The notes beneath the pieces are model-generated. The model did no database searches, was not told where the DNA came from, and worked only from the letters and a program-made list of their open reading frames with translations. The position numbers and the translations under genes are program-made. 64,000 nt of DNA from assembly GCA_964523885.1 (NCBI GenBank), contig CAZFYX010000085.1:117736-181735 (forward strand), given 5' to 3'. How positions within the stretch are numbered: position 1 is the first letter of the stretch; each line of letters opens with the position of its first letter. This DNA comes from an uncultured Burkholderiales bacterium (lineage in GTDB: Bacteria; Pseudomonadota; Gammaproteobacteria; Burkholderiales; SHXO01). This document shows, piece by piece, positions 1 through 64,000 of the stretch.

Positions 1-1
1 T

Positions 2-97
2 CCGGCTGATCGCATCACTGCCACCCGACGCTTCCATGCCAGCCCGGACACCCGGTCGCCCGACATCGGATTCCGCTGCGCGCGGGACGAAGGCTGA
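2..97 (+). CDS. 3' end of a formylglycine-generating-enzyme (SUMF1/FGE-sulfatase) domain protein; 5' part is outside the window
   Basis: Frame 2 is open from the window edge and reads ...RFHASPDTRSPDIGFRCARDEG* (TGA 95-97). A GFRCAR tail is the usual C-terminus of FGE/SUMF1-domain proteins. It is absent from the ORF track because no start codon lies in the window. Confidence 0.5.
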   Translation, partial: PADRITATRRFHASPDTRSPDIGFRCARDEG

Positions 98-195
98 AGG
101 GTATCCGGCGCGGTTGCTTCCGCCGGTTGTGCAAGGTAGTCGGGGTGATGAATGCGAGGTCACCGCGCCAGCACCTGCGACCCGCAGCCGCGGTG

Positions 196-240
196 TTCCC
201 TTTCTCCCCTTGCGGGAAAGGGCTGGGGTGAGGGGGAATC
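196..240. repeat. REP-like palindromic element, family A (CCCT(C/T)TC..GA(A/G)AGGG stem plus GGGGTGAGGG tail)
   Basis: CCCTTTC (198-204) pairs with GAAAGGG (216-222) and is followed by CTGGGGTGAGGGGG. Copies at 22864-22908, 42174-42215, 42251-42291 and 45044-45092 have the same architecture. Confidence 0.7.
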
Positions 241-285
241 CACCCCGAACTCCTCGGTAGCCTGACCGAGGACTATACTGCCGTC

Positions 286-735
286 ATGCCGCCCCGCCGG
301 AAGCTCGCAGCCATCCTCTGCGCCGACGTCGCAGGGTACTCCCGCCTCATGGCCGGTGATGAGGCCGGCACATTGCAGGCGTTGAACGCGGCCCGCGCCG
401 CCGTCGGGAAGAAGCTCCTCGATTTGACAGCGAACGATCCCTACTTCCAGGGCGCTCTGGGGTGGAGCTATGGCCGGCTTGGGCAAACCCAACGGGCGAA
501 GGCGATAGTCACTCGGTTGCAGGCCGCATCGAAGACGCGCGAGGTTCCTCCGCCCGCGATCTACTACGTGTACCTCGGTCTCCAGGATCAGGAGCGCGCT
601 CTGGATTGGATGTACAAGGCGTACGAGGGCCGCTGGGCAGACATGGCATGGATTGGTGTCGGCCCCGAATACCAATGACTGCGCTCGAACCCCCGCTTCC
701 AGGCCCTGCTGAAGAAGATGAAGCTGGACGGCTGA
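286..735 (+). pseudogene. Decayed class III cyclase / TPR gene (internal deletion plus in-frame TGA)
   Basis: The N-terminus KLAAILCADVAGYSRLMAGDEAGTL matches the first strand of a cyclase catalytic domain but joins directly to a TPR-like C-terminal part. TGA at 676-678 interrupts the frame. The frame then continues as LRSNPRFQALLKKMKLDG* (stop 733-735), the tail usually seen on such proteins. Confidence 0.6.
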
Positions 736-826
736 GCGCCCCGTAACCGGGCTGCAGCCGCTCGCAGTCCTGCACCGTCACCGCCCGGAGGGGGCATACT
801 GTCCCCCTCCACACCGCGGTCCGCCC

Positions 827-3800
827 ATGCCCACGCTGACCGGCTGGCTCTCGCGCATCGGCCTGGAGCGCTATGCCGCTCGCTTCGAGCTGGAGCGCAT
901 CGACCTCGACGTCCTGCCCGACCTCACCGAGGCAGATCTCGAGCGGCTGGGCGTCGCCCTCGGCGACCGCAAGCGCCTGCTCAAGGCCATCCGCGACCGG
1001 CACCCGGCCGCGGGTGCAACTGGCCGGTCCACGGCGGCGCCGATGGTCGAGCTGCGCCAGGTGACCGTTCTGTTCGTCGACCTGTCCGGATACACCCAGC
1101 TGACCACTTCGCTCGGCGCAGAGCGCACCCATGCGCTGGTCCAGCGCTTCTACGGCATGGTCAGCGCGATCGTCCGCAGCCATTCGGGCGCCGTCGAGCG
1201 TCACATCGGCGATGCGGTGATGGCGGTGTTCGGGCTGCCGGTCGCGCACGGCAACGACCCGGAGCGTGCGTTGCGAGCCGCGCAGGCCATGCACGAAGCG
1301 ATGCCTGGGCTCGGCGCCGAAATCGGCCGCCCGGTCCTGGTACACGCCGGCATCGCCAGCGGTCAGGTGGTTGCCAGCCGCGCCGCCGGAACCGACGACT
1401 TCGCCACTGTTGGCGACGCCGTGAACCTGGCTGCGCGCCTGGTCAACCTGGCCCAGCCGGGCGATACGGTCATCTCCGACGCGGTGCACCGCGCGGCCGG
1501 CGCCATCGTATCCGCCGAGTCCGTCGGCGAGGTGTCGGTGAAGGGCTTCGAGCAGCCGGTGCGCGCATGGCGCGTCGCTGCGTGGCGCGCCGAACGCAGC
1601 GAGCGCGCGCCGCTGGTCGGTCGTGAAGCGCAGCTCGAACAGTTCGACGCACTGTGTGAGGCATGCGCGGCCCGCCGGCAAGGCGCCTGGGTGGTCGTGC
1701 GCGGCGAGGCCGGCATCGGCAAGACCCGGCTGATCGAGGCGTTCGCGGATGCCGCGCGGCAGCGCGGGTTCGCGGTCCACGCCGCGCTGGTGCTCGACTT
1801 CGGCGCCGGGCGCGCGCTGGATCCGGTCCGGCGGCTGGCGGCGAGCGTCGCCGGTGCTCCGGCGGACGTCGACGATGCCGGGCGCGCGGCCTGGCTGGTG
1901 CACGCGCGCCGGCACGGGCTGGTGCTGGAGGACGAGACGATGGTGGCCGCCGATCTGCTCGGTCTGCCGCTGCCCGAGTCGCTGCGCCCGCTGTACGACG
2001 CGATGGACAACGCCACGCGCCAGCGTCGGCGCGCGGCGCTGGTGGTCGAGCTGGTTCGGCGCGCGAGCCTGGAACGGCCGCAGCTGCTGCTGGTGGAGGA
2101 TGTGCATTGGGCGGCGCCGGAAGCCCTCGACACGCTCGCCGCCCTCACCCACGGCATCGCCGGACATCCGGTCGCCATCGCGGTGACCTCGCGCGTACAG
2201 GGCGACCCGGCAAGCGGCACATGGGGTGAGCGGCTCAACCATCAGCTGCGTACGCTGGTGATCGACCTGCAGCCGCTGCCGGCGGCTGCGGCGCAGACGC
2301 TTGCTCGCGCGCTCGGCGGGACCGACGATGCAGCGTTGCAGGCGCTGGTCGACCGGGCCGGCGGCAACCCGCTCTACCTGGAACAGCTGCTGCGCAACGC
2401 GGCGGCGGGCGCCCGCGAGACCCTGCCGGGCTCGATCCAGAGCATCGTGCTCGCCCGCCTGGACCGGTTGGGGCTGCGCGACCGCCGTGCATTGCAGGCC
2501 GCCAGCGTGCTCGGGCAGGTGTTCTCCCTGCCGTTGCTGCGCCACCTGCTCGAGGACGACGGTTACGAGTGCGCCCGGCTGGTGGAGGAGCACCTCGTGC
2601 GCGAGATCGATGAAGGCTACCTGTTCGCGCATGCGCTGGTGTGGGAGGGCACCTACCTCTCGCTGCTGAGCGAGCAGAAGCGCGACTGGCACGTGCGTGC
2701 CGCGGACTGGTTCGCGCAACGCGACCCGTTGCTCACAGCCGAGCACCTGGACCGCGCGCAGGACCCGCGCGCACCCGGTGCCTACCTCGAGGCGGGCCGC
2801 GCGGAGAGTGCAGCGCACCGGCCCGAGCGTGCGCTGCAGGCACTGGAGCGCGGGATCGCGATCGCCGGAGACGACGCGGAGCGCGCCAGCCTGCTCGCCG
2901 AATCAGCGCACTTGCTGCCGACGCTGGGCAGGACACAGGAGGCCCTGGACGCCGCCCGTCGCCTGCTTGAGAGCGCCACCGATGCGCGGGAACGCGCACG
3001 CGCGCGCATCGGCATCGCCAACGCCCTGCGTCTGCTCGACCGCCACCAGGAAGCGCTGGATGTGCTGCAGGCAGCGCAGGACGAGGTGCCTGCGGCACTG
3101 GATCACGCCGACCATTCCCGTATCCACAACCTGCGCGGCGCGCTGTTCTTTCCGCTCGCACGGGTTCGCGAGGGACTGGAAGAGCAGACCCGTGCGCTCG
3201 AGCAAGCCCGGCTGGCCGGCTCGATCGAGCTGCAGCTGCGCGCGCTGAGCGGGCTCGGCGACGCGCACTATGCCGGCGGCCGCCTGGTGTCCGCCCATGA
3301 CAGCTTCAAGGAGTGCGTGGAGCTGAGCCGGGCGCACCGGATCGTACAGGTGGAGGCAGCGAACCTGCCGATGCTCGCGATCGGCGCCTATTTCGTGGCC
3401 CGGATCGACGCAGCCCTGGAACATGCACGGGCCGGCCTGGCCTTGGCACGGCGCCTGTCCAACCCCAGAGCCGAGGTCATCTCGCACCACTCGATCTGCA
3501 TGGTCGCGGTCGAGACCGGGGACCCCGACCTGCTCGCACCGCATGCCCGGGCCTCGCTGGAGATCGCCCAGGCCATCGGCGCGCGCCGGTTCGTGCCGGA
3601 AGGCATGCTCTTCACGGCGCAGAGCATGGCCTGGGCGGGCCAGCGCCAGGAAGCGCGGCAGCTCATGTTGCAGGCGCTCGCGCTGGCGCATGACCACATG
3701 AGCTACATGGGACCATGGATCCTCGGCGCGCTCTCCGCGCACGCCCCTGACGACAGCGAATGCGAGGGCTGGCTGGCCCAAGGCGAGCGGGTGCTTCGCG

Positions 3801-4099
3801 ATGGCGCTGCAGCACACAACTATCTCGGCTTCTATCAGGGCGCCATCGAGGCCAGCCTGCACCGGCAGCGTTGGGACGAGACGCTGCGCTATTGCCAGGC
3901 CCTCGACGCGGCGTTCGCCGCAGAGCCGGTTCCGCTCGCCAGGTTCGTCTCGGCCCGGGGTCGCATCCTGGCGCGACGCGGCCGCGGCGAACGCGATCCG
4001 CAGTCGAGCGCCGAGCTCTCGGCGCTGATCAGCCAGGGGCGGCGGGCCGGCTTGCTGGCCCGCTTGCAGGCCCTCGAGCGCGCAGCGGAGAACGGCTGA
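827..4099 (+). CDS. SAM domain - class III adenylate/guanylate cyclase - P-loop STAND/AAA ATPase - TPR signalling protein (1090 aa)
   Basis: N-terminal SAM-like segment (WLSRIGLERYAARFELERIDLDVLPDLTEADLERLGVALGDRKRLLKAI). Cyclase motifs VTVLFVDLSGYT and HIGDAVMAVFG. Walker A GEAGIGKTRL. The long helical C-terminal half looks TPR-like. Confidence 0.85.
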   Translation: MPTLTGWLSRIGLERYAARFELERIDLDVLPDLTEADLERLGVALGDRKRLLKAIRDRHPAAGATGRSTAAPMVELRQVTVLFVDLSGYTQLTTSLGAERTHALVQRFYGMVSAIVRSHSGAVERHIGDAVMAVFGLPVAHGNDPERALRAAQAMHEAMPGLGAEIGRPVLVHAGIASGQVVASRAAGTDDFATVGDAVNLAARLVNLAQPGDTVISDAVHRAAGAIVSAESVGEVSVKGFEQPVRAWRVAAWRAERSERAPLVGREAQLEQFDALCEACAARRQGAWVVVRGEAGIGKTRLIEAFADAARQRGFAVHAALVLDFGAGRALDPVRRLAASVAGAPADVDDAGRAAWLVHARRHGLVLEDETMVAADLLGLPLPESLRPLYDAMDNATRQRRRAALVVELVRRASLERPQLLLVEDVHWAAPEALDTLAALTHGIAGHPVAIAVTSRVQGDPASGTWGERLNHQLRTLVIDLQPLPAAAAQTLARALGGTDDAALQALVDRAGGNPLYLEQLLRNAAAGARETLPGSIQSIVLARLDRLGLRDRRALQAASVLGQVFSLPLLRHLLEDDGYECARLVEEHLVREIDEGYLFAHALVWEGTYLSLLSEQKRDWHVRAADWFAQRDPLLTAEHLDRAQDPRAPGAYLEAGRAESAAHRPERALQALERGIAIAGDDAERASLLAESAHLLPTLGRTQEALDAARRLLESATDARERARARIGIANALRLLDRHQEALDVLQAAQDEVPAALDHADHSRIHNLRGALFFPLARVREGLEEQTRALEQARLAGSIELQLRALSGLGDAHYAGGRLVSAHDSFKECVELSRAHRIVQVEAANLPMLAIGAYFVARIDAALEHARAGLALARRLSNPRAEVISHHSICMVAVETGDPDLLAPHARASLEIAQAIGARRFVPEGMLFTAQSMAWAGQRQEARQLMLQALALAHDHMSYMGPWILGALSAHAPDDSECEGWLAQGERVLRDGAAAHNYLGFYQGAIEASLHRQRWDETLRYCQALDAAFAAEPVPLARFVSARGRILARRGRGERDPQSSAELSALISQGRRAGLLARLQALERAAENG

Positions 4100-4141
4100 C
4101 CGCGCCAGGAGCAGCGGATGCCCGCTGACCGCCCCGTCGAT

Positions 4142-4156
4142 GTGAATTTCGCACAC
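4142..4156 (+). promoter_or_regulatory. Copy 1 of an exact 15-bp motif, GTGAATTTCGCACAC (candidate operator)
   Basis: Identical 15-mer at 16799-16813. The extended match is GAyGTGAATTTCGCACAC-N4-GCCG. It lies 106 bp upstream of the ATG at 4262. Confidence 0.4.
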
Positions 4157-4261
4157 TTCCGCCGTGGCACACGCCGCCGCAGCGCGTCCGCCGGGCTCCT
4201 AGAGTTGGCATTGGCACCCCGAAGCCGTACGCGGGCGACACCCCTCCAGGGAGGCGACGAC

Positions 4262-5248
4262 ATGGCGCTCACGCGATCTTCCGTTCCAGAACAAGCCGCA
4301 CTCACGCCGCGAATTGCGTCTGTCACCAAGCTGACCCGGGCGCTGCACGCGCGCGGCGGGCCGGCGCGCAGCCGGCATCCCCTCGTACCACCGCCGCTGC
4401 CGAGACTGGTGGAACAGGCCTACCGGCAGCTCCTCGACCAGGATGCGAGGGGCGCACTGGGCGCCCTCGCCGCGGCGGTGGCGCTGCTGCGGGGCGAGGA
4501 TGCGCGCGAGCTCACCGCCGCCGACGCGGCTGGTCCCTGGCAGGCAACCACCCGGATGCAGCCGCGGGCGCGCATCGTGATTCACACGCTCGGCCGCTTC
4601 GAAGTCCTGGTGGACGGCGCGCCGCTGTGCACCGGGCGCAAGCAGCCCCGGCGCACGCTCGCACTGCTCAAGGCGCTGGTTGCGCTGGGCGGCCGGCACG
4701 TCGCCCGCAGCACCCTGGTGGATGCGCTTTGGCCGGACCTGGAGGGGGACCTAGGCCAGAACGCGCTGGAAGTGACGCTGCACCGGCTGCGCGCCCGGCT
4801 GGGCGTACCGGAGGCGATCGTGGCGCGCAACGGCTGCCTCGACCTCGACCCGGCGGTGGTGTGGGCGGACGCGCTCGCCTTCGGCGCCTGTCCGCAGGAC
4901 GATCCCGAATGCATCCGCAGCGCCGGGGCGTCCATCACGCTGGAGACGGCGTTCGCGCTGTACGGCGGCCTGTTCCTCCCGGACGATCGCGACGGCAGCT
5001 GGTCACTGCGGATGCGCGAGCGGCTGCGCGCGCGCTTCGTGCGCATCGTCGCCGAGACCGGTGCCCGTCTCGAAGCATCCGGGCAGTTGCAGGCGGCCTC
5101 GCGGGTCTACGAACGCGCGCTCGCCGTGGACGACCTCGCCTGCGTCTTCCACGACGGGCTGGCGCGCTGCCTGGCACAGCTCGGGCGCCCCGGCGAGGCG
5201 CGGATGGCGCGCGAGCGCGGCCACCACGTCCAGGATGTCGAAGCCTAG
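4262..5248 (+). CDS. SARP/BTAD-type transcriptional regulator (OmpR/PhoB-like winged helix plus bacterial transcriptional activation domain)
   Basis: VIHTLGRFEVLVDGAPL..RKQPRRTLALLKALVALGGRHVARSTLVDALWPDLEGD..ALEVTLHRLRARLG is a winged-helix DNA-binding domain, followed by a helical BTAD-like part. The ORF is open from 4118. The ATG at 4262 has AGGGAGG 7 nt upstream, so the start is uncertain. Confidence 0.75.
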   Translation: MALTRSSVPEQAALTPRIASVTKLTRALHARGGPARSRHPLVPPPLPRLVEQAYRQLLDQDARGALGALAAAVALLRGEDARELTAADAAGPWQATTRMQPRARIVIHTLGRFEVLVDGAPLCTGRKQPRRTLALLKALVALGGRHVARSTLVDALWPDLEGDLGQNALEVTLHRLRARLGVPEAIVARNGCLDLDPAVVWADALAFGACPQDDPECIRSAGASITLETAFALYGGLFLPDDRDGSWSLRMRERLRARFVRIVAETGARLEASGQLQAASRVYERALAVDDLACVFHDGLARCLAQLGRPGEARMARERGHHVQDVEA

Positions 5249-5252
5249 CCGG

Positions 5253-5720
5253 CTAGGCGAAGAAGCCCGCGGCGATCCACTCCGCCGCGAGTGCAGGCCT
5301 GGGCTTGCCCTCCACCTCCACCGCCACGTCATAGACCGCCTGCCAGCGCCCGGCCTTCACCTCGAAGCTCTTGAGCATGAAGCGGCCGCGGATGCGCGAG
5401 TCGACCGGCACCGGCGAGATGAACCGCAGGCGGTTGAAGCCATAGTTCACCTGCGTCTTCGTGCCCTCCACCGCGGGCACGGCCTCGTAGGCCATGCACG
5501 AGAGCATGGACATGGTGAGAAAGCCGTGGGCGATGGTGCCGCCGAACTGCGTGGCCGCAGCGCCCCGAGGATCGACGTGGATGAAGTAACTGTCTCGAGT
5601 CAGCTTGGCGAACGCGTCGATCATCGGCTGGTCGATGGTGATCCAGCTCGACGTGCCGAGCTCGGTTCCGACCTTTGCGGCCAGCGCCTCGACGCCCATT
5701 TGATGCAGCGGACCTTCCAT
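5253..5720 (-). CDS. MaoC/NodN-like hot-dog fold dehydratase
   Basis: 155 aa with WITIDQPMIDAFAKLTRDSYFIHVDP...GGTIAHGFLTMSML, typical of MaoC-like (R)-hydratase domains. Confidence 0.8.
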   Translation of the reverse strand: MEGPLHQMGVEALAAKVGTELGTSSWITIDQPMIDAFAKLTRDSYFIHVDPRGAAATQFGGTIAHGFLTMSMLSCMAYEAVPAVEGTKTQVNYGFNRLRFISPVPVDSRIRGRFMLKSFEVKAGRWQAVYDVAVEVEGKPRPALAAEWIAAGFFA

Positions 5721-5874
5721 GCGAGCCTCTCTTGACGTGGGTCTTCCTGCGCAGCCAGGAAGCGTAGTGTGCCCGATTGCGCAGCGGTAGGCCCGCGCGC
5801 GCCTGCCGGAGGGACCAAGGGTGCTAATCTAGGCGGGCGCCGGGCACCCGGCGACTGCTACAGGAGGATCGACG

Positions 5875-6057
5875 ATGGCCACCGAGGGGGAACGGATCGC
5901 GGCGCTGGAAGCGCGGGTCGCGCTGCTCGAGGGTCTGCTGGAGGAGGTGGTCGCCTACGAAGTCAAGGACGGCGAGGAGGACGAGTGGATCACCTGGCTC
6001 TACGACGACTGGATGGACCGCGTCGTGGAGGCGCTGGACGATGTGACGCAGGCCTGA
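5875..6057 (+). CDS. Small acidic helical protein (60 aa), function unknown
   Basis: AGGAGGA (5862-5868) lies 6 nt before the ATG. Third codon positions are G/C-rich. The sequence is heptad-like (IAALEARVALLEGLLEEV) with an acidic C-terminus. I recognise no family. Confidence 0.45.
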   Translation: MATEGERIAALEARVALLEGLLEEVVAYEVKDGEEDEWITWLYDDWMDRVVEALDDVTQA

Positions 6058-6107
6058 GCCTGGAGCCGGCAGCGAGCGACCGGCGGGCCAACCGTAGGAG
6101 GATCGGC

Positions 6108-7343
6108 ATGCTGCAGGGCTGGAGGCGGGCGCTCGCGGGCGCCCTCGCATTCGCGGCGTCCGCCGCATGGGCGGACACGGTGAGGATTGCGGTCATCGAC
6201 CCGCTGTCGGGGCCGTTCGCCAACATCGGCGAGTACAACGTCAAGCACGCCCAGATGGCGGTTGACCAGATCAACGCCCGCGGGGGCGTGGCGGGCACCC
6301 AGAAGATCGAGCTGGTGCTGCTCGACAGCAAGAACAACCCGCAGGAAGCGGGGCTGGTGCTGCAGCAGGCGATCGACCAGAACGTCCGCTACGTGTACCA
6401 GGCCGCCGGGTCGGTGGTGGGCGGGGCGCTGCTCGAGGCCGTCGGCAAGTACAACGCGCGCAACCCGGACAAGGCGGTCCTGTACCTCAACCACGGCGCA
6501 ATCGAGCCGAGCTTCACCAACGAGCGCTGCAACTTCTGGCACTTCCGCTTCGATTCGCACCAGATCATGAAGATCGGCGCGTTCACCGATGCGGCCGCGC
6601 GCGACAGGAGCGTGCACAAGGTCTACCTGATCAACCAGGACTACAGCGCGGGGCAGGTGTTCGCGCGCGAGACCCGCGCGATGCTCGCGCGCAAGCGGCC
6701 CGACATCGAGATCGTCGGCGACGACCTGCACCCCCTGGGCAAGGTGAAGGATTTCTCGCCCTACATCGCCAAGATCAAGGCCTCCGGCGCCGACACGGTG
6801 ATGACCAACAACTGGGGCAACGACATCGCGCTGCTCATCAAGGCGGCGAAGGACGCCGGCCTGAACGTGTCGTGGTATGCGATGTACGTCTATCTCACCG
6901 GTACGCCCGCGATGGTCGGCGACCCCGGTGGCGGCTCGGTGAAGACGCTGATGTCCTGGCATGCCAACATCGCGGACAACCAGCTCGAGTCCTACGCCAA
7001 CGCCTACAAGGCCCGGTACAAGGCCGACTGGGGCTGGCTGCCGGGGTACCTCGCGCTGCAGATGCTCGCGCGCGCGATGGACCAGGCGAAGTCGACCGAT
7101 CCGGTGAGGGTTGCGCTCGCGCTCGAGAACATGCGCTACGACGGCCCGACCGGGCAGGTGTGGATGCGCGCGGAGGACCACCAGCTCAGCCAGCCGCTGT
7201 ACCTGGCGAGCTTCGCGAAGGCCGGCCAGCCCGGCGTGAAGTACGACGTGGAGAACACCGGCTTCGGCTGGAAGACCGAGGTGCGCATCGAAGCGAAGGA
7301 CACGGTGATGCCGCACACCTGCAGGATGCAGCGACCGGAATAG
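6108..7343 (+). CDS. Periplasmic ABC substrate-binding protein, LivK/branched-chain amino acid family
   Basis: AGGAGGA lies 5 nt upstream of the ATG at 6108. Signal peptide MLQGWRRALAGALAFAASAAWA. The mature part (DTVRIAVIDPLSGPFANIGEY...) is type I periplasmic binding-protein-like. The track ORF start at 5769 adds an Arg/Gly-rich extension that I reject. Confidence 0.85.
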   Translation: MLQGWRRALAGALAFAASAAWADTVRIAVIDPLSGPFANIGEYNVKHAQMAVDQINARGGVAGTQKIELVLLDSKNNPQEAGLVLQQAIDQNVRYVYQAAGSVVGGALLEAVGKYNARNPDKAVLYLNHGAIEPSFTNERCNFWHFRFDSHQIMKIGAFTDAAARDRSVHKVYLINQDYSAGQVFARETRAMLARKRPDIEIVGDDLHPLGKVKDFSPYIAKIKASGADTVMTNNWGNDIALLIKAAKDAGLNVSWYAMYVYLTGTPAMVGDPGGGSVKTLMSWHANIADNQLESYANAYKARYKADWGWLPGYLALQMLARAMDQAKSTDPVRVALALENMRYDGPTGQVWMRAEDHQLSQPLYLASFAKAGQPGVKYDVENTGFGWKTEVRIEAKDTVMPHTCRMQRPE

Positions 7344-7375
7344 CCGTCCCGTCGCGCAGGATTCCAAGGAGCACG

Positions 7376-8449
7376 ATGGCGCAACTTCTCACCGAGATCG
7401 AATGGAGTCCGCCGCTGTTCACGCCGCCGGCGGACCCGGAGTGGAACGCAGAGCTCAAGCAGCGCTTCGGGATGGCATCCGGCATGCTGCGCCACGTTGC
7501 ACCGCTGCCGTGGCTGCGCACCACCTGCGCAACTTGGCAGCTCTACCCGATCACGCGCCTGCCCCTGCGCCTGGCAGACCTCATCTTCCTCGTCGTGTCG
7601 CAGGAGAACGCTTGCCGCTACTGCTACGGTGCAGCGCGCGCGCACCTGCGCGTCCTGGGCTATTCCGAGCGCGCCGTCAACCAGCTCGAGCGTCAGCTCC
7701 AGCTCGCCGAGCTGGACGCGAAGGACCAGGCCTTCCTGCGCTTCTGCCGCCAGCTCGCGCGCAGCAACCCGCGGCCCGCGCGGGCCGAGCGCGACGAGAT
7801 GCTGGCGGCGGGATTCACGGCGGAGCAGGTGGCGGAGACCGCCTTCCTGGTTGCGGGCAACGCGTTCGGCAACCGCGTGGCGACCTTCCTCGCCACGCCG
7901 CCGGAGCTGATGTTCGAACGCCTCGGACGCTCCTGGGCCGGCCGGCTGCTCAAGCCGATGTTGCTGGTGGCCAACCGCAAGACCATGCCGATGCCGCGCG
8001 ACTTCGCGGTGCCGGCGGGCGCGCCCTTCGAGCGCATCACGCGCCCGCTCGCCGGGCTGCCTGCTGCCTGGGTGCTGCACCAGTCGCTCACTGCCGCGTT
8101 CGAGTCGACCGTGCTGTCGCGCCGGATCAAGGTACTGGTCTTCGCCGTGGTCGCGCGCATCCTCGAGTGCCAATTCTGCCCCTCCGAGGCGTTGCGGATG
8201 CTCGAGCAGGAAGGCTTCGGCACCGCCGAGGTGGAGACCATCCTGTCCTCGCTTGCGTCCAACCGGCTCGACGCCACCGAGGCTGCGGTGCTGGAGTGGG
8301 CCCGCGAGACTGTGCGCTATCAGCCGCAGGTGATCCAGCGGCAGACCCGCGCGCTGCTCGAGCGGATCGGCACCCAGTGCACGCTCGAAGCGGTCGGGAC
8401 CGCCGCCCTGGCCAATTCCACGGTGCGCCTCGCGATGCTCGCCGAATGA
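7376..8449 (+). CDS. Tandem carboxymuconolactone decarboxylase (AhpD-like) family protein with two CxxC motifs
   Basis: AAGGAG lies 5 nt upstream of the ATG at 7376. There are two AhpD/CMD-like halves, each with a CxxC (ENACRYCYGAARAHL and ILECQFCPSEALRML). The stop overlaps the next start (ATGA at 8446-8449). Confidence 0.7.
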   Translation: MAQLLTEIEWSPPLFTPPADPEWNAELKQRFGMASGMLRHVAPLPWLRTTCATWQLYPITRLPLRLADLIFLVVSQENACRYCYGAARAHLRVLGYSERAVNQLERQLQLAELDAKDQAFLRFCRQLARSNPRPARAERDEMLAAGFTAEQVAETAFLVAGNAFGNRVATFLATPPELMFERLGRSWAGRLLKPMLLVANRKTMPMPRDFAVPAGAPFERITRPLAGLPAAWVLHQSLTAAFESTVLSRRIKVLVFAVVARILECQFCPSEALRMLEQEGFGTAEVETILSSLASNRLDATEAAVLEWARETVRYQPQVIQRQTRALLERIGTQCTLEAVGTAALANSTVRLAMLAE

Positions 8450-9234
8450 CCGGCCTGCTGCTCGTGCTGCTGGCCGCGGCCGCCGGATTGGGCGCCTGGG
8501 CCCTGCTGCAACGCACGCAGTTGCGGCAGGTCGAGCGCGTCCTCCAGGACACCAACGGGCGGCTCGAACGGCTGCAGGTGCACTTCGCCCGCTTCGCGCC
8601 CAACGACGTGGTGGAGCAGCTCACCGAAGCGCAGCCCGGACTGCACGCGAGCCGGCGCATCGTCACGGTGCTGTTCGCGGATCTCAAGGGCTTCACCGCG
8701 CTCAGCGACCGCATGGATCCGGAGCAGATGCTGCCCATCCTCAACGGCTACTTCCAGGCGATGACCCGGCCGATCGTCGAGCACCACGGCCGGGTGACCG
8801 AGCTCATCGGCGACGGCCTGCTGGCGCTGTTCGGCGCACTCGAGCCCAACCCATGGCAGGCGCGCGATGCGGTGCTCGCCGCGCTCGCGATGCGCCAGGA
8901 GCTGGAGCGCTACAACCAGTCGCTCGCGGCGCGCGGGCTGCCCACCCTGCAGATGGGCATCGGCATCCACCGTGGCGAGGTGCTCGCCGGCGTGATGGGC
9001 AACGAGGAGTTGAGCAAGTTCGGCGTGGTGGGCGACACCATCAATGTGGCAGCACGGGTCGAGACGCTCACCCGCGAGATGGGCGTCGACCTGCTCGTCA
9101 CCGACGACGTCCGGCGCGAGCTGGACCCGCGCTTCCGGATGCGGCCGATGCCCCCGGCCGCGGTGAAGGGCAAGCCCGAGCCCATCCTCACCTATCACGT
9201 CGAGAGCGTGACAACGCCGGCTGCGGTGGCCTGA
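8446..9234 (+). CDS. Membrane-anchored class III adenylate/guanylate cyclase
   Basis: N-terminal TM helix (LLLVLLAAAAGLGAWALL), a coiled segment, then the cyclase domain (VTVLFADLKGFTALSD, ELIGDGLLALFG, GDTINVAARVE). Confidence 0.85.
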   Translation: MTGLLLVLLAAAAGLGAWALLQRTQLRQVERVLQDTNGRLERLQVHFARFAPNDVVEQLTEAQPGLHASRRIVTVLFADLKGFTALSDRMDPEQMLPILNGYFQAMTRPIVEHHGRVTELIGDGLLALFGALEPNPWQARDAVLAALAMRQELERYNQSLAARGLPTLQMGIGIHRGEVLAGVMGNEELSKFGVVGDTINVAARVETLTREMGVDLLVTDDVRRELDPRFRMRPMPPAAVKGKPEPILTYHVESVTTPAAVA

Positions 9235-9316
9235 CCCATCCCGTTGCACCGCACCGCTCGGTCCACGCGACCGGCCGTCGATGCGATACTTGCCGCCGTC
9301 ACATCGGAGCCGAGGC

Positions 9317-10084
9317 ATGGAAGAGACGATCCTCATCGAGCGGCAACCCCGCATCGCCATCGTGCGCATGAACCGTCCCGCGCGGCGCAACGCGCTCTCG
9401 GTCGACTACATGCGCGCGCTGACGCGCACCGCGGAATCGCTGCGGGACGATGCGTCGGTCGACGTCGTGCTGCTCACCGGCGCGCCCGACTGGTTCTCCG
9501 CCGGCGCAGACCTGAAGGACGAGGCGCGCTGGTCGATCGGCGCGAAGCCGCTGGTCGAGCAGCGTGAGATCAGCCAGACCGGCTACCGCCTGGCGCGCGC
9601 ATGGGAAGAGCTGCCGCAGATCACCATCGCGGCGATCGAAGGCTACGCGGTCGGCGGCGGCTTCGCGCTCGCGCTCGCCTGCGACTGGCGCGTGCTGGCC
9701 GAGGACGCGTTCGTGAGCCTGCCCGAGATCAACCTCGGCATTCCGCTGACCTGGGGGACGCTGCCCCGCCTGATCGCACTCGGCGGGCCCGCGCGCGCCA
9801 AGCGGCTGACCATCCTCTGCGAGCGCGTCGACGCTCGCGAGGCGCTGGCGCTGGGCTTCGTGGACTACGTCACGGAGCACGGCGGCGCGCTCGACGAGGC
9901 CCGGCGCATCGCCGCGCGCGTGCTCGAGATGCCGCAGGGCTCCGTCCGCATGAGCAAGGAGACGATCAACGCCACCGCCTACGCGCTGGCGCACCTGGCA
10001 TCCCACGCCGGTGCCGATCAGTTCAACCTGGCAGCGCAGGGGGCCGACGCGGCTGCCGCGCGCGCACGCTTCCGCAGATCATGA
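9317..10084 (+). CDS. Enoyl-CoA hydratase/isomerase (crotonase) family protein
   Basis: IAIVRMNRPARRNAL...GAPDWFSAGADLKD...AAIEGYAVGGGFALALACD. GGAG lies 7 nt before the ATG at 9317; the track start at 9281 is less likely. Confidence 0.85.
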   Translation: MEETILIERQPRIAIVRMNRPARRNALSVDYMRALTRTAESLRDDASVDVVLLTGAPDWFSAGADLKDEARWSIGAKPLVEQREISQTGYRLARAWEELPQITIAAIEGYAVGGGFALALACDWRVLAEDAFVSLPEINLGIPLTWGTLPRLIALGGPARAKRLTILCERVDAREALALGFVDYVTEHGGALDEARRIAARVLEMPQGSVRMSKETINATAYALAHLASHAGADQFNLAAQGADAAAARARFRRS

Positions 10085-10183
10085 GCGCCTGGGCTGCGAG
10101 GCCATGAGGTCGGTCGCGGGTTACACTTGCCGACGGCATAGCCTTTGCATGGGCAAGGGAACTCATCTCCAGGAGACAGCTCG

Positions 10184-10468
10184 ATGCAAGTCCGGCTTTC
10201 GTCCCGCCCGTTCGCGGTGCTGTGCTGCGCCATCGCATGCGGGTTTGCAGTAACCGCGAGCGCACAGAACACCCAGCCCGACCCCGTACTCGATCCTGAC
10301 GCGGTCAAGGCGGACCCGGTGCTCTCTCCGGATGCAGTCCGCCCCGACGCGGTGCTGTCTCCGGACGCGGTGAAACCCGATCGCGTGCTCTCGCCAGGGG
10401 CGGTGCGGCCGGACGCGGTCCTGTCCCCAGACGCCGTGCCGGCCGATCCGGTGCTGCCGGCAAACTGA
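10184..10468 (+). CDS. Small secreted Asp/Pro-rich tandem-repeat protein (94 aa precursor)
   Basis: AGGAG lies 8 nt upstream of the ATG at 10184. Signal peptide MQVRLSSRPFAVLCCAIACGFAVTASA. The mature part is about 5.5 copies of an 11-residue unit (D-[PA]-V-L-[SD]-P-[DG]-A-V-[KR]-[AP]). Confidence 0.55.
   Translation: MQVRLSSRPFAVLCCAIACGFAVTASAQNTQPDPVLDPDAVKADPVLSPDAVRPDAVLSPDAVKPDRVLSPGAVRPDAVLSPDAVPADPVLPAN
10280..10462 (+). repeat. About 5.5 tandem copies of a 33-bp coding repeat
   Basis: Seen directly in the translation: DPVLDPDAVKA / DPVLSPDAVRP / DAVLSPDAVKP / DRVLSPGAVRP / DAVLSPDAVPA / DPVLP. Confidence 0.8.
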
Positions 10469-10487
10469 GCGTCGTAGAGGACGCAGG

Positions 10488-12281
10488 CTACTTCGGCAAC
10501 GCAAAGACCTGGATGGCGTCGCCCTGCTTGAACCCGAACAGCTGATTGCCGCCGGCCGCGACCGCGATGAACTGGCGCCCGTCCACCTCGTAGGTGACCG
10601 GCGGTGCGTTGACGCCCGCACCGGCGTCGTGCTGCCACAGCAGCTTGCCCGTCCTCGAGTCATAGGCGTTGAACATGCCGCGGCCTTCGCCAGTGAACAG
10701 GAGGTCGCCCGCAGTGGCCAGGACGCCACCGACCAGGGGTTGGGCGGTCTTGACCTGCCACTTGATCGCGCCAGCGGCCCGCGTATCGATCGCGCTGAGC
10801 AGCCCCCACGTCGGGCCGCCGTCCGGTTCCAGCGAGGTGTAGCGGACTGCCGGCTTGTCGCCCGTGGCGGGCAGCTCCTTCACCGTGTAGCGCATCGGCC
10901 AGTGGATCGCCGCAACGTAGGCCAGCCCCGTGCGGGGATCGAACGATACCGGCGACCAGTTGGCGCCGCCTGCGCCGCCCGGGGCGATGACGATGCCTTC
11001 CGGGGTGGGGCGCATGAACGTGTTCGAGTGCGGTGCGAACTCCTCGGAGCGGTACAGCAGGGTGCCGTCGCGACGGTCGATCACGTACATCCAGCCGGTC
11101 TTGCCCGCGTGCGCAACAGCGGGGATCACGTCGGAGCCCCTGATCACATCGAGCAGCACTGGCGGGCTGGCCACGTCGTAGCCCCACAGGTCGTGCGGCA
11201 CGACCTGGTAGTACCACTTCACCTTGCCGGTGGCGGCATCGAGCGCCACCAAGGAGACGGTGTAGAGGTTGTCCCCGGGCCGGGTCAGGTCGTCCATCTG
11301 TGGAGAGGGATTTCCCACGCCCACGAACAGGGTGTTGGTCTTGACATCGAAGGCCGGCGTGGTCCAGGCCGAGCCGCCGCCGCGCTTCGCCGCATCCGGA
11401 TACCTGGGCGCCGCGGCACGTTCGCCGGGGATGTCGCGATAGAGCTTCTCGCCGCTCGGCGTCGTGGTGCGGAACTCGCCCTCCCAGCCGGTCGGAGGCG
11501 TCGAGTCGAACTGCCAGACACGCTTGCCCGTGCTCGCATCGAACGCCGCGTAGAAGCCCGCGCGCTGGCTCTGCCCTGCGATCCCCACGACCGCACCCAG
11601 GGGCGCACCGTCGCGCTCGGACTCCAGGTGCAGCCCGTAGCCGACACCGGTGATACCGACGATCACCTTGCCCGCCACGACCAGCGGCGCCATGTTCACG
11701 CCCACACCCGTCGAGCCCGAGACCTTGCTCTTGCGCTTGGGATCGTCGATGGCGAGTTGATCGGTCTTCTCGGTGGCTCCATCGAGGTCCTCGACCATCG
11801 GGATGTCCCAGACGATCTTGCCGGTCGCCTGGTCGAGCGCGATGAGACGCGCATCGACCGTGCCGATGAAGACCTTGCCGTAGGCGACGGCGACCCCGCG
11901 GTTGGCCGGGCCGCAGCACATCTTTTCGGTGCGGCGCTTGTGCTGGTACCGCCACAGCTGGGCACCGCTGCGCGCATCGAGGGCGACAACGTGGTTGAAC
12001 GGCAGCGCGACGTACATCACCCCGTCCACCACGATCGGCGAGGCCTGGAACGTGGACGGCACACCGGTCTTGAACGACCAGGCCGGTGCCAGCTGCGCCA
12101 CGTTGCCCGAGTTGATCTGCGTGAGCGGCGAGAAGCGCTGGTTGCTGTAGTCGCGGCCGTAGCTCAGCCAGTTGCGCGTGTCCTGCTGAGCGTTGGCCAG
12201 CCGCTGGTCGTCGACGACGCCGGATTGGGCGTGCGCAGCCAGTGCGCAAAGCGCGGCCAGGACGAGCAGTGTTGGACGCAT
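10488..12281 (-). CDS. PQQ-dependent dehydrogenase (quinoprotein alcohol/methanol dehydrogenase-like eight-bladed propeller)
   Basis: GAGGAG RBS before the ATG at 12281 and signal peptide MRPTLLVLAALCALAAHA. Vicinal Cys-Cys (EKMCCGPANRG), GGANWSPVSFDP, and PQQ-propeller repeats throughout. The track start at 12401 is rejected. Confidence 0.85.
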   Translation of the reverse strand: MRPTLLVLAALCALAAHAQSGVVDDQRLANAQQDTRNWLSYGRDYSNQRFSPLTQINSGNVAQLAPAWSFKTGVPSTFQASPIVVDGVMYVALPFNHVVALDARSGAQLWRYQHKRRTEKMCCGPANRGVAVAYGKVFIGTVDARLIALDQATGKIVWDIPMVEDLDGATEKTDQLAIDDPKRKSKVSGSTGVGVNMAPLVVAGKVIVGITGVGYGLHLESERDGAPLGAVVGIAGQSQRAGFYAAFDASTGKRVWQFDSTPPTGWEGEFRTTTPSGEKLYRDIPGERAAAPRYPDAAKRGGGSAWTTPAFDVKTNTLFVGVGNPSPQMDDLTRPGDNLYTVSLVALDAATGKVKWYYQVVPHDLWGYDVASPPVLLDVIRGSDVIPAVAHAGKTGWMYVIDRRDGTLLYRSEEFAPHSNTFMRPTPEGIVIAPGGAGGANWSPVSFDPRTGLAYVAAIHWPMRYTVKELPATGDKPAVRYTSLEPDGGPTWGLLSAIDTRAAGAIKWQVKTAQPLVGGVLATAGDLLFTGEGRGMFNAYDSRTGKLLWQHDAGAGVNAPPVTYEVDGRQFIAVAAGGNQLFGFKQGDAIQVFALPK

Positions 12282-12451
12282 TGCTGTTCTCCTCAGTTCA
12301 GGTAACGGATGGTACCGTCGCGTGGGATCGGCGATCCTTCGATGTCTCGGCGCAGCCCGTTGCGCCGCGCAAGCCGCCCGGGCCTCGCGCTCCCCCGGCA
12401 CGGCAGGCCTCGCGTCGGCTGCCGGTCGACACGCAGACAGGGCCAGTGAGG

Positions 12452-13504
12452 CTAAGCGCGCGGTGCCCGGGCCTGTGCGCTGTAGGCCTCGGCGTAGCGC
12501 TTGTAGACGTCCACGCCGATGGAGAACCGGGCCGCGTTGTCCGGCGACAGGGGCCGCGACTCTCGCGCAGGGTTGCCCGACCAGATGAAGCCGGCCTTCA
12601 CCTCGGTCCCCGGCTCGGTGACCGCGCCGGCGGCCACCACGGCACCGGTCCTCACGATCGTCCCCGGGCCGATGATCGAGCCCATGCCGATCACCACGCT
12701 GTCCTCGATCTCACAGGCGTGCATGCGCACGTTGTGGCCCACGGTGACCCGGCGGCCGATGCGCACGCGCTCTCCGGCCTTCAGGGTGATGCGGGTGTTG
12801 TCCTGGATGTTGCTGGCCTCGCCCAGCTCGACCACGCCGCCTTCGGCATCGATCTCCACCCCGAACCAGACGCTGGAATGCGGCGCGAGCCGGAGCTCGC
12901 CCACGATGGCGGCGGTAGGCGCGACGTAGGCGTTGGGGGCGCTGAAGCGCCCGGCGCCGGTACCCGGCGCATGGCGCAGCGGTCCGGCAGGCTGCGCTGC
13001 CCGCACGACGTCGCCGCCTGCGCCGCCCTCGCGCAGGGCGCGGTGCAGCTGCTGCAGACGCTCGGCCGACACCTGCTCGACCGGCTTGGCCGGGATGCCC
13101 GCATAGAGCCAGCCGCCGGGCAGCACCTTCCCGGGCGGCGCGACGCTGCCGGCGGCGAACACGGCACCGGGTCCGACCTCGCAGCCGTCCATCACCACCG
13201 CGTGCTCGCCGATGACGCAGTCGTCGCCCACCGAGCAGGCGTGCACCAGGCTGAAGCGACCCATGGTGCAGCGGCGGCCGATGCTCGTGCCGAACACGCT
13301 GTCGGCGATGTGGACGGTGCTGGCTTCGCCGAACCAGCAGTCCTCGCCCACGGTGATGCTCTCGCCGTCCGCCCGCAGCGTGGTCAGCGGTGCCAGGTGC
13401 GTGCGCGGACCGACCTGGGCGCGGCCGATCACGGCGACGGAGTCATCGGCCTGGATGCTGCGGTCGAGCTGGGGGACGTACTTGAGGTAGGGGAGGACGA
13501 TCAT
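12452..13504 (-). CDS. Tandem fusion of two gamma-carbonic-anhydrase-like left-handed beta-helix (hexapeptide repeat) domains
   Basis: 350 aa. Residues ~10-175 and ~190-350 each look like a complete gamma-CA/YrdA/PaaY-type domain (LRADGESITVGEDCWFGEASTVHIA... and NIQDNTRITL...VTVGHNVRMHACEIEDSVVIGMGS...NPARESRPLS). Confidence 0.75.
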   Translation of the reverse strand: MIVLPYLKYVPQLDRSIQADDSVAVIGRAQVGPRTHLAPLTTLRADGESITVGEDCWFGEASTVHIADSVFGTSIGRRCTMGRFSLVHACSVGDDCVIGEHAVVMDGCEVGPGAVFAAGSVAPPGKVLPGGWLYAGIPAKPVEQVSAERLQQLHRALREGGAGGDVVRAAQPAGPLRHAPGTGAGRFSAPNAYVAPTAAIVGELRLAPHSSVWFGVEIDAEGGVVELGEASNIQDNTRITLKAGERVRIGRRVTVGHNVRMHACEIEDSVVIGMGSIIGPGTIVRTGAVVAAGAVTEPGTEVKAGFIWSGNPARESRPLSPDNAARFSIGVDVYKRYAEAYSAQARAPRA

Positions 13505-13669
13505 TGTGGGCAGTCTCGGGTTCAGTGCGTGGCTATGGTAGTGGTGTACGGGGCCGGATGCTCGGATCTCGTGCTGGCGCGGAGGGGCTTCTCGATCTGC
13601 GCTGCACGCGCCAGCCTGACCCTGCCCACTCGCCTCGAGGGAGAGGGTATCCGACCGGCGCTCCCGCGC

Positions 13670-14150
13670 CTAGAGCACCGGATTCTCGCGGTAGGTGCCC
13701 CACACCGTCTTGAGCGACTCGACGAGGTCCCCCATGGTGGCGCCGGCGGTCACCAGCTCGATCGTCACCGGCATGATGTTCTGCGACTCGTCGCGGGCGA
13801 CGGTCACCAGCTGCTCGAGCAGCGCCTGCACCTTCGCGTTGTCGCGGGTCCTGCGCACCGTCTGCAGCCGCGCCAGCTGGCGCGCCAGGGTGGACGGGTC
13901 TCGATGTCGAAGTGCTCGTCGGCCTCGACGTACTTGTTCACGCCGATGACCGGCTTTTCTCCGCTCTGCTTGCACAGTGCCGTCTCGTAGGCGAAGTCCG
14001 CGATGTGCTTCTGGAACCAGCCTTCCTGGATCGGCACACTTCCTGGAGCCGCGCGAGGATGGCACGATCGCGATCGCACGCCGGCATCGTCTCGCGGACC
14101 GGAAACCAGTAGCGGCTGCCCGCGTCGGGACGGCAGGCGTTGTCGTAGCA
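13670..14150 (-). pseudogene. Frameshifted 3' fragment of a methylmalonyl-CoA mutase family (catalytic domain) gene
   Basis: One frame gives LARLQTVRRTRDNAKVQALLEQLVTVARDESQNIMPVTIELVTAGATMGDLVESLKTVWGTYRENPVL*. A second frame upstream gives IQEGWFQKHIADFAYETALCKQSGEKPVIGVNKYVEADEHFDIE. Both resemble the end of the mutase barrel domain. The frame changes near 13895 and the 5' portion is missing. Confidence 0.6.
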
Positions 14151-14212
14151 CGGCGGGAACTGCCAGCACTCCATGCGCATGGGATGGCCTCGTTGCGCTG
14201 GATGGGTGCGCG

Positions 14213-14620
14213 CTAGCTGTGAACCGTCAAGAGGTTGTTTCCTGACTTGGTGAGCCTGGACATGGGGAAGGCGCCGCCGATGCCTGCGTGGGGGCGGTGC
14301 CAGTTGTGGTGGTGTTGCCAGCTGGCCAGTGCACGAGCGCGTTGTTGGGAGTTCTGGTAGCTCCAGCCGTAGGCCCACTCACGCAGCGCTGACTGGATGA
14401 CGCGCTCGGCCTTGCCGTTGGTCTGAGGCCGGTATGCACGGGTGAACTTGTGGGCGATGCCAAGATCGGCGCAGGCCGTGGCGAAGTCCTTGGAGCGGAA
14501 TGCCGAGCCGTTGTCGGTCAACACCCGACGCACGGTGATGCCCAGGCTGGCGTAGTTGGCCACCGCGTCGCGCAGGAAGCGCACCGCCTGCGGCGTCTTC
14601 TCATCCTGGTGGGCTGCGGC
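14213..14620 (-). mobile_element. Remnant of an IS481-type transposase gene (C-terminal rve integrase core only)
   Basis: DEKTPQAVRFLRDAVANYASLGITVRRVLTDNGSAFRSKDFATACADLGIAHKFTRAYRPQTNGKAERVIQSALREWAY...WHRPHAGIGG matches the DDE/rve core. There is no N-terminal HTH part and no recognisable inverted repeats. It abuts the mutase fragment. Confidence 0.7.
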
Positions 14621-14637
14621 GCAGCCCTAGCCGGGAG

Positions 14638-15270
14638 TCAGTCGTGATGTGCGGCGCGGTTCACGTTGCGCCGGATCTGGCGCTCGGCGCGGCCGTGGAA
14701 GCGCAGCGGCGCGCTGGTGATCAGTGAGCGGCCGTCCTGGGCGTAGATGCTCACCTCCATGATATGCAGCTGGTCGTCGTGTGCAGCCGCTTCCCATTCC
14801 CGCCGGGAGATCTCGAACTGCGCCTCGTAGCGGCGCTCCGGCAGCACCACCCCGTCCCAGGAAACCGCGATCGCATCGCCGGGGCGCAGCGCCGGCTCGA
14901 TCCGCAGCTTGACCGGCAGCACATCGGCGTCGAGATCCACGTCCGCCATGTCCTCCGGCGTGACGAATTCGATCGACTTGTAGACCAGGCCTTTCAGCGT
15001 GGACTGGCCGCCCCCGCCCCCCCCGCCGGTCACCTGGGTCGTCCCCGTATCGCCCGGCGACCCGGAGGTGCCCTGCCCCGGAACGGCCGCACCGGAGGAC
15101 GGGGCGGGGCCGGTGTCGATGACGTTGGGGTCGATCGGTACCGACTTGCCGCCTGCGCAGGGCGTGTCCTGGAAGGTCGGTACGCCACCGGCCCCAGGGC
15201 ATTCGTATACCTGTGCTTCCGCCAGGGCGGGAAGGAGGCAGCACAGCACGGTTGCGAGAATCGCTCTCAT
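14638..15270 (-). CDS. Secreted DUF4124-like protein with an internal Gly run
   Basis: Signal peptide MRAILATVLCCLLPALAEA followed by QVYECPGAGGVPTFQDTPC (DUF4124-like motif). A Gly7 stretch is encoded by a G-rich tract that includes an 8-nt homopolymer (15017-15024). Confidence 0.65.
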   Translation of the reverse strand: MRAILATVLCCLLPALAEAQVYECPGAGGVPTFQDTPCAGGKSVPIDPNVIDTGPAPSSGAAVPGQGTSGSPGDTGTTQVTGGGGGGGQSTLKGLVYKSIEFVTPEDMADVDLDADVLPVKLRIEPALRPGDAIAVSWDGVVLPERRYEAQFEISRREWEAAAHDDQLHIMEVSIYAQDGRSLITSAPLRFHGRAERQIRRNVNRAAHHD

Positions 15271-15434
15271 TGCGGAAACTCCAGGCTGGATGACGGACGC
15301 GTGGCGTCAAGCACATACCGTGCAATTGCGCCCTGCGGCGATTATGCCGCACGCCTGCGGTGCGGACCTGAGCGAGCACAGGATGCCGCGGCCGGCTGCG
15401 CCCGCGACGCACTGGTCCACGCGATCGAACCGGG

Positions 15435-16685
15435 TCAGTACTTGCCGCCGGCGGCGGAGGGCGGCGGCGTGCGCGGCCCGTACGGCGCCTCGTCCAGCCA
15501 CTTCCCGGCGCCCTCCCAGAGCGGGGCCAGCAGCGCCGCGATGCGCCGCTTCAAGCGTTGCCCCAACGTGCGCGCCTGCAGATGCTCGAGCGCGACACCG
15601 GCGCAGGACCGGTTCCACTCCGCGGCGGCGCGGCGCTCTGCATCGAACGTGTCCACCGCGGCAGCAGCGGCTTGCGCATCGGCACCCGCGAGCGCCGTGG
15701 CGACTGCCGCGGCCGCCGAGTCTGCATCCGGAACGCCCGAGTTCATCCCGCGCGCCCCGAACGGCGCGAACAGATGGGCGGCCTCCCCCACCAGCAGCAC
15801 GCGGTGGGAAGCATCGGCGAACCGGCGCGCGATGACCTGCAGGAACTGGTAGGTCGACACCCAGGTGATGCGGCCCGCATAGCGCGGCCCCAGGGTGTCG
15901 CTGATCCACTTCTTCAGGCCCGGCCCATCGCTCCACTGGTCGGGATTGTCGTCCTGGTGGCATTCGAGATCCGCGCGCCAGCCGCCCTTGAACGGGACCA
16001 GCAGCACGTTGCGCCCGCCCACGGCCGGGTGCTCGTAGTGGAACACGCGCTCGAGCGGCAGCGGAGCGTCCTCGACTTCGGCGACGTCCACGATGACGAA
16101 CGTGTTCTCCGACCGGCTGCCCTCCATCTCGATGCCCACCTGCTTGCGCACCGTGGAACGGGCACCGTCCGCCGCGATGACGTACTGCGCCTGCCAGGCG
16201 TGACCGCTCTGCGCGGTCAGCGTCACGCCCCCGGGCCCGGCATCCACCCGCGCGATCGGCTCGCCCCAGATGATCTGCACACCCATCTCGCGGCAGGCCT
16301 GGAGCAGCACACGCTCGGCGACCACCTGCGGCAGGCTGGTGAAGTGCGGCAGCACGTCGGGCGGCGGCAGCCGGTAGCTCTTCGCGAACACCTCACGCCC
16401 GCGGTAGGTCGTGCGGCGCGTGGGCCACACCAGGCCGTGGTTGACGAAGCCCCACCCCAGCCCGGGACGGATGCGCTCCAGAACCTTGAGCGTGGCTCCG
16501 TGGATATAGATGGCGCGGCTGCCGGGGCGCTGGCGGTTCTCCGGCTCGGCCTCGATGATCGTGGCCGGCACGCCGCGGGCGCGCAGCGCGAGGGCAGCCG
16601 TGAGACCGATCGGGCCGGCGCCCACGACGATCGCGGGAATGGGGGTCAAGCGGATCTCCTCTGACGGGCGGCGCCATTGTTTCAT
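15435..16685 (-). CDS. FAD-dependent monooxygenase (aromatic-ring hydroxylase-like)
   Basis: GxGxxG dinucleotide fold (AIVVGAGPIGLTAALALRARG), ADGARSTVRK, and LVGEAAHLFAPFGARGMNSG. The start (ATG at 16685) was chosen just upstream of the FAD motif and is uncertain. Confidence 0.8.
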   Translation of the reverse strand: MKQWRRPSEEIRLTPIPAIVVGAGPIGLTAALALRARGVPATIIEAEPENRQRPGSRAIYIHGATLKVLERIRPGLGWGFVNHGLVWPTRRTTYRGREVFAKSYRLPPPDVLPHFTSLPQVVAERVLLQACREMGVQIIWGEPIARVDAGPGGVTLTAQSGHAWQAQYVIAADGARSTVRKQVGIEMEGSRSENTFVIVDVAEVEDAPLPLERVFHYEHPAVGGRNVLLVPFKGGWRADLECHQDDNPDQWSDGPGLKKWISDTLGPRYAGRITWVSTYQFLQVIARRFADASHRVLLVGEAAHLFAPFGARGMNSGVPDADSAAAAVATALAGADAQAAAAAVDTFDAERRAAAEWNRSCAGVALEHLQARTLGQRLKRRIAALLAPLWEGAGKWLDEAPYGPRTPPPSAAGGKY

Positions 16686-16798
16686 ATTCGCACGCCGGCT
16701 TGAGGCGCCAGGCATGCCCGGGGGGATCCTCGCCCAGGCAGCCGACCGCATCGTCACCGGGAAGCGCGCTCCCGCATGGGTCGGGAGCTGCCGCGGAC

Positions 16799-16813
16799 GT
16801 GAATTTCGCACAC
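16799..16813 (+). promoter_or_regulatory. Copy 2 of the exact 15-bp motif GTGAATTTCGCACAC
   Basis: Identical to 4142-4156. It lies 87 bp upstream of the ATG at 16900, the first of three small secreted-protein genes. Confidence 0.4.
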
Positions 16814-16899
16814 GCCGGCCGTTGCAGAGTGCAGCGAGCGCGGCTCCCTGGCGCCGTACATTGGTCACAACACGAAGCGCAACACGGAGCACCCGGACC

Positions 16900-17091
16900 A
16901 TGACCAAGCCGATCCTGCAAACCCTGCTCACCGCCGCGCTGCTGGCCGCTTCCGCGGTCGCATTCGCCGGGAGCATCGAGGTCAGCGTCACCGCCGGCCA
17001 GCAGGAAGCGCGGTTCAGCCTGGGTGCCTCGAACTGCGTACTCGTCGACGAGGTGATCCGGTGCGCCCCCGCGCTGGCCGCCTCCAACTGA
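16900..17091 (+). CDS. Small secreted protein (63 aa), unknown function
   Basis: GGAG lies 10 nt upstream. Signal peptide MTKPILQTLLTAALLAASAVAFA. The mature part has two Cys. Confidence 0.5.
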   Translation: MTKPILQTLLTAALLAASAVAFAGSIEVSVTAGQQEARFSLGASNCVLVDEVIRCAPALAASN

Positions 17092-17126
17092 GTCCAACCT
17101 GTGCAACCCTGCTGAAGGAGAACCTC

Positions 17127-17372
17127 ATGAACGCCAAGCTCATCGCCCTGACTCTCGCCGCCGCCGTGCTCGCGTCGCCGGTTGCTCACGCCGGCCAGGC
17201 GGGCGGCCGCGACAGCGTCTACACCACGGCCGCCAGCGTGTTTCCAAGCGCGAAGGCGGAGCGCAGCGTGGCCGGCAACGGCCGCGGCAGCGTCTACGCC
17301 GCGGACCTGCCCGCGGCCACGCCGCGCGCAACCAGCGTCGGCGAGGTCAAGGCGCGCTTGGGGCGTACCTGA
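17127..17372 (+). CDS. Small secreted protein (81 aa) with a duplicated GR(D/G)SVY(T/A) motif
   Basis: GAAGGAG lies 6 nt upstream of the ATG at 17127. Signal peptide MNAKLIALTLAAAVLASPVAHA. Confidence 0.55.
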   Translation: MNAKLIALTLAAAVLASPVAHAGQAGGRDSVYTTAASVFPSAKAERSVAGNGRGSVYAADLPAATPRATSVGEVKARLGRT

Positions 17373-17381
17373 GCCGGCGCG

Positions 17382-17473
17382 ATGCCTGCCGATGGATGCG
17401 CGCAGGCGCTGACCGGGCAGGCATGCCGGACGATCCGGATCCCTGCCGCAGCCGCGCCAGCGATGCGGCAGGG
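17382..17473 (+). other. Two consecutive GC-rich stem-loops in an intergenic spacer
   Basis: ATGCCTGCC (17382-17390) pairs with GGCAGGCAT (17416-17424). CCCTGCCGCA (17441-17450) pairs with TGCGGCAGGG (17464-17473). No U-run follows either stem. Confidence 0.5.
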
Positions 17474-17509
17474 AGCGACCCGATCACCGTCTGCTCCAAG
17501 GAGAGTGCC

Positions 17510-17971
17510 ATGCGTACCAACCCGACACTTCTGGTCTTGATCGCCGCGCTGCTCGCCGGGTCCGCCACCGCTGCCCGGGCGGGAGTCGATGAACCGTCCA
17601 CGGCACAGGCCTACGCGCGCAGCGTGCGTCCCGGCACCAGCCTCGGCGAGGATCAGGTGCGCCCGCTCGACCAGTCACGCAAGCCGGTGCCTGCCATCGA
17701 GCGCGATGTCGTGCGCCCCGACCCACCCAGATCGCAACCCGTCCGTAGTGCCGAGGACGAAGTGGTGCGACCGGTCCGGCGCACATTCAAATCGGAGCGG
17801 TCCCTGGACGACGCCCTGGCCCGTCCACCCCAGGCGGCCCGCACCCGGAAGGCGGCGCCCGCGCAGCCTGGCCTCGCGCCGCGGGGGATGGGCCAGACCG
17901 TCGCCGAGGACCCCGGCAGCCGTGCGAACGAGACTGCGCGGCCTGGCCGGCGGGGCCGGACCGAGCCCTGA
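17510..17971 (+). CDS. Secreted Pro/Arg-rich protein (153 aa), unknown function
   Basis: AAGGAGAG lies 4 nt upstream. Signal peptide MRTNPTLLVLIAALLAGSATAARA. The mature part is low-complexity with three (D/E)xVRP motifs. Confidence 0.55.
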   Translation: MRTNPTLLVLIAALLAGSATAARAGVDEPSTAQAYARSVRPGTSLGEDQVRPLDQSRKPVPAIERDVVRPDPPRSQPVRSAEDEVVRPVRRTFKSERSLDDALARPPQAARTRKAAPAQPGLAPRGMGQTVAEDPGSRANETARPGRRGRTEP

Positions 17972-18067
17972 GCCCCCTCGGCGGTACCCCAGGGCGCACC
18001 CCGGCAGGGGTCCGCCCGGTGTAGGATTCCCGCTTCCGGCGCAGATGGCTGGCGGCAGGGACTGGGG

Positions 18068-18712
18068 ATGCTGAACAAGGTCGCGTTGTTCGAAGGACTG
18101 TCAGAGGCGCAGCTCAACAAGCTGACGGAGCGCGCGGTCACCCGTTCCTACCCGCGGGGGGCGATCGTCATCAGCGAGGGTGACGAGGCCGGCACCCTGT
18201 TCATCGTGTCGCAGGGGTCGGTCAAGGTCTACCTCAGCGACGAGACTGGCCGGGAAGTGATCCTGGCGACGCTCGGCCCGGGCGAGCACTTCGGGGAACT
18301 GGCGCTTCTGGACGACACCCCGCGATCGGCGTCGGTCGCCACCCGGGAACCCTGCAAGCTGCTGCTGGTGCAGAAGTCCGCGCTGCGGGAGCTGATCGTT
18401 TCGGAACCGGAGACCTCGCTGCACATCATGCGCGGCCTCGCCAAGCGCATCCGGCGACTGACGGACAACGTCAGAACGCTGGCGCTGCTTGACGTTTTTG
18501 GGCGCCTGGTGCACACGCTGGAGGAGTTGTCGGTCGAGCAGGACGGCGTTCGCGTGATCGATCCGCGCCCCACCCAGCAGGACCTGGCCAGCCGCATCGG
18601 CGCCTCGCGCGAAATGGTGAGCCGCATCCTCACCGACCTGACCCGGGGTGGATACATCGGCCTCGAGGACAAGCGCATCGTCATCCGGAAGAAGATTCCG
18701 CGCAATTGGTAG
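18068..18712 (+). CDS. Crp/Fnr-family cyclic-nucleotide-binding transcriptional regulator
   Basis: cNMP-binding domain (FGELALLDDTPRSASVAT) plus a C-terminal HTH (QQDLASRIGASREMVSRILTDL). Confidence 0.9.
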   Translation: MLNKVALFEGLSEAQLNKLTERAVTRSYPRGAIVISEGDEAGTLFIVSQGSVKVYLSDETGREVILATLGPGEHFGELALLDDTPRSASVATREPCKLLLVQKSALRELIVSEPETSLHIMRGLAKRIRRLTDNVRTLALLDVFGRLVHTLEELSVEQDGVRVIDPRPTQQDLASRIGASREMVSRILTDLTRGGYIGLEDKRIVIRKKIPRNW

Positions 18713-18867
18713 GCGCACGCCTCGCCGCACGGCGAGGCGGCCGCGCGGCGCGGTCCGGCTGCGAGCGATCAGCTGCAACCACCGCCCCGCCCGACTTTGC
18801 AACTTCATCACCTTTCCGGGCGGCCCGTGCAACTCGCACCGCCCCCGTTCCGACCCGATCATCGAGT

Positions 18868-18882
18868 TGGCATGAGAAATGC
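18868..18882 (+). promoter_or_regulatory. Weak sigma-54-like -24/-12 element (TGGCAT-N5-ATGC)
   Basis: TGGCATGAGAAATGC has GG and GC at the canonical spacing. The -12 region is ATGC rather than TTGC, and no enhancer-binding protein gene lies nearby. Confidence 0.25.
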
Positions 18883-18963
18883 CGCTAAGGCCCCGGCTCG
18901 GCGAGAATATTCTGTGAACGGAGGGGTAGAATGCTGCTGGCACATCACCAGGAGCACCGCGGG

Positions 18964-19176
18964 ATGATGAAGTTCGGGTTCAAGATCCGGACGCGCGGGG
19001 GCATGGTCGTGGACAATCTCATGATCCCCGGCCGCGACCAGGCCGAGGCCGAGAAGAAGCTGCAGCAGATCTACCGCTACTGCGAGATTCTCGAAGCCAA
19101 GCCGGTGCAGCAGCAGGTGCGCGAGGAATCCATGGACATGGACGGGATCATCTCGCTGATATCCCGGCAGGATTGA
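18964..19176 (+). CDS. Small hypothetical protein (70 aa)
   Basis: MMKFGFKIRTRGGMVVDNLMIPGRDQAEAEKKLQQIYRYCEILE... AGGAG lies 11 nt upstream of the ATG at 18964. I recognise no family. Confidence 0.45.
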   Translation: MMKFGFKIRTRGGMVVDNLMIPGRDQAEAEKKLQQIYRYCEILEAKPVQQQVREESMDMDGIISLISRQD

Positions 19177-19219
19177 GCTCGACCACCGCGGCAGCGAAGC
19201 GGCCTGAACCCACCAGGCT

Positions 19220-19990
19220 TCAGCTCACGAAGCCCGTCTCCAGCAACTCATCGAGCAGCGCGTCGTAGTCCTGCGCGCCCCGGCTCTCGGGGGCATGCGT
19301 GAACACATCCTCGTTCGCCGCCGGGCTCTCGGCCACGCTGACGTTCTCCGAGATCCTCGTCTCGCACACGTCCTCGCCGAAGCGCCCGCGGATCTGCTCG
19401 TAGATGTCGTGCGACATCCGCCGCCGGGTGTCGAAGCGCGTGATGACGAAACGGCGCATCAGCTTGCGCTTGAACACATGCTGCTCGAGTGCCCGCAGGG
19501 TCCGGTCGACCTGCATCACGCCCTTCACCGCCAGCCAGTCGGCCGACACCGGCACCAGGATGCGGTCGCAGGCGAAGATCGCGTTGAGGCTGAGCACGCC
19601 GAGGATCGGGCTGCAGTCCATGATGATGGGCCGCCCGGTGTTGAGATTCTCCCGCACGATGGCCGAGTTCAGGCGGTTGAGCACCTGCGGCCCCTTGCCC
19701 GACTGCGCATCCACCTTGGAGAGTTCGACGTGCGCCGGGATCACCGGCCAGCCGCCGTGGCCTTGGCGCACCAGCGGCGTGAGCGGCTTCTGCGCGAAGT
19801 AGAAGCTGAACAGGCTGTCGTCGGCGTTCTCGACGCTGACACCGGTGATGGCAGAGAGATGGGCCTGGGGATCGAGGTCGATGGACAGAGGCACCTGCCC
19901 GCGACGGGTGAGCGCGGCCGCAAGGTTCAGCGAAGTGGTCGTCTTTCCTACGCCGCCCTTCTGATTGAAGATCGCGATCTTGGCCATCAT
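19220..19990 (-). CDS. Orphan ParA/MinD-family P-loop ATPase
   Basis: Deviant Walker A IFNQKGGVGKTTTSLNLAAAL and ParA-like architecture. No parB or plasmid/chromosome partition context is visible. Confidence 0.85.
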   Translation of the reverse strand: MMAKIAIFNQKGGVGKTTTSLNLAAALTRRGQVPLSIDLDPQAHLSAITGVSVENADDSLFSFYFAQKPLTPLVRQGHGGWPVIPAHVELSKVDAQSGKGPQVLNRLNSAIVRENLNTGRPIIMDCSPILGVLSLNAIFACDRILVPVSADWLAVKGVMQVDRTLRALEQHVFKRKLMRRFVITRFDTRRRMSHDIYEQIRGRFGEDVCETRISENVSVAESPAANEDVFTHAPESRGAQDYDALLDELLETGFVS

Positions 19991-20128
19991 TCGCGGTGCA
20001 CGACTGCTGCTGTCATGCGCCCGCCGCTGCTCCGGATAGTTGGACAGTACTAGTGGAATCAGTAGCTTGTCAATGTAGTCCGCATGCTCCGGCGCGGCCC
20101 GCGGCCATGCGGACGGCCCTCCGGCTCA

Positions 20129-21631
20129 TCATCGCTTAACGGTTTCACCCTCCCACTCTTTAGCGCGGGACAGTGCGCGGCCCCAGCCCTCGCTCAGCTG
20201 TGCACGCAGCTCCCGGCTCATGTGCGGCTCGAACACGCGCTCGGCATGCCACTGTGCGTCGAGTTCTGCCGGGCCGGACCAGAAGCCCGTCGCCAGGCCG
20301 GCGAGCGTGGCTGCACCCAGCGCGGTCGATTCGGCCATGCGCGGCCGCACCACCGGCACGCCGAGCAGGTCGGCCTGGAACTGCATGAGCAGATCGTTGC
20401 GCGTTGCGCCACCGTCGACGCGCAGCTCCTTCAACTCGATGCCGGAGTCGGCCTGCATGGCCGAGAGGATGTCGGCAGTCTGGTAGGCGATCGACTCGAG
20501 CGTCGCACGTGCGATATGCCCCGCGGTGGACCCGCGGGTGAGCCCCGCGATGATGCCGCGCGCATAGGGATCCCAGTGCGGCGCGCCCAGGCCGGTGAAG
20601 GCCGGCACCAGGTACACCCCGCCGTTGTCGGGCACGCTCGCCGCGAGCGCCTCGACCTCCTCGGCCGAGCGGATGATGCCCAGTCCATCGCGCAGCCACT
20701 GCACCGCGGCCCCGGCGATGAACACGCTGCCCTCCAGCGCGAACTCGCGGCGCTGCCCGTCGAGCCATGCGACCGTGGTCAGCAGCCGGTTCTTCGATTC
20801 CACGGCACTCGCGCCGGTGTGCATGAGCATGAAGCAGCCGGTGCCGTAGGTGTTCTTCACCATGCCCGGTGCGACGCACCGCTGGCCGAACAGCGCCGCC
20901 TGCTGGTCGCCCGCGATCCCGGCGATGGGAATCGGTGCACCGAAGAAGGCCGCGGCCGATTCGCCGACGACACCCCGGGTCGGCACGACCGCTGGCAGCA
21001 CGGCGCGCGGGACGCGCAGCAGCTGCAGCAGCTTGTCGTCCCAGTCCCCGGTGTGGATGTTGTACAGCAGGGTGCGAGACGCATTGGTCGCGTCGGTGAC
21101 GTGGACGGCGCCGCCGGTGAGGTTCCAGATCAGCCACGTGTCTACCGTGCCGAATGCTAGCTCGCCCGCCTCCGCCCGCCGCCGGGCGTCCGGCACCTGG
21201 TCGAGGATCCAGCGCAGCTTGGTGCCGGAGAAGTACGGATCGAGCACGAGGCCGGTGCGATGCGTGAACAGCGGCTCCACGCCCTGCAACTTGAGGTGAT
21301 CGCACAGCTCGGCGGTGCGTCGGTCCTGCCAGACGATCGCCCGGTGGATCGGCCGGCCGGTCGCGCGCTCCCACACCAGCGTGGTCTCGCGCTGGTTGGT
21401 GATCCCGATCGCCGCGACGTCGGCAGCGGATGCCCCGGCCCGGGCAAGGGCCTCGCGCGCGACACCGAGCTGGGTCTGGAAGATCTCCTCGGGATCCTGC
21501 TCGACCCATCCGGGCTGCGGGTAGTGCTGGGTCGTTTCGCGCTGCCCCACGCCGGCGACGCGTCCCTGGGCGTCGAAGAGCAGCGCGCGTGAACTGGTGG
21601 TGCCCTGGTCGAGGGCGAGGACGAAGCGCAT
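20129..21631 (-). CDS. glpK: Glycerol kinase
   Basis: 500 aa. [15 protein letters not shown]...[16 protein letters not shown]...[10 protein letters not shown] is the full-length FGGY kinase pattern of GlpK. Confidence 0.95.
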
Positions 21632-21793
21632 CGGACGACGTTGCCGGTTGTGCTAAAGTCGCTGGGCTTGTGGCGCCTCCACTGCGCGCCCTCTTCAGCA
21701 TACACCCGAATCCCTCGTGCCCTCCCCCGCTGAGCGTCGGCCTGCGCCTGAGCGGTCGCCACGCGCCCGCCATCTGCCGCCCGGGGGCCACCC

Positions 21794-22849
21794 ATGAGCG
21801 TCGACCCGCTGGCGCCCGCTGCGGCCGCAGACTTCCTGGCAGCCCTGCAACGCATGGGACTGCTGCGTGCGGACGATCCCGTGCCGGTCGTGACTCCGCT
21901 GGCAGGCGGCGTTTCCTCCGATATCGTACGGGTGGACCTGGCGCACGGTCCGGTGTGCGTCAAGCGGGCGTTGCCCAAGCTGAAGGTGAAGGCGGACTGG
22001 CAGGCCCCGGTCGAGCGCAACCGCTGGGAGGTGGAGTGGATGCGCACGGCCGCCGGCGTGGAGCCGCGGGCGGTGCCGGAGATGCTCGGTGAGGATGCCG
22101 CCGCGGGCATGTTCGCCATGGCCTACCTGGACGAGGCCAGCCACCCGGTGTGGAAGGCGCTGCTGCGCGATGGCGTGATCGATCCGGGGTTCGCGGCCGA
22201 AGTGGGGCACCGGATCGCCAGCATCCACGCCGCCACGGCCGGCAACCCCGACGTGCAGGCGCGCTTCCAGACCGACCACATCTTCTTCCCGATCCGGCTC
22301 GAACCGTACCTGGTGGCGACCGGCCGCGCGCACCCCGACCTGGCTGCGCAACTGGAAGGGCTCGCGCAGCGCACCGGCGCCACCCATCTCGCCCTCGTGC
22401 ACGGCGACGTGAGCCCGAAGAACATCCTGCGCGGTCCGCACGGGCCGGTGTTCCTCGATGCGGAATGCGCCTGGTACGGCGACCCGGCGTTCGACCTCGC
22501 CTTCTGCCTCAACCACACGCTGCTCAAGTGCCTGTGGCGCCCGCAGTGGTCAGGGCAGTATCTGGAGTGCTTCGACGCGCTGACCCGGGCTTACCTCGAG
22601 CACGTGACCTGGGAGCCGTGCGCGACGATCGACGCCCGCACGGCGGCGCTCCTGCCCGGCCTGTTCCTCGCGCGCGTGGACGGCAAGTCTCCCGCCGAAT
22701 ACGTCACGCAGGACTGGCAGCGCGAGGCCGTGCGGCGCGTGGCGCGCCCCTTGCTGCAGCGGCCGCCGGCTGGGCTGGCCGAGATCGTCACAGCGTGGCG
22801 CACGGACATCGAGGGCTGGAACAGGAACGACGTGACTCGTGGCTCGTGA
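21794..22849 (+). CDS. Aminoglycoside-phosphotransferase-fold (APH/choline-kinase-like) small-molecule kinase
   Basis: Catalytic loop LVHGDVSPKNIL and FLDAECAWYGDPAFDLAF (Brenner/APH motifs). The substrate is unknown. Confidence 0.75.
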   Translation: MSVDPLAPAAAADFLAALQRMGLLRADDPVPVVTPLAGGVSSDIVRVDLAHGPVCVKRALPKLKVKADWQAPVERNRWEVEWMRTAAGVEPRAVPEMLGEDAAAGMFAMAYLDEASHPVWKALLRDGVIDPGFAAEVGHRIASIHAATAGNPDVQARFQTDHIFFPIRLEPYLVATGRAHPDLAAQLEGLAQRTGATHLALVHGDVSPKNILRGPHGPVFLDAECAWYGDPAFDLAFCLNHTLLKCLWRPQWSGQYLECFDALTRAYLEHVTWEPCATIDARTAALLPGLFLARVDGKSPAEYVTQDWQREAVRRVARPLLQRPPAGLAEIVTAWRTDIEGWNRNDVTRGS

Positions 22850-22932
22850 CTGCGTGGCTCCTTCCCTCTTCCCCGCAGATGTGGCGAAGAGGGCCAGGGT
22901 GAAGGGGAGGCACGAAGCACGAGCCGCGACGC
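22831..22932. repeat. Composite intergenic hairpin: outer arms of CGTGACT/CGTGGCT heptamers enclosing a family A REP
   Basis: The left arm CGTGACTCGTGGCTCGTGACTGCGTGGCTCC (22831-22861) is imperfectly complementary to GGAGGCACGAAGCACGAGCCGCGACG (22907-22932). The inner palindrome is CCCTCTTC (22864-22871) with GAAGAGGG (22886-22893), followed by CCAGGGTGAAGGGGA. Confidence 0.65.
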
Positions 22933-22967
22933 GCGAACAAGGATAGGGGCACTAGGCACTCATCATC

Positions 22968-24254
22968 ATGGACACCACCATCACCCACATCCGCGGGCGC
23001 CGCGTCTGGGACTCGCGCGGCCGGCCCACGGTCGAGGCCGAGGTTCATCTCGCCTGCGGCGCAACGGGACGCGCGATCGCGCCGGCCGGCGCCTCGCGCG
23101 GCTCGCGCGAAGCCATCGACCTGCGTGACGGCGGCGAGGCGCTCGGAGGTCTCGACGTGCGCCTGGCAGTCGAACACGTCAACGGCGTGATCTTCCGCCG
23201 CGTGCGCGGCCTCGACGCCGTGCAGCAGGCAGCGGTGGACGCCGCGCTGATCGAGCAGGACGGCACGCCGAACAAGGCCGGGCTTGGCGGCAACGCGACC
23301 ATCGCGGTGTCGATGGCGTGCCTGCACGCCGCCGCCGCCGCGCATGGCGAGCCGTTGTGGCGCTACCTCGCGCAGGGCCGGCCGGTACGCCTGCCGCTGC
23401 CGGAGATCCAGATCTTCGGCGGCGGCGCGCACGCCGGCCGCCGCATCGACATCCAGGACCTGATGGTGATGGCGCTGTCGGCCTCGAGCTTCGACGAGGC
23501 CCTGGCCATGACCGCCGAGGTCTACCGCGCCGGCGGCGAGCTGATGAAGGAGCGCGGCCTGCTGCAGGGTGTCGCGGACGAGGGCGGCTTCTGGCCCGCC
23601 TTCTCGAGCAACGAGGAAGCGCTCGAGATGCTGGTGCGCGCCATCGAGCGTGCGGGCTACGAGCCCGGCGAGGAGGTCGGCATCTCGCTCGACATCGCGG
23701 CCTCGGAGTTCGGCAAGGCAGGCCGCTACCGCCTCGCGCTCGAGGAGCGCGAGCTGGACAGCCTGGAGATGGCGGAACTGCTGATGGACTGGTGCAACCG
23801 CTACCCGATCGTCTCGATCGAGGATCCGCTGGCCGAGGACGACATGCCGGGCATGAACCTGTTCACGCTCGCGATGGGTGATCGCCTCCAGGTCATCGGC
23901 GACGACTACCTGGTGACCAATGCCGCGCTGGTGGAGCAGGCGGTCAAGGACCGTGCGTGCAACGCCGTGCTGATCAAGCCGAACCAGGCCGGCACGGTGA
24001 CCGAGACCCGGGCAGCGCTCGAGGCCGGCAAGGCTGCCGGCTTCGGCACCATCGTCTCGGCGCGCTCGGGCGAGACCGAGGACGTCACCATCGTGCACCT
24101 GGCCGTGGGCTGGGACGCCGGCCAGCTCAAGGTCGGCTCGTTCGCCCGCTCGGAGCGCATGGCCAAGTGGAACGAAGCGCTGCGCGTGGAGGAAGCGCTG
24201 GGCACGCAGGCCCGCTTCGCCGGCCGCGGCGCGCTCGCGCGCAACCCGCGATGA
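22968..24254 (+). CDS. Enolase-family protein (divergent phosphopyruvate hydratase paralog)
   Basis: Full-length enolase pattern: IRGRRVWDSRGRPTVEAEV, APAGASRGSREA, VADEGGF, LDIAASEF, SIEDPL, IGDDY, LIKPNQAGTVTET, QLKVGS. The usual SHRSGETED reads SARSGETED. Confidence 0.8.
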   Translation: MDTTITHIRGRRVWDSRGRPTVEAEVHLACGATGRAIAPAGASRGSREAIDLRDGGEALGGLDVRLAVEHVNGVIFRRVRGLDAVQQAAVDAALIEQDGTPNKAGLGGNATIAVSMACLHAAAAAHGEPLWRYLAQGRPVRLPLPEIQIFGGGAHAGRRIDIQDLMVMALSASSFDEALAMTAEVYRAGGELMKERGLLQGVADEGGFWPAFSSNEEALEMLVRAIERAGYEPGEEVGISLDIAASEFGKAGRYRLALEERELDSLEMAELLMDWCNRYPIVSIEDPLAEDDMPGMNLFTLAMGDRLQVIGDDYLVTNAALVEQAVKDRACNAVLIKPNQAGTVTETRAALEAGKAAGFGTIVSARSGETEDVTIVHLAVGWDAGQLKVGSFARSERMAKWNEALRVEEALGTQARFAGRGALARNPR

Positions 24255-25144
24255 CGCGTGCCGCGGCGCACGCCCACCCGATGCGCGGCGTGCTGCTGGT
24301 GATGCTGGCGGTGTTCCTGTTCTCCTCGATGGACACCCTGGCCAAGTACATGCTCCGGCGCGAGGCCTACCCGATCCCGCCGCTGATCTGGGCCCGCTAT
24401 GCAGTGCACCTGGTGTTCATGCTCGCGCTGCTGGCTCCGCGCATGGGCATGGGCCTGGTGCGCACGCAGAGGCCGGTCCTGCAGATCGTGCGCGGCGTGC
24501 TGCTGGTGGGCAGCACCGGCTTCTTCTACCTCTCGCTGAGCCACCTGCCGCTCGCCGAAGCGGCCGCGATCACCTTCGTCGGCCCGGTACTGGTGACGGC
24601 GCTCTCGGGACCGCTGCTGCGCGAGCGGGTCTCGCGGCGCCAATGGTCCGCCGTGGCGCTCGGATTCCTCGGCGTGCTGATCATCGTCCGGCCCGGCGGC
24701 GACGCCTTCACGGTGCATGCGATCTACCCGCTGTGCAGCGCCCTGCTCTTCAGCCTCTACCAGGTGCTCACCCGCAAGCTCGCCGGCCGCGAGAATCCGT
24801 TCACCACGCTGTTCTTCACCGCGCTGGTCGGCGCGGCCGCCACCAGCCTGCCGCTGCCGTTCACCTGGCAGACCCCGACCCTGATCCAGGTGCCGTTCAT
24901 GATCGGCATCGGACTGCTGGGCGGGCTGGGACACTTCTTCCTGATCCGGGCGGTGGAGCACACCTCGCCCGCGCGGCTCGCCCCGTTCGTCTACACCCAG
25001 CTGGTCTGGTCGACCCTGCTCGCCTACCTCGCGTTCGGCGAGTTCCCGGGCTCCGGCTCGCTGATGGGCATGCTGGTGATCGTGCTGGCCGGCATGCTGG
25101 CGATCGACTGGCGCCGGATAAAGCTGCTGCCGAGGTTGAAGTAA
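24251..25144 (+). CDS. DMT superfamily (EamA-type) transporter
   Basis: About 10 predicted TM helices with two EamA-like halves. The ATG at 24251 overlaps the enolase-like stop (ATGA). Confidence 0.8.
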
Positions 25145-25181
25145 GCTTGCGCTCCCGACGCCCCCTGCCCGCATCGCATCC

Positions 25182-25619
25182 ATGAGCAAGCCCGCGCCCG
25201 AGCCGCGCACGGCGTATCGTCACTTCCAGCGCATTCCCACGCGCTGGATGGACAACGACGTCTACGGCCACGTGAACAACGTGCAGTACTACTCGTACTT
25301 CGATACCGTGGTGAACCAGTACCTGGTCGAGCAGGGCGTGCTCGACATCGAGCACGGGGCGGTCATCGGGCTGGTGGTCGAGACCGGCTGCCAGTACTTC
25401 TCCTCCATCGCGTTCCCGGACCTGGTGCACGCGGGATTGCGCGTCGGCCGGCTGGGCAACAGCAGCGTGCGCTACGAGGTGGGGATCTTCCGCAACGACG
25501 AGCCGCAGACCGCGGCGAAGGGGCACTTCATCCACGTATACGTGGACCGTGCCAACCGCCGCCCCGCAGCGCTGCCCGCACCGTTGCGGGAGGTGCTGGC
25601 GCGCATCGCGGCGGCTTGA
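25182..25619 (+). CDS. Acyl-CoA thioesterase, 4HBT/YbgC-like hot-dog fold
   Basis: [28 protein letters not shown] is typical of the 4HBT thioesterase N-terminus. Confidence 0.8.
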
Positions 25620-25643
25620 GCGCCCGCGCGCACAGCGCGGCAG

Positions 25644-26246
25644 TCAGCCCTGGCGCCTGGCCTTGACCGGCGGGTCGGCCGGCCGCCCGAACAGCTGGAC
25701 GAAGTACCACCGTCCCGACTTGCCCCGCGCCGCGCCCACGCCGATCTGCGTCACATCGGGGAGCAGCATGTTGCGCCGGTGCCCGGGCGAGGCCTTCCAG
25801 CCCGCCATCGCGCTGCCCACGTCATCGGCCTTGTTGAGCTGGTAGGCGACGTTCTCGGCCACGCGCGCGTACTCGTAGCCGCCGGCCCCGATGCGATACT
25901 CGAGGTTCCTGCCGTCGAGCACGTGGCCGTTGCGGTCGGTGTCGCCGTACTTGTCCTGGCGCGCCATGTTCGCGGCATGTGCCTGGGCGATCTGGAGCAG
26001 GCGCACGTCGGGCGCGAGCGGAGCGAGACTGTTCTCGACCCGGTACGCGTTGGTCTCCCGGATGATCCGCTGCTGGTACGGATTGACCTTGACGCTCGCG
26101 GGCGCCGGTTCGGGCGGTGCGGGCGGCCGCGCAGCCGGTGCCGGCGGTCCAGGCGGTCCGGGGGCCGGCGGGACCGGGCGCTGCGGAGCCGGCGCACATG
26201 CCGCCAGCGCCAGCACGCAGGCCATCATCATCGACTTGCGCAACAT
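25644..26246 (-). CDS. CAP/SCP/PR-1-like domain lipoprotein
   Basis: Lipobox VLALAAC, a Pro-rich linker, then the CAP domain (NAYRVENSLAPL...AQAHAANMA...GWKASPGHRRNML). Confidence 0.75.
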   Translation of the reverse strand: MLRKSMMMACVLALAACAPAPQRPVPPAPGPPGPPAPAARPPAPPEPAPASVKVNPYQQRIIRETNAYRVENSLAPLAPDVRLLQIAQAHAANMARQDKYGDTDRNGHVLDGRNLEYRIGAGGYEYARVAENVAYQLNKADDVGSAMAGWKASPGHRRNMLLPDVTQIGVGAARGKSGRWYFVQLFGRPADPPVKARRQG

Positions 26247-26384
26247 GTGTGCTCCAGGATGCCAGACCGGGTTGAGCGGCAAGCAATCCACGTGCTCATC
26301 ATGCGTGCCGCATCGGGCGCATCGCCCAGTCCCGTTGCCGTGGACGGTGCGATACTTCTCCCGCGACATCCAGGAGGAATGACC

Positions 26385-27389
26385 ATGACTGCTGCGTTGC
26401 CCGCACGGATGCGTGCGGTGGAGATCACGCGTCCGGGCGGGCCGGACGTGCTGCATATCGCCGAGCGGGACCTGCCGCACCCGAAAGCCGGAGAGGTGCT
26501 CATCGCAGTGGCGGCGGCGGGCGTGAACCGGCCCGACTGCTTCCAGCGCGCGGGTTCGTATGCGCCGCCGCCCGGCGCCTCCGACCTGCCCGGACTCGAA
26601 GTGGCGGGCACGGTGGCGGCGCTCGGCGAGGGCGTGACGCAGTGGCGCATCGGCGACCAGGTCTGCGCCCTCACGCCGGGCGGCGGCTACGCGCAGTATT
26701 GCGTCGCGCCCGCGTCGCACTGCCTGCCGGTGCCTGCCGGCCTGACGGTGGCCGAAGCCGCCTCCCTGCCCGAGACCTTCTTCACGGTCTGGATCAACGT
26801 GTTCGAGCGCGCGCGCCTGGCCGCGGGCGAGACCCTGCTGGTGCAGGGCGGCTCGAGCGGCATCGGCGTCACCGCGATCCAGCTGGCGCGCGCCTTCGGC
26901 CACCGCGTGTTCGCCACCGCAGGCAGCGCCGACAAGTGCGCGGCGTGCGAGCGGCTGGGCGCCGAGCGCGCGATCGACTATCGCAAGGAGGACTTCGTCG
27001 AGGTCGTGAAGCAGCTCACCGGCGGCAAGGGTGTCGACGTGATCCTGGACATGGTGGGCGGCGACTACGTCCCGCGCGAGCTGAAGTGTCTGGCGACCGA
27101 CGGCCGCCTGTCGATCATCGCGTTCCTCGGCGGGACCCGGACCACCCTCGACATGGGCGACATCCTCTATCGCCGGCTGACGATCACCGGATCCACGCTG
27201 CGCCCGCGCAGCATCGAGTACAAGGCACAGGTCGCGGCCGCGCTGCGGGAGAAAGTGTGGCCGCTGCTGAGCGCCGGCCGGCTGAAGCCGGTGATCCACC
27301 AGCGCTTCCCGCTGGAGCAGGCCGCGGCCGCGCACGCGCTGATGGAATCCAGCGCCCACATCGGCAAGATCCTGCTGGAGATGGGCTGA
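26385..27389 (+). CDS. NAD(P)H:quinone oxidoreductase, zinc-independent MDR family (PIG3-like)
   Basis: GEVLIAVAAAGVNRPD, GLEVAGTVAALGEGV, LVQGGSSGIGVTAIQLA. AGGAGG lies 7 nt upstream of the ATG at 26385; the ATG at 26379 is too close to the RBS. Confidence 0.85.
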   Translation: MTAALPARMRAVEITRPGGPDVLHIAERDLPHPKAGEVLIAVAAAGVNRPDCFQRAGSYAPPPGASDLPGLEVAGTVAALGEGVTQWRIGDQVCALTPGGGYAQYCVAPASHCLPVPAGLTVAEAASLPETFFTVWINVFERARLAAGETLLVQGGSSGIGVTAIQLARAFGHRVFATAGSADKCAACERLGAERAIDYRKEDFVEVVKQLTGGKGVDVILDMVGGDYVPRELKCLATDGRLSIIAFLGGTRTTLDMGDILYRRLTITGSTLRPRSIEYKAQVAAALREKVWPLLSAGRLKPVIHQRFPLEQAAAAHALMESSAHIGKILLEMG

Positions 27390-27401
27390 GACGGCGCCGC
27401 G

Positions 27402-28409
27402 TCAGGCGGCGATGATGATGGCGGGCTCGCGGCGCTGGCTGCGGCGCGGCCCGATGCGCATCGGCGCGATCGGTCCGGCGTAGCGGAGCCCCGGCGGCGG
27501 CGTGCGCCGCAGCCGGCTCAGCGCGTCGGCTTCCTGCGCGAGGCGGCGCGCGAACTCCACGTTCTTGGTGACCTCGAGCTGGTACGGATCCTCGCCGCCG
27601 AAGTGCACCGCGGCGTAGCGGAAGGCGGAGTCGAGCTGCTCGGTCAGGCGGCGGCGCGCGATGAGGTAGAACTCCGGCGTCTTGCGCAGCAGGTCTTCGG
27701 CCGAGAGGAACTTGACCGTGGGCGAGGGCTCGCCGCTGCCGTTGTGTGCCAGGCCGCCCGCGACGAACTCGGGATAGAGCCGGTCGCGGCATTTCTCCAG
27801 GTAGCAGCGGTCGGACATCTGCGCGATGATGTCGGCCGTGCCGAGCATGTTGCCGATGCGGCGGAAGATCTCGCTCGGAACGCGGATCTGGCTCACCGGC
27901 ATCTCGTAGCCGGTGAAATGGATGACCGCCGCGGCATGCGGCGCGAGATCGGCCATGCCGAGCCCCGCCATGTACTGCTCCAGGAACCGCGAGCCGCGCG
28001 ACACGTGCACCAGGGTGTACTCGGCGCCATTGCGATGGCGCGTATCCTGGACGTGGCGCAGGTAGCCCACATCGTGGAACAGCGCCGTGATCACGCCGAA
28101 CACGAACAGGCGCGGGCCGAGCGTCTCGTGGGTGTCGCTGGCGCGCTCGTAGCCGTCCATGAGACGTGCCATGGCGAGCGCCACGTCGAGCGTGTGCTGG
28201 AGGTTGTGATAGGCCGTGTCGCACGGCCGGTAGCCGGGGAACTCGCCGCGATAGGCCCGCGAGCAGTCCTCGAATGCCGTGATGAGCGCATCCGAATGGC
28301 TGCCCGGGTACAGCTGACTGAACAGGCGTGCGGTTTCGAGGTACACCGCGCGCGGATCGGTGATGTCCACGCGGTTGGTGACGTCGTATTCGCTTCGTCT
28401 TATGGTCAT
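27402..28409 (-). CDS. HD-domain metal-dependent phosphohydrolase family protein
   Basis: YHNLQHTLDVALAMARL ... ALFHDVGYL (H..HD motifs). The substrate is unknown. Confidence 0.7.
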   Translation of the reverse strand: MTIRRSEYDVTNRVDITDPRAVYLETARLFSQLYPGSHSDALITAFEDCSRAYRGEFPGYRPCDTAYHNLQHTLDVALAMARLMDGYERASDTHETLGPRLFVFGVITALFHDVGYLRHVQDTRHRNGAEYTLVHVSRGSRFLEQYMAGLGMADLAPHAAAVIHFTGYEMPVSQIRVPSEIFRRIGNMLGTADIIAQMSDRCYLEKCRDRLYPEFVAGGLAHNGSGEPSPTVKFLSAEDLLRKTPEFYLIARRRLTEQLDSAFRYAAVHFGGEDPYQLEVTKNVEFARRLAQEADALSRLRRTPPPGLRYAGPIAPMRIGPRRSQRREPAIIIAA

Positions 28410-28661
28410 CGTTGTGCTCTCCGGCCCTGCGCTGCCTCTTATTGTTTTCCGGCGCAGCCCATTGTGCTGGGCCGCCATTCTTCCTTCAATTGCTTTGACA
28501 CTGTCTTGCAGCTCGATCCTGAACCGGGGCCCGAGCGATCGTCTCCGGATGGCGACAACTTTAGCACGACCCGGTTGACTGTCCAGTCCCACTAGCAAAA
28601 ATATGGCCTTCCGCCAAAACCCTGAGTCCTGGCGGACTTCGGTCCCGCGAGGATCCGGCGC

Positions 28662-29045
28662 ATGACCAGGATTGCAAAACAATTGAACAATTGGCTGGCG
28701 GCGGTAGTGTGCGCGGTCGCCCTGCTGACTGTCGCCGGTGCCCACGCGCGGCAGGCGTCGCCTGCAGGGCTGCCTGCCATCGAGGCGCAGGCGCTGCCGC
28801 CGGAGGCGCGTGCGGCGCTGGAGCGCATCGAGCGCGGCGGGCCCCACCCCTACCGCAAGGACGGGTCGGTCTTCGCCAACCGGGAGCGCCGCCTGCCGGA
28901 CCGGCCGCGCGGCTACTACCGCGAGTACACGGTGCCGACGCCGGGCGAGCGCGACCGCGGGGCGCGCCGCATCGTCGCGGGCAGTGCCGGCGAGCGGTAT
29001 TACACTGCCGACCACTACCGCACTTTCAGACGGATCGTTCCATGA
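28662..29045 (+). CDS. Secreted guanyl-specific ribonuclease of the barnase/RNase Sa (N1/T1) family
   Basis: Signal-like N-terminus (NNWLAAVVCAVALLTVAGAHA). GGPHPYRKDGSVFANRERRLP, YYREYTVPTPG, RGARRIVAG and YYTADHYRTF carry the Glu/Arg/His catalytic pattern. Confidence 0.85.
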   Translation: MTRIAKQLNNWLAAVVCAVALLTVAGAHARQASPAGLPAIEAQALPPEARAALERIERGGPHPYRKDGSVFANRERRLPDRPRGYYREYTVPTPGERDRGARRIVAGSAGERYYTADHYRTFRRIVP

Positions 29046-29491
29046 GCAGTACTCCTGTTGCGCGCCTGCTGGGCGGCGGGCCCTCCGGCGTGTTCGTGCT
29101 CGACCCCGACGTCGCCTCTGCCCGCATAGCAGCTCTCGCGCGCCTCAAGGGCCTGCATGTCCTCGAGGCCGATTGCCGCGGCGCCCGCAACAAGCGCCGG
29201 CTGATGGAGTCGCTTGCGGCGGCGCTGGCGCTGCCGGCGTACTTCGGCGGCAACTGGGACGCGCTCGCCGACTGCCTCACCGATCTCGAGTGGTTGCCCG
29301 CGGAAGGTTACGTGCTGATGCTGCGCGGCCTGGAGGGGCTGGCACGCCAGTCACCGCGCGACTACGCGATGCTGGTCGACGTGCTGAGCGACGCCTCGGG
29401 GTACTGGCGCGACGCTGGGGTGCCGTTCTACGTGCTGCTTGCCGGCGATGCGACCGGGCTGGGGTCCGACCTGCCGTGCATCTCGGCATGA
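29042..29491 (+). CDS. Barstar-family ribonuclease inhibitor
   Basis: The ATG at 29042 overlaps the RNase stop (ATGA). [19 protein letters not shown] is the barstar signature region. Confidence 0.8.
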
Positions 29492-30024
29492 CAGCCGGGC
29501 AGCCCCGGCTGCGACGCATGCGGGCCGGCGCACGCCGGCCGTGACGCATTCACCGCGGGCACGAAGCGCGCGAGTTCGCTCAACGCCTGGTGATAGACCT
29601 CGCGCTTGAACTCGATGACGCTCTCGAGCGGAATCCAGTACTGGTTCCAGCGCCAGGCGTCGAACTCGGGTTTGTCGGAGCGGCGCAGGCATACGTCGCA
29701 ATCGCGGCCGACCATGCGCAGCAGATACCAGATCTGCTTCTGCCCGCGATAGTTCACCCGGCAGTCGCGCCGCACCCAGGTGCTGGGCACGTCGTAGCGC
29801 AGCCAGTGGCGGGTGCGACCGAGGATGCGCACGTGCCGTCCCTCCAGGCCCACCTCCTCGGTCAGTTCCCGGTACATCGCCTGTTCGGGGCTCTCGCCGG
29901 CCTTGATGCCGCCCTGCGGGAACTGCCACGCGTGCTCCTTGACGCGCTTGCCCCAGAACACCTCGTTGCGGATGTTCACCAGGATGATGCCGACGTTCGG
30001 GCGATACCCGTCACGATCAATCAC
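29428..30024 (-). CDS. rppH: RNA pyrophosphohydrolase (Nudix)
   Basis: [45 protein letters not shown] (Nudix box) matches RppH/NudH. The non-conserved C-terminal tail overlaps the barstar 3' end by 64 bp (convergent). Confidence 0.9.
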
Positions 30025-30118
30025 GGCCAGTCACCCTTCGAAGACACTTTGCCCGGATTCTTCCATAAACGGCCGCTGCTACGCAATTGCGATACCAGCG
30101 CGCGGCGGACCGCCGCAT

Positions 30119-30904
30119 TCAGACCAGCAGTCGCCGGCTGGTGTGCGGGTTGAGCTGTCGCATGCTGCCGACGAGATCCGGAAATTCAATCGCATAGCGC
30201 GACTGGAGGCGGCGGGCCTGGTCCCTGAGCTCGTCCCAGCGCGTGGCCACCGGCTTGCTCCGGAAGGCCAGCACCGCGATGTTGCCGCGCTGCGCCGCCG
30301 GCAGGCAGCAGACCTGGCCGTCGAAGGCTGCCTCGATGCGCTGCAGGTACTCGTCGAAACGGCGGTCGTTGCCCCACAGATTCACCACCAGGATGCCGTC
30401 GGGGTGCAGCGCACGCGCCGCGTTGGCATAGAACTCGCGGGTGGCGAGCTCGGTGGCCTGTGAGACGCCGTCATAGCCGTCGACCAGGATGACCTCGCAG
30501 CAGTCCGGATGCTGCGCGACCCACGCCGCGCCGTCGCCCTGCAGCACGCGCAGCCGCGCGTCGTCGGGCGGGAGATGGAAGTGCGAGCGTGCGCAGGCGA
30601 TCACTTTGGGGTTGAGCTCGATCACCACCTGCTGCGTCTCGGGCAGGTGACGATGGATCCACTTGGTCAGCGACCCGCCGCCCAGGCCGACGTTCACCAA
30701 CCGGCGCGGCGGGGGCGCGAACAGCAGGAAGGCCAGCATGCTGCGCGTGTAAGAGAGCACCAGCTCGGTCGGATCCGCCAGGCGCATCCCGCTCTGCACG
30801 GTATCGCTGCCCAGGTGCAGGTAGCGGACGCCGTCCTGCTCGCTGATCTGCACCTCGTCGCCCGCACCGGCCGGCCGGCGCCGCAGGCGCCCCAGCAGTC
30901 CCAT
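30119..30904 (-). CDS. Spermidine-synthase-like SAM-dependent transferase
   Basis: VNVGLGGGSLTKWI, VVIELNPKVI, ILVDGYD: a class I methyltransferase/aminopropyltransferase fold. Confidence 0.7.
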   Translation of the reverse strand: MGLLGRLRRRPAGAGDEVQISEQDGVRYLHLGSDTVQSGMRLADPTELVLSYTRSMLAFLLFAPPPRRLVNVGLGGGSLTKWIHRHLPETQQVVIELNPKVIACARSHFHLPPDDARLRVLQGDGAAWVAQHPDCCEVILVDGYDGVSQATELATREFYANAARALHPDGILVVNLWGNDRRFDEYLQRIEAAFDGQVCCLPAAQRGNIAVLAFRSKPVATRWDELRDQARRLQSRYAIEFPDLVGSMRQLNPHTSRRLLV

Positions 30905-30975
30905 TTCCAGTCCCTGTATCTCGTTGTGTTTGCGTGCGATTGTAGAATAGCGGTTTTGCCTCGGACGACCCCGAC

Positions 30976-32688
30976 ATGCGCAGCAGAGCGTTCTTCCTGT
31001 CCACCCTCAAGGAGGCCCCGGCCGAGGCCGAGCTGGTCAGCCACAAGCTCATGGTCCGCGCCGGCCTGATCAAGAAGCTCGGCAGCGGGCTGTACAGCTG
31101 GATGCCGCTGGGCCTGCGCGTCCTGCGCCGCGTCGAGGCGATCGTGCGCGAGGAGATGAACCACGCCGGCGCCCTGGAGCTGTTCCTGCCCGCCGTGCAG
31201 CCGGCCGAGCTGTGGCAGGAATCGGGACGCTGGGAGCGCTTCGGGCCGCAGATGCTCAAGATCCGGGACCGGCATGAGCGCGATTTCTGCTTCGGTCCGA
31301 CGCACGAGGAGGTCATCACCGACATCGCCCGGCGCGAGATCCGCTCCTACCGCCAGCTGCCCGTGCACTTCTACCAGATCCAGACCAAGTTCCGCGACGA
31401 GATCCGCCCGCGCTTCGGGGTGATGCGCGCCCGCGAGTTCATCATGAAGGACGGCTACTCCTTCCACGTCGACTTCGCCGACCTGGAGCGGGAGTACCGC
31501 AACATGTACGACACCTACACCCGCATCTTCGAGCGGCTCGGGCTGAAGTTCCGCGCCGTCGCGGCCGACACCGGCGCGATCGGCGGCACCGGCTCGCACG
31601 AGTTCCACGTGCTGGCCGACTCGGGCGAGGACGCGATCGCGTACGGCCTCGAATCCGATTACGCGGCCAACATCGAGCTCGCCGAGGCGCTGGCGCCGGC
31701 AACGCCGCGCGCTGCACCGGCCGCGCAACTGGCCACCGTCGCCACACCCGGGCAGCACAGCATCGAGGAGGTGAGCGCCTTCCTCAAGGTCCCGCCGCAG
31801 AAGATCGTGAAGACGCTGATGATCGTGACCGGCGACCAGAAGGAGGTACTGCTCCTGCTGCGGGGCGACCACATGCTCAACGAGGTGAAGGCCGGCAAGA
31901 AGTTCCTGCTCAACGAGGGCTGGCGCTTCGCGACCGAGGGCGAGGTGCGCGCGCGCATGGGCGCGAGTCCCGGCTCGATCGGTCCGCGCGGCGGGCACGG
32001 CCTGACCGTCATCGCCGACCGCGCGGTGGCCGCGATGAGCGACTTCGTGTGCGGCGCCAACCAGGACGATCATCACCTGACCGGAGTCAACTTCGGCCGC
32101 GACCTGCCCGAACCGCAGGAGTACGCCGACCTGCGCAACGTAGTCGAGGGCGATCCCAGCCCGGACGGCAAGGGGACGCTGGGGATCTGCCGCGGCATCG
32201 AGGTGGGCCACATCTTCCAGCTTCGCACCAAGTACTCCGAGGCGCTCAGCGCCACCTTCCTCGACGAGGCCGGCCAGGCGCGCCCGATGGAGATGGGCTG
32301 CTACGGCATCGGCGTGTCGCGCATCGTCGCCGCCGCGATCGAGCAGAACCACGACGAGCGCGGCATCGTGTGGCCGCAGCCGATCGCTCCGTTCCAAATC
32401 GCCATCGCCCCGATCGGCTACGGCAAGAGCGCCGAGGTGAAGGCCGTGGCCGACCGCCTGTACGCGGACCTGCAGGCCGCGGGCATCGAGGTGCTGCTGG
32501 ACGACCGCGACGAGCGCCCCGGCGTGATGTTCGCCGACCTCGAGCTGATCGGCATCCCGCACCGGATCACCATCGGCGATCGCGGGCTGAAGCAGGGCCA
32601 GCTCGAATACGTCGCGCGGCGTGACGGCAAGCCGCAGATGATCGACGCGGCCACCGCGCTCGAGTTCGCGAAACAGGCCGTGCGTTGA
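30976..32688 (+). CDS. proS: Prolyl-tRNA synthetase
   Basis: 570 aa bacterial-type ProRS ([27 protein letters not shown]...[17 protein letters not shown]...), with an editing-domain insertion. Confidence 0.95.
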
Positions 32689-33335
32689 ACCGGGCCGCCG
32701 CCACGCTCGCCGCGCTCGTGCTGTGCATCCCGGCGGCCCGCGCCGGGAACCAGCAATACGAGCCGCTGGCCGCGAGCGTGCGCGCGGCGATGTACTCGGC
32801 GGTGGCCGACAAGGCCAGCCCCCGGCTGGTCTTCGCCACCGCGGACGAGGGCTACCAGTGGCTCGACGAGATGTCCATCCGTCTCGCCCCGCGCGTGCCC
32901 GACCAGCGCACCCGGGTGGACCTGCTGACCACCGTGCAGTACGAAGCCAGGCGTGCGGGCCTGGACCCGCAGCTGGTGCTGGGCGTGATCGAGGTCGAGA
33001 GCCGCTTCCGCAAGTACGCGGTGTCGCGGGCCGGGGCCCGGGGCTACATGCAGGTCATGCCGTTCTGGACCGGGCTGATCGGGACCGCGGAGCACAACCT
33101 GTTCAGCCTGCGCACCAACCTGCGCTACGGCTGCGTCATCCTGCGCCACTACATCGACATCGAGCGCGGCGACGTCCAGCGCGCGCTCGCGCGCTACAAC
33201 GGCAGCCTCGCCAACCCCAAAAGCGACTACGCGGCGAAGGTGATTCGCGCCTGGCAGACGCGCTGGGCCTATCCGGCGCCAGTGGTACGGCAGGTGTCGG
33301 CCCCGCCCATGCGGTACGTGGGCGAGCCCAGGTGA
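32685..33335 (+). CDS. Lytic transglycosylase (SLT domain) protein
   Basis: [27 protein letters not shown] is the SLT catalytic Glu motif. The TTG start overlaps the proS stop (TTGA). Confidence 0.8.
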
Positions 33336-33342
33336 TCCGGCC

Positions 33343-34563
33343 ATGAACGCCAGCCAGGACCTCGACCCCGCGCTCGCCGGCATCACCGTCCTCGATTTCA
33401 CGCGCGTGCTGGCCGGGCCCTACTGCACGCGGCTGCTCGCCGACCTCGGCGCGCAGGTGATCAAGATCGAGCGGCCCGGCGAGGGCGACGAGATCCGCTA
33501 CACCGTGCAGCAGCTCGAGCCCGGCCGCAGCGACCAGAGCAGCTACTACGTGCGCCTGAACGTGGGCAAGCGCGGCATCGCCATCGACCTCGCCCACCCG
33601 CTGGCCCGCGACGTGGTGCTCGACCTGGTGCGCCGGTCCGATGTGGTGGTGGAGAACTTCTCGCCGGGCGTGATGAAGCGCTACGGCTTCGACGAGCCCG
33701 CGCTGCGCGCGGTGAAGCCCGACCTCGTGTACTGCGCGGTGTCGGGCTTCGGGCAGACCGGGCCGCTGAGCTCGATGCAGGCCTATGCGCACCTGATCAA
33801 TGCCATCTCCGGGATGATGGACCTCGACCGCGGTGGCGACGCGCAGCCGCGCGTGTCCTACCTGCAGGCCGCGGACGTGCTCGCGGGCGCACATGCCTTC
33901 GGCGCCATCTGCGCCGCGCTGGTGCGGCGCGCGCGCAGCGGCCGCGGCGCATTCATCGACGTCTCGATGCTCGAATGCCTGGTCGCCGCCGACGACATCA
34001 CCTACGGTGCGATCCTCAACGGCGGCAGCGTGCTGCGCGCACCGCGGATCGGCATGGTCGTGCACGAGATCGACCGGCGCTACCTCGCGCTGCAGACCGC
34101 CGGCGCACCGCACCTGTGGTCGCGGCTGGTGGCGCTGATGGGCCGGCCGGAGCTGGCGAGCGATCCGCGCTTCGCCACGCCCTATGCACGGCGCGAGAAC
34201 TGGGCTGCGCTGCTGCAGATCCTGCGTGAGTGGCTCGACGGCTTCGACGACGTGGACCAGGCGCTCGCCGCGCTCACCGGGGCGCGCATCCCGTCGGTGC
34301 CGATGCTCTCGCCCGAGGAGGTCATCGAGCATCCGCACCTCACGGCGAGGCAGGCCTTCCCGGCCGTCCAGCATCCGGCACGGGGGAGCGTGCGCGTGAC
34401 GGCCACGCCGTTCCACCTCGATGGGGCAGCGGTGGTGCCGGCAGGCCCGGCACCGCATCGGGTCGGCGAGCACACGCGCGAAGTGCTCGCAGAGGTCCTG
34501 GACTATCCGGCGCAGCGCATCGACGCGCTGCTGCGCGAGAAGGCGATCGAGGTTCCCGGCTGA
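33343..34563 (+). CDS. Family III CoA-transferase (CaiB/BaiF)
   Basis: LAGITVLDFTRVLAGPYCTRLLADLGAQVIKIERPG is typical of the family. Confidence 0.85.
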   Translation: MNASQDLDPALAGITVLDFTRVLAGPYCTRLLADLGAQVIKIERPGEGDEIRYTVQQLEPGRSDQSSYYVRLNVGKRGIAIDLAHPLARDVVLDLVRRSDVVVENFSPGVMKRYGFDEPALRAVKPDLVYCAVSGFGQTGPLSSMQAYAHLINAISGMMDLDRGGDAQPRVSYLQAADVLAGAHAFGAICAALVRRARSGRGAFIDVSMLECLVAADDITYGAILNGGSVLRAPRIGMVVHEIDRRYLALQTAGAPHLWSRLVALMGRPELASDPRFATPYARRENWAALLQILREWLDGFDDVDQALAALTGARIPSVPMLSPEEVIEHPHLTARQAFPAVQHPARGSVRVTATPFHLDGAAVVPAGPAPHRVGEHTREVLAEVLDYPAQRIDALLREKAIEVPG

Positions 34564-34567
34564 GCGG

Positions 34568-34972
34568 TCAGCCCTTGCGGGGCACCGGCACGCGCGAGGG
34601 CCGGCCCTGCGCGTCGGTGAACGGGAACAGGCCCACCTTGAACGACTGCGCCATGTGCCGCGCGACGCCGATCGCACGCTCGGCATGGGCCGGGCTCAGC
34701 GCATCGCGCGCGGCACTCTCGAACGTCGCCAGCCAGTGCTCGAACGCCTCGGGCTCGAAGCGCAGGCGCATGTGCGGGCCATAGGCGTTGCCCTTGTAGC
34801 GCTGGGTGCCCAGGATCACGCCGGACCAGAAGTCCGCCACCAGGGGAATGTGCGTATCCCAGTCGTGGATCGCGTCGCGGAAGATGGGCCCGAGCACGGG
34901 GTCGGCCAGCCCGCGCTCGTAGAACAGGCGCACCATCCATTCGATCGCGGCTTCCGGGTCTGTCTCGCTCAT
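34568..34972 (-). CDS. Group III truncated hemoglobin-like globin
   Basis: 134 aa from the ATG at 34972 (AGGAG upstream). LFYERGLADPVLGPIFRDAIHDWDTHIPLVADFWSGVILGTQRYKGN resembles group 3 trHb. Confidence 0.65.
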   Translation of the reverse strand: MSETDPEAAIEWMVRLFYERGLADPVLGPIFRDAIHDWDTHIPLVADFWSGVILGTQRYKGNAYGPHMRLRFEPEAFEHWLATFESAARDALSPAHAERAIGVARHMAQSFKVGLFPFTDAQGRPSRVPVPRKG

Positions 34973-35018
34973 CTGCTCTGCTCCTGCCGGCACGCTGCAG
35001 CCTGCTGCAACCGCCGTG

Positions 35019-36281
35019 CTAGGCCTTGCGCAGGCGCCAGCGCCGAGCCGGCGCGGCCTCGGCTTCGCCCGCGTCATCATCGTCCCTGGACTGCTCGAAC
35101 AGCGCCTTCAGGCTCATCTGCAGGTCTGCGTGGATGTCCATCGTGACCCTGGCCAGCGCCTTCTCGTAGCCGTGCTTGCCGCGGGCGAGCTCGGCCTCCG
35201 GGTTGAACACGAACTCGCGATACAGGTCCGCCAGCGGGACGTTCGCGAGGTCGCGCGCGAGCACCCAGCGCTCGCCGGCCGCCGGCGCGACCCAGCCGGC
35301 ATCGGTCAGCTGCTGCAGCATCGCCTCGCAGGCTTCCCACGGCATCTTCAGCGCGGCGCGCAGCTCGCCGGTGGTCGGCACCAAGCCCTTGCCATGTGCG
35401 TCGTACAGCAGCCGCAGCAGGCGCACCGCGTCGAGCAGCGCGCTGCCCACGCCACGGCGCAGGCGCACGCCGCCGCTGCGCATGTAGGGCAGCGCGGCGG
35501 CCAGCTCGGCGCCGATCAGCACGATCATCCAGGACAGGTAGAGCCAGGCCAGGAAGATGGGAAAGCTGGCGAAGGCGCCGTACACCAGCTTGTAGGTCGG
35601 CACCTGGCGGATGTAGGCCCCGAACAGGCTCTTCACCACTTCGAACAGCAACCCCGCAGTGATGCCGGCGGCGAGGGCGTCCGCCGTCTCCACCCTGCGG
35701 CTGGGCACGGTGCGGTACACGAACGCGAACGCGAGGCAGGTGAGCGTCAACGACACCGTCTTCAGGAACACCGGCGGCGAGCCGCCCAGCAGCTCCATCG
35801 ACTGGCTCACCAGCCAGGAGGTGAGCGATAGGCTCACCCCGAGCAGCAGCGGACCGATCGTCAGCACGCCCCAGTAGGTGAGCACGCGTCCGACCAGCGG
35901 CCGCGGGCGCGACACGCGCCAGATCCGGTTGAACGTGTGCTCGATGGTGAGCATCATCATCACCGCGGTGACGGTGAGGATCGCCAGGCCCAGCGCGGTC
36001 AGGCGGCCGGCGTTCTGGGCGAACTGTTCCATGTACACCGTGATCACCTTGGAGGCCGCGCCCGGCACCAGGTTGGCGAGGATGAATCCGCGGATGTTCC
36101 CGTAGAAGCTCGAGAAGCCCGGGAAGGCGGAGAAGACGGTGAGCGCGACGGTGATCACCGGCACCACGGCCAGCAGGGTGGTGAACGTCAGGCTGGAGGC
36201 GACCTGCACCAGCCGGTCCTCGCGCAGCCGTACGCGCAGCCAGTGCAGGAAGTCGGTGATCGAGCGGAGGTGCTGGCGCAT
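35019..36281 (-). CDS. YihY/BrkB-family inner-membrane protein with a C-terminal soluble extension
   Basis: LVQVASSLTFTTLLAVVPVITVALTVFSAFP and six TM segments. An extra ~130 aa lies at the C-terminus. Confidence 0.8.
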   Translation of the reverse strand: MRQHLRSITDFLHWLRVRLREDRLVQVASSLTFTTLLAVVPVITVALTVFSAFPGFSSFYGNIRGFILANLVPGAASKVITVYMEQFAQNAGRLTALGLAILTVTAVMMMLTIEHTFNRIWRVSRPRPLVGRVLTYWGVLTIGPLLLGVSLSLTSWLVSQSMELLGGSPPVFLKTVSLTLTCLAFAFVYRTVPSRRVETADALAAGITAGLLFEVVKSLFGAYIRQVPTYKLVYGAFASFPIFLAWLYLSWMIVLIGAELAAALPYMRSGGVRLRRGVGSALLDAVRLLRLLYDAHGKGLVPTTGELRAALKMPWEACEAMLQQLTDAGWVAPAAGERWVLARDLANVPLADLYREFVFNPEAELARGKHGYEKALARVTMDIHADLQMSLKALFEQSRDDDDAGEAEAAPARRWRLRKA

Positions 36282-36337
36282 GCGGGCGGGCGGAGGAACG
36301 CTCCAGGGTCCGATCAGATAATAGCGCCGCGGCGCCG

Positions 36338-36351
36338 GGGAACTTTAGCCG
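36338..36351 (+). repeat. Copy 1 of the exact 14-bp motif GGGAACTTTAGCCG
   Basis: Identical 14-mer at 54927-54940. The 9-bp core AACTTTAGC also occurs at 28557-28565. All three lie in 5' intergenic regions. Confidence 0.5.
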
Positions 36352-36480
36352 TCGCAACGGGAATCGCGCGCCAGCGCGGGCCGGTGCGGCAGCGATTGTG
36401 CCTCATCCGCCGATCCACTAGCATGGCGGCCGCGCGGGATCTCGCAGCACCGGCACCCGCACTCACCCGAGGAGCGTGCA

Positions 36481-37692
36481 TTGCCGCCCGCCAGCGCCAC
36501 CCAGACCGACATCGCCACCCAGCGCCGCAACATCGCCGTCCTCGCCGCCTGCCAGGCGCTGCTGCTCGCCAACACCTCGGCGCTCGTGGCCCTGAGCGGC
36601 GTCGCCGGATACGAGCTGGCGCAGAACAAGTCGCTCGCCACGCTGCCGGTGACCGGCTGGGTGGTCGGCGGTGCGGCGACCACCATGCTCGCCTCGCAGC
36701 TGATGCAGCGCATCGGCCGGCGCGGCGGGTTCACCGTCGGCGCCCTCATCGGGATCGTGGGTGCGCTGGTCTGCGTGACCGCCCTCGCACTGCACAGCTT
36801 CTGGCTGCTGTGCCTCGGCTCGCTGGTGTTCGGGTCGTACAACGCCTTCGGACAGTACTACCGCTTCGCCGCCGCCGACGCCGCAACGCCCGAATTCCGC
36901 GCCCGCGCGATCTCGTACGTGATGGCCGGCGGACTGGTCGGCGGCATCGTGGGGCCAGCCACGAGCCGGGTGACGGCACACCTGCTGCCTGCGCCCTATC
37001 TCGCCGCGTACATCGCGCTGATCGGCTTCATGGTGGTCGTGCTGGGACTGCTGCGCTGGCTCGACATCCCCCCGCCGGGAGCAGAAGCCGCGGCAGAGCC
37101 CGCACGCCCCCTCGCGGAAATCGCGCTGCAACCCGCCTTCCTGGTGGCGGTGTCCGCCTCCGCGCTCGCCTATGGAACCATGAATCTCCTCATGACCGCC
37201 ACGCCGCTGGCCATGAGCCTGTGCGGGCATCCCTACGGTGCGGCGACCGGGGTGATCTCCGCGCACGTCATCGGGATGTTCGGGCCGTCCTTCTTCACCG
37301 GCAACCTGATCCGCCGCTTCGGCGTGCTCACGGTGATGCTCTCCGGCGTGGCGATCTACCTGCTCTGCATCGCCATCGCCCTGGCCGGCGTGGGCGTGGC
37401 CCACTTCTGGTGGGCGCTGCTGCTGCTGGGCGTGGGCTGGAACTTCGTGTTCATCGGCGCCACCACGCTGCTCACCGAGACCTACCGCACCTCGGAGAAG
37501 GCGCGCGTGCAGGGCCTCAACGACTCGCTGATCTTCCTCACGATGGCAGGTTCGTCCCTGTCGTCGGGCATGATTCTCCAGCGCAACGGCTGGCAGGTGC
37601 TGAACCAGCTGGCCATCCCGTTCGTGCTGGCCATCGGGCTAGGGGTGGGATGGCTCGCGCTGCAACGTCGGCGCGTCGTGCCGGCGACCTGA
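36481..37692 (+). CDS. MFS transporter
   Basis: 12 predicted TM helices. GAGGAG lies 6 nt upstream of the TTG at 36481. MQRIGRRGGF is an MFS loop 2-3 motif. Confidence 0.8.
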   Translation: MPPASATQTDIATQRRNIAVLAACQALLLANTSALVALSGVAGYELAQNKSLATLPVTGWVVGGAATTMLASQLMQRIGRRGGFTVGALIGIVGALVCVTALALHSFWLLCLGSLVFGSYNAFGQYYRFAAADAATPEFRARAISYVMAGGLVGGIVGPATSRVTAHLLPAPYLAAYIALIGFMVVVLGLLRWLDIPPPGAEAAAEPARPLAEIALQPAFLVAVSASALAYGTMNLLMTATPLAMSLCGHPYGAATGVISAHVIGMFGPSFFTGNLIRRFGVLTVMLSGVAIYLLCIAIALAGVGVAHFWWALLLLGVGWNFVFIGATTLLTETYRTSEKARVQGLNDSLIFLTMAGSSLSSGMILQRNGWQVLNQLAIPFVLAIGLGVGWLALQRRRVVPAT

Positions 37693-37757
37693 GCGCGGCG
37701 CTCCAGCTTATCACCGGTCCGGCCCGCGGCCGCACCGTGGGATCCGGGGGCGCCCTC

Positions 37758-39087
<1,330 letters not shown>

Positions 39088-39106
39088 CCCGCCAGGACCT
39101 GGGCCC

Positions 39107-39481
39107 GTGACGACCCACGACTCACGAGTCACGAATCATGCGCTGCGCATCGCCCACTGGATGGCGATCGCCGCGCTGATCGCGCTCGCATTCCTGTGCG
39201 TGCTGTGGGAGTCGGTGCTGGCGCCGATCCGCCCCGGGGGCTCGTTCCTGATGCTCAAGGCGCTGCCCCTGCTCGCCCCGCTGTTCGGGCTGCTGCGCGA
39301 GAAGGTGATCGCCTACAAGTGGACCGTTCTGCTCACCCTGCCCTACTTCATGGAGGGCATCGTGCGCGCGTGGTCGGACAAGGGCCTGTCGCAGGCCCTG
39401 GCTGGCGGCGAGATCGCACTCTCGCTCGTGCTGTTCACCGCGTGTGCGCTCTACGTCCGGCTGCCGCGGGCGGGCGCTTGA
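39107..39481 (+). CDS. DUF2069-like small membrane protein
   Basis: Four TM helices; IALAFLCVLWESVLAPIRPGGS is typical. A GTG at 39107 is assumed as the start. The first 30 nt coincide with a heptamer repeat, and the ATG at 39161 is an alternative start. Confidence 0.65.
   Translation: MTTHDSRVTNHALRIAHWMAIAALIALAFLCVLWESVLAPIRPGGSFLMLKALPLLAPLFGLLREKVIAYKWTVLLTLPYFMEGIVRAWSDKGLSQALAGGEIALSLVLFTACALYVRLPRAGA
39116..39136 (+). repeat. Three tandem heptamers, CACGACT CACGAGT CACGAAT
   Basis: Read directly from the sequence. This is the same heptamer family, in reverse complement, as the arms of the hairpin at 22831-22861. Confidence 0.6.
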
Positions 39482-40407
39482 GCGCGCCCCGGTACCGAGG
39501 CCGGTTCGCACCGACACCGTCGGGCGCCCTGCACTTCGGCTCGATCGTCGCCGCACTCGGCAGCTTCCTCGAGGCGCGCACCCACGCCGGCGAGTGGCAG
39601 GTGCGCATCGACGACCTCGATCCGCCGCGCGTGGTGCCCGGGGCGGCGGACGAGATCCTGCGCTGCCTGGACAGCCTGGGCTTCGAATGGGATGGCGAGG
39701 TGGTCTGGCAGAGCCGGCGCAGCGCCGCCTACTCGGCGGCATTCCAGCGCCTGCGCAGCGAGGGTCTGGTCTACCCCTGTGCCTGCAGCCGCAAGGGGAT
39801 CGCAGCACAGGCCCGCGACGGAATCGACGGCCCGATCTATCCGGGCACCTGCCGCGCGGGCATGCCGCAGGGGCAGGCAGTGCGCTCATGGCGCATTCGC
39901 ACCCTCGGTGCACGCGTTTGCTTCGATGATGCGGTGCTCGGTCCGCAGGTGTACGACGTGGAGCACGAGTCGGGCGACTTCGCCCTCCTGCGCGCCGACG
40001 GCGTGTATGCGTTCCACCTCGCCGCGGCAGTGGACGATGCGCAGTACGGCATGACGCACGTGGTGCGCGGGGCGGACCTGCTGGAGTCCAGCGCCCGGCA
40101 GATCTGGCTGCTGGGCGTGCTGGGGCTGCACGTACCACAGTACGCGCACCTGCCGATCGCAGCGGATGCGCAGGGCCAGAAGCTGTCGAAGCAGACCCAC
40201 GCCGCGCCGGTGGATGCGGCCCACCCGGTCGATGTGCTGTGGCGCGCACTGGCGTTCCTCGGCCAGGCGCCGCCGGGATCCCTGCGCAGCGCAAGTCGAA
40301 CGGAACTCTGGACCTGGGCGCGCGCAAACTGGCAGCTGACGCGGGTCCCGCGTCAGCGCCAGCTGCCTGTTCCCGCTGCCCCTTGGCGTCTAGCGCCCGG
40401 GGCCTGA
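39478..40407 (+). CDS. gluQ: Glutamyl-Q tRNA(Asp) synthetase
   Basis: YRGRFAPTPSGALHFGS (HIGH-like), CACSRK..YPGTCR zinc site, KLSKQ. The TTG at 39478 overlaps the previous stop (TTGA). Confidence 0.85.
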   Translation: MSAPRYRGRFAPTPSGALHFGSIVAALGSFLEARTHAGEWQVRIDDLDPPRVVPGAADEILRCLDSLGFEWDGEVVWQSRRSAAYSAAFQRLRSEGLVYPCACSRKGIAAQARDGIDGPIYPGTCRAGMPQGQAVRSWRIRTLGARVCFDDAVLGPQVYDVEHESGDFALLRADGVYAFHLAAAVDDAQYGMTHVVRGADLLESSARQIWLLGVLGLHVPQYAHLPIAADAQGQKLSKQTHAAPVDAAHPVDVLWRALAFLGQAPPGSLRSASRTELWTWARANWQLTRVPRQRQLPVPAAPWRLAPGA

Positions 40408-40416
40408 CGCCTCAGC

Positions 40417-40755
40417 TCAGTGACTGATCATCCACGGCCGCTTGGTCGGGAAGCTCTTCTTCCCGTCCGGCGCGACCGCAGTGGCCTTGCTCACGCCGCT
40501 GCCGCAGCCGCAGCCGGGACCGTGCTTGTGCCCGAGCTGGGCCGATGACCTCGGCTCGTGCCGCGCCCGCTCGTTGATCGCGTGTGCCTTGCGATCGGCG
40601 GCGGGCATGCCGGCGTAAGCGGGCGCGGACAGCAGCGCCCGTTGCGCCTCGCCGCCGCAGTCGGGGCACGGATGCGGCCGCGACGACTGCGACATCGGCC
40701 GCAGGGCGGTGAAGTCGCTGCCGCAGCCGTCGCACAGATACTCGTAGACCGGCAT
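40417..40755 (-). CDS. fmdB: FmdB-family zinc-ribbon protein
   Basis: MPVYEYLCDGCGSDF...HPCPDCGG is the CxxC..CxxC FmdB signature. It lies downstream of the formamidase gene. Confidence 0.8.
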   Translation of the reverse strand: MPVYEYLCDGCGSDFTALRPMSQSSRPHPCPDCGGEAQRALLSAPAYAGMPAADRKAHAINERARHEPRSSAQLGHKHGPGCGCGSGVSKATAVAPDGKKSFPTKRPWMISH

Positions 40756-40912
40756 GGCCCTTCTCCCTATCATGATGTTGAAATATGCGATCGCCACCTG
40801 CGTACCCGGTAGTTGAACCAATGTCGGGTTCCGCCCAATCCATCACTTGCTGCGCGGGTGCGCCACCGATGAAGCCTGGAGGCGCGCCGCGAAGCAGTTC
40901 TTCAACAGCCTG

Positions 40913-42142
40913 CTACTTGTCCGGCGACATCGGGATGTCGACCCCGCCCTTGATCGCCTTGACCGGACCGGCGGCGCTCGGGTTGATGTCGAACTCGAAG
41001 ATCCCGGTGGGCAGCCACAGCGTCGCGCACGCGTTGGGGATGTCCACCACACCGCTGATGTGGCCCTGCACGGGGGCCGTCCCGAGGATGGCGTAGGCCT
41101 GCGCCTTGGAGTACCCGAACTTGGTCATGTACTCGATCGCGTTCAGGCACGCCTGGCGGTAGGCGACGTGCACGTCGAGGTAGTGCTGCTTGCCCCACTC
41201 GTCGACCGAGATGCCCTCGAAGATCAGGTAGTCGTTGTAGGTCGGCGTGATCGGGCTGGGCTTGAAGATCGGGTTCTTGATCCCGTACTTGGCCATGCCG
41301 CCCTTGATCAGGCTGACCTTCATGTGCACCCAGCCGGCCATCTCGATCGCGCCGCAGAACGTGATTTCGCCGTCACCCTGGCTGAAATGCAGGTCGCCCA
41401 CCGACAGGCCCGCACCGTCGACGTAGACCGGAAAGAAGATCTTGGAGCCGCGCGACAGGTCCTTGATGTCGCAGTTGCCGCCGTGCTCGCGCGGCGGCAC
41501 GGTGCGCGCACCTTCCGCGGCGATCTTCGCCTTGGTCTCGCCGGTCGCCTTGCCCGCATGCGCGGTCTTGGGGAAGGGCGGGTTGGCCAGCGGCGGCACG
41601 CGCGTGGGATTGGTCGCGATGAAGTCCACTTCGCGCTCGTTCCACATCTCCAGCATCTTGCGGTCGGGCAGGCAGCCGATCAGGCCGGGGTGGATGAGGC
41701 CGGCGAACTTCACGCCCGGCACGTGGCGCGAATGCGTGTACAGGCCGCTGATGTCCCAGATCGACTTCTGTGCCAGCGGGAAGTGGTCGGTCAGGAAGCC
41801 GCCGCCGTTCTGCTTCGAGAAGAAGCCGTTGAAGCCCCACAGGCTGTCGGGCTTGGCGCCCACGTCGAGCAGATCCACCACCAGCAGGTCGCCGGGCTGC
41901 GCACCCTTCACGCCCACCGGGCCGGACAGGAAGTGCACGGTGGACAGGTCGACGTCGCGAACGTCATCAGCGCTGTCGTTGTTCTTGATGTAGCCGCCGG
42001 TCCAGTCGTAGGTCTCGAGGACGAAATCGTCGCCCGGGTTGACCCAGCAGGCCATCGGGATGTCCGGGTGCCAGCGGTTGTGGATCATCTCGTTGTTGTA
42101 CGGGGATCCGTTGAGGTCTACTTTGATCAGGGTCTCCGGCAT
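40913..42142 (-). CDS. fmdA: Formamidase (acetamidase/formamidase family)
   Basis: 409 aa. IHNRWHPDIP...ETYDWTGG...FLSGPVGVKGAQPGDLLVVDL is the full-length FmdA pattern. AAGGAG RBS. Confidence 0.9.
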   Translation of the reverse strand: MPETLIKVDLNGSPYNNEMIHNRWHPDIPMACWVNPGDDFVLETYDWTGGYIKNNDSADDVRDVDLSTVHFLSGPVGVKGAQPGDLLVVDLLDVGAKPDSLWGFNGFFSKQNGGGFLTDHFPLAQKSIWDISGLYTHSRHVPGVKFAGLIHPGLIGCLPDRKMLEMWNEREVDFIATNPTRVPPLANPPFPKTAHAGKATGETKAKIAAEGARTVPPREHGGNCDIKDLSRGSKIFFPVYVDGAGLSVGDLHFSQGDGEITFCGAIEMAGWVHMKVSLIKGGMAKYGIKNPIFKPSPITPTYNDYLIFEGISVDEWGKQHYLDVHVAYRQACLNAIEYMTKFGYSKAQAYAILGTAPVQGHISGVVDIPNACATLWLPTGIFEFDINPSAAGPVKAIKGGVDIPMSPDK

Positions 42143-42173
42143 GGGGCGCTCCTTCGGTGTGGTGGTTCAATAA

Positions 42174-42215
42174 CCCCCTCTCCCTCGAGGGGAGAGGGCG
42201 GGGGTGAGGGTGAGG
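42174..42215. repeat. REP-like element, family A
   Basis: CCCCCTCTCCCTCGAGGGGAGAGGG palindrome followed by CGGGGGTGAGGGTGAGG. Confidence 0.75.
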
Positions 42216-42250
42216 CGGTACACGGACGGCGGGACAGGGGCGAACGCGGG

Positions 42251-42291
42251 CTTACCCCTCAGCCCGGCCTTCTCCCGCGAGGGGAGAGGGG
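42251..42291. repeat. REP-like element, family A, inverted orientation
   Basis: CTTACCCCTCAGCCCGGCCTTCTCCCGCGAGGGGAGAGGGG. Confidence 0.7.
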
Positions 42292-42321
42292 CAACTGCGC
42301 GAGTGGTGCGAGCGCGCGGCG

Positions 42322-43011
42322 TCACACGGACAGGTACTGCTTGACGCGGTCGGCGTCGATGTTGGCGCGCGCGGACTCGTGCACCAGCCGGCCACCCTCG
42401 ATGACGAACAGGCGGTCGGCGACGTCCAGGGCGAACGAGAGCACCTGCTCCGACACGATGATCGTGATCTTGCGCAGCTTGCGGATCTCGTTCAGCGCCT
42501 TGGCGATGTCCTTGATGATGGAAGGCTGGATCCCCTCGGTGGGCTCGTCGAGCAGCAGCACCTTGGGGTTGGTGACCAGCGCCCGCGCAATGGCCAGCTG
42601 CTGCTGCTGTCCGCCGGAGAGGTTCCCGCCGCGGAGCTTGCGCATGTCGAACAGCACCGGGAACAGGGCGTAGATGTCCTCCGGAATGGTCCGATCCTTC
42701 GCGTTCTCCAGGCCGGTCTTGATGTTCTCCTCCACCGTGAGCGTGGGGAAGATCATGCGCCCCTGGGGCACGTAGCCGATGCCCTTGGCCACGCGCAGGT
42801 AGCTCTCGTCCTTCGAGACGTCCACGCCGTCCACCTGCACCTGGCCGGCCTTCAGCGGCAGCACGCCCATCAGCGCCTTGAACAGCGTGGTCTTGCCCAT
42901 GCCGTTGCGGCCCATGATGGCGACGGTCTCGTTCCTGTCGGCAGAGAAGCTGATGCCATGGATGGCCTGGCTCTGGCCGTAGCTCACGAACAGGTCGTTT
43001 ACGTTCAGCAT
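42322..43011 (-). CDS. urtE: Urea/short-chain amide ABC transporter ATP-binding protein UrtE
   Basis: 229 aa; GRNGMGKTT Walker A, LSGGQQQQLAIARAL signature. Confidence 0.9.
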   Translation of the reverse strand: MLNVNDLFVSYGQSQAIHGISFSADRNETVAIMGRNGMGKTTLFKALMGVLPLKAGQVQVDGVDVSKDESYLRVAKGIGYVPQGRMIFPTLTVEENIKTGLENAKDRTIPEDIYALFPVLFDMRKLRGGNLSGGQQQQLAIARALVTNPKVLLLDEPTEGIQPSIIKDIAKALNEIRKLRKITIIVSEQVLSFALDVADRLFVIEGGRLVHESARANIDADRVKQYLSV

Positions 43012-43024
43012 GTGGTTCTCCGGC

Positions 43025-43771
<747 letters not shown>

Positions 43772-43798
43772 CCATGTGCTCCCGGGTTGGATTGATCG

Positions 43799-45010
43799 TC
43801 AGGCGACCGCGCCGCCCACTTCGCCCGCCGCGCCCGCTTCCTTGGTCGCGGCGCTCTTCGCGGCCCCGAGACGCGCGGCGGAGTCGGGCGTGGCGGCCGG
43901 CGGCGTGGCCGGCGGCACTGCCGGCGCAGGCGCAGGCTTCTTCTTCAGCCACGGCTTCACGTGGCTCTCGTACAGCCCGGCCAGGCCGTTGGGGAAGGCC
44001 AGCGTGACGCCGATGAACAGGGCCGCCATCAGGAACAGCCACAGCTCCGGGAACGTCTCCGAGAAGTAGGTCTTGCCGAAGTTCACCAGCAGGGCGCCGT
44101 AGACCGCGCCGACCAGCGACAGGCGCCCGCCGACCGCGGCGAAGATCACCATCTCGATCGAGGGCACGATCCCGACGAAGGAGGGCGACATGAAGCCGAC
44201 CTGCAGCGCGAACATCGCGCCGCCGATCCCGCACAGCATCGCCGCCAGGCAGAACACGAAGATCTTGAAGTTGGCCACGTCGTAGCCGGAGAACCGCACC
44301 CGGTCCTCCTTGTCGCGCATGGCCAGCAGCAGCGTGCCCAGCTTGCTCTTCTGGATCGCGCGGCACACGAAGATGGCCGCGAACAGCAGGCCGGCGTTGA
44401 CGTAGTAGAGGATGTACCTGGCCGAGTCGGTGCGGATGTCCCAGCCCAGCAGGGTCTTCAGGTCGGTGATCCCGTTGACCCCGCCGGTGTAACCCTGGCG
44501 CCCGATGATGAGCACGGTGAGGATCAGGGCCACGGCCTGCGTGATGATCGCGAAGTAGACGCCGCCCACGCGCCGCTTGAACATGGCGAAGCCGATGATG
44601 AACGCGAGGATCGTCGGCACCAGCAGCACCGCGAGCAGCGCGAACGGCAGGTGCTTGAACGGCTCCCACCAGAACGGCAGCTCGGTGAGCTGGTTCCAGT
44701 CCATGAAGTCGGGGATGCCCGGCGTGGACTGGATCTTGGTGCTCTCCGGGTCGGACGCCTCGAGCTTGAGGAACATCGCCATGCAGTAGCCGCCGAGGCC
44801 GAAGAACACGCCCTGCCCCAGGCTCAGGATGCCGCCGTAGCCCCACAGCATGACCAGGCCGACAGCCACGAACGCGTAGGTGAGGTACTTACCGATCAGG
44901 TTGAGGCGGAAGATGTCGGCCGTGAGCGGCATCACCGCGAGGACGACCACGGCGAGGATGAGGATGCCCGCGAGGTCGGACGAGGCGAGCCAGTTGCGAA
45001 GCTTCTGCAT
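43799..45010 (-). CDS. urtC: Urea/short-chain amide ABC transporter permease UrtC, with an Ala/Pro-rich C-terminal tail
   Basis: LivM-type permease. AGGAG lies before the ATG at 45010. The last ~50 aa (KKKPAPAPAVPPATPPAATPDSAARLG...) are low-complexity. Confidence 0.85.
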   Translation of the reverse strand: MQKLRNWLASSDLAGILILAVVVLAVMPLTADIFRLNLIGKYLTYAFVAVGLVMLWGYGGILSLGQGVFFGLGGYCMAMFLKLEASDPESTKIQSTPGIPDFMDWNQLTELPFWWEPFKHLPFALLAVLLVPTILAFIIGFAMFKRRVGGVYFAIITQAVALILTVLIIGRQGYTGGVNGITDLKTLLGWDIRTDSARYILYYVNAGLLFAAIFVCRAIQKSKLGTLLLAMRDKEDRVRFSGYDVANFKIFVFCLAAMLCGIGGAMFALQVGFMSPSFVGIVPSIEMVIFAAVGGRLSLVGAVYGALLVNFGKTYFSETFPELWLFLMAALFIGVTLAFPNGLAGLYESHVKPWLKKKPAPAPAVPPATPPAATPDSAARLGAAKSAATKEAGAAGEVGGAVA

Positions 45011-45043
45011 GCGGTACTCCTGGTTGCGAACTGCCTTGACTGC

Positions 45044-45092
45044 GTTACCCCTCACCCCCGCCCTCTCCCGCAAGGGGAGAGGGGTAACGGGG
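45044..45092. repeat. REP-like element, family A (nested perfect palindromes)
   Basis: GTTACCCCTC (45044-45053) pairs with GAGGGGTAAC (45079-45088). The inner palindrome is CCCTCTCCC-GCAA-GGGGAGAGG. Confidence 0.8.
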
Positions 45093-45101
45093 GGCGTCCG
45101 A

Positions 45102-46016
45102 TCAACGCCGCACCTTCAGGGCGAACAGGCCCTGCGGCCGGATCATCAGGATCCCCACGATTGCGAGCAGCGTGACCACCTTCGCCATCGAGCCGGTGAG
45201 GAAGAATTCGGTGATCGACTGGGTCTGGGCGATGCCGAACGCGGAGGCCACGGTGCCCAGCAGGCTGGCCGCGCCGCCGAAGGTGACCACCAGGAACGCA
45301 TCCACGATGTAGAGCGAGCCGCTGGTCGGGCCGGTCGAGCCGATCGTGGTGAACGCGGCGCCGGCGACTCCGGCGATGCCGCAGCCGATGGCGAAGGTCA
45401 TGCGGTCGGTCTTGCGGGTGTTGATGCCGATCGCGTTGGCCATGGTGCGGTTGGCCACCGTGGCGCGCACCCGCAGCCCCCAGCGCGAGCGGAACAGCAG
45501 CAGGAACACCAGGCCGGTGACCAGCAGCGTGAGGGCCATGACGAACAGGCCGTTGATCGGAATGTCCAGGCCCTCCTTCGGCGCCCACGATCCGAGCAGC
45601 CAGTCGGGCAGCGTCGGGCTCACCTCCTTGGCGCCGAAGGTCGAGCGGAACACCTGCTGCATGCCCAGGCTCAGACCCCAGGTCGCGAGCAGGGTGTCGA
45701 GCGGGCGGCGGTAGAGGTGGCGGATCAGCGCCCACTCGGCCAGCCAGCCGGCGCAGAAGGCCAGGATGAAAGCCGCGATGATCGCGACCAGGAAGTAGTA
45801 GGGCATCAGCGCCGGCGCGTAGTTCTGCGTCAGCGTGGAGAGCATGAAGATGGTGTAGGCGCCGATGGTCATGAACTCGCCGTGCGCCATGTTGATGACG
45901 CCCATCTGCCCGAAGATGATCGCCAGCCCCAGCCCCATCAGCAGCAGCACGCTGAACAGGCTCAGGCCGGCGAAGCCCTGCATCACCACGATGTTCCAGA
46001 GATCTGCTGCGCTCAT
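45102..46016 (-). CDS. urtB: Urea/short-chain amide ABC transporter permease UrtB
   Basis: LivH-type permease (GLGLAIIFGQMGVINMAHGEF). The ATG at 46016 has GAGGG 9 nt upstream; the GTG at 46034 is an alternative start. Confidence 0.85.
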   Translation of the reverse strand: MSAADLWNIVVMQGFAGLSLFSVLLLMGLGLAIIFGQMGVINMAHGEFMTIGAYTIFMLSTLTQNYAPALMPYYFLVAIIAAFILAFCAGWLAEWALIRHLYRRPLDTLLATWGLSLGMQQVFRSTFGAKEVSPTLPDWLLGSWAPKEGLDIPINGLFVMALTLLVTGLVFLLLFRSRWGLRVRATVANRTMANAIGINTRKTDRMTFAIGCGIAGVAGAAFTTIGSTGPTSGSLYIVDAFLVVTFGGAASLLGTVASAFGIAQTQSITEFFLTGSMAKVVTLLAIVGILMIRPQGLFALKVRR

Positions 46017-46060
46017 GCGCGTGGGCCCTCGCACTTCTGATTGGAGAAGGGAACCGCGCT

Positions 46061-46139
46061 GACCGCAGAGGACGCAGAGGAACGCAGAGGCACACCGTTC
46101 GTGCTATTCCTCTGCGGCCCTCTGCGTCCTCTGCGGTTC
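46061..46139. repeat. Long intergenic hairpin built from CGCAGAGG(A/C) repeats
   Basis: GACCGCAGAGGACGCAGAGGAACGCAGAGG (46061-46090) pairs with CCTCTGCGGCCCTCTGCGTCCTCTGCGGTTC (46109-46139). The stem is ~29 bp with 2 mismatches and the loop is 18 nt. Confidence 0.8.
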
Positions 46140-46250
46140 ATGCGGCTCATGCAGTTGTCTTTCACCGATCTGCTCGTTGCGGCGCTGCGCCCCGGCGCGC
46201 CGCGCAGCTCCAGGGGTAGGGGGAGCCGCGCGGCGCCGGCGCAACCGGTG

Positions 46251-47513
46251 TTACTGGTAGCCCTTCGGGAACGGATCGGGCGCGATCAGGTTGGGCGACT
46301 CGGCCACCACCTTGAACTGGCCGTCGAGCTGGATCTGCCCGATGCGCGCCTTGCTCCACAGGTGGTGGTTCGGGTCCACCTTCACGTAGCCTTCCGGAGC
46401 GGTCTTCAGCTCGATGCCCGGCGAGGCTTCAGCGATCTTGTCGACGTCGAAGCTGCCGGCCTTCTCCACCGCGGCCTTCCACAGCCACGGGCCGAGGTAG
46501 GCGGCCTGGGTCACGTCGCCGATGACGGATTTCGCCCCGTACTTGGCCTTGAACGCTTCCACGAACTTCTTGTTGTTCGGGTTGTCCAGGCTCTGGAAGT
46601 ACTTCATGCAGGCGTAGAAGCCGGCGCAGTTCTCGCCGCCGATGCCGAGCAGTTCGTCCTCGGTCACCGAGATCGTCAGCAGCAGCTGCTTGTCGGAGGT
46701 GATGCCGGCCGCCTTCATCTGCTTGTAGAAGGCCACGTTGCTGCCACCCACCACGATGGCGTAGATGCAGTCCGGCTTGGCGACCTTGATCTTGTTGATG
46801 AGCGAGTTGAAGTTGGTGTGGCCGAGTGGGTAGTACTCCTCGCCCACCACCTTGCCCAGCTTGCCCACGCGCTCGATGTGGGCGCGCGCGATCTTGTTCG
46901 AGGTGCGCGGCCAGATGTAGTCGGAGCCGATCAGGAAGAAGCTCTTGGCCCCCTTCTCCTTGGCCACCCAGTCCAGGCCCCAGATGATCTGCTGGGTGGC
47001 TTCCTGGCCGGTATAGATGACGTTCTTGGACTGCTCCAGGCCCTCGTAGAAGGTCGGGTAGTACAGCATCCCGTTCTCCTTCTCGAACACCGGCAGCACC
47101 GCCTTGCGCGAGGCCGAGGTCCAGCAGCCGAACACGGCGGCGACGCGGTCGTTCACCAGCAGCTTCTTCGCCTTCTCCGCGAAGGTCGGCCAGTCGCTCG
47201 CGCCGTCCTCCTGGATCACCTTGATCTTGCGGCCGAGGATGCCGCCGGCGGCGTTGATCTGGTCGATGGCGAGACGCTCGGCCTGGATCGATCCGGTCTC
47301 GCTGATCGCCATTGTGCCGGTCGCCGAGTGCAGTTGCCCGACGGTGACCTCGGTGTCGGTCACGGCGAGCTTGGTCGTGTTCACCTTGTCGGTGGGATAG
47401 GTGGCCGACCAGCTCAGCCCGGGCACGGCGAGCAGCGGCAGCGATGCGAGGCCCTGCATGACGCGACGACGGGTCGGGGACTGCAGTTCCGGGCGATCTT
47501 CCTGCGATGACAT
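46251..47513 (-). CDS. urtA: Urea/short-chain amide ABC transporter substrate-binding protein (UrtA/FmdD family)
   Basis: 420 aa. Twin-arginine-like signal (SPTRRRVMQGLASLPLL), then TVGQLHSATGTMAISE...INAAGGILGRKI. AGGAG lies 6 nt before the ATG at 47513. Confidence 0.9.
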   Translation of the reverse strand: MSSQEDRPELQSPTRRRVMQGLASLPLLAVPGLSWSATYPTDKVNTTKLAVTDTEVTVGQLHSATGTMAISETGSIQAERLAIDQINAAGGILGRKIKVIQEDGASDWPTFAEKAKKLLVNDRVAAVFGCWTSASRKAVLPVFEKENGMLYYPTFYEGLEQSKNVIYTGQEATQQIIWGLDWVAKEKGAKSFFLIGSDYIWPRTSNKIARAHIERVGKLGKVVGEEYYPLGHTNFNSLINKIKVAKPDCIYAIVVGGSNVAFYKQMKAAGITSDKQLLLTISVTEDELLGIGGENCAGFYACMKYFQSLDNPNNKKFVEAFKAKYGAKSVIGDVTQAAYLGPWLWKAAVEKAGSFDVDKIAEASPGIELKTAPEGYVKVDPNHHLWSKARIGQIQLDGQFKVVAESPNLIAPDPFPKGYQ

Positions 47514-47620
47514 GTGCATCTCCTGGTGGTGGATGGAAGTCGGGATCAAGCGTGGGGACCGCGATTTCCGGTTCACGTGTTCGACGGGGGCCAGATTGCG
47601 ACTTTCGTTGCACAGCAGCA

Positions 47621-47638
47621 ATACGTCGATTGACGTAC
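47621..47638. promoter_or_regulatory. Candidate response-regulator operator, site 1 (7-2-7 inverted heptamers)
   Basis: aTACGTCG-AT-TGACGTAc; differs from site 2 at two left-arm positions. Confidence 0.5.
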
Positions 47639-47657
47639 CGTTCCCGGGTGCCCGCCC

Positions 47658-47675
47658 GTACGTCAAATGACGTAC
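47658..47675. promoter_or_regulatory. Candidate response-regulator operator, site 2 (perfect 8-2-8 palindrome)
   Basis: GTACGTCA-AA-TGACGTAC. Centres of sites 1 and 2 are 37 bp apart. An extra half-site, TACGTGG, lies at 47711-47717. Confidence 0.55.
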
Positions 47676-47859
47676 TTGCTCCAGTGACTGCGCACTTGCC
47701 ATTGCGCAAGTACGTGGGAATGAAGTAGATTGTTGCGAAGCAGCAGGAGTGACCTGCTGAAGAACGCCGGCAGGCGTCGACAGTAGCTCGCGCGTGGCTC
47801 TGGCAGGCTCGCGTTTCGTCAGGTTCAAGAGGGAGGTGCGCGCAGGCCCGCGCTCCGCG

Positions 47860-50800
47860 ATGCGGATGCGTGCGCCATCGCGGTGCATGCCGGCAGTCCA
47901 ACGCATCTCGCGTGTGCGTCGCGAGTACAACCAGTTCGTCGCGGACGAGACGCTCGAGGATTACTCGCTGCGCTTCACCGCGAAGTCGGCGCGCAAGTGG
48001 TCCTGCCTGCGCGTGGCCAACACCGCGCTGGGCTCGATCTCCTTCCTCGCCCTCGAGGCCATCGGCGCGGCGATCACGCTGAGCTACGGCTTCAGCAACG
48101 CGGTGCTCGCCATCCTGGTGGTGGGCAGCATCATCTTCCTCACCGGGCTGCCGATCAGCTACTACGCCGCGAGGCACGGCGTGGACATGGACCTGCTCAC
48201 GCGCGGGGCGGGCTTCGGCTACATCGGCTCCACCATCACCTCGCTCATCTACGCGTCGTTCACCTTCATCTTCTTCGCCATCGAGGCGGTGATCCTGGCG
48301 ATGGCGCTGCAGATGTGCTTCGGCATCCCGCTGTGGATGGGCTACCTGATCAGTGCCTTGGCGATCATACCGCTGGTCACCCACGGCATCACGCTCATCA
48401 GCCGCTTCCAGGTCTGGACCCAGCCGGTGTGGGTGCTGCTGAGCCTGCTGCCGTTCGTGTTCATCGCCGCGCAGGCGCCCGCGGAGCTCGCAGGCTGGAC
48501 CCACTTCACCGGCCAGCACGGCCCGGCCGACGGCTCGGTGAGCCTGCTGGCATTCGGCGCGGCCGCCTCCGTGGCCTTCTCGCTCGTCGCCCAGATCGGC
48601 GAGCAGGTCGACTTCCTGCGCTTCCTGCCGCCGCAGAGCAGGGTCGGCCGCACGCAGTGGTGGCTGGCCATGCTGGGCGCCGGTCCAGGCTGGATCCTGA
48701 TCGGGGTGCTCAAGCTGCTGGCCGGATCGCTGCTCGCCTACCTCGCGCTGATGCAGGGGCTGCCGGGCGACCGCGCCCTGGAGCCGACCCAGATGTACCT
48801 GGTCGGGTTCGAGTACGTGTTCTCCTCGCCGCTGCTCGCGCTGTGGGTCACCGGCTTCTTCGTGGTGATCTCGCAGCTCAAGATCAACGTCACCAACGCC
48901 TACGCCGGGTCGATCGCCTGGTCGAACTTCTTCTCCCGGCTCACCCACAGCCACCCCGGGCGCGTGGTGTGGCTGGTGTTCAACGTGCTGCTCGCCCTGC
49001 TCCTGATGGGCCTGGGCGTGTTCCATGCGCTCGAGCAGGTGCTGGGCTGGTACTCCAACGTCGCCATCGCCTGGATCGGCGCGCTGGTCGCCGACCTGGT
49101 GGTCAACAAGCCGCTGGGCCTGAGCCCGCGCAACGTCGAGTTCAAGCGCGCCTACCTGTACGACATCAACCCGGTGGGTGTCGGCGCGATGCTGGTGGCC
49201 TCGGTGATCTCGATCACGGCGTTCACCGGCATGCTGGGCGAGACGCTGCGTGCGCTCGCGCCCTTCCTGGCACTGGGCATCGCGTTCGTGACCGCACCGC
49301 TGATCGCGTTCGCCACTAGCGGGCGCTTCTACAGCGCGCGTCCCGCCGACCCGCCGGCGCAGGCCGGCACGGTGGCCTGCGTGATCTGCGAGAACCACTT
49401 CGAGCCCGAGGACATGGCCCACTGCCCGGCGTATGCCGGGCCGATCTGCTCGCTGTGCTGCTCGCTCGACGTGCGCTGCGAGGACTCGTGCAAGACCGAT
49501 GCGCACCTCTCGCACCAGGTGCTGCAGGCGCTGGGCCGGTTCCTGCCGCCGCGCATCGTGGCGAGCCTCAACTCCAGCCTGGGCCACTACCTGGGGGTGT
49601 TCGCGCTCATGACCGCCGGGCTGGGCGCGATCCTCTGCCTGCTCTACCTGCAGGAAGCGGCCACCGATCCGCTGCATGGCCAGGTCGGCGGCGCGGTGCT
49701 CTGGGAGGTGTTCTTCGTGTTCACCCTGATCACCGGCGTGGCGGCCTGGCTGCTGGTGCTGGCGCACCAGAGCCGCAAGGTGGCGCAGGAGGAGTCAGTC
49801 CGGCAGACGCAGCTGCTGATGCAGGAGATCGAGGCGCACAAGCGCACCGACGCCCAGCTGCAGAAGGCCAAGGAGGTCGCCGAGGCGGCCAACCTGGCCA
49901 AGAGCCGCTACGTGACCAACATCAGCCACGAGCTGCGCACGCCGCTCAACACCGTGCTGGGCTACGCGCAGCTGCTCCAGCGCGACGAGAGCATTCCCGC
50001 GCACCGGCGCGATGCGATCGAGGTCATCCGGCGCAGCAGCGAGCACCTGTCCGGCCTGATCGACGGCCTGCTCGACATCGCCAAGATCGAGGCCGGCCGC
50101 TTCCACCTGCACCGCGGCGAGGTGGCGTTCCGCGACCTGCTCGACCAGGTAGTGCAGATGTTCAGCCTGCAGGCGGCCAGCAAGGGCCTGGAGTTCCGCT
50201 TCGAGGCGCAGGCGCTGCCCGACCTGGTCTACGCCGACGAGCGCCGGCTGCGGCAGATCCTCATCAACCTGCTCTCCAACGCGATCAAGTTCACCGAGCG
50301 CGGCCACGTCACGCTGCGCGTGCGCTACGTGCGCCAGCTCGCGGAGTTCGAGATCGAGGACAGCGGCGTGGGCATCGCGCCTCAGGACATCGAGCGGGTG
50401 TTCATGCCGTTCGAGCGCGGCAGTGCGGCCACGCGTGCCGCGGCGCCGGGCACCGGGCTGGGCCTGACCATCAGCAAGCTGCTGGTCGAGATCATGGGCG
50501 GCAAGATCCAGGTGGAGAGCCGGGTGCGGGTGGGCACCACCTTCCGCTTCACGCTGATGCTGTCGCAGGTCACCTCGCCCACTGCGCGGCCCGGGGCCCA
50601 GCGCCGGGTGCGCGGCTACCTCGGCGCACGCCGCACCGTGCTGGTCACCGACGACGAGCCGGGCCATCGCGACCTCATCGCGGCGTTCCTCGAACCGCTC
50701 GGCTTCCACGTCGTGAGCGCGGCCAACCATCGCGAATGCCTCGAGCTGGCCTCCGCCCTGCCCGTCGACCTGTTCCTGCTCGACGTCGCGATGCCGGAGA

Positions 50801-51264
50801 TGGACGGCTGGGAGCTGGCCCGGCAACTGCGCCAGGCGCTGGGCTCCGAGGCGCCGATCATCATGGTCTCGGCCAACGCGTACGAAAGCCAGCGGGCCGG
50901 CGCCGGACCGGCGCTGCACGACGATTTCGTGGTGAAGCCGGTGGACTTCTGGCAGCTGCTGGAGAAGATCCGCCACCACCTGCAGCTGGAGTGGCTGTAC
51001 GAGGATCCGGAAGCCGCCGCGCCGGTGCTGCCACCCGCGCTGGTCCCGGCCAACCTGCCCTCGGTGCCGCGCGACGCGCTGGAGAGCCTGTGGTCGCTGG
51101 GCCAGATGGGGCACGTGCGCGGCATCCACCGGCGCCTGGACGAGCTGGAGCAGGCCGACGAGGCCTCGCGCACGCTGGCCCTGCACCTGCGCCCGCTGGT
51201 GAAGGCGTTCCAGCTCAACCGCTACATGCAGATCCTGGACGAGTTGCGCTCGCATGTCGCCTGA
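47860..51264 (+). CDS. Hybrid sensor histidine kinase with an N-terminal NCS1 (purine/cytosine permease)-like 12-TM domain and a Cys-rich module
   Basis: Permease-like region (YYAARHGVDMDLLTRGAGFGYIGSTITSLIY...). Nine-Cys segment at 49378-49491. Two further TM helices. HisKA H-box SHELRTPLN (His codon 49927-49929). HATPase (GTGLGLTISK). Receiver (LLDVAMPEMDG, Asp codon 50782-50784). Helical C-terminal tail. The start is uncertain (ORF open from 47794). Confidence 0.85.
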   Translation: MRMRAPSRCMPAVQRISRVRREYNQFVADETLEDYSLRFTAKSARKWSCLRVANTALGSISFLALEAIGAAITLSYGFSNAVLAILVVGSIIFLTGLPISYYAARHGVDMDLLTRGAGFGYIGSTITSLIYASFTFIFFAIEAVILAMALQMCFGIPLWMGYLISALAIIPLVTHGITLISRFQVWTQPVWVLLSLLPFVFIAAQAPAELAGWTHFTGQHGPADGSVSLLAFGAAASVAFSLVAQIGEQVDFLRFLPPQSRVGRTQWWLAMLGAGPGWILIGVLKLLAGSLLAYLALMQGLPGDRALEPTQMYLVGFEYVFSSPLLALWVTGFFVVISQLKINVTNAYAGSIAWSNFFSRLTHSHPGRVVWLVFNVLLALLLMGLGVFHALEQVLGWYSNVAIAWIGALVADLVVNKPLGLSPRNVEFKRAYLYDINPVGVGAMLVASVISITAFTGMLGETLRALAPFLALGIAFVTAPLIAFATSGRFYSARPADPPAQAGTVACVICENHFEPEDMAHCPAYAGPICSLCCSLDVRCEDSCKTDAHLSHQVLQALGRFLPPRIVASLNSSLGHYLGVFALMTAGLGAILCLLYLQEAATDPLHGQVGGAVLWEVFFVFTLITGVAAWLLVLAHQSRKVAQEESVRQTQLLMQEIEAHKRTDAQLQKAKEVAEAANLAKSRYVTNISHELRTPLNTVLGYAQLLQRDESIPAHRRDAIEVIRRSSEHLSGLIDGLLDIAKIEAGRFHLHRGEVAFRDLLDQVVQMFSLQAASKGLEFRFEAQALPDLVYADERRLRQILINLLSNAIKFTERGHVTLRVRYVRQLAEFEIEDSGVGIAPQDIERVFMPFERGSAATRAAAPGTGLGLTISKLLVEIMGGKIQVESRVRVGTTFRFTLMLSQVTSPTARPGAQRRVRGYLGARRTVLVTDDEPGHRDLIAAFLEPLGFHVVSAANHRECLELASALPVDLFLLDVAMPEMDGWELARQLRQALGSEAPIIMVSANAYESQRAGAGPALHDDFVVKPVDFWQLLEKIRHHLQLEWLYEDPEAAAPVLPPALVPANLPSVPRDALESLWSLGQMGHVRGIHRRLDELEQADEASRTLALHLRPLVKAFQLNRYMQILDELRSHVA

Positions 51265-52180
51265 GCAGGCCCGCCAGCGCGTGCTCGTCGTGGACGACAC
51301 GCCCGAGACCCTTGCGCTGCTCACCGATGCGCTGGAGGAGGCCGGCATGACCGTGCTGGTGTCCGTGGACGGAGCCAGTGCGATCGAGCGCGCGCAGCAC
51401 GCCATGCCCGACATCATCCTGCTCGATGCGATCATGCCGGGCATGGACGGGTTCGAGACCTGCACCCGCCTGAAGCAGTTGCCGCACACCGCGAAGGTGC
51501 CGGTGGTGTTCATGACCGGCCTGTCCGACACCGAGCACGTGCTGCGCGGCTTCCGGGCCGGCGGAGTCGACTATGTGACCAAGCCGATCGTGCCCGAGCA
51601 GTTGATCGCGCGCCTGCGCACGCACCTGAACAACGCCCGCCTGGTATCGAGCGCGCACGATGCGATCGACCTGGGCGGGCGCGCGGTGCTGGCCCTGTCG
51701 GAGAACGGCAGCATCGCGTGGCGCACGCCGGAGGCCGAACGGCTGCTGCAGGAAGTGGTGGTGCCCGGCACCCGCGCCCTGCCCCAGGATCTGCTGGAGC
51801 GGCTGCGCGCCGAGGGTGAGGCCGACGAGGCGCGCCGGGGTCGACGCACCGCCGCGGTCGAGCTGCAGGCCGGTGCGCACACCCTGGCCTTCACCCCGAT
51901 CGGGCGCACGAACGGCAGCGAATTGCTGGTGGCCGTCGAGGTGCGCAACGTGGCGGACGGCGAGGCGCGCCTGCGCGAGCGCTTCGGGCTGACGCTGCGC
52001 GAATGCGAAGTGCTGCTGTGGGTGGCGCGCGGCAAATCCAACCGTGACGTGGGCGAGATCCTCGAGCTGAGCCCGCGCACGGTCAACAAGCACCTGGAGC
52101 GCATCTTCGTGAAGCTGGGCGTGGAGAACCGGGCGGCCGCGGCCGGGATCGCCATGGGCATCCTGGCGGAGCGGGGTTAG
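51254..52180 (+). CDS. Response regulator: receiver, ~100-aa middle domain, LuxR/FixJ-type HTH
   Basis: VLVVDDTPETL...IILLDAIMPGMDGFE...KP, and a C-terminal LTLRECEVLLWVARGKSNRDVGEILELSPRTVNKHLERIFVKLGV. It overlaps the kinase gene by 11 nt. Confidence 0.9.
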   Translation: MSPEQARQRVLVVDDTPETLALLTDALEEAGMTVLVSVDGASAIERAQHAMPDIILLDAIMPGMDGFETCTRLKQLPHTAKVPVVFMTGLSDTEHVLRGFRAGGVDYVTKPIVPEQLIARLRTHLNNARLVSSAHDAIDLGGRAVLALSENGSIAWRTPEAERLLQEVVVPGTRALPQDLLERLRAEGEADEARRGRRTAAVELQAGAHTLAFTPIGRTNGSELLVAVEVRNVADGEARLRERFGLTLRECEVLLWVARGKSNRDVGEILELSPRTVNKHLERIFVKLGVENRAAAAGIAMGILAERG

Positions 52181-52211
52181 ACCACCGATTGTGCGGTGCC
52201 GCAAATTCTGC

Positions 52212-52239
52212 TTGACTTTGGTGCAACCAGCCCTATAAT
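52212..52239 (+). promoter_or_regulatory. Sigma-70-type promoter of the phasin gene
   Basis: TTGACT (52212-52217), 16-bp spacer, TATAAT (52234-52239). AAGGAG RBS at 52306-52311. Confidence 0.6.
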
Positions 52240-52319
52240 GCTTCTTGTGCAACGCAACATTCCAGCCCGCAGGCAGGCCTGGACCGAGCAGAAACCCCTC
52301 AATTTCAAGGAGTTGAACC

Positions 52320-52862
52320 ATGGTGCAGATCACCGAGCAACTGGCGGCGCTGAGCAAGTCGCAACTGGATTCCGTGCTGAAGGCCGCCAACCTGTCCGTC
52401 GAGAACGCCGAGAAGCTGGCCGCGCTGCAGTTCAAGTGGAGCAAGGCGGCCTATGAAGATGCGGTGCAGGCCCTGCGCCAGTTCACCGCGGTGAAGGATT
52501 TCAACGAGTTCTCCGCCCTGACCACCGGTGCCGCTCAGCCCACCTGGGACAAGGCCACCGCCTACGCCAAGAGCGTGTACGACCTGACCACCGCCGCGCA
52601 GGCCGAGCTCGCCGCGCTGCTCGAGGAGCAGGCCGCCGAGTTCAACAAGAACGTGGTGGTGACGCTGGATGCCGCGCTGAAGTCGGCGCCGGCCGGTTCG
52701 GAAGGCGCGGTCTCGGCGGTCAAGTCCGCCGTGCACTCGGCCAACACGATCTACGAATCGCTGATCAAGGCGGCCAAGCAGGTCAGCTCGATCACCGAAG
52801 CGAACGTCGCGGCGGTGAACGCGCAGGTCGCCACGGCCACGAAGAAGAAGGCTGCTGCCTGA
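52320..52862 (+). CDS. phaP: Phasin (PHA granule-associated protein)
   Basis: 180 aa, Ala-rich amphipathic helices. ITEQLAALSKSQLDSVLKAANLSVENAEKLAALQ is a phasin-family N-terminus. Confidence 0.8.
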   Translation: MVQITEQLAALSKSQLDSVLKAANLSVENAEKLAALQFKWSKAAYEDAVQALRQFTAVKDFNEFSALTTGAAQPTWDKATAYAKSVYDLTTAAQAELAALLEEQAAEFNKNVVVTLDAALKSAPAGSEGAVSAVKSAVHSANTIYESLIKAAKQVSSITEANVAAVNAQVATATKKKAAA

Positions 52863-52900
52863 TTCCCGGCGCGCCCTCCGCGCGCCGCTGCAGTACCCGT

Positions 52901-52936
52901 GACGGCGCCCTCCCCGGAGGGCGCCGTCGGCTTTTT
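52901..52936 (+). terminator. Rho-independent terminator of phaP
   Basis: GACGGCGCCCTCC pairs with GGAGGGCGCCGTC (52901-52928) and is followed by GGCTTTTT. It abuts the stop of the convergent GGDEF gene. Confidence 0.8.
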
Positions 52937-54909
52937 CAGGCCGCTCGCGGCGGTGACGGCGGCTCTGAGGCGAACACGCGATTGCGCCCTGCGGCCTTGG
53001 CTGCGTAGAGCGCGTTGTCGGCAGCCTTGAGCAGTTCGTCGGCACGCTGCATGTCGGCGGTGCGCTGCGCCGCGCCCACGCTCAGACTGGTCGTGCAGCT
53101 CACCGCACCGTTGCTGAAGCGCGTGCGCGCCACGGCATTGCGCAGGCGCTCGCCCAGCTGGGTGGCGGCAGCCAGTGGCGTATCCACGCAGATCACCAGG
53201 AACTCCTCTCCGCCGATGCGGCAGATGCCGTCCTCCGTGCGTGCCTCCTTGCGCAGCACGGCGGAGGCCTGGCGCAGCACGAGATCGCCGATGTCGTGCC
53301 CGTACGAATCGTTGATGTCCTTGAAGCGGTCCAGGTCCAGCACCAGGCAGGACAGCGGCCGGTTGCTGCGCAGGGCCGCGGCCCACTCCTGGTCGAGCCG
53401 CTCCATCGCGTAGCGGCGGTTGGGCAGCCCCGTCAGCGGATCGGTCAGCGCCGCCTGCTGCAGGCGCCGGTTCGCTACCGCGAGCTCGGCTGCGAACTTG
53501 CGCAGGTTCTCCGCATCGCGCCGCGCTTCTTCCTGCAGCCGGATCACCCGCAGGCCCGCGCGCAGGCGCGCCGCCAGCACGCGCGGCGTGAACGGCTTGG
53601 TGAGGTAATCGTCCACGCCCGACTCGAAGGCCTCGATCAGCTGCTCGTCCTGCTCCAGCGCGGACAGGATGATGAAGTACATCTGCTGGCCTTCCTCGGT
53701 CTGGCGCAGCGCCTTGCACAGCGCCAGGCCGTCCAGGCCCGGCATGATCCAGTCGGAGATGATGATCTGCGGACGCAAGCTGATGGCACGTGCCAGCCCG
53801 GTCCTGCCGTCCTGCGCCGTGTGCACGGTGTGGCCGAGCCCCTTCAGCAGGTGCTCGAGCACCAGCAGCGTGGAGCGGTCGTCGTCCACCGCCAGGATGG
53901 TGAGCGGCTGCAGCGCTGCAGCCGAGGGGGCCGCATCGAGCGCCGGCGGTGGGGGCTCCTGCCGGTCGCAGATGACCGAGCCCAGCTCGGGCACGTCCTG
54001 CGTGGGCACCTCGAGGATCTTGCCCCACTCGCGCCACTGCTCGACCAGCGCCACGGTCATCTTCCCGAGCGCCTCCTCGTCGAGACCGACCTTGGCGCCC
54101 GCGAGGATCAGGTCGGGCGCCATCGCGTGCCGGTCCTGGTCGCGGGCGACGCAGAAGTCGGCCAGCTGAGCGCTCAACCTCAGCAATGCACAGACCGCGC
54201 GCTCGCGCGAACCCTCCGGGGCCGGACTGGCGGTGGGGTCCTCGTGATGGAACACGGCGGCCACGAACAGGCGCGGCAGGCGCCAGTCCTCCAGCAGCGC
54301 AGCCGACAGCTCATTGTGGTCGGTGGCGAAGCGCTCGCGCTCGCGCGCAGCCGGGACCAGCCCGCGCTCGCCACCGGCGAGCAGCTCGGCGAACTCCTCC
54401 GGGTAGATCGTGGCCAGGGCGAGCGTGCCGACGCCGGCGAGCAGGCCGCAGGTGAACGCCTCGTCCGCCGGTGCGCTGCGCACCCGGTCGGCGGTGCGCG
54501 CGGCGGCGATTGCCATGGCCAGCGAGCGCGACCAGAAGCGCTGGTAATCGAAGCCCTTGCAGGTGCCGCTGCGGTATTGCCCGAGCAGCGAGAAGCCGAG
54601 CACGAGCTGGCACACCGTGTTCACCCCGATCATGCGGATCGCCTCGGGGATCGAGACGACCGGGCGCCGCAACCCCTGCCCGGCCGAGTTGGCGAACTTG
54701 ATGATGCGGCCGGACAGGGCCGGATCGGCGCGCACCGCGTGGGCGATCTCGTCCACGCTGGTGCCGTCGCGGCGGCACAGCTCCACCACGGCCAGAGCCA
54801 CGCCGGCCGGCGAGGGCAGCTTGCCGGTGGTCTTCAGCTCCTCGAACTTGGCGTGCTGGGTCACGGGTGGTGGACCGCCGGGGCGGGAAAGGGGCGCCCC
54901 TGGGAGCAT
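52936..54909 (-). CDS. HDOD - receiver - GGDEF diguanylate cyclase
   Basis: HDOD (LPSPAGVALAVVELCRRDGTSVDEIAHAVRADPALSGRIIKFANSA). REC (ILAVDDDRSTL...IISDWIMPGLDG). GGDEF with an intact GGEEF and an RTED I-site 5 residues upstream. The start is uncertain (ATG at 54909 or GTG at 54864). Confidence 0.9.
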   Translation of the reverse strand: MLPGAPLSRPGGPPPVTQHAKFEELKTTGKLPSPAGVALAVVELCRRDGTSVDEIAHAVRADPALSGRIIKFANSAGQGLRRPVVSIPEAIRMIGVNTVCQLVLGFSLLGQYRSGTCKGFDYQRFWSRSLAMAIAAARTADRVRSAPADEAFTCGLLAGVGTLALATIYPEEFAELLAGGERGLVPAARERERFATDHNELSAALLEDWRLPRLFVAAVFHHEDPTASPAPEGSRERAVCALLRLSAQLADFCVARDQDRHAMAPDLILAGAKVGLDEEALGKMTVALVEQWREWGKILEVPTQDVPELGSVICDRQEPPPPALDAAPSAAALQPLTILAVDDDRSTLLVLEHLLKGLGHTVHTAQDGRTGLARAISLRPQIIISDWIMPGLDGLALCKALRQTEEGQQMYFIILSALEQDEQLIEAFESGVDDYLTKPFTPRVLAARLRAGLRVIRLQEEARRDAENLRKFAAELAVANRRLQQAALTDPLTGLPNRRYAMERLDQEWAAALRSNRPLSCLVLDLDRFKDINDSYGHDIGDLVLRQASAVLRKEARTEDGICRIGGEEFLVICVDTPLAAATQLGERLRNAVARTRFSNGAVSCTTSLSVGAAQRTADMQRADELLKAADNALYAAKAAGRNRVFASEPPSPPRAA

Positions 54910-54926
54910 TTTCGGCAGTCCGGCGC

Positions 54927-54940
54927 GGGAACTTTAGCCG
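54927..54940 (+). repeat. Copy 2 of the exact 14-bp motif GGGAACTTTAGCCG, followed by a C4-G-C8 tract
   Basis: Identical to 36338-36351. The C8 homopolymer is at 54946-54953. Confidence 0.5.
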
Positions 54941-55014
54941 CCCCGCCCCCCCCGATCTCCCTCTGCGGCAACGGTGGATGCTGTATGGATGCACAGACCT
55001 ATTGCGCAGGTACG

Positions 55015-55962
55015 CTAACGCAGCGGCTCGAGGTCCGCCGGCAGCACGTAGCCCGGATGGCGTCTGCGCAACTCCCGCAGGCTGTCGCGGGCCTGCTCGA
55101 GCTTGCCCGCGCTGCGCAGCATCCGGATGTGTTCGACCCAGCGCTGCGGATCCTGCTCGAACGCCTCGTGCTCGGCCGACTGCGGTGCCGCCTGGTTCGC
55201 GGCAGCAGGTGCAGGCAGCGTTGCTGCGTCGCTCGCTGCACCGGCTGCGGCGGGGCTTGCAGGCACGGCCTCCGGCACCTGCGCCTCGCGCTTCGCGGCC
55301 CGCTGCGGTGCCGGCGCTGCAGGTGCGGCCACGGCGGGTGCCTGGTCGCGCAACGCCGGCGCTGGTGCAGGTGCGACAGCCGGTGCCTCCTCACGGTGCA
55401 ATGGGGCGGCGGGCGGTGGACTGTCCTCCTTCAGGGTACCGAGGGCAGCGGCCGGGTCCTGCGCCTTCCGCTCGACCACCTCGGCGCCCGCACCACGAGC
55501 CTGCTGCTTCGGCAGTCCGGCCGGCACGCCAGGCGGGCGTGCGGCCCGCTCCCGTGGCTCCTGCGCGGCGCGAATGGAGGCCGGGGCGGCCGCAGACGGG
55601 CGTGCGGATTCGTGCGCGGGAGCGGCTTCATTGGGAGCGGGCGGGGCAGGCACCGCTGCAGCGGGCGCGCCCTGCATCTCCGCCTGCGGCAGGTGCTCGC
55701 GCCGATCGGCCACCATCAGCGTCAACGTGGCGCTGACCACGAGCACCGCGGCGATCGACATGGGCACGCGCCACCGGGCCATGAACGGACGCGGGGCATG
55801 CTGCCGGGGACCGGACACGGCATCGCGGGCAGCAGTGCCCAGTGCCGCGTCGAGCGCCGGCGACGGCTCGTCGCCCACCGCGTCGCGCCAGCGCCGCTGC
55901 AGCGGCGTATCCCGCGCAAGGAAGGCCTCGAGATCGCCTTCGTCGTCCGGCCTGCTGCTCAC
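55015..55962 (-). CDS. Probable membrane-anchored anti-sigma factor (Ala/Pro-rich periplasmic domain)
   Basis: The GTG start overlaps the sigma-factor stop (GTGA). There is one TM helix (MSIAAVLVVSATLTLMVA). The call rests on position and topology only; I recognise no sequence family. Confidence 0.5.
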   Translation of the reverse strand: MSSRPDDEGDLEAFLARDTPLQRRWRDAVGDEPSPALDAALGTAARDAVSGPRQHAPRPFMARWRVPMSIAAVLVVSATLTLMVADRREHLPQAEMQGAPAAAVPAPPAPNEAAPAHESARPSAAAPASIRAAQEPRERAARPPGVPAGLPKQQARGAGAEVVERKAQDPAAALGTLKEDSPPPAAPLHREEAPAVAPAPAPALRDQAPAVAAPAAPAPQRAAKREAQVPEAVPASPAAAGAASDAATLPAPAAANQAAPQSAEHEAFEQDPQRWVEHIRMLRSAGKLEQARDSLRELRRRHPGYVLPADLEPLR

Positions 55963-56531
55963 AGCAGTTCTCCCATGCCCTGGCGCAGCTTGGCGAGTGC
56001 ATAGCGCAAGCGGCTCTTGATCGCCTCGCGGTCGGTCCCCGTCACGCTCGCGATCTCGTCCACCCCCAGGCCCGCTTCCTCGTGCAGCAGGAAGGCTTCG
56101 CGCTGTGCCACGGGCAGCGCCTCGACCAGCGCCAGCAGCCGGCGCGCCTGTTCGCGCCCCTGCGCGATGCGCTCCGGCTGCGCGGTGGCCGGCGCAGGCA
56201 CGTTGACCGCTGGATCATCATCGTCCTCCGGGTCGGCATGCACGACCCCGACGGGCCGGTGACGGCGGTAGTGGTCCACCACCCGGTTGTGCGCGATGGT
56301 GTAGAGCCAGGTGGTGAAGCGCGCCTCGACCTTGTAGCCGCCACGGGCGCCGATGACGCTCATCCAGATGTCCTGGAACAGCTCCTCCGCCGTAGCGCGC
56401 TGGCTGCCGAGCTGCCGCACGACGTAGCGGAACAGGGGCACGCGGTGGCGCCCGTAGAGCAGGTCGAACGCCGGGGCATCCCCCTGCGCGTAACGCAGCA
56501 TCAGCGCCTCGTCGGTGTCGTCTTCCCCCAT
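55959..56531 (-). CDS. ECF (group IV) sigma-70 factor
   Basis: Region 2 (ELFQDIWMSVIGARGGY...FTTWLYTIAHNRVVDHYRR) and region 4 (LPVAQREAFLLHEEAGLGVDEIASVTG). Confidence 0.9.
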   Translation of the reverse strand: MGEDDTDEALMLRYAQGDAPAFDLLYGRHRVPLFRYVVRQLGSQRATAEELFQDIWMSVIGARGGYKVEARFTTWLYTIAHNRVVDHYRRHRPVGVVHADPEDDDDPAVNVPAPATAQPERIAQGREQARRLLALVEALPVAQREAFLLHEEAGLGVDEIASVTGTDREAIKSRLRYALAKLRQGMGELL

Positions 56532-56554
56532 GGCCGGGGAATTCTACTCGTGGG

Positions 56555-56712
56555 GAGGCTAGAGGCTAGAGGCGAGAGGCGAGAGGCTGGAGGGAAGGGG
56601 CTGCAGGTTGGGATGAGCCTGGCGCCGCAGTAAAGGCCGGCGCTTGTCCGCAGGCAGGCCTCGAGCTGCCTCCAGGCCCCTCTAGCCTCTAGCCTCTAGC
56701 CTCTCGCCTCGC
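56555..56712. repeat. Inverted arrays of a 7-bp tandem repeat (GAGGCTA/GAGGCGA versus TAGCCTC) flanking a ~75-nt spacer
   Basis: Left: GAGGCTA GAGGCTA GAGGCGA GAGGCGA GAGGCTG GAGG (56555-56593). Right: CCTCCAGGCCCCTCTAGCCTCTAGCCTCTAGCCTCTCGCCTCGC (56669-56712). Confidence 0.75.
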
Positions 56713-56720
56713 GTCGCCGT

Positions 56721-57482
56721 TCAGTTCGGATCCGGCACGAACGCCGCCGGGAACGGATCCGGGCGACCGCGCCGTTCCGGAATCACGCCCAGCGCGACCA
56801 GGTTCTCGCGGCTGTCATAGCGCAGCGCGATCACCTCGTTCGGCGTGGCCGACTCGCGCTCGAACTCGACCCGGCGCGCGTGCGAGGTCTCGCCCCGTCC
56901 ATGACCGGTGCCGAGGCTCGGCGCGGGGCTCGCGTTCCCGGCGCGATCGGCTTCCCCTGCAGCACCGGACCGGGCCTGTGCAGCGGGGGCGGCCGGCCGC
57001 TCACGTTCCTCGGGCCCGAGCTGCACCTGCGGCGGCTCGGGCTTGCGCCGGAACAGGGCAACCCCGATCACGCCGACGTCGTTCGGGCGGCCAGTGCGGG
57101 CGGCGTAGGAATCGCCCAGGTCGGTGAAGTAGAAGGCGGCGGTGCGCTGCAGGCTCTTGCGCCAGCCCCTGATCTCGACGAATCCCCGCGCCGGAATCAC
57201 GTAGCCGCTCTGCTGCGGGCTCGCGGTGGCACCGGTCACCACGTTCACGCCGTCGACCGAGACGACCGCGAGCACGTCGCCGTCGCTGCGGTTGCGGATG
57301 CGGATCGCATACTCGTGGCCGGGCGTACCGGCGATGTAGTGCGCGTCGAAGCTGCGCTGGACCGGCAGCACGGTGTTGCTCTGCCGGTCCTGGATCGAGA
57401 CCTCGGCCAGCGAGCCCAGCGCAAGGGCCGCGGGCGAGGCCGCCAGGCAGGCGAGGCCGGCGAGCAGACTGTGGAACCGCAT
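56721..57482 (-). CDS. Secreted protein of unknown function (253 aa)
   Basis: GAGGAG RBS and signal peptide MRFHSLLAGLACLAASPAALA. Beta-rich N-terminal half (EYAIRIRNRSDGDVLAVVSVDGVNVVTG). I recognise no family. Confidence 0.6.
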   Translation of the reverse strand: MRFHSLLAGLACLAASPAALALGSLAEVSIQDRQSNTVLPVQRSFDAHYIAGTPGHEYAIRIRNRSDGDVLAVVSVDGVNVVTGATASPQQSGYVIPARGFVEIRGWRKSLQRTAAFYFTDLGDSYAARTGRPNDVGVIGVALFRRKPEPPQVQLGPEERERPAAPAAQARSGAAGEADRAGNASPAPSLGTGHGRGETSHARRVEFERESATPNEVIALRYDSRENLVALGVIPERRGRPDPFPAAFVPDPN

Positions 57483-57610
57483 TGGCGATGCTCCTCTGGT
57501 GGGTTGCTCCAGAGGCTGTAAACGCCGGGGTGCGGTGAAAGGGGTTAAACCGATGCCGCTGGTGCGCCTTGCTTCGCCTGCCCGCCAAGCGGCCGAGGGA
57601 CGCAGAGACG

Positions 57611-58381
57611 TCAGGCGCCGCCCGTCACGGGCCCGACCTGCACGCCCCCGCTCTCCAGGGCGGTCCGGATCTCGCGCGCGAACGTCGCGGCGCCGGGCTC
57701 GTCCCCGTGGATGCACAGCGTGTGCGCCTGGATGTGCACCACCGTTCCGTCCGTCGCCACCACTTCGCCGCGCCGGACCATGCGCTCGACCTGCGCCACC
57801 GCACTGGCCGCGTCGCCGATCATCGCGTCGGCCCGGCTGCGCGGGGTCAGGCTGCCGTCGGCCTGGTAGGTGCGGTCTGCGAACACCTCGCTCGCCGCGC
57901 GCAGGCCGGCGGCCCGCGCAGCGCGGATGAGCTCGCTGCCGGCGAGTCCATAGAGCACGAGCTGCGGGTCGAAATCGCGCACGGCGTGCGCGATCGCCTC
58001 GGCCAGTCCCGCGTCGCGCGCGGCCATGTTGTAGAGCGCCCCGTGCGGCTTGACGTGGTGCAGACGGGCCCCCTCCGCACGGCAGATGCCGGCGAGCGCG
58101 CCGACCTGATACAGCACGAAGCCGTGGACCTCCTCGGGCGTGACCCTCATCTCGCGCCGCCCGAAGCCGTGCAGGTCGGGCAGCGAAGGGTGCGCCCCGA
58201 TTGCCACCCCACGCGCATGCGCCAGGCGCACGGTCCGCTGCATGGTGCGCGCATCGCCGGCATGGAATCCACAGGCGATATTGGCGGAGGTCACGTGCGC
58301 CAGCACCGCCTCATCGTCGCCCATGCGCCAGGCGCCGAAGCTTTCACCCATGTCACAGTTGAGGTCGAGCCGGATCGTCAT
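57611..58381 (-). CDS. pxpA: 5-oxoprolinase subunit A (LamB/YcsF family)
   Basis: IRLDLNCDMGESFGAW..D..L...VTSANIACGFHAGD. Confidence 0.9.
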   Translation of the reverse strand: MTIRLDLNCDMGESFGAWRMGDDEAVLAHVTSANIACGFHAGDARTMQRTVRLAHARGVAIGAHPSLPDLHGFGRREMRVTPEEVHGFVLYQVGALAGICRAEGARLHHVKPHGALYNMAARDAGLAEAIAHAVRDFDPQLVLYGLAGSELIRAARAAGLRAASEVFADRTYQADGSLTPRSRADAMIGDAASAVAQVERMVRRGEVVATDGTVVHIQAHTLCIHGDEPGAATFAREIRTALESGGVQVGPVTGGA

Positions 58382-58401
58382 GCCGCGCTCCTGCAGCAGG
58401 T

Positions 58402-59406
58402 TCATGTGTGGCTGCGCAGCCGCACCGCCTCGCGCATGCGCGCCAGGTCGCGTTCGCGCTCGAGCAGCAGCGCCTGTGCCTCGTCCAGCGTGACCGGCCG
58501 GAAGCGCACCCCCGCGCCTGGCGGCACCTGCGCGAGCAGGGAGACGTCCACGCCGATCACTTCGCCCAGATGCGGATAGCCGCCGGTGGTCTGGCGGCTC
58601 GCCATGAGCACGATCGGCTCGCCGTCGGGCGGCACCTGGATGGTACCGAAGGTCACGCCCGCGGACACCAGGCTGACCGCTTCGCCCGGCACCAGCTGCG
58701 GTCCGCTGAGGCGATAGCCCTGGCGGTCGGAGTTGCTGCCCACCCCGTACTCGCCGTTCATGAAGCGCTCGCGCGCCTCCTCGGTGAAGAGGGTCCAGTG
58801 CAGGCCGGGGATGAAGCGCAGGACCCATGGCGAGGGCAGCTGCAGTTCGACGCGCTCGGTGGCAGACCAGCCCGGGTACACCATCGACGCGCGGCGCGAA
58901 CCGAGCTTCTGGTGCAGCGACGGGAAGAACCCGGGATCGGCATCGAGCGTGGGCAGCAGGTCGCCGCGCTTGAGCGCGCGCCCCTGCCAGCCGCCGAATC
59001 CGCCGCGCAGGAAGGTGCTGCGACTGCCCAGCACCGGCTCGACCTGGAACCCGCCGGCAATGGCCACGTAGGCACGGCACCCCCGCCGGCACGCGGCGAA
59101 GTCCAGCGCGCTGCCGGCACGCACCAGCACCGGCCGCGCCTTGGGCAGCGGCTCGCCGTTGACCCGTGCCTCGAAATCGCCGCCGCACACGGCGAGCAGC
59201 GCGTCGCGCGTCAGGGTGAAACCCGGGCCGACCAGCGTGATCTCGATGGTGGCCGCGTTGTCGTCGTTGCCGACGAGGATGTTGGCCAGGCGATGCGAGT
59301 ACTCGTCCATGACGCCGCCGACGGGCACCCCATAGCGCTGGCAACCCCAGCGGCCGAGGTCCTGCAACGTGGACAGGATCCCGGCACGCAGCACCTTCAA
59401 GCCCAT
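58402..59406 (-). CDS. pxpC: 5-oxoprolinase subunit C (allophanate hydrolase subunit 2 / KipA family)
   Basis: LKVLRAGILSTLQDLGRWGCQRYGVPVGGVMD. GGGGAG lies 7 nt upstream of the ATG at 59406. Confidence 0.85.
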   Translation of the reverse strand: MGLKVLRAGILSTLQDLGRWGCQRYGVPVGGVMDEYSHRLANILVGNDDNAATIEITLVGPGFTLTRDALLAVCGGDFEARVNGEPLPKARPVLVRAGSALDFAACRRGCRAYVAIAGGFQVEPVLGSRSTFLRGGFGGWQGRALKRGDLLPTLDADPGFFPSLHQKLGSRRASMVYPGWSATERVELQLPSPWVLRFIPGLHWTLFTEEARERFMNGEYGVGSNSDRQGYRLSGPQLVPGEAVSLVSAGVTFGTIQVPPDGEPIVLMASRQTTGGYPHLGEVIGVDVSLLAQVPPGAGVRFRPVTLDEAQALLLERERDLARMREAVRLRSHT

Positions 59407-59422
59407 GTCACGGCTCCCCGCA

Positions 59423-60163
59423 TCATGCGCCGCCGTCCACAGTGGACGCATGCATGCGCTCGAACGCCTCGGCGCCGATGGCCACGAACTTCACCCGGTC
59501 GCCGGCGAGCAGCAGGCTCGGCGGATCGGCAGCGAGATCGAACAGCCGGATCGGGGTACGCCCGATGACGTGCCAGCCGCCGGGGCTGTCGAACGGGTAG
59601 ATGCCGGTGTGCTCGCCACCGATGGCCACGCTGCCCGCAGGCACGCGCGATCGCGGCGTGGCGCGGCGCGGGGTCACCAGCCGGTCGTCGAGCCCACAGA
59701 GGTAGGGGAAGCCGGGCATGAAGCCGAGCATGCCGACGAAGTACGTGGGCGCGGTATGCAGTTCGACCAGCAGGGCCGGGGCGATCTGGTGGGCAAGTGC
59801 CAGCGCCCCGAGGTCCTCGCCGTACTCGCCGCCGTAGCACACGGGGATCTCGACCAGGCGCCCGGAGAGGCGCGTCTGCGCCTCCAGCCGCTCGAGGCAG
59901 GGTTCGACCCGCTGCCGCAGCAGCTCGAACGGGATGCGCTCGCGCTCGTCCGTCCCGGCGAGCTGCCACAGCAGCAATGGGTCGTAGTACAGGGTGACCG
60001 AGCAGAACGCCGGCACCACCTCGCGCACGCCGGGAATCGCGGCCTGCTCGAGCAGGTCGCACAGCGCGCGCACCCGGGCGGTGGCGGTCTCGCCGACGCG
60101 GTCGGCGACTTCGATTACCGCGGCACGATCACCGAGGGGCAGGATGTCCAGGCGACCGGGCAC
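59423..60163 (-). CDS. pxpB: 5-oxoprolinase subunit B (allophanate hydrolase subunit 1 / KipI family)
   Basis: ILPLGDRAAVIE...VPAFCSVTLYYDP...GFMPGFPYL. Confidence 0.85.
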   Translation of the reverse strand: MPGRLDILPLGDRAAVIEVADRVGETATARVRALCDLLEQAAIPGVREVVPAFCSVTLYYDPLLLWQLAGTDERERIPFELLRQRVEPCLERLEAQTRLSGRLVEIPVCYGGEYGEDLGALALAHQIAPALLVELHTAPTYFVGMLGFMPGFPYLCGLDDRLVTPRRATPRSRVPAGSVAIGGEHTGIYPFDSPGGWHVIGRTPIRLFDLAADPPSLLLAGDRVKFVAIGAEAFERMHASTVDGGA

Positions 60164-60301
60164 GGCTGGCGACAGGTGGTGAGGAAGGAGGAGAAGTCGA
60201 AGATAGTGGTTCCGGCGCCCGCTGCCAAGGGGCCCGGGGTCGCGGAGCGACGACGTTGGCCCGAGACGGCCGCACGGCGTGCGCCGGTCCCGCCGCAGGC
60301 C

Positions 60302-60583
60302 TCAGTAGCAGCCGTCGCCCTCGGTGCTCTCGCGGCACACGGTGCGCGTGCGCTCGGCGTTGGTGGCGCACTGGTAGCGCTTGCCCTTGCACATCGCGCA
60401 CCATGCCGTTTCCGTGCCGCGCGCCTTGAACACGCTCGGCACGATGGTCACGTCCATCACGCTGCAGCCGGGGATGGCGTCGGCGGTGAGGCGGTCGGGG
60501 CTCTTGCAGGCGGACAGCGCAAACATCAGGAGGGCAGCGGCCGCCAGAGCAGGCGGGCAGCCGCGGCACAAACGCAATGCCAT
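60302..60583 (-). CDS. Small Cys-rich lipoprotein (93 aa precursor)
   Basis: Lipobox FALSAC. The mature part has six Cys. I recognise no family. Confidence 0.5.
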   Translation of the reverse strand: MALRLCRGCPPALAAAALLMFALSACKSPDRLTADAIPGCSVMDVTIVPSVFKARGTETAWCAMCKGKRYQCATNAERTRTVCRESTEGDGCY

Positions 60584-60590
60584 GGGCGGA

Positions 60591-61019
60591 TCAGGAGTGG
60601 ATGTATTGTTCCAGCTGCTCGATCATGAAGCGCTGCTCGGAGATGACTTCCTTGACCACGTCCCCGATCGAGATGATGCCGATGACCTGCTTGCGCTCGA
60701 GCACCGGCAGGTGGCGCACGCGCTTGTCCGTCATCAGCGCCATGCACTGGTCCACGGACTGGTCCGGCCCGATGCACAGCACGCGCGAGGTCATGATCTC
60801 GCTCACCAGCGTCTCCTTCGACGACTTGCCCTGGAGGATCACCTTGCGGGCATAGTCGCGCTCGGAGAAGATGCCGACGAGATGGCCGTTGTCGAGCACG
60901 ATCAGCGCGCCGACCTCATGGTCGGCCATGGTCTTGAGCGCATCGTACACGGTGGCACCCGGCGAGATTGTTAACAGCCGGGGCCGTTTTGCCTCGATGA
61001 TCTGGCGCACGGTCTTCAT
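60591..61019 (-). CDS. CBS-domain pair protein
   Basis: 142 aa with two CBS motifs (GALIVLDNGHLVGIFSERD; HLPVLERKQVIGIISIGD). Confidence 0.85.
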   Translation of the reverse strand: MKTVRQIIEAKRPRLLTISPGATVYDALKTMADHEVGALIVLDNGHLVGIFSERDYARKVILQGKSSKETLVSEIMTSRVLCIGPDQSVDQCMALMTDKRVRHLPVLERKQVIGIISIGDVVKEVISEQRFMIEQLEQYIHS

Positions 61020-61148
61020 GCTCGAGCCCTCCCTTTGTGCAACACAGCAGACATGTGTGTGCTTCCCCCGGGCCCGAGTGTAGCGCCGCGGCCGCGCAGC
61101 TGCCAGCCTGACCTCCTGGGCAAGTAGCGCGCGGATGTAGGCACCCGG

Positions 61149-64000
61149 CTAGCGCAGCTCGGTCCAGGCCTTCTCCAGGCGCTTGAACGACACCGGATAG
61201 GGCGTCTTGAGCTGCTGCGCCCACAACGACACACGCAGTTCCTCCAGCATCCAGCGGAACTCCTCCAGGCCCGGCTCCCAGGCGCCGCGCTGGCGGTCGG
61301 CCTGCACCCGTCCCTGCCAAGCCTGCCACCACGACTGGATCTGCTGCATCCACTGGGCATCCTTGGCCGGGTTGATGCTGAACTTGTCCAGCCGGAACTG
61401 GATCGCCTTCAGATAGCGCGGGAAGTGCTTGAGCCGCGGGAGCGGCGTGGTGACGACGAACTGCGGCTTGAGCAGCTCCCTGAGCTGGTTGCGGATGTCG
61501 GTCATCGCGCGCTGCCACACCGGCACGCCGGGCTGGTTGATGCGCGGGCGCAGCGCCTGGTACTCGGTGAGGATCTCGCTCATCACCCGGCACACCTCGG
61601 AGGCGACGTCATTGAGCCGCGTCTTGGCCTTGGTCACCCGGGCCTGGAAGGCCGCGGCATCGCGGACTGCATCGTCCTCCACGAAGAACGCGCGGTCGCA
61701 GATCGCATCGACCAGTTCCTGGCGCAGCCGGTCCGAGATCGCGCCCTTGTCCTGGCGGGCGCCCTCGAGCTCGAGCAGCAGGGCGTAGCGCAGCGACATC
61801 TCCTGGAAACCCGGCAGGTTGCGCGCCACGAACCTGACCTGCTCGGGTGCGGCAAGCTGGAACAGCCGGCGCAGGCCGCGATGCGTCGCCACCTGCGCGT
61901 CGTGCTCGGTGTCGAGCACCACCAGCGCGACCGAGTCGCCTTCGTCGAGCAGGGCCGGATAGCCGATCAGCGACTGGCCGCCCCGGCTGAACTCGATCTG
62001 CTCGGGAAGCTCGCCGAAGTCCCAGGTGGTGAGACCCTTGCGCTCCAGCTTGTTGCGCGCGCTCTCGCTGAACTGGCGCCGCGCCTTGACCCCCAGCTGG
62101 GCGCGCAGCGCGGGCAGGTCGCGGCCCATCGCGAGCTCATGGCCCTCGTCGTCCACCACGCGGAAGTTCATGCGCAGGAAGGGTGGCAGGTCGGCGATGT
62201 CCCACGCGTCGAGCGGCACCTCGACGCCGGTCTTGCGCCCGATGGCGCCGGACAGTGCGGGCAGCAGGCCGCCCTCGCCGGGCTCCAGCACCTCCATCAC
62301 CGCGGTGACGTACTGCGGCACCGGCACGAAGTGCTTGCGCAGGTTCTTCGGCAGCCCACGCACGAGGTGGCCGAGCTTGTCGCGCAGCAGGCCGGGCACC
62401 AGCCATTCGCAGCGCTGCTCGTCGACCTGGTTGAGCAGGTGCAGCGGCACCGTCATGGTCACGCCGTCGAGCGGATGGCCGGGCTCGAACTTGTAGGCGA
62501 GCGCATAGACCACGCCGCCGATCTCCATTGCCTCGGGAAAGCGCAGCTCGGTGATTTCCTCGGCCGAGTGACGCATGAGCAGGTCACGGGTGAGGAACAA
62601 CAGCTTCGGGTTGCCCCGCTCCGCCTCGCGCCGCCAGCGCTCGAACTGCTGCGCGCTCCAGATCTCCTTCGGCACGATGGTGTCGTAGAACGCGAACACC
62701 TGCTCCTCGTCCACCAGCACGTCGTGGCGCCGCGACTTGTCCTCCAGCGCCTCGATCTCGTGCTTGAGCTCCTGGTTGTGCTTCAGGAACGCCCCCTGCG
62801 TGACCAGCAGCGCATGCACCAGGCCCTCCCGGATGAAGATCTCGTGCGCGGCCTGCGGATCGACCGGACCGTAGGCCACGCGCCGGCGCGACACCACCAC
62901 CAGCCCGTACAGGGTCAGCCGCTCCCACGCGTAGGCCTGCCCACCGCTCTTCTCCCAGTGCGGATCGTGGTAGGTGCGCTTGATCAGGTGCGCACCGACC
63001 CGCTCCAGCCATTGCGGATCGAGCGTTGCGACGGTACGCGCATACAGCCGGGTGGTCTCGGTGAGCTCGGCGGCCATCACCCACGGCGGCCCCTTCTTCT
63101 TCAGCGGCGAACCCGGGAAGATCGCGAACTTGATGCCGCGCGCACCGAGGTATGCGCCGGGATCCTCGGACTTCGCACCGATGTTGCCCAGCAGGCCGGA
63201 AAGGATCGCACGGTGCAGCTGGTCGTAGGTCGCCGGCGTCTCGTTGAAGCGCCACCCCAGCTCGGACACCTGTGCGTGCAGCTGGCCATGCAGATCGCGC
63301 CACTCGCGCAGGCGCACGTAGGACAGGAAGGTCTCGCGGCACAGCTGGGCGAGCTTGCGGTTGGACTTGCGATGCTTGATCGCGTCGTCGAAGAAGCCCC
63401 ACAGCCGGATCAGGCCGAGGAACTCCGAGCGCTCGTCGAGGAACTGCGCGTGGGCCGTGTCGGCGCTCTCGGCCTTCTCCATCGGCCGGTCGCGCGGGTC
63501 CTGTATCGCCAGGCCCGAGGCAACGATCAGCATTTCGGTGAGGCAGTTCTCGTCCTTGGCTGCGATGATCATGCGCGCGAGGCTGGGGTCGATCGGCAGC
63601 TCCGCGATGCGGGTCCCGATCGGCGTGAGGCGGCGCTGCTCGTCGACTGCGCCCAGCTCCATGAGCAGGCTGTAGCCGTCGGCGATGGCGCGAGACGAGG
63701 GCGCCTCGACGAACGGGAAGTCCTCCACCTCGCCCAGCTTGAGCGCCTTCATGCGCAGGATCACCGACGCCAGCGACGCGCGCAGGATCTCCGGATCGCT
63801 GAACGCGGGACGGGCCTGGAAGTCCTCCTCACCGTACAGGCGCACGCAGACCCCGCTCATGACCCGGCCGCAGCGGCCGGCGCGCTGGTCGGCGGAGGCG
63901 CGCGAGACCTTCTCGACCTGCAGCATCTCGTGCTTGTTGCGATAGCTGTAGCGGTTGACGCGGGCGAGCCCCGAATCGATGACGTACTTGATGCCGGGCA
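61149..64000 (-). CDS. hrpA: ATP-dependent RNA helicase HrpA, C-terminal ~950 aa (5' end beyond the window)
   Basis: The frame is open to the window edge (..GIKYVIDSGLARVNRYSYRNKHEMLQVEKVSRASADQRAGRCGR = helicase motif VI), followed by HA2/OB and the long HrpA-specific C-terminal region. Confidence 0.9.
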   Translation of the reverse strand, partial: PGIKYVIDSGLARVNRYSYRNKHEMLQVEKVSRASADQRAGRCGRVMSGVCVRLYGEEDFQARPAFSDPEILRASLASVILRMKALKLGEVEDFPFVEAPSSRAIADGYSLLMELGAVDEQRRLTPIGTRIAELPIDPSLARMIIAAKDENCLTEMLIVASGLAIQDPRDRPMEKAESADTAHAQFLDERSEFLGLIRLWGFFDDAIKHRKSNRKLAQLCRETFLSYVRLREWRDLHGQLHAQVSELGWRFNETPATYDQLHRAILSGLLGNIGAKSEDPGAYLGARGIKFAIFPGSPLKKKGPPWVMAAELTETTRLYARTVATLDPQWLERVGAHLIKRTYHDPHWEKSGGQAYAWERLTLYGLVVVSRRRVAYGPVDPQAAHEIFIREGLVHALLVTQGAFLKHNQELKHEIEALEDKSRRHDVLVDEEQVFAFYDTIVPKEIWSAQQFERWRREAERGNPKLLFLTRDLLMRHSAEEITELRFPEAMEIGGVVYALAYKFEPGHPLDGVTMTVPLHLLNQVDEQRCEWLVPGLLRDKLGHLVRGLPKNLRKHFVPVPQYVTAVMEVLEPGEGGLLPALSGAIGRKTGVEVPLDAWDIADLPPFLRMNFRVVDDEGHELAMGRDLPALRAQLGVKARRQFSESARNKLERKGLTTWDFGELPEQIEFSRGGQSLIGYPALLDEGDSVALVVLDTEHDAQVATHRGLRRLFQLAAPEQVRFVARNLPGFQEMSLRYALLLELEGARQDKGAISDRLRQELVDAICDRAFFVEDDAVRDAAAFQARVTKAKTRLNDVASEVCRVMSEILTEYQALRPRINQPGVPVWQRAMTDIRNQLRELLKPQFVVTTPLPRLKHFPRYLKAIQFRLDKFSINPAKDAQWMQQIQSWWQAWQGRVQADRQRGAWEPGLEEFRWMLEELRVSLWAQQLKTPYPVSFKRLEKAWTELR

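Follow-up and report, generated by a model that had tools for sequence, protein, structure and literature searches.

Paired inverted-heptamer palindromes as predicted operators of a LuxR-type response regulator at a urea/amide transporter and formamidase locus

Two 18-bp palindromes lie between divergently transcribed urea/amide transporter and two-component system genes in the window, that is, the whole 64-kb stretch of DNA that was analyzed. From sequence comparison, we consider it quite probable that they are operators of the response regulator encoded at 51254–52180 and that this regulator would act on them to activate urtABCDE-fmdA-fmdB. The sites, their conservation, their linkage to target genes, the covariation of their half-sites with the recognition helix of the regulator, and the spacing between them and a -10-like hexamer were all computed.

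The palindromes and their surroundings in the window

Site 1 (47621–47638; aTACGTCG-AT-TGACGTAc, ATACGTCGATTGACGTAC) and site 2 (47658–47675; GTACGTCA-AA-TGACGTAC, GTACGTCAAATGACGTAC), neither of which is assigned to a strand, were found as the initial annotation had described them, with centres 37 bp apart. Both fall within the 373-bp spacer that separates urtA, on the minus strand, from the hybrid sensor kinase gene, on the plus strand. Their centres are 116.5 bp (site 1) and 153.5 bp (site 2) from the urtA ATG (47513, minus strand), matching the 116 and 153 bp reported earlier. The 8-bp arms of site 2 are perfect and centred on AA; those of site 1 are mismatched at the outermost and innermost positions, while the core TACGTC/GACGTA is perfect. 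Read as heptamers, the sites are TACGTCA-AA-TGACGTA (site 2) and TACGTCG-AT-TGACGTA (site 1), inverted and separated by 2 bp. This 7-2-7 layout, which had been attributed to regulators of the NarL/FixJ type, agrees with published NarL sites, as does the position of the centre near -43.5 discussed below (PMC10853779).

The two sites stand out from the rest of the window. A search with TACGTCNNNNGACGTA or TACGTC-N4-GACGTA, allowing up to one mismatch, returned sites 1 and 2 as the sole matches in 64 kb. For TACGTC-N4-GACGTA, the expected number of matches is 0.06 per 64 kb, and none of 100 shuffled sequences contained two or more. With a weight matrix derived from relatives, site 1 scored 23.2 bits and site 2 scored 22.4 bits, and a scan of the window with the same matrix found no other place that reached 11 bits. 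The palindromes might still be chance sequences or structural DNA or RNA elements, such as a cruciform, a hairpin, a terminator, or a repeat element, with no protein-specific role, and they are indeed (near-)perfect palindromes in GC-rich DNA. We give this reading a nearly negligible probability. The chance expectation is low, only two copies occur in the window, a 2-nt loop makes a stable hairpin impossible, and no terminator-like site was found. Furthermore, an Rfam scan of the spacer returned no family, which excludes, for example, a guanidine/ykkC-type riboswitch, and the positions of the sites are fixed across proteobacterial classes while their flanks diverge. The conservation and covariation presented below effectively refute a chance or purely structural origin.

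The initial annotation had listed TACGTGG as a further half-site. This heptamer is indeed present at 47711–47717, where it belongs to a doubtful, degenerate 7-3-7 element, TACGTGG-GAA-TGAAGTA (47711–47727, no strand assigned), but its proposed significance did not hold up. The half-sites of this element score 4.8 bits each, no higher than chance, and 1.4 TACG/CGTA tetramers are expected by chance in 373 bp. Thus, the TACGTGG sequence is real but not significant; given its score, the 7-3-7 layout, and the absence of conservation, it was rejected as a further half-site.

Other repeats were observed in the spacer. A perfect 10-nt inverted repeat, ACGTACTTGC / GCAAGTACGT (47670–47679 and 47706–47715), connects the right arm of site 2 with the lone TACGTGG; the chance expectation for such a repeat in a 400-bp region is about 0.1. 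There is also a direct repeat, GTTGCACAGCAGCA / GTTGCGAAGCAGCA (47607–47620 and 47732–47745), whose first copy touches site 1 and contains a TGCnnTGCA element that many clades retain beside the palindrome. A conserved (T)GCA is found on both strands at about 18–20 bp from the centre of the palindrome (20-mer coordinates 28–31), within the putative promoter spacer, in the window as well as in the related loci L001–L080. We rejected the TGC..GCA flanking elements as sigma-54 or NtrC sites, the spacing, judged by eye, being wrong.

Conservation across related loci and linkage to target genes

A sensor-domain alignment was scanned against one genome per species and yielded 80 loci (57–68% identity) spanning Alpha-, Beta-, and Gammaproteobacteria. 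In about 70 of the 80, fmdA-urtEDCBA is divergent from the kinase and regulator genes. In many of these loci, the literal pattern of the window occurs 100–450 bp upstream of the kinase; elsewhere in 1.5 Mb, it is nearly absent. We refined a 20-bp weight matrix on the kinase-upstream regions (consensus over 75 loci, aTACGTCAwwTGACGTAt); conservation is 99% in columns T3, C5, and G6 and in the mirror columns C15 and A18. Of 81 kinase-upstream regions, 75 contain a match to the matrix. Sites number 2.07 per kb within 500 bp upstream of the kinase versus 0.008 per kb in the remaining 1.5 Mb; as the same intergenic regions also served to train the matrix, this enrichment is in part circular. The literal-pattern search and a separate metagenome set outside the matrix training served as unbiased checks. 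Every metagenomic locus with a divergent urtA contained a site, scoring 18.7–26.7 bits; the remaining metagenomic loci, which are without the site, are either stand-alone permeases or paralog subfamilies whose regulator is of another type. The best metagenomic match is 71% identical. Thus, conservation in orthologous control regions, on which the earlier proposal had been made to depend, was found in 64 of the 67 genomic loci with an upstream urtA and in 11 of 11 metagenomic loci with a divergent urtA.

A few loci depart from this pattern. Half-sites or weak sites at most are present in L049, L060, L071, L072, and L077, and no site was found at three kinase-regulator pairs without an adjacent urt operon (L076, L079, and L080). 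Two strong sites 37 bp apart were seen in this window alone, the relatives having a spacing of 22 or 52 bp; a 37-bp spacing would place two dimers on opposite faces of the helix, which counts against the model of joint activation set out below.

The genes on the urtA side, all on the minus strand, were assigned by family models. They comprise urtA, encoding the substrate-binding protein of a urea/amide ABC transporter (46251–47513; TIGR03407, 544.7 bits, cut-off 492.75), the permease genes urtB (45102–46034; TIGR03409, 397 bits, cut-off 250) and urtC (43799–45073, start codon uncertain; TIGR03408, 453.9 bits, cut-off 296), and the ATPase genes urtD (43025–43771; TIGR03411, 380.5 bits, cut-off 304) and urtE (42322–43011; TIGR03410, 331.3 bits, cut-off 286). 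These are followed by fmdA, encoding a formamidase (40913–42142; NF045496, 767 bits, cut-off 500), and fmdB, encoding a zinc-ribbon protein (40417–40821; PF09723 and TIGR02605). UrtA–E and FmdA all exceed their curated NCBIfam cut-offs, and FmdB too scores above the cut-off of its curated family. Because a weight-matrix search found no site in the 179-bp gap between urtE and fmdA, the latter is probably cotranscribed with the urt genes.

In related genomes, the site travels with these target genes. Where urtA, fmdA, or amiE stands apart from the kinase (L023, L030, L032, L045, L051, L069, and L075), high-scoring sites are found upstream of them, and fmdA has a high-scoring site of its own in L032, L045, L051, and L069. 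In L023 (7602–9784) and L075 (8808–9845), an aliphatic amidase gene, amiE, scoring 713–716 bits (cut-off 427) separates the palindrome from the kinase and is divergent from urtA, and the site remains in the urtA/amiE spacer. Since amiE adjoins the palindrome in both loci, the regulon extends to this gene. In L023, amiE is followed by a gene for an AmiB-like AAA ATPase. L030 carries one site each at urtA and at the kinase, the latter 102 bp upstream of the kinase gene. In most loci, the site centre is 75–130 bp from the urtA ATG, whereas its distance from the kinase start varies between 37 and more than 2400 bp. As the site follows the targets and its distance to urtA is narrow compared with the wide range for the kinase, we conclude that the primary target is the urtA promoter.

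The response regulator, its recognition helix, and the sensor kinase

The regulator gene (51254–52180, plus strand) lies 3.6 kb from the palindromes and encodes a protein of 308 amino acids with a receiver (REC) domain, a middle domain of about 110 residues, and a LuxR/GerE helix-turn-helix (HTH) with the recognition helix SPRTVN278KHLE. The REC domain matches PF00072 (E=2e-27, residues 10–121), its active-site residues D14, D15, D58, T88, and K110 are invariant in 32 homologs, and REC matches dominate when the regulator profile is compared with the PDB. The output domain matches PF00196 (GerE/LuxR, E=2.8e-17, residues 246–298) as well as solved LuxR-type DNA-binding domains including those of LiaR, VraR, DosR, and NarL. 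Thus, the LuxR-type HTH that the initial annotation ascribed to the adjacent regulator is there, but the protein is not a plain NarL/FixJ-type regulator. The simple architecture of that family has a short linker and about 200–220 residues, whereas here a conserved insert of about 110 residues separates REC from the HTH. Against the NarL model NF007935, the protein scores 76.1 bits (cut-off 250) and against the FixJ model 73.9 bits (cut-off 255); judged by these scores, it is not an ortholog of NarL or FixJ.

In a low-confidence model, residues ~128–235 (51635–51960 in the window) adopt a beta-beta-alpha-alpha-beta-beta-beta arrangement, and one homolog gives a weak PAS match in this part. The AlphaFold model was computed from a single sequence and has a mean pLDDT of 58.9, too low for a fold search; we therefore describe the middle domain only tentatively as PAS-like. 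It may be a second input domain. A gene for an HDOD-REC-GGDEF protein (52936–54909, minus strand) lies directly downstream of the regulator gene and is convergent with it; no tie between it and the palindromes was seen.

The half-sites covary with residue 278 of the recognition helix. Regulators with N278 are accompanied by TACGTC half-sites, base 5 being T in 94 of 100 and base 6 being C in 83 of 100. Regulators with D at this position are accompanied by TACGC(A/G); 40 of 46 have C as base 5, and 44 of 46 have a purine as base 6. The D-type regulators fall into Bradyrhizobium-like, Methylocystaceae, and single Burkholderiales MAG clades in a neighbour-joining tree; on bootstrapping, three clades were recovered in 175 of 200 replicates, two in 21, and one in none. 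We estimate from this tree that the change from N to D took place in about three separate lineages. Rarer variants have other half-sites, namely TACGCTA/TACGGCA with S (L078) and GTACGCCACCCGGCGTAC, upstream of an urtA-like gene, with K (L074). In the D-type metagenomic loci L100 and L150, base 6 is again a purine; the N-type locus L068, with TACGCAG/TACGCAT, is an exception.

In an ungapped alignment with E. coli NarL, the sequence of which was checked by its length and residue numbers, N278 falls on Lys188. In helix alpha-9 of NarL, Lys188, Val189, and Lys192 make base-specific contacts (PMC10853779). The covariation between residue 278 and base 6 is the strongest argument that the palindrome is read by the adjacent regulator and probably not by another protein.

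Another binder, such as the FmdB zinc-ribbon protein, a global nitrogen regulator, or a CRP/FNR-like factor, would leave the neighbouring regulator to act elsewhere. In keeping with such a reading, fmdB, a conserved member of fmd clusters, has been described as a putative positive regulator (PMC10781810), the Methylophilus fmd operon is repressed by ammonium, and TGC..GCA elements are conserved beside the palindrome. We nevertheless hold it to be very unlikely, as the half-site covaries with one recognition-helix residue of this particular regulator in about three independent lineages, the 7-2-7 layout suits dimers of LuxR-type HTH domains, the site co-occurs with the kinase-regulator pair in three proteobacterial classes, and the spacing is unlike that of NtrC (TGCACC-N5-GGTGCA) or sigma-54 elements.

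The hybrid sensor histidine kinase (47887–51264, plus strand) consists of a permease-like domain with 12 transmembrane segments, a Cys-rich segment, and HisKA, HATPase, and REC domains. Its start is probably the ATG at 47887, because this agrees with the homolog consensus MxxxQxIxRVRRxYNQ, and it is this start that gives the spacer its length of 373 bp. The N-terminal 600 residues form a multi-pass membrane domain, annotated in the sources as purine-cytosine-permease-like. Between the membrane domain and HisKA (about 49380–49495), eight cysteines in the pattern CxxC...C...CxxCC...C...C are invariant in 12 diverse homologs; this segment may be a metal or iron-sulfur module linking the sensor to the kinase. 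No Hpt domain was recognizable in the hybrid kinase, and the ~90 C-terminal residues past REC (50990–51264), which might be a divergent Hpt domain, matched no family. More than 5600 homologs of the sensor domain were found. This domain (47887–49700) is 53–56% identical to stand-alone permeases without a kinase part in metagenomic loci, and the genes of such permeases adjoin formamidase genes in L134, L137, L146, L148, L149, L151, and L159. This suggests that the sensor of the kinase derives from a formamide/amide permease. Given the likeness to a permease and a regulon made up of a urea/amide transporter, a formamidase, and sometimes amiE, its likely ligands are formamide, short amides, or urea.

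Promoter geometry, proposed mechanism, and known systems

All loci were anchored on the palindrome, and nAnnnT hexamers were counted by 20-mer coordinate. On the urtA side, the hexamer starts at coordinate 42, which is 31.5 bp away from the centre of the palindrome, in 46% of loci; coordinates 43 and 64 account for another 27% each. On the kinase side, nAnnnT was present at the same 31.5-bp offset in 65% of loci and TAnnnT in 53%. The background frequency of nAnnnT is 4.5%, the enrichment at this offset is about 10-fold, and the signal survives the omission of Bradyrhizobium-type loci. With the transcription start taken 7 nt after the hexamer, the 31.5-bp offset puts the palindrome centre at about -43.5 on both strands. 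Since hexamers are present on both sides, a single symmetric site appears to serve two divergent promoters in most relatives. The gammaproteobacterial loci combine a strong site with a degenerate copy 22 bp nearer urtA; there, the -10 hexamer (G/C)ATACT lies 22–27 nt past the degenerate copy, which puts the sites at -65.5 and -43.5. An upstream conserved TA was considered as part of an extra half-site and rejected; it lacks a following conserved CG and, on the other strand, matches TAnnnT, so that a -10-like hexamer is the better reading.

In the window, the -10-like hexamer CAATCT (47593–47598, minus strand) of the putative urtA promoter lies at the expected offset from site 1, and the closest relative (L001) shows TAATCT there. 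Thus, site 1, which corresponds in position to the primary site of relatives, would be the promoter-proximal urtA operator, centred at about -43.5, and site 2 would be centred at about -80.5. A weak -35-like TTGCTG (47616–47621, minus strand), read from the sequence, may overlap the edge of site 1. Where the relatives have TAnnnT, GCCATT stands on the kinase side of site 2. The initial annotation had noted that the spacer is shared with the kinase operon. The urtA promoter is the primary target; the kinase-side hexamer expected at site 2 is missing, and autoregulation in the window is therefore uncertain. Site 2 may also serve the kinase promoter, for which a speculative candidate was picked out by eye, TTGCGC (47702–47707)-18 bp-TAGATT (47726–47731) on the plus strand (47702–47731), which would place site 2 at about -71.5. 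A scan of 47450–47950 for consensus promoters and terminators found nothing, the candidate kinase promoter included, and the promoters were thus placed only by comparative offsets. The lack of a canonical promoter is what we would expect if transcription were activator dependent.

Based on these data, we propose that the permease-like hybrid kinase would sense a short-chain amide, formamide, or urea and phosphorylate the regulator. A regulator dimer would then occupy each 7-2-7 inverted repeat, with one LuxR-type HTH per TACGTCA heptamer. Site 1 would overlap the -35 region of urtA in the manner of a class-II-like activator site, site 2 would lie about 37 bp farther upstream, and the two would jointly activate urtABCDE-fmdA-fmdB, much as NarL acts at yeaR (-43.5) and ogt (-44.5 and -77.5). 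What we infer in this scheme is that the regulator binds and that it activates rather than represses, where transcription starts, which ligand is sensed, and how phosphotransfer proceeds.

The regulator might also bind and mainly repress, or mainly autoregulate the kinase-regulator operon instead of activating urtA. The place of site 1 on the -35 region is one from which RNA polymerase could be blocked as well, the mirror-offset -10-like hexamer on the kinase side of 65% of relatives points to probable control of the kinase or amiE operon as well, and L030 has its separate site upstream of the kinase. We think that this outcome is unlikely, though less so than binding by another protein. There is no good -35 element (TTGCTG in the window, with an empty consensus scan), as is typical where a promoter depends on an activator; the -43.5 geometry is that of the NarL-activated yeaR; and substrate-responsive two-component systems for uptake or catabolism usually activate. 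Furthermore, urtA but not the kinase has a site in L023 and L075, and site 2 of the window is without the kinase-side hexamer. On balance, activation of urtA from sites 1 and 2 is the reading we prefer.

More tentatively, in a generalization that we would rate somewhat below even, the palindrome may be the operator of a large, unstudied "transceptor" family, composed of a permease-derived sensor with eight cysteines and a REC-PAS-like-LuxR regulator, that would detect formamide, short amides, or urea in many Proteobacteria. Mostly, one two-faced activator site at -43.5 would serve two divergent promoters, and N or D at the position of NarL Lys188 would set base 6 of the half-site.

Outside AmiC/AmiR, sensing and induction for the use of formamide, short-chain amides, and urea are poorly known. 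A 2024 review of formamidase regulation cites FmdB as the sole (putative) regulator, and two 2026 genome papers merely record a LuxR-type two-component pair adjoining urtABCDE-fmdA. In the open literature, subscription-only papers aside, we found no study of this kinase-regulator pair or operator. The regulon model gained here, with an operator sequence, a likely promoter position, a cognate regulator, and a candidate specificity residue, is directly testable and concerns a system present in thousands of genomes. The N/TACGTC and D/TACGCR combinations form a natural operator-regulator variant pair that can be used to study or engineer the specificity of LuxR-type HTH domains, and formamide- or urea-inducible expression systems are a possible use. 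While the 7-2-7 kind of operator is known from NarL, the operator and the kinase-regulator pair described here appear not to have been studied before.

Several known systems share parts of this arrangement. AmiC/AmiR of Pseudomonas aeruginosa likewise provides amide-responsive control of short-chain amide catabolism (amiE), and amiE stands beside the palindrome in L023 and L075. AmiR is an RNA-binding antiterminator and AmiC is its ligand sensor; unlike the present system, AmiC/AmiR is not known to involve a DNA palindrome or a histidine kinase. The fmdCABDEF cluster of Methylophilus methylotrophus resembles the locus in grouping a formamidase, FmdB, and a binding-protein-dependent amide/urea transporter, but its gene order is different, and FmdB was the proposed regulator there, with no two-component system or operator reported. 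CrbS/CrbR (MxtR/ErdR), MctS/MctR, and EupK/EupR similarly pair a transporter-domain kinase with a LuxR-HTH regulator for the uptake or catabolism of small solutes. The sensor domains of CrbS, MctS, and EupK belong to the SLC5/sodium-solute-symporter type, whereas the sensor here is purine-cytosine-permease-like and is followed by eight invariant cysteines; the operator sequences also differ. The MctR model matches the HTH region only partially (72.8 bits, cut-off 300). EupR is described as a NarL/FixJ regulator of ectoine uptake (PMC2964678).

Comparison with NarL/NarX of E. coli bears most directly on the sites themselves. Both systems have inverted heptamers with a 2-bp gap and an outer end TAC, and in both the binder is a dimer of a REC-LuxR HTH regulator, here by prediction. 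The NarL heptamer is TACYYMT, while the heptamer here is TACGTCA. The regulator of the window, with its 76 bits against a cut-off of 250 and its ~110 extra residues between REC and the HTH, stands apart from NarL, and its kinase differs from NarX in being a hybrid with a permease-like sensor, the signal presumably being an amide or urea rather than nitrate. The variable specificity residue N278 aligns with the base-contacting Lys188 of NarL. Last, the 7-2-7 sites of NarL are centred at -43.5 at yeaR and in tandem at -44.5 and -77.5 at ogt (PMC10853779), close to the -43.5 and -80.5 that we predict for sites 1 and 2.
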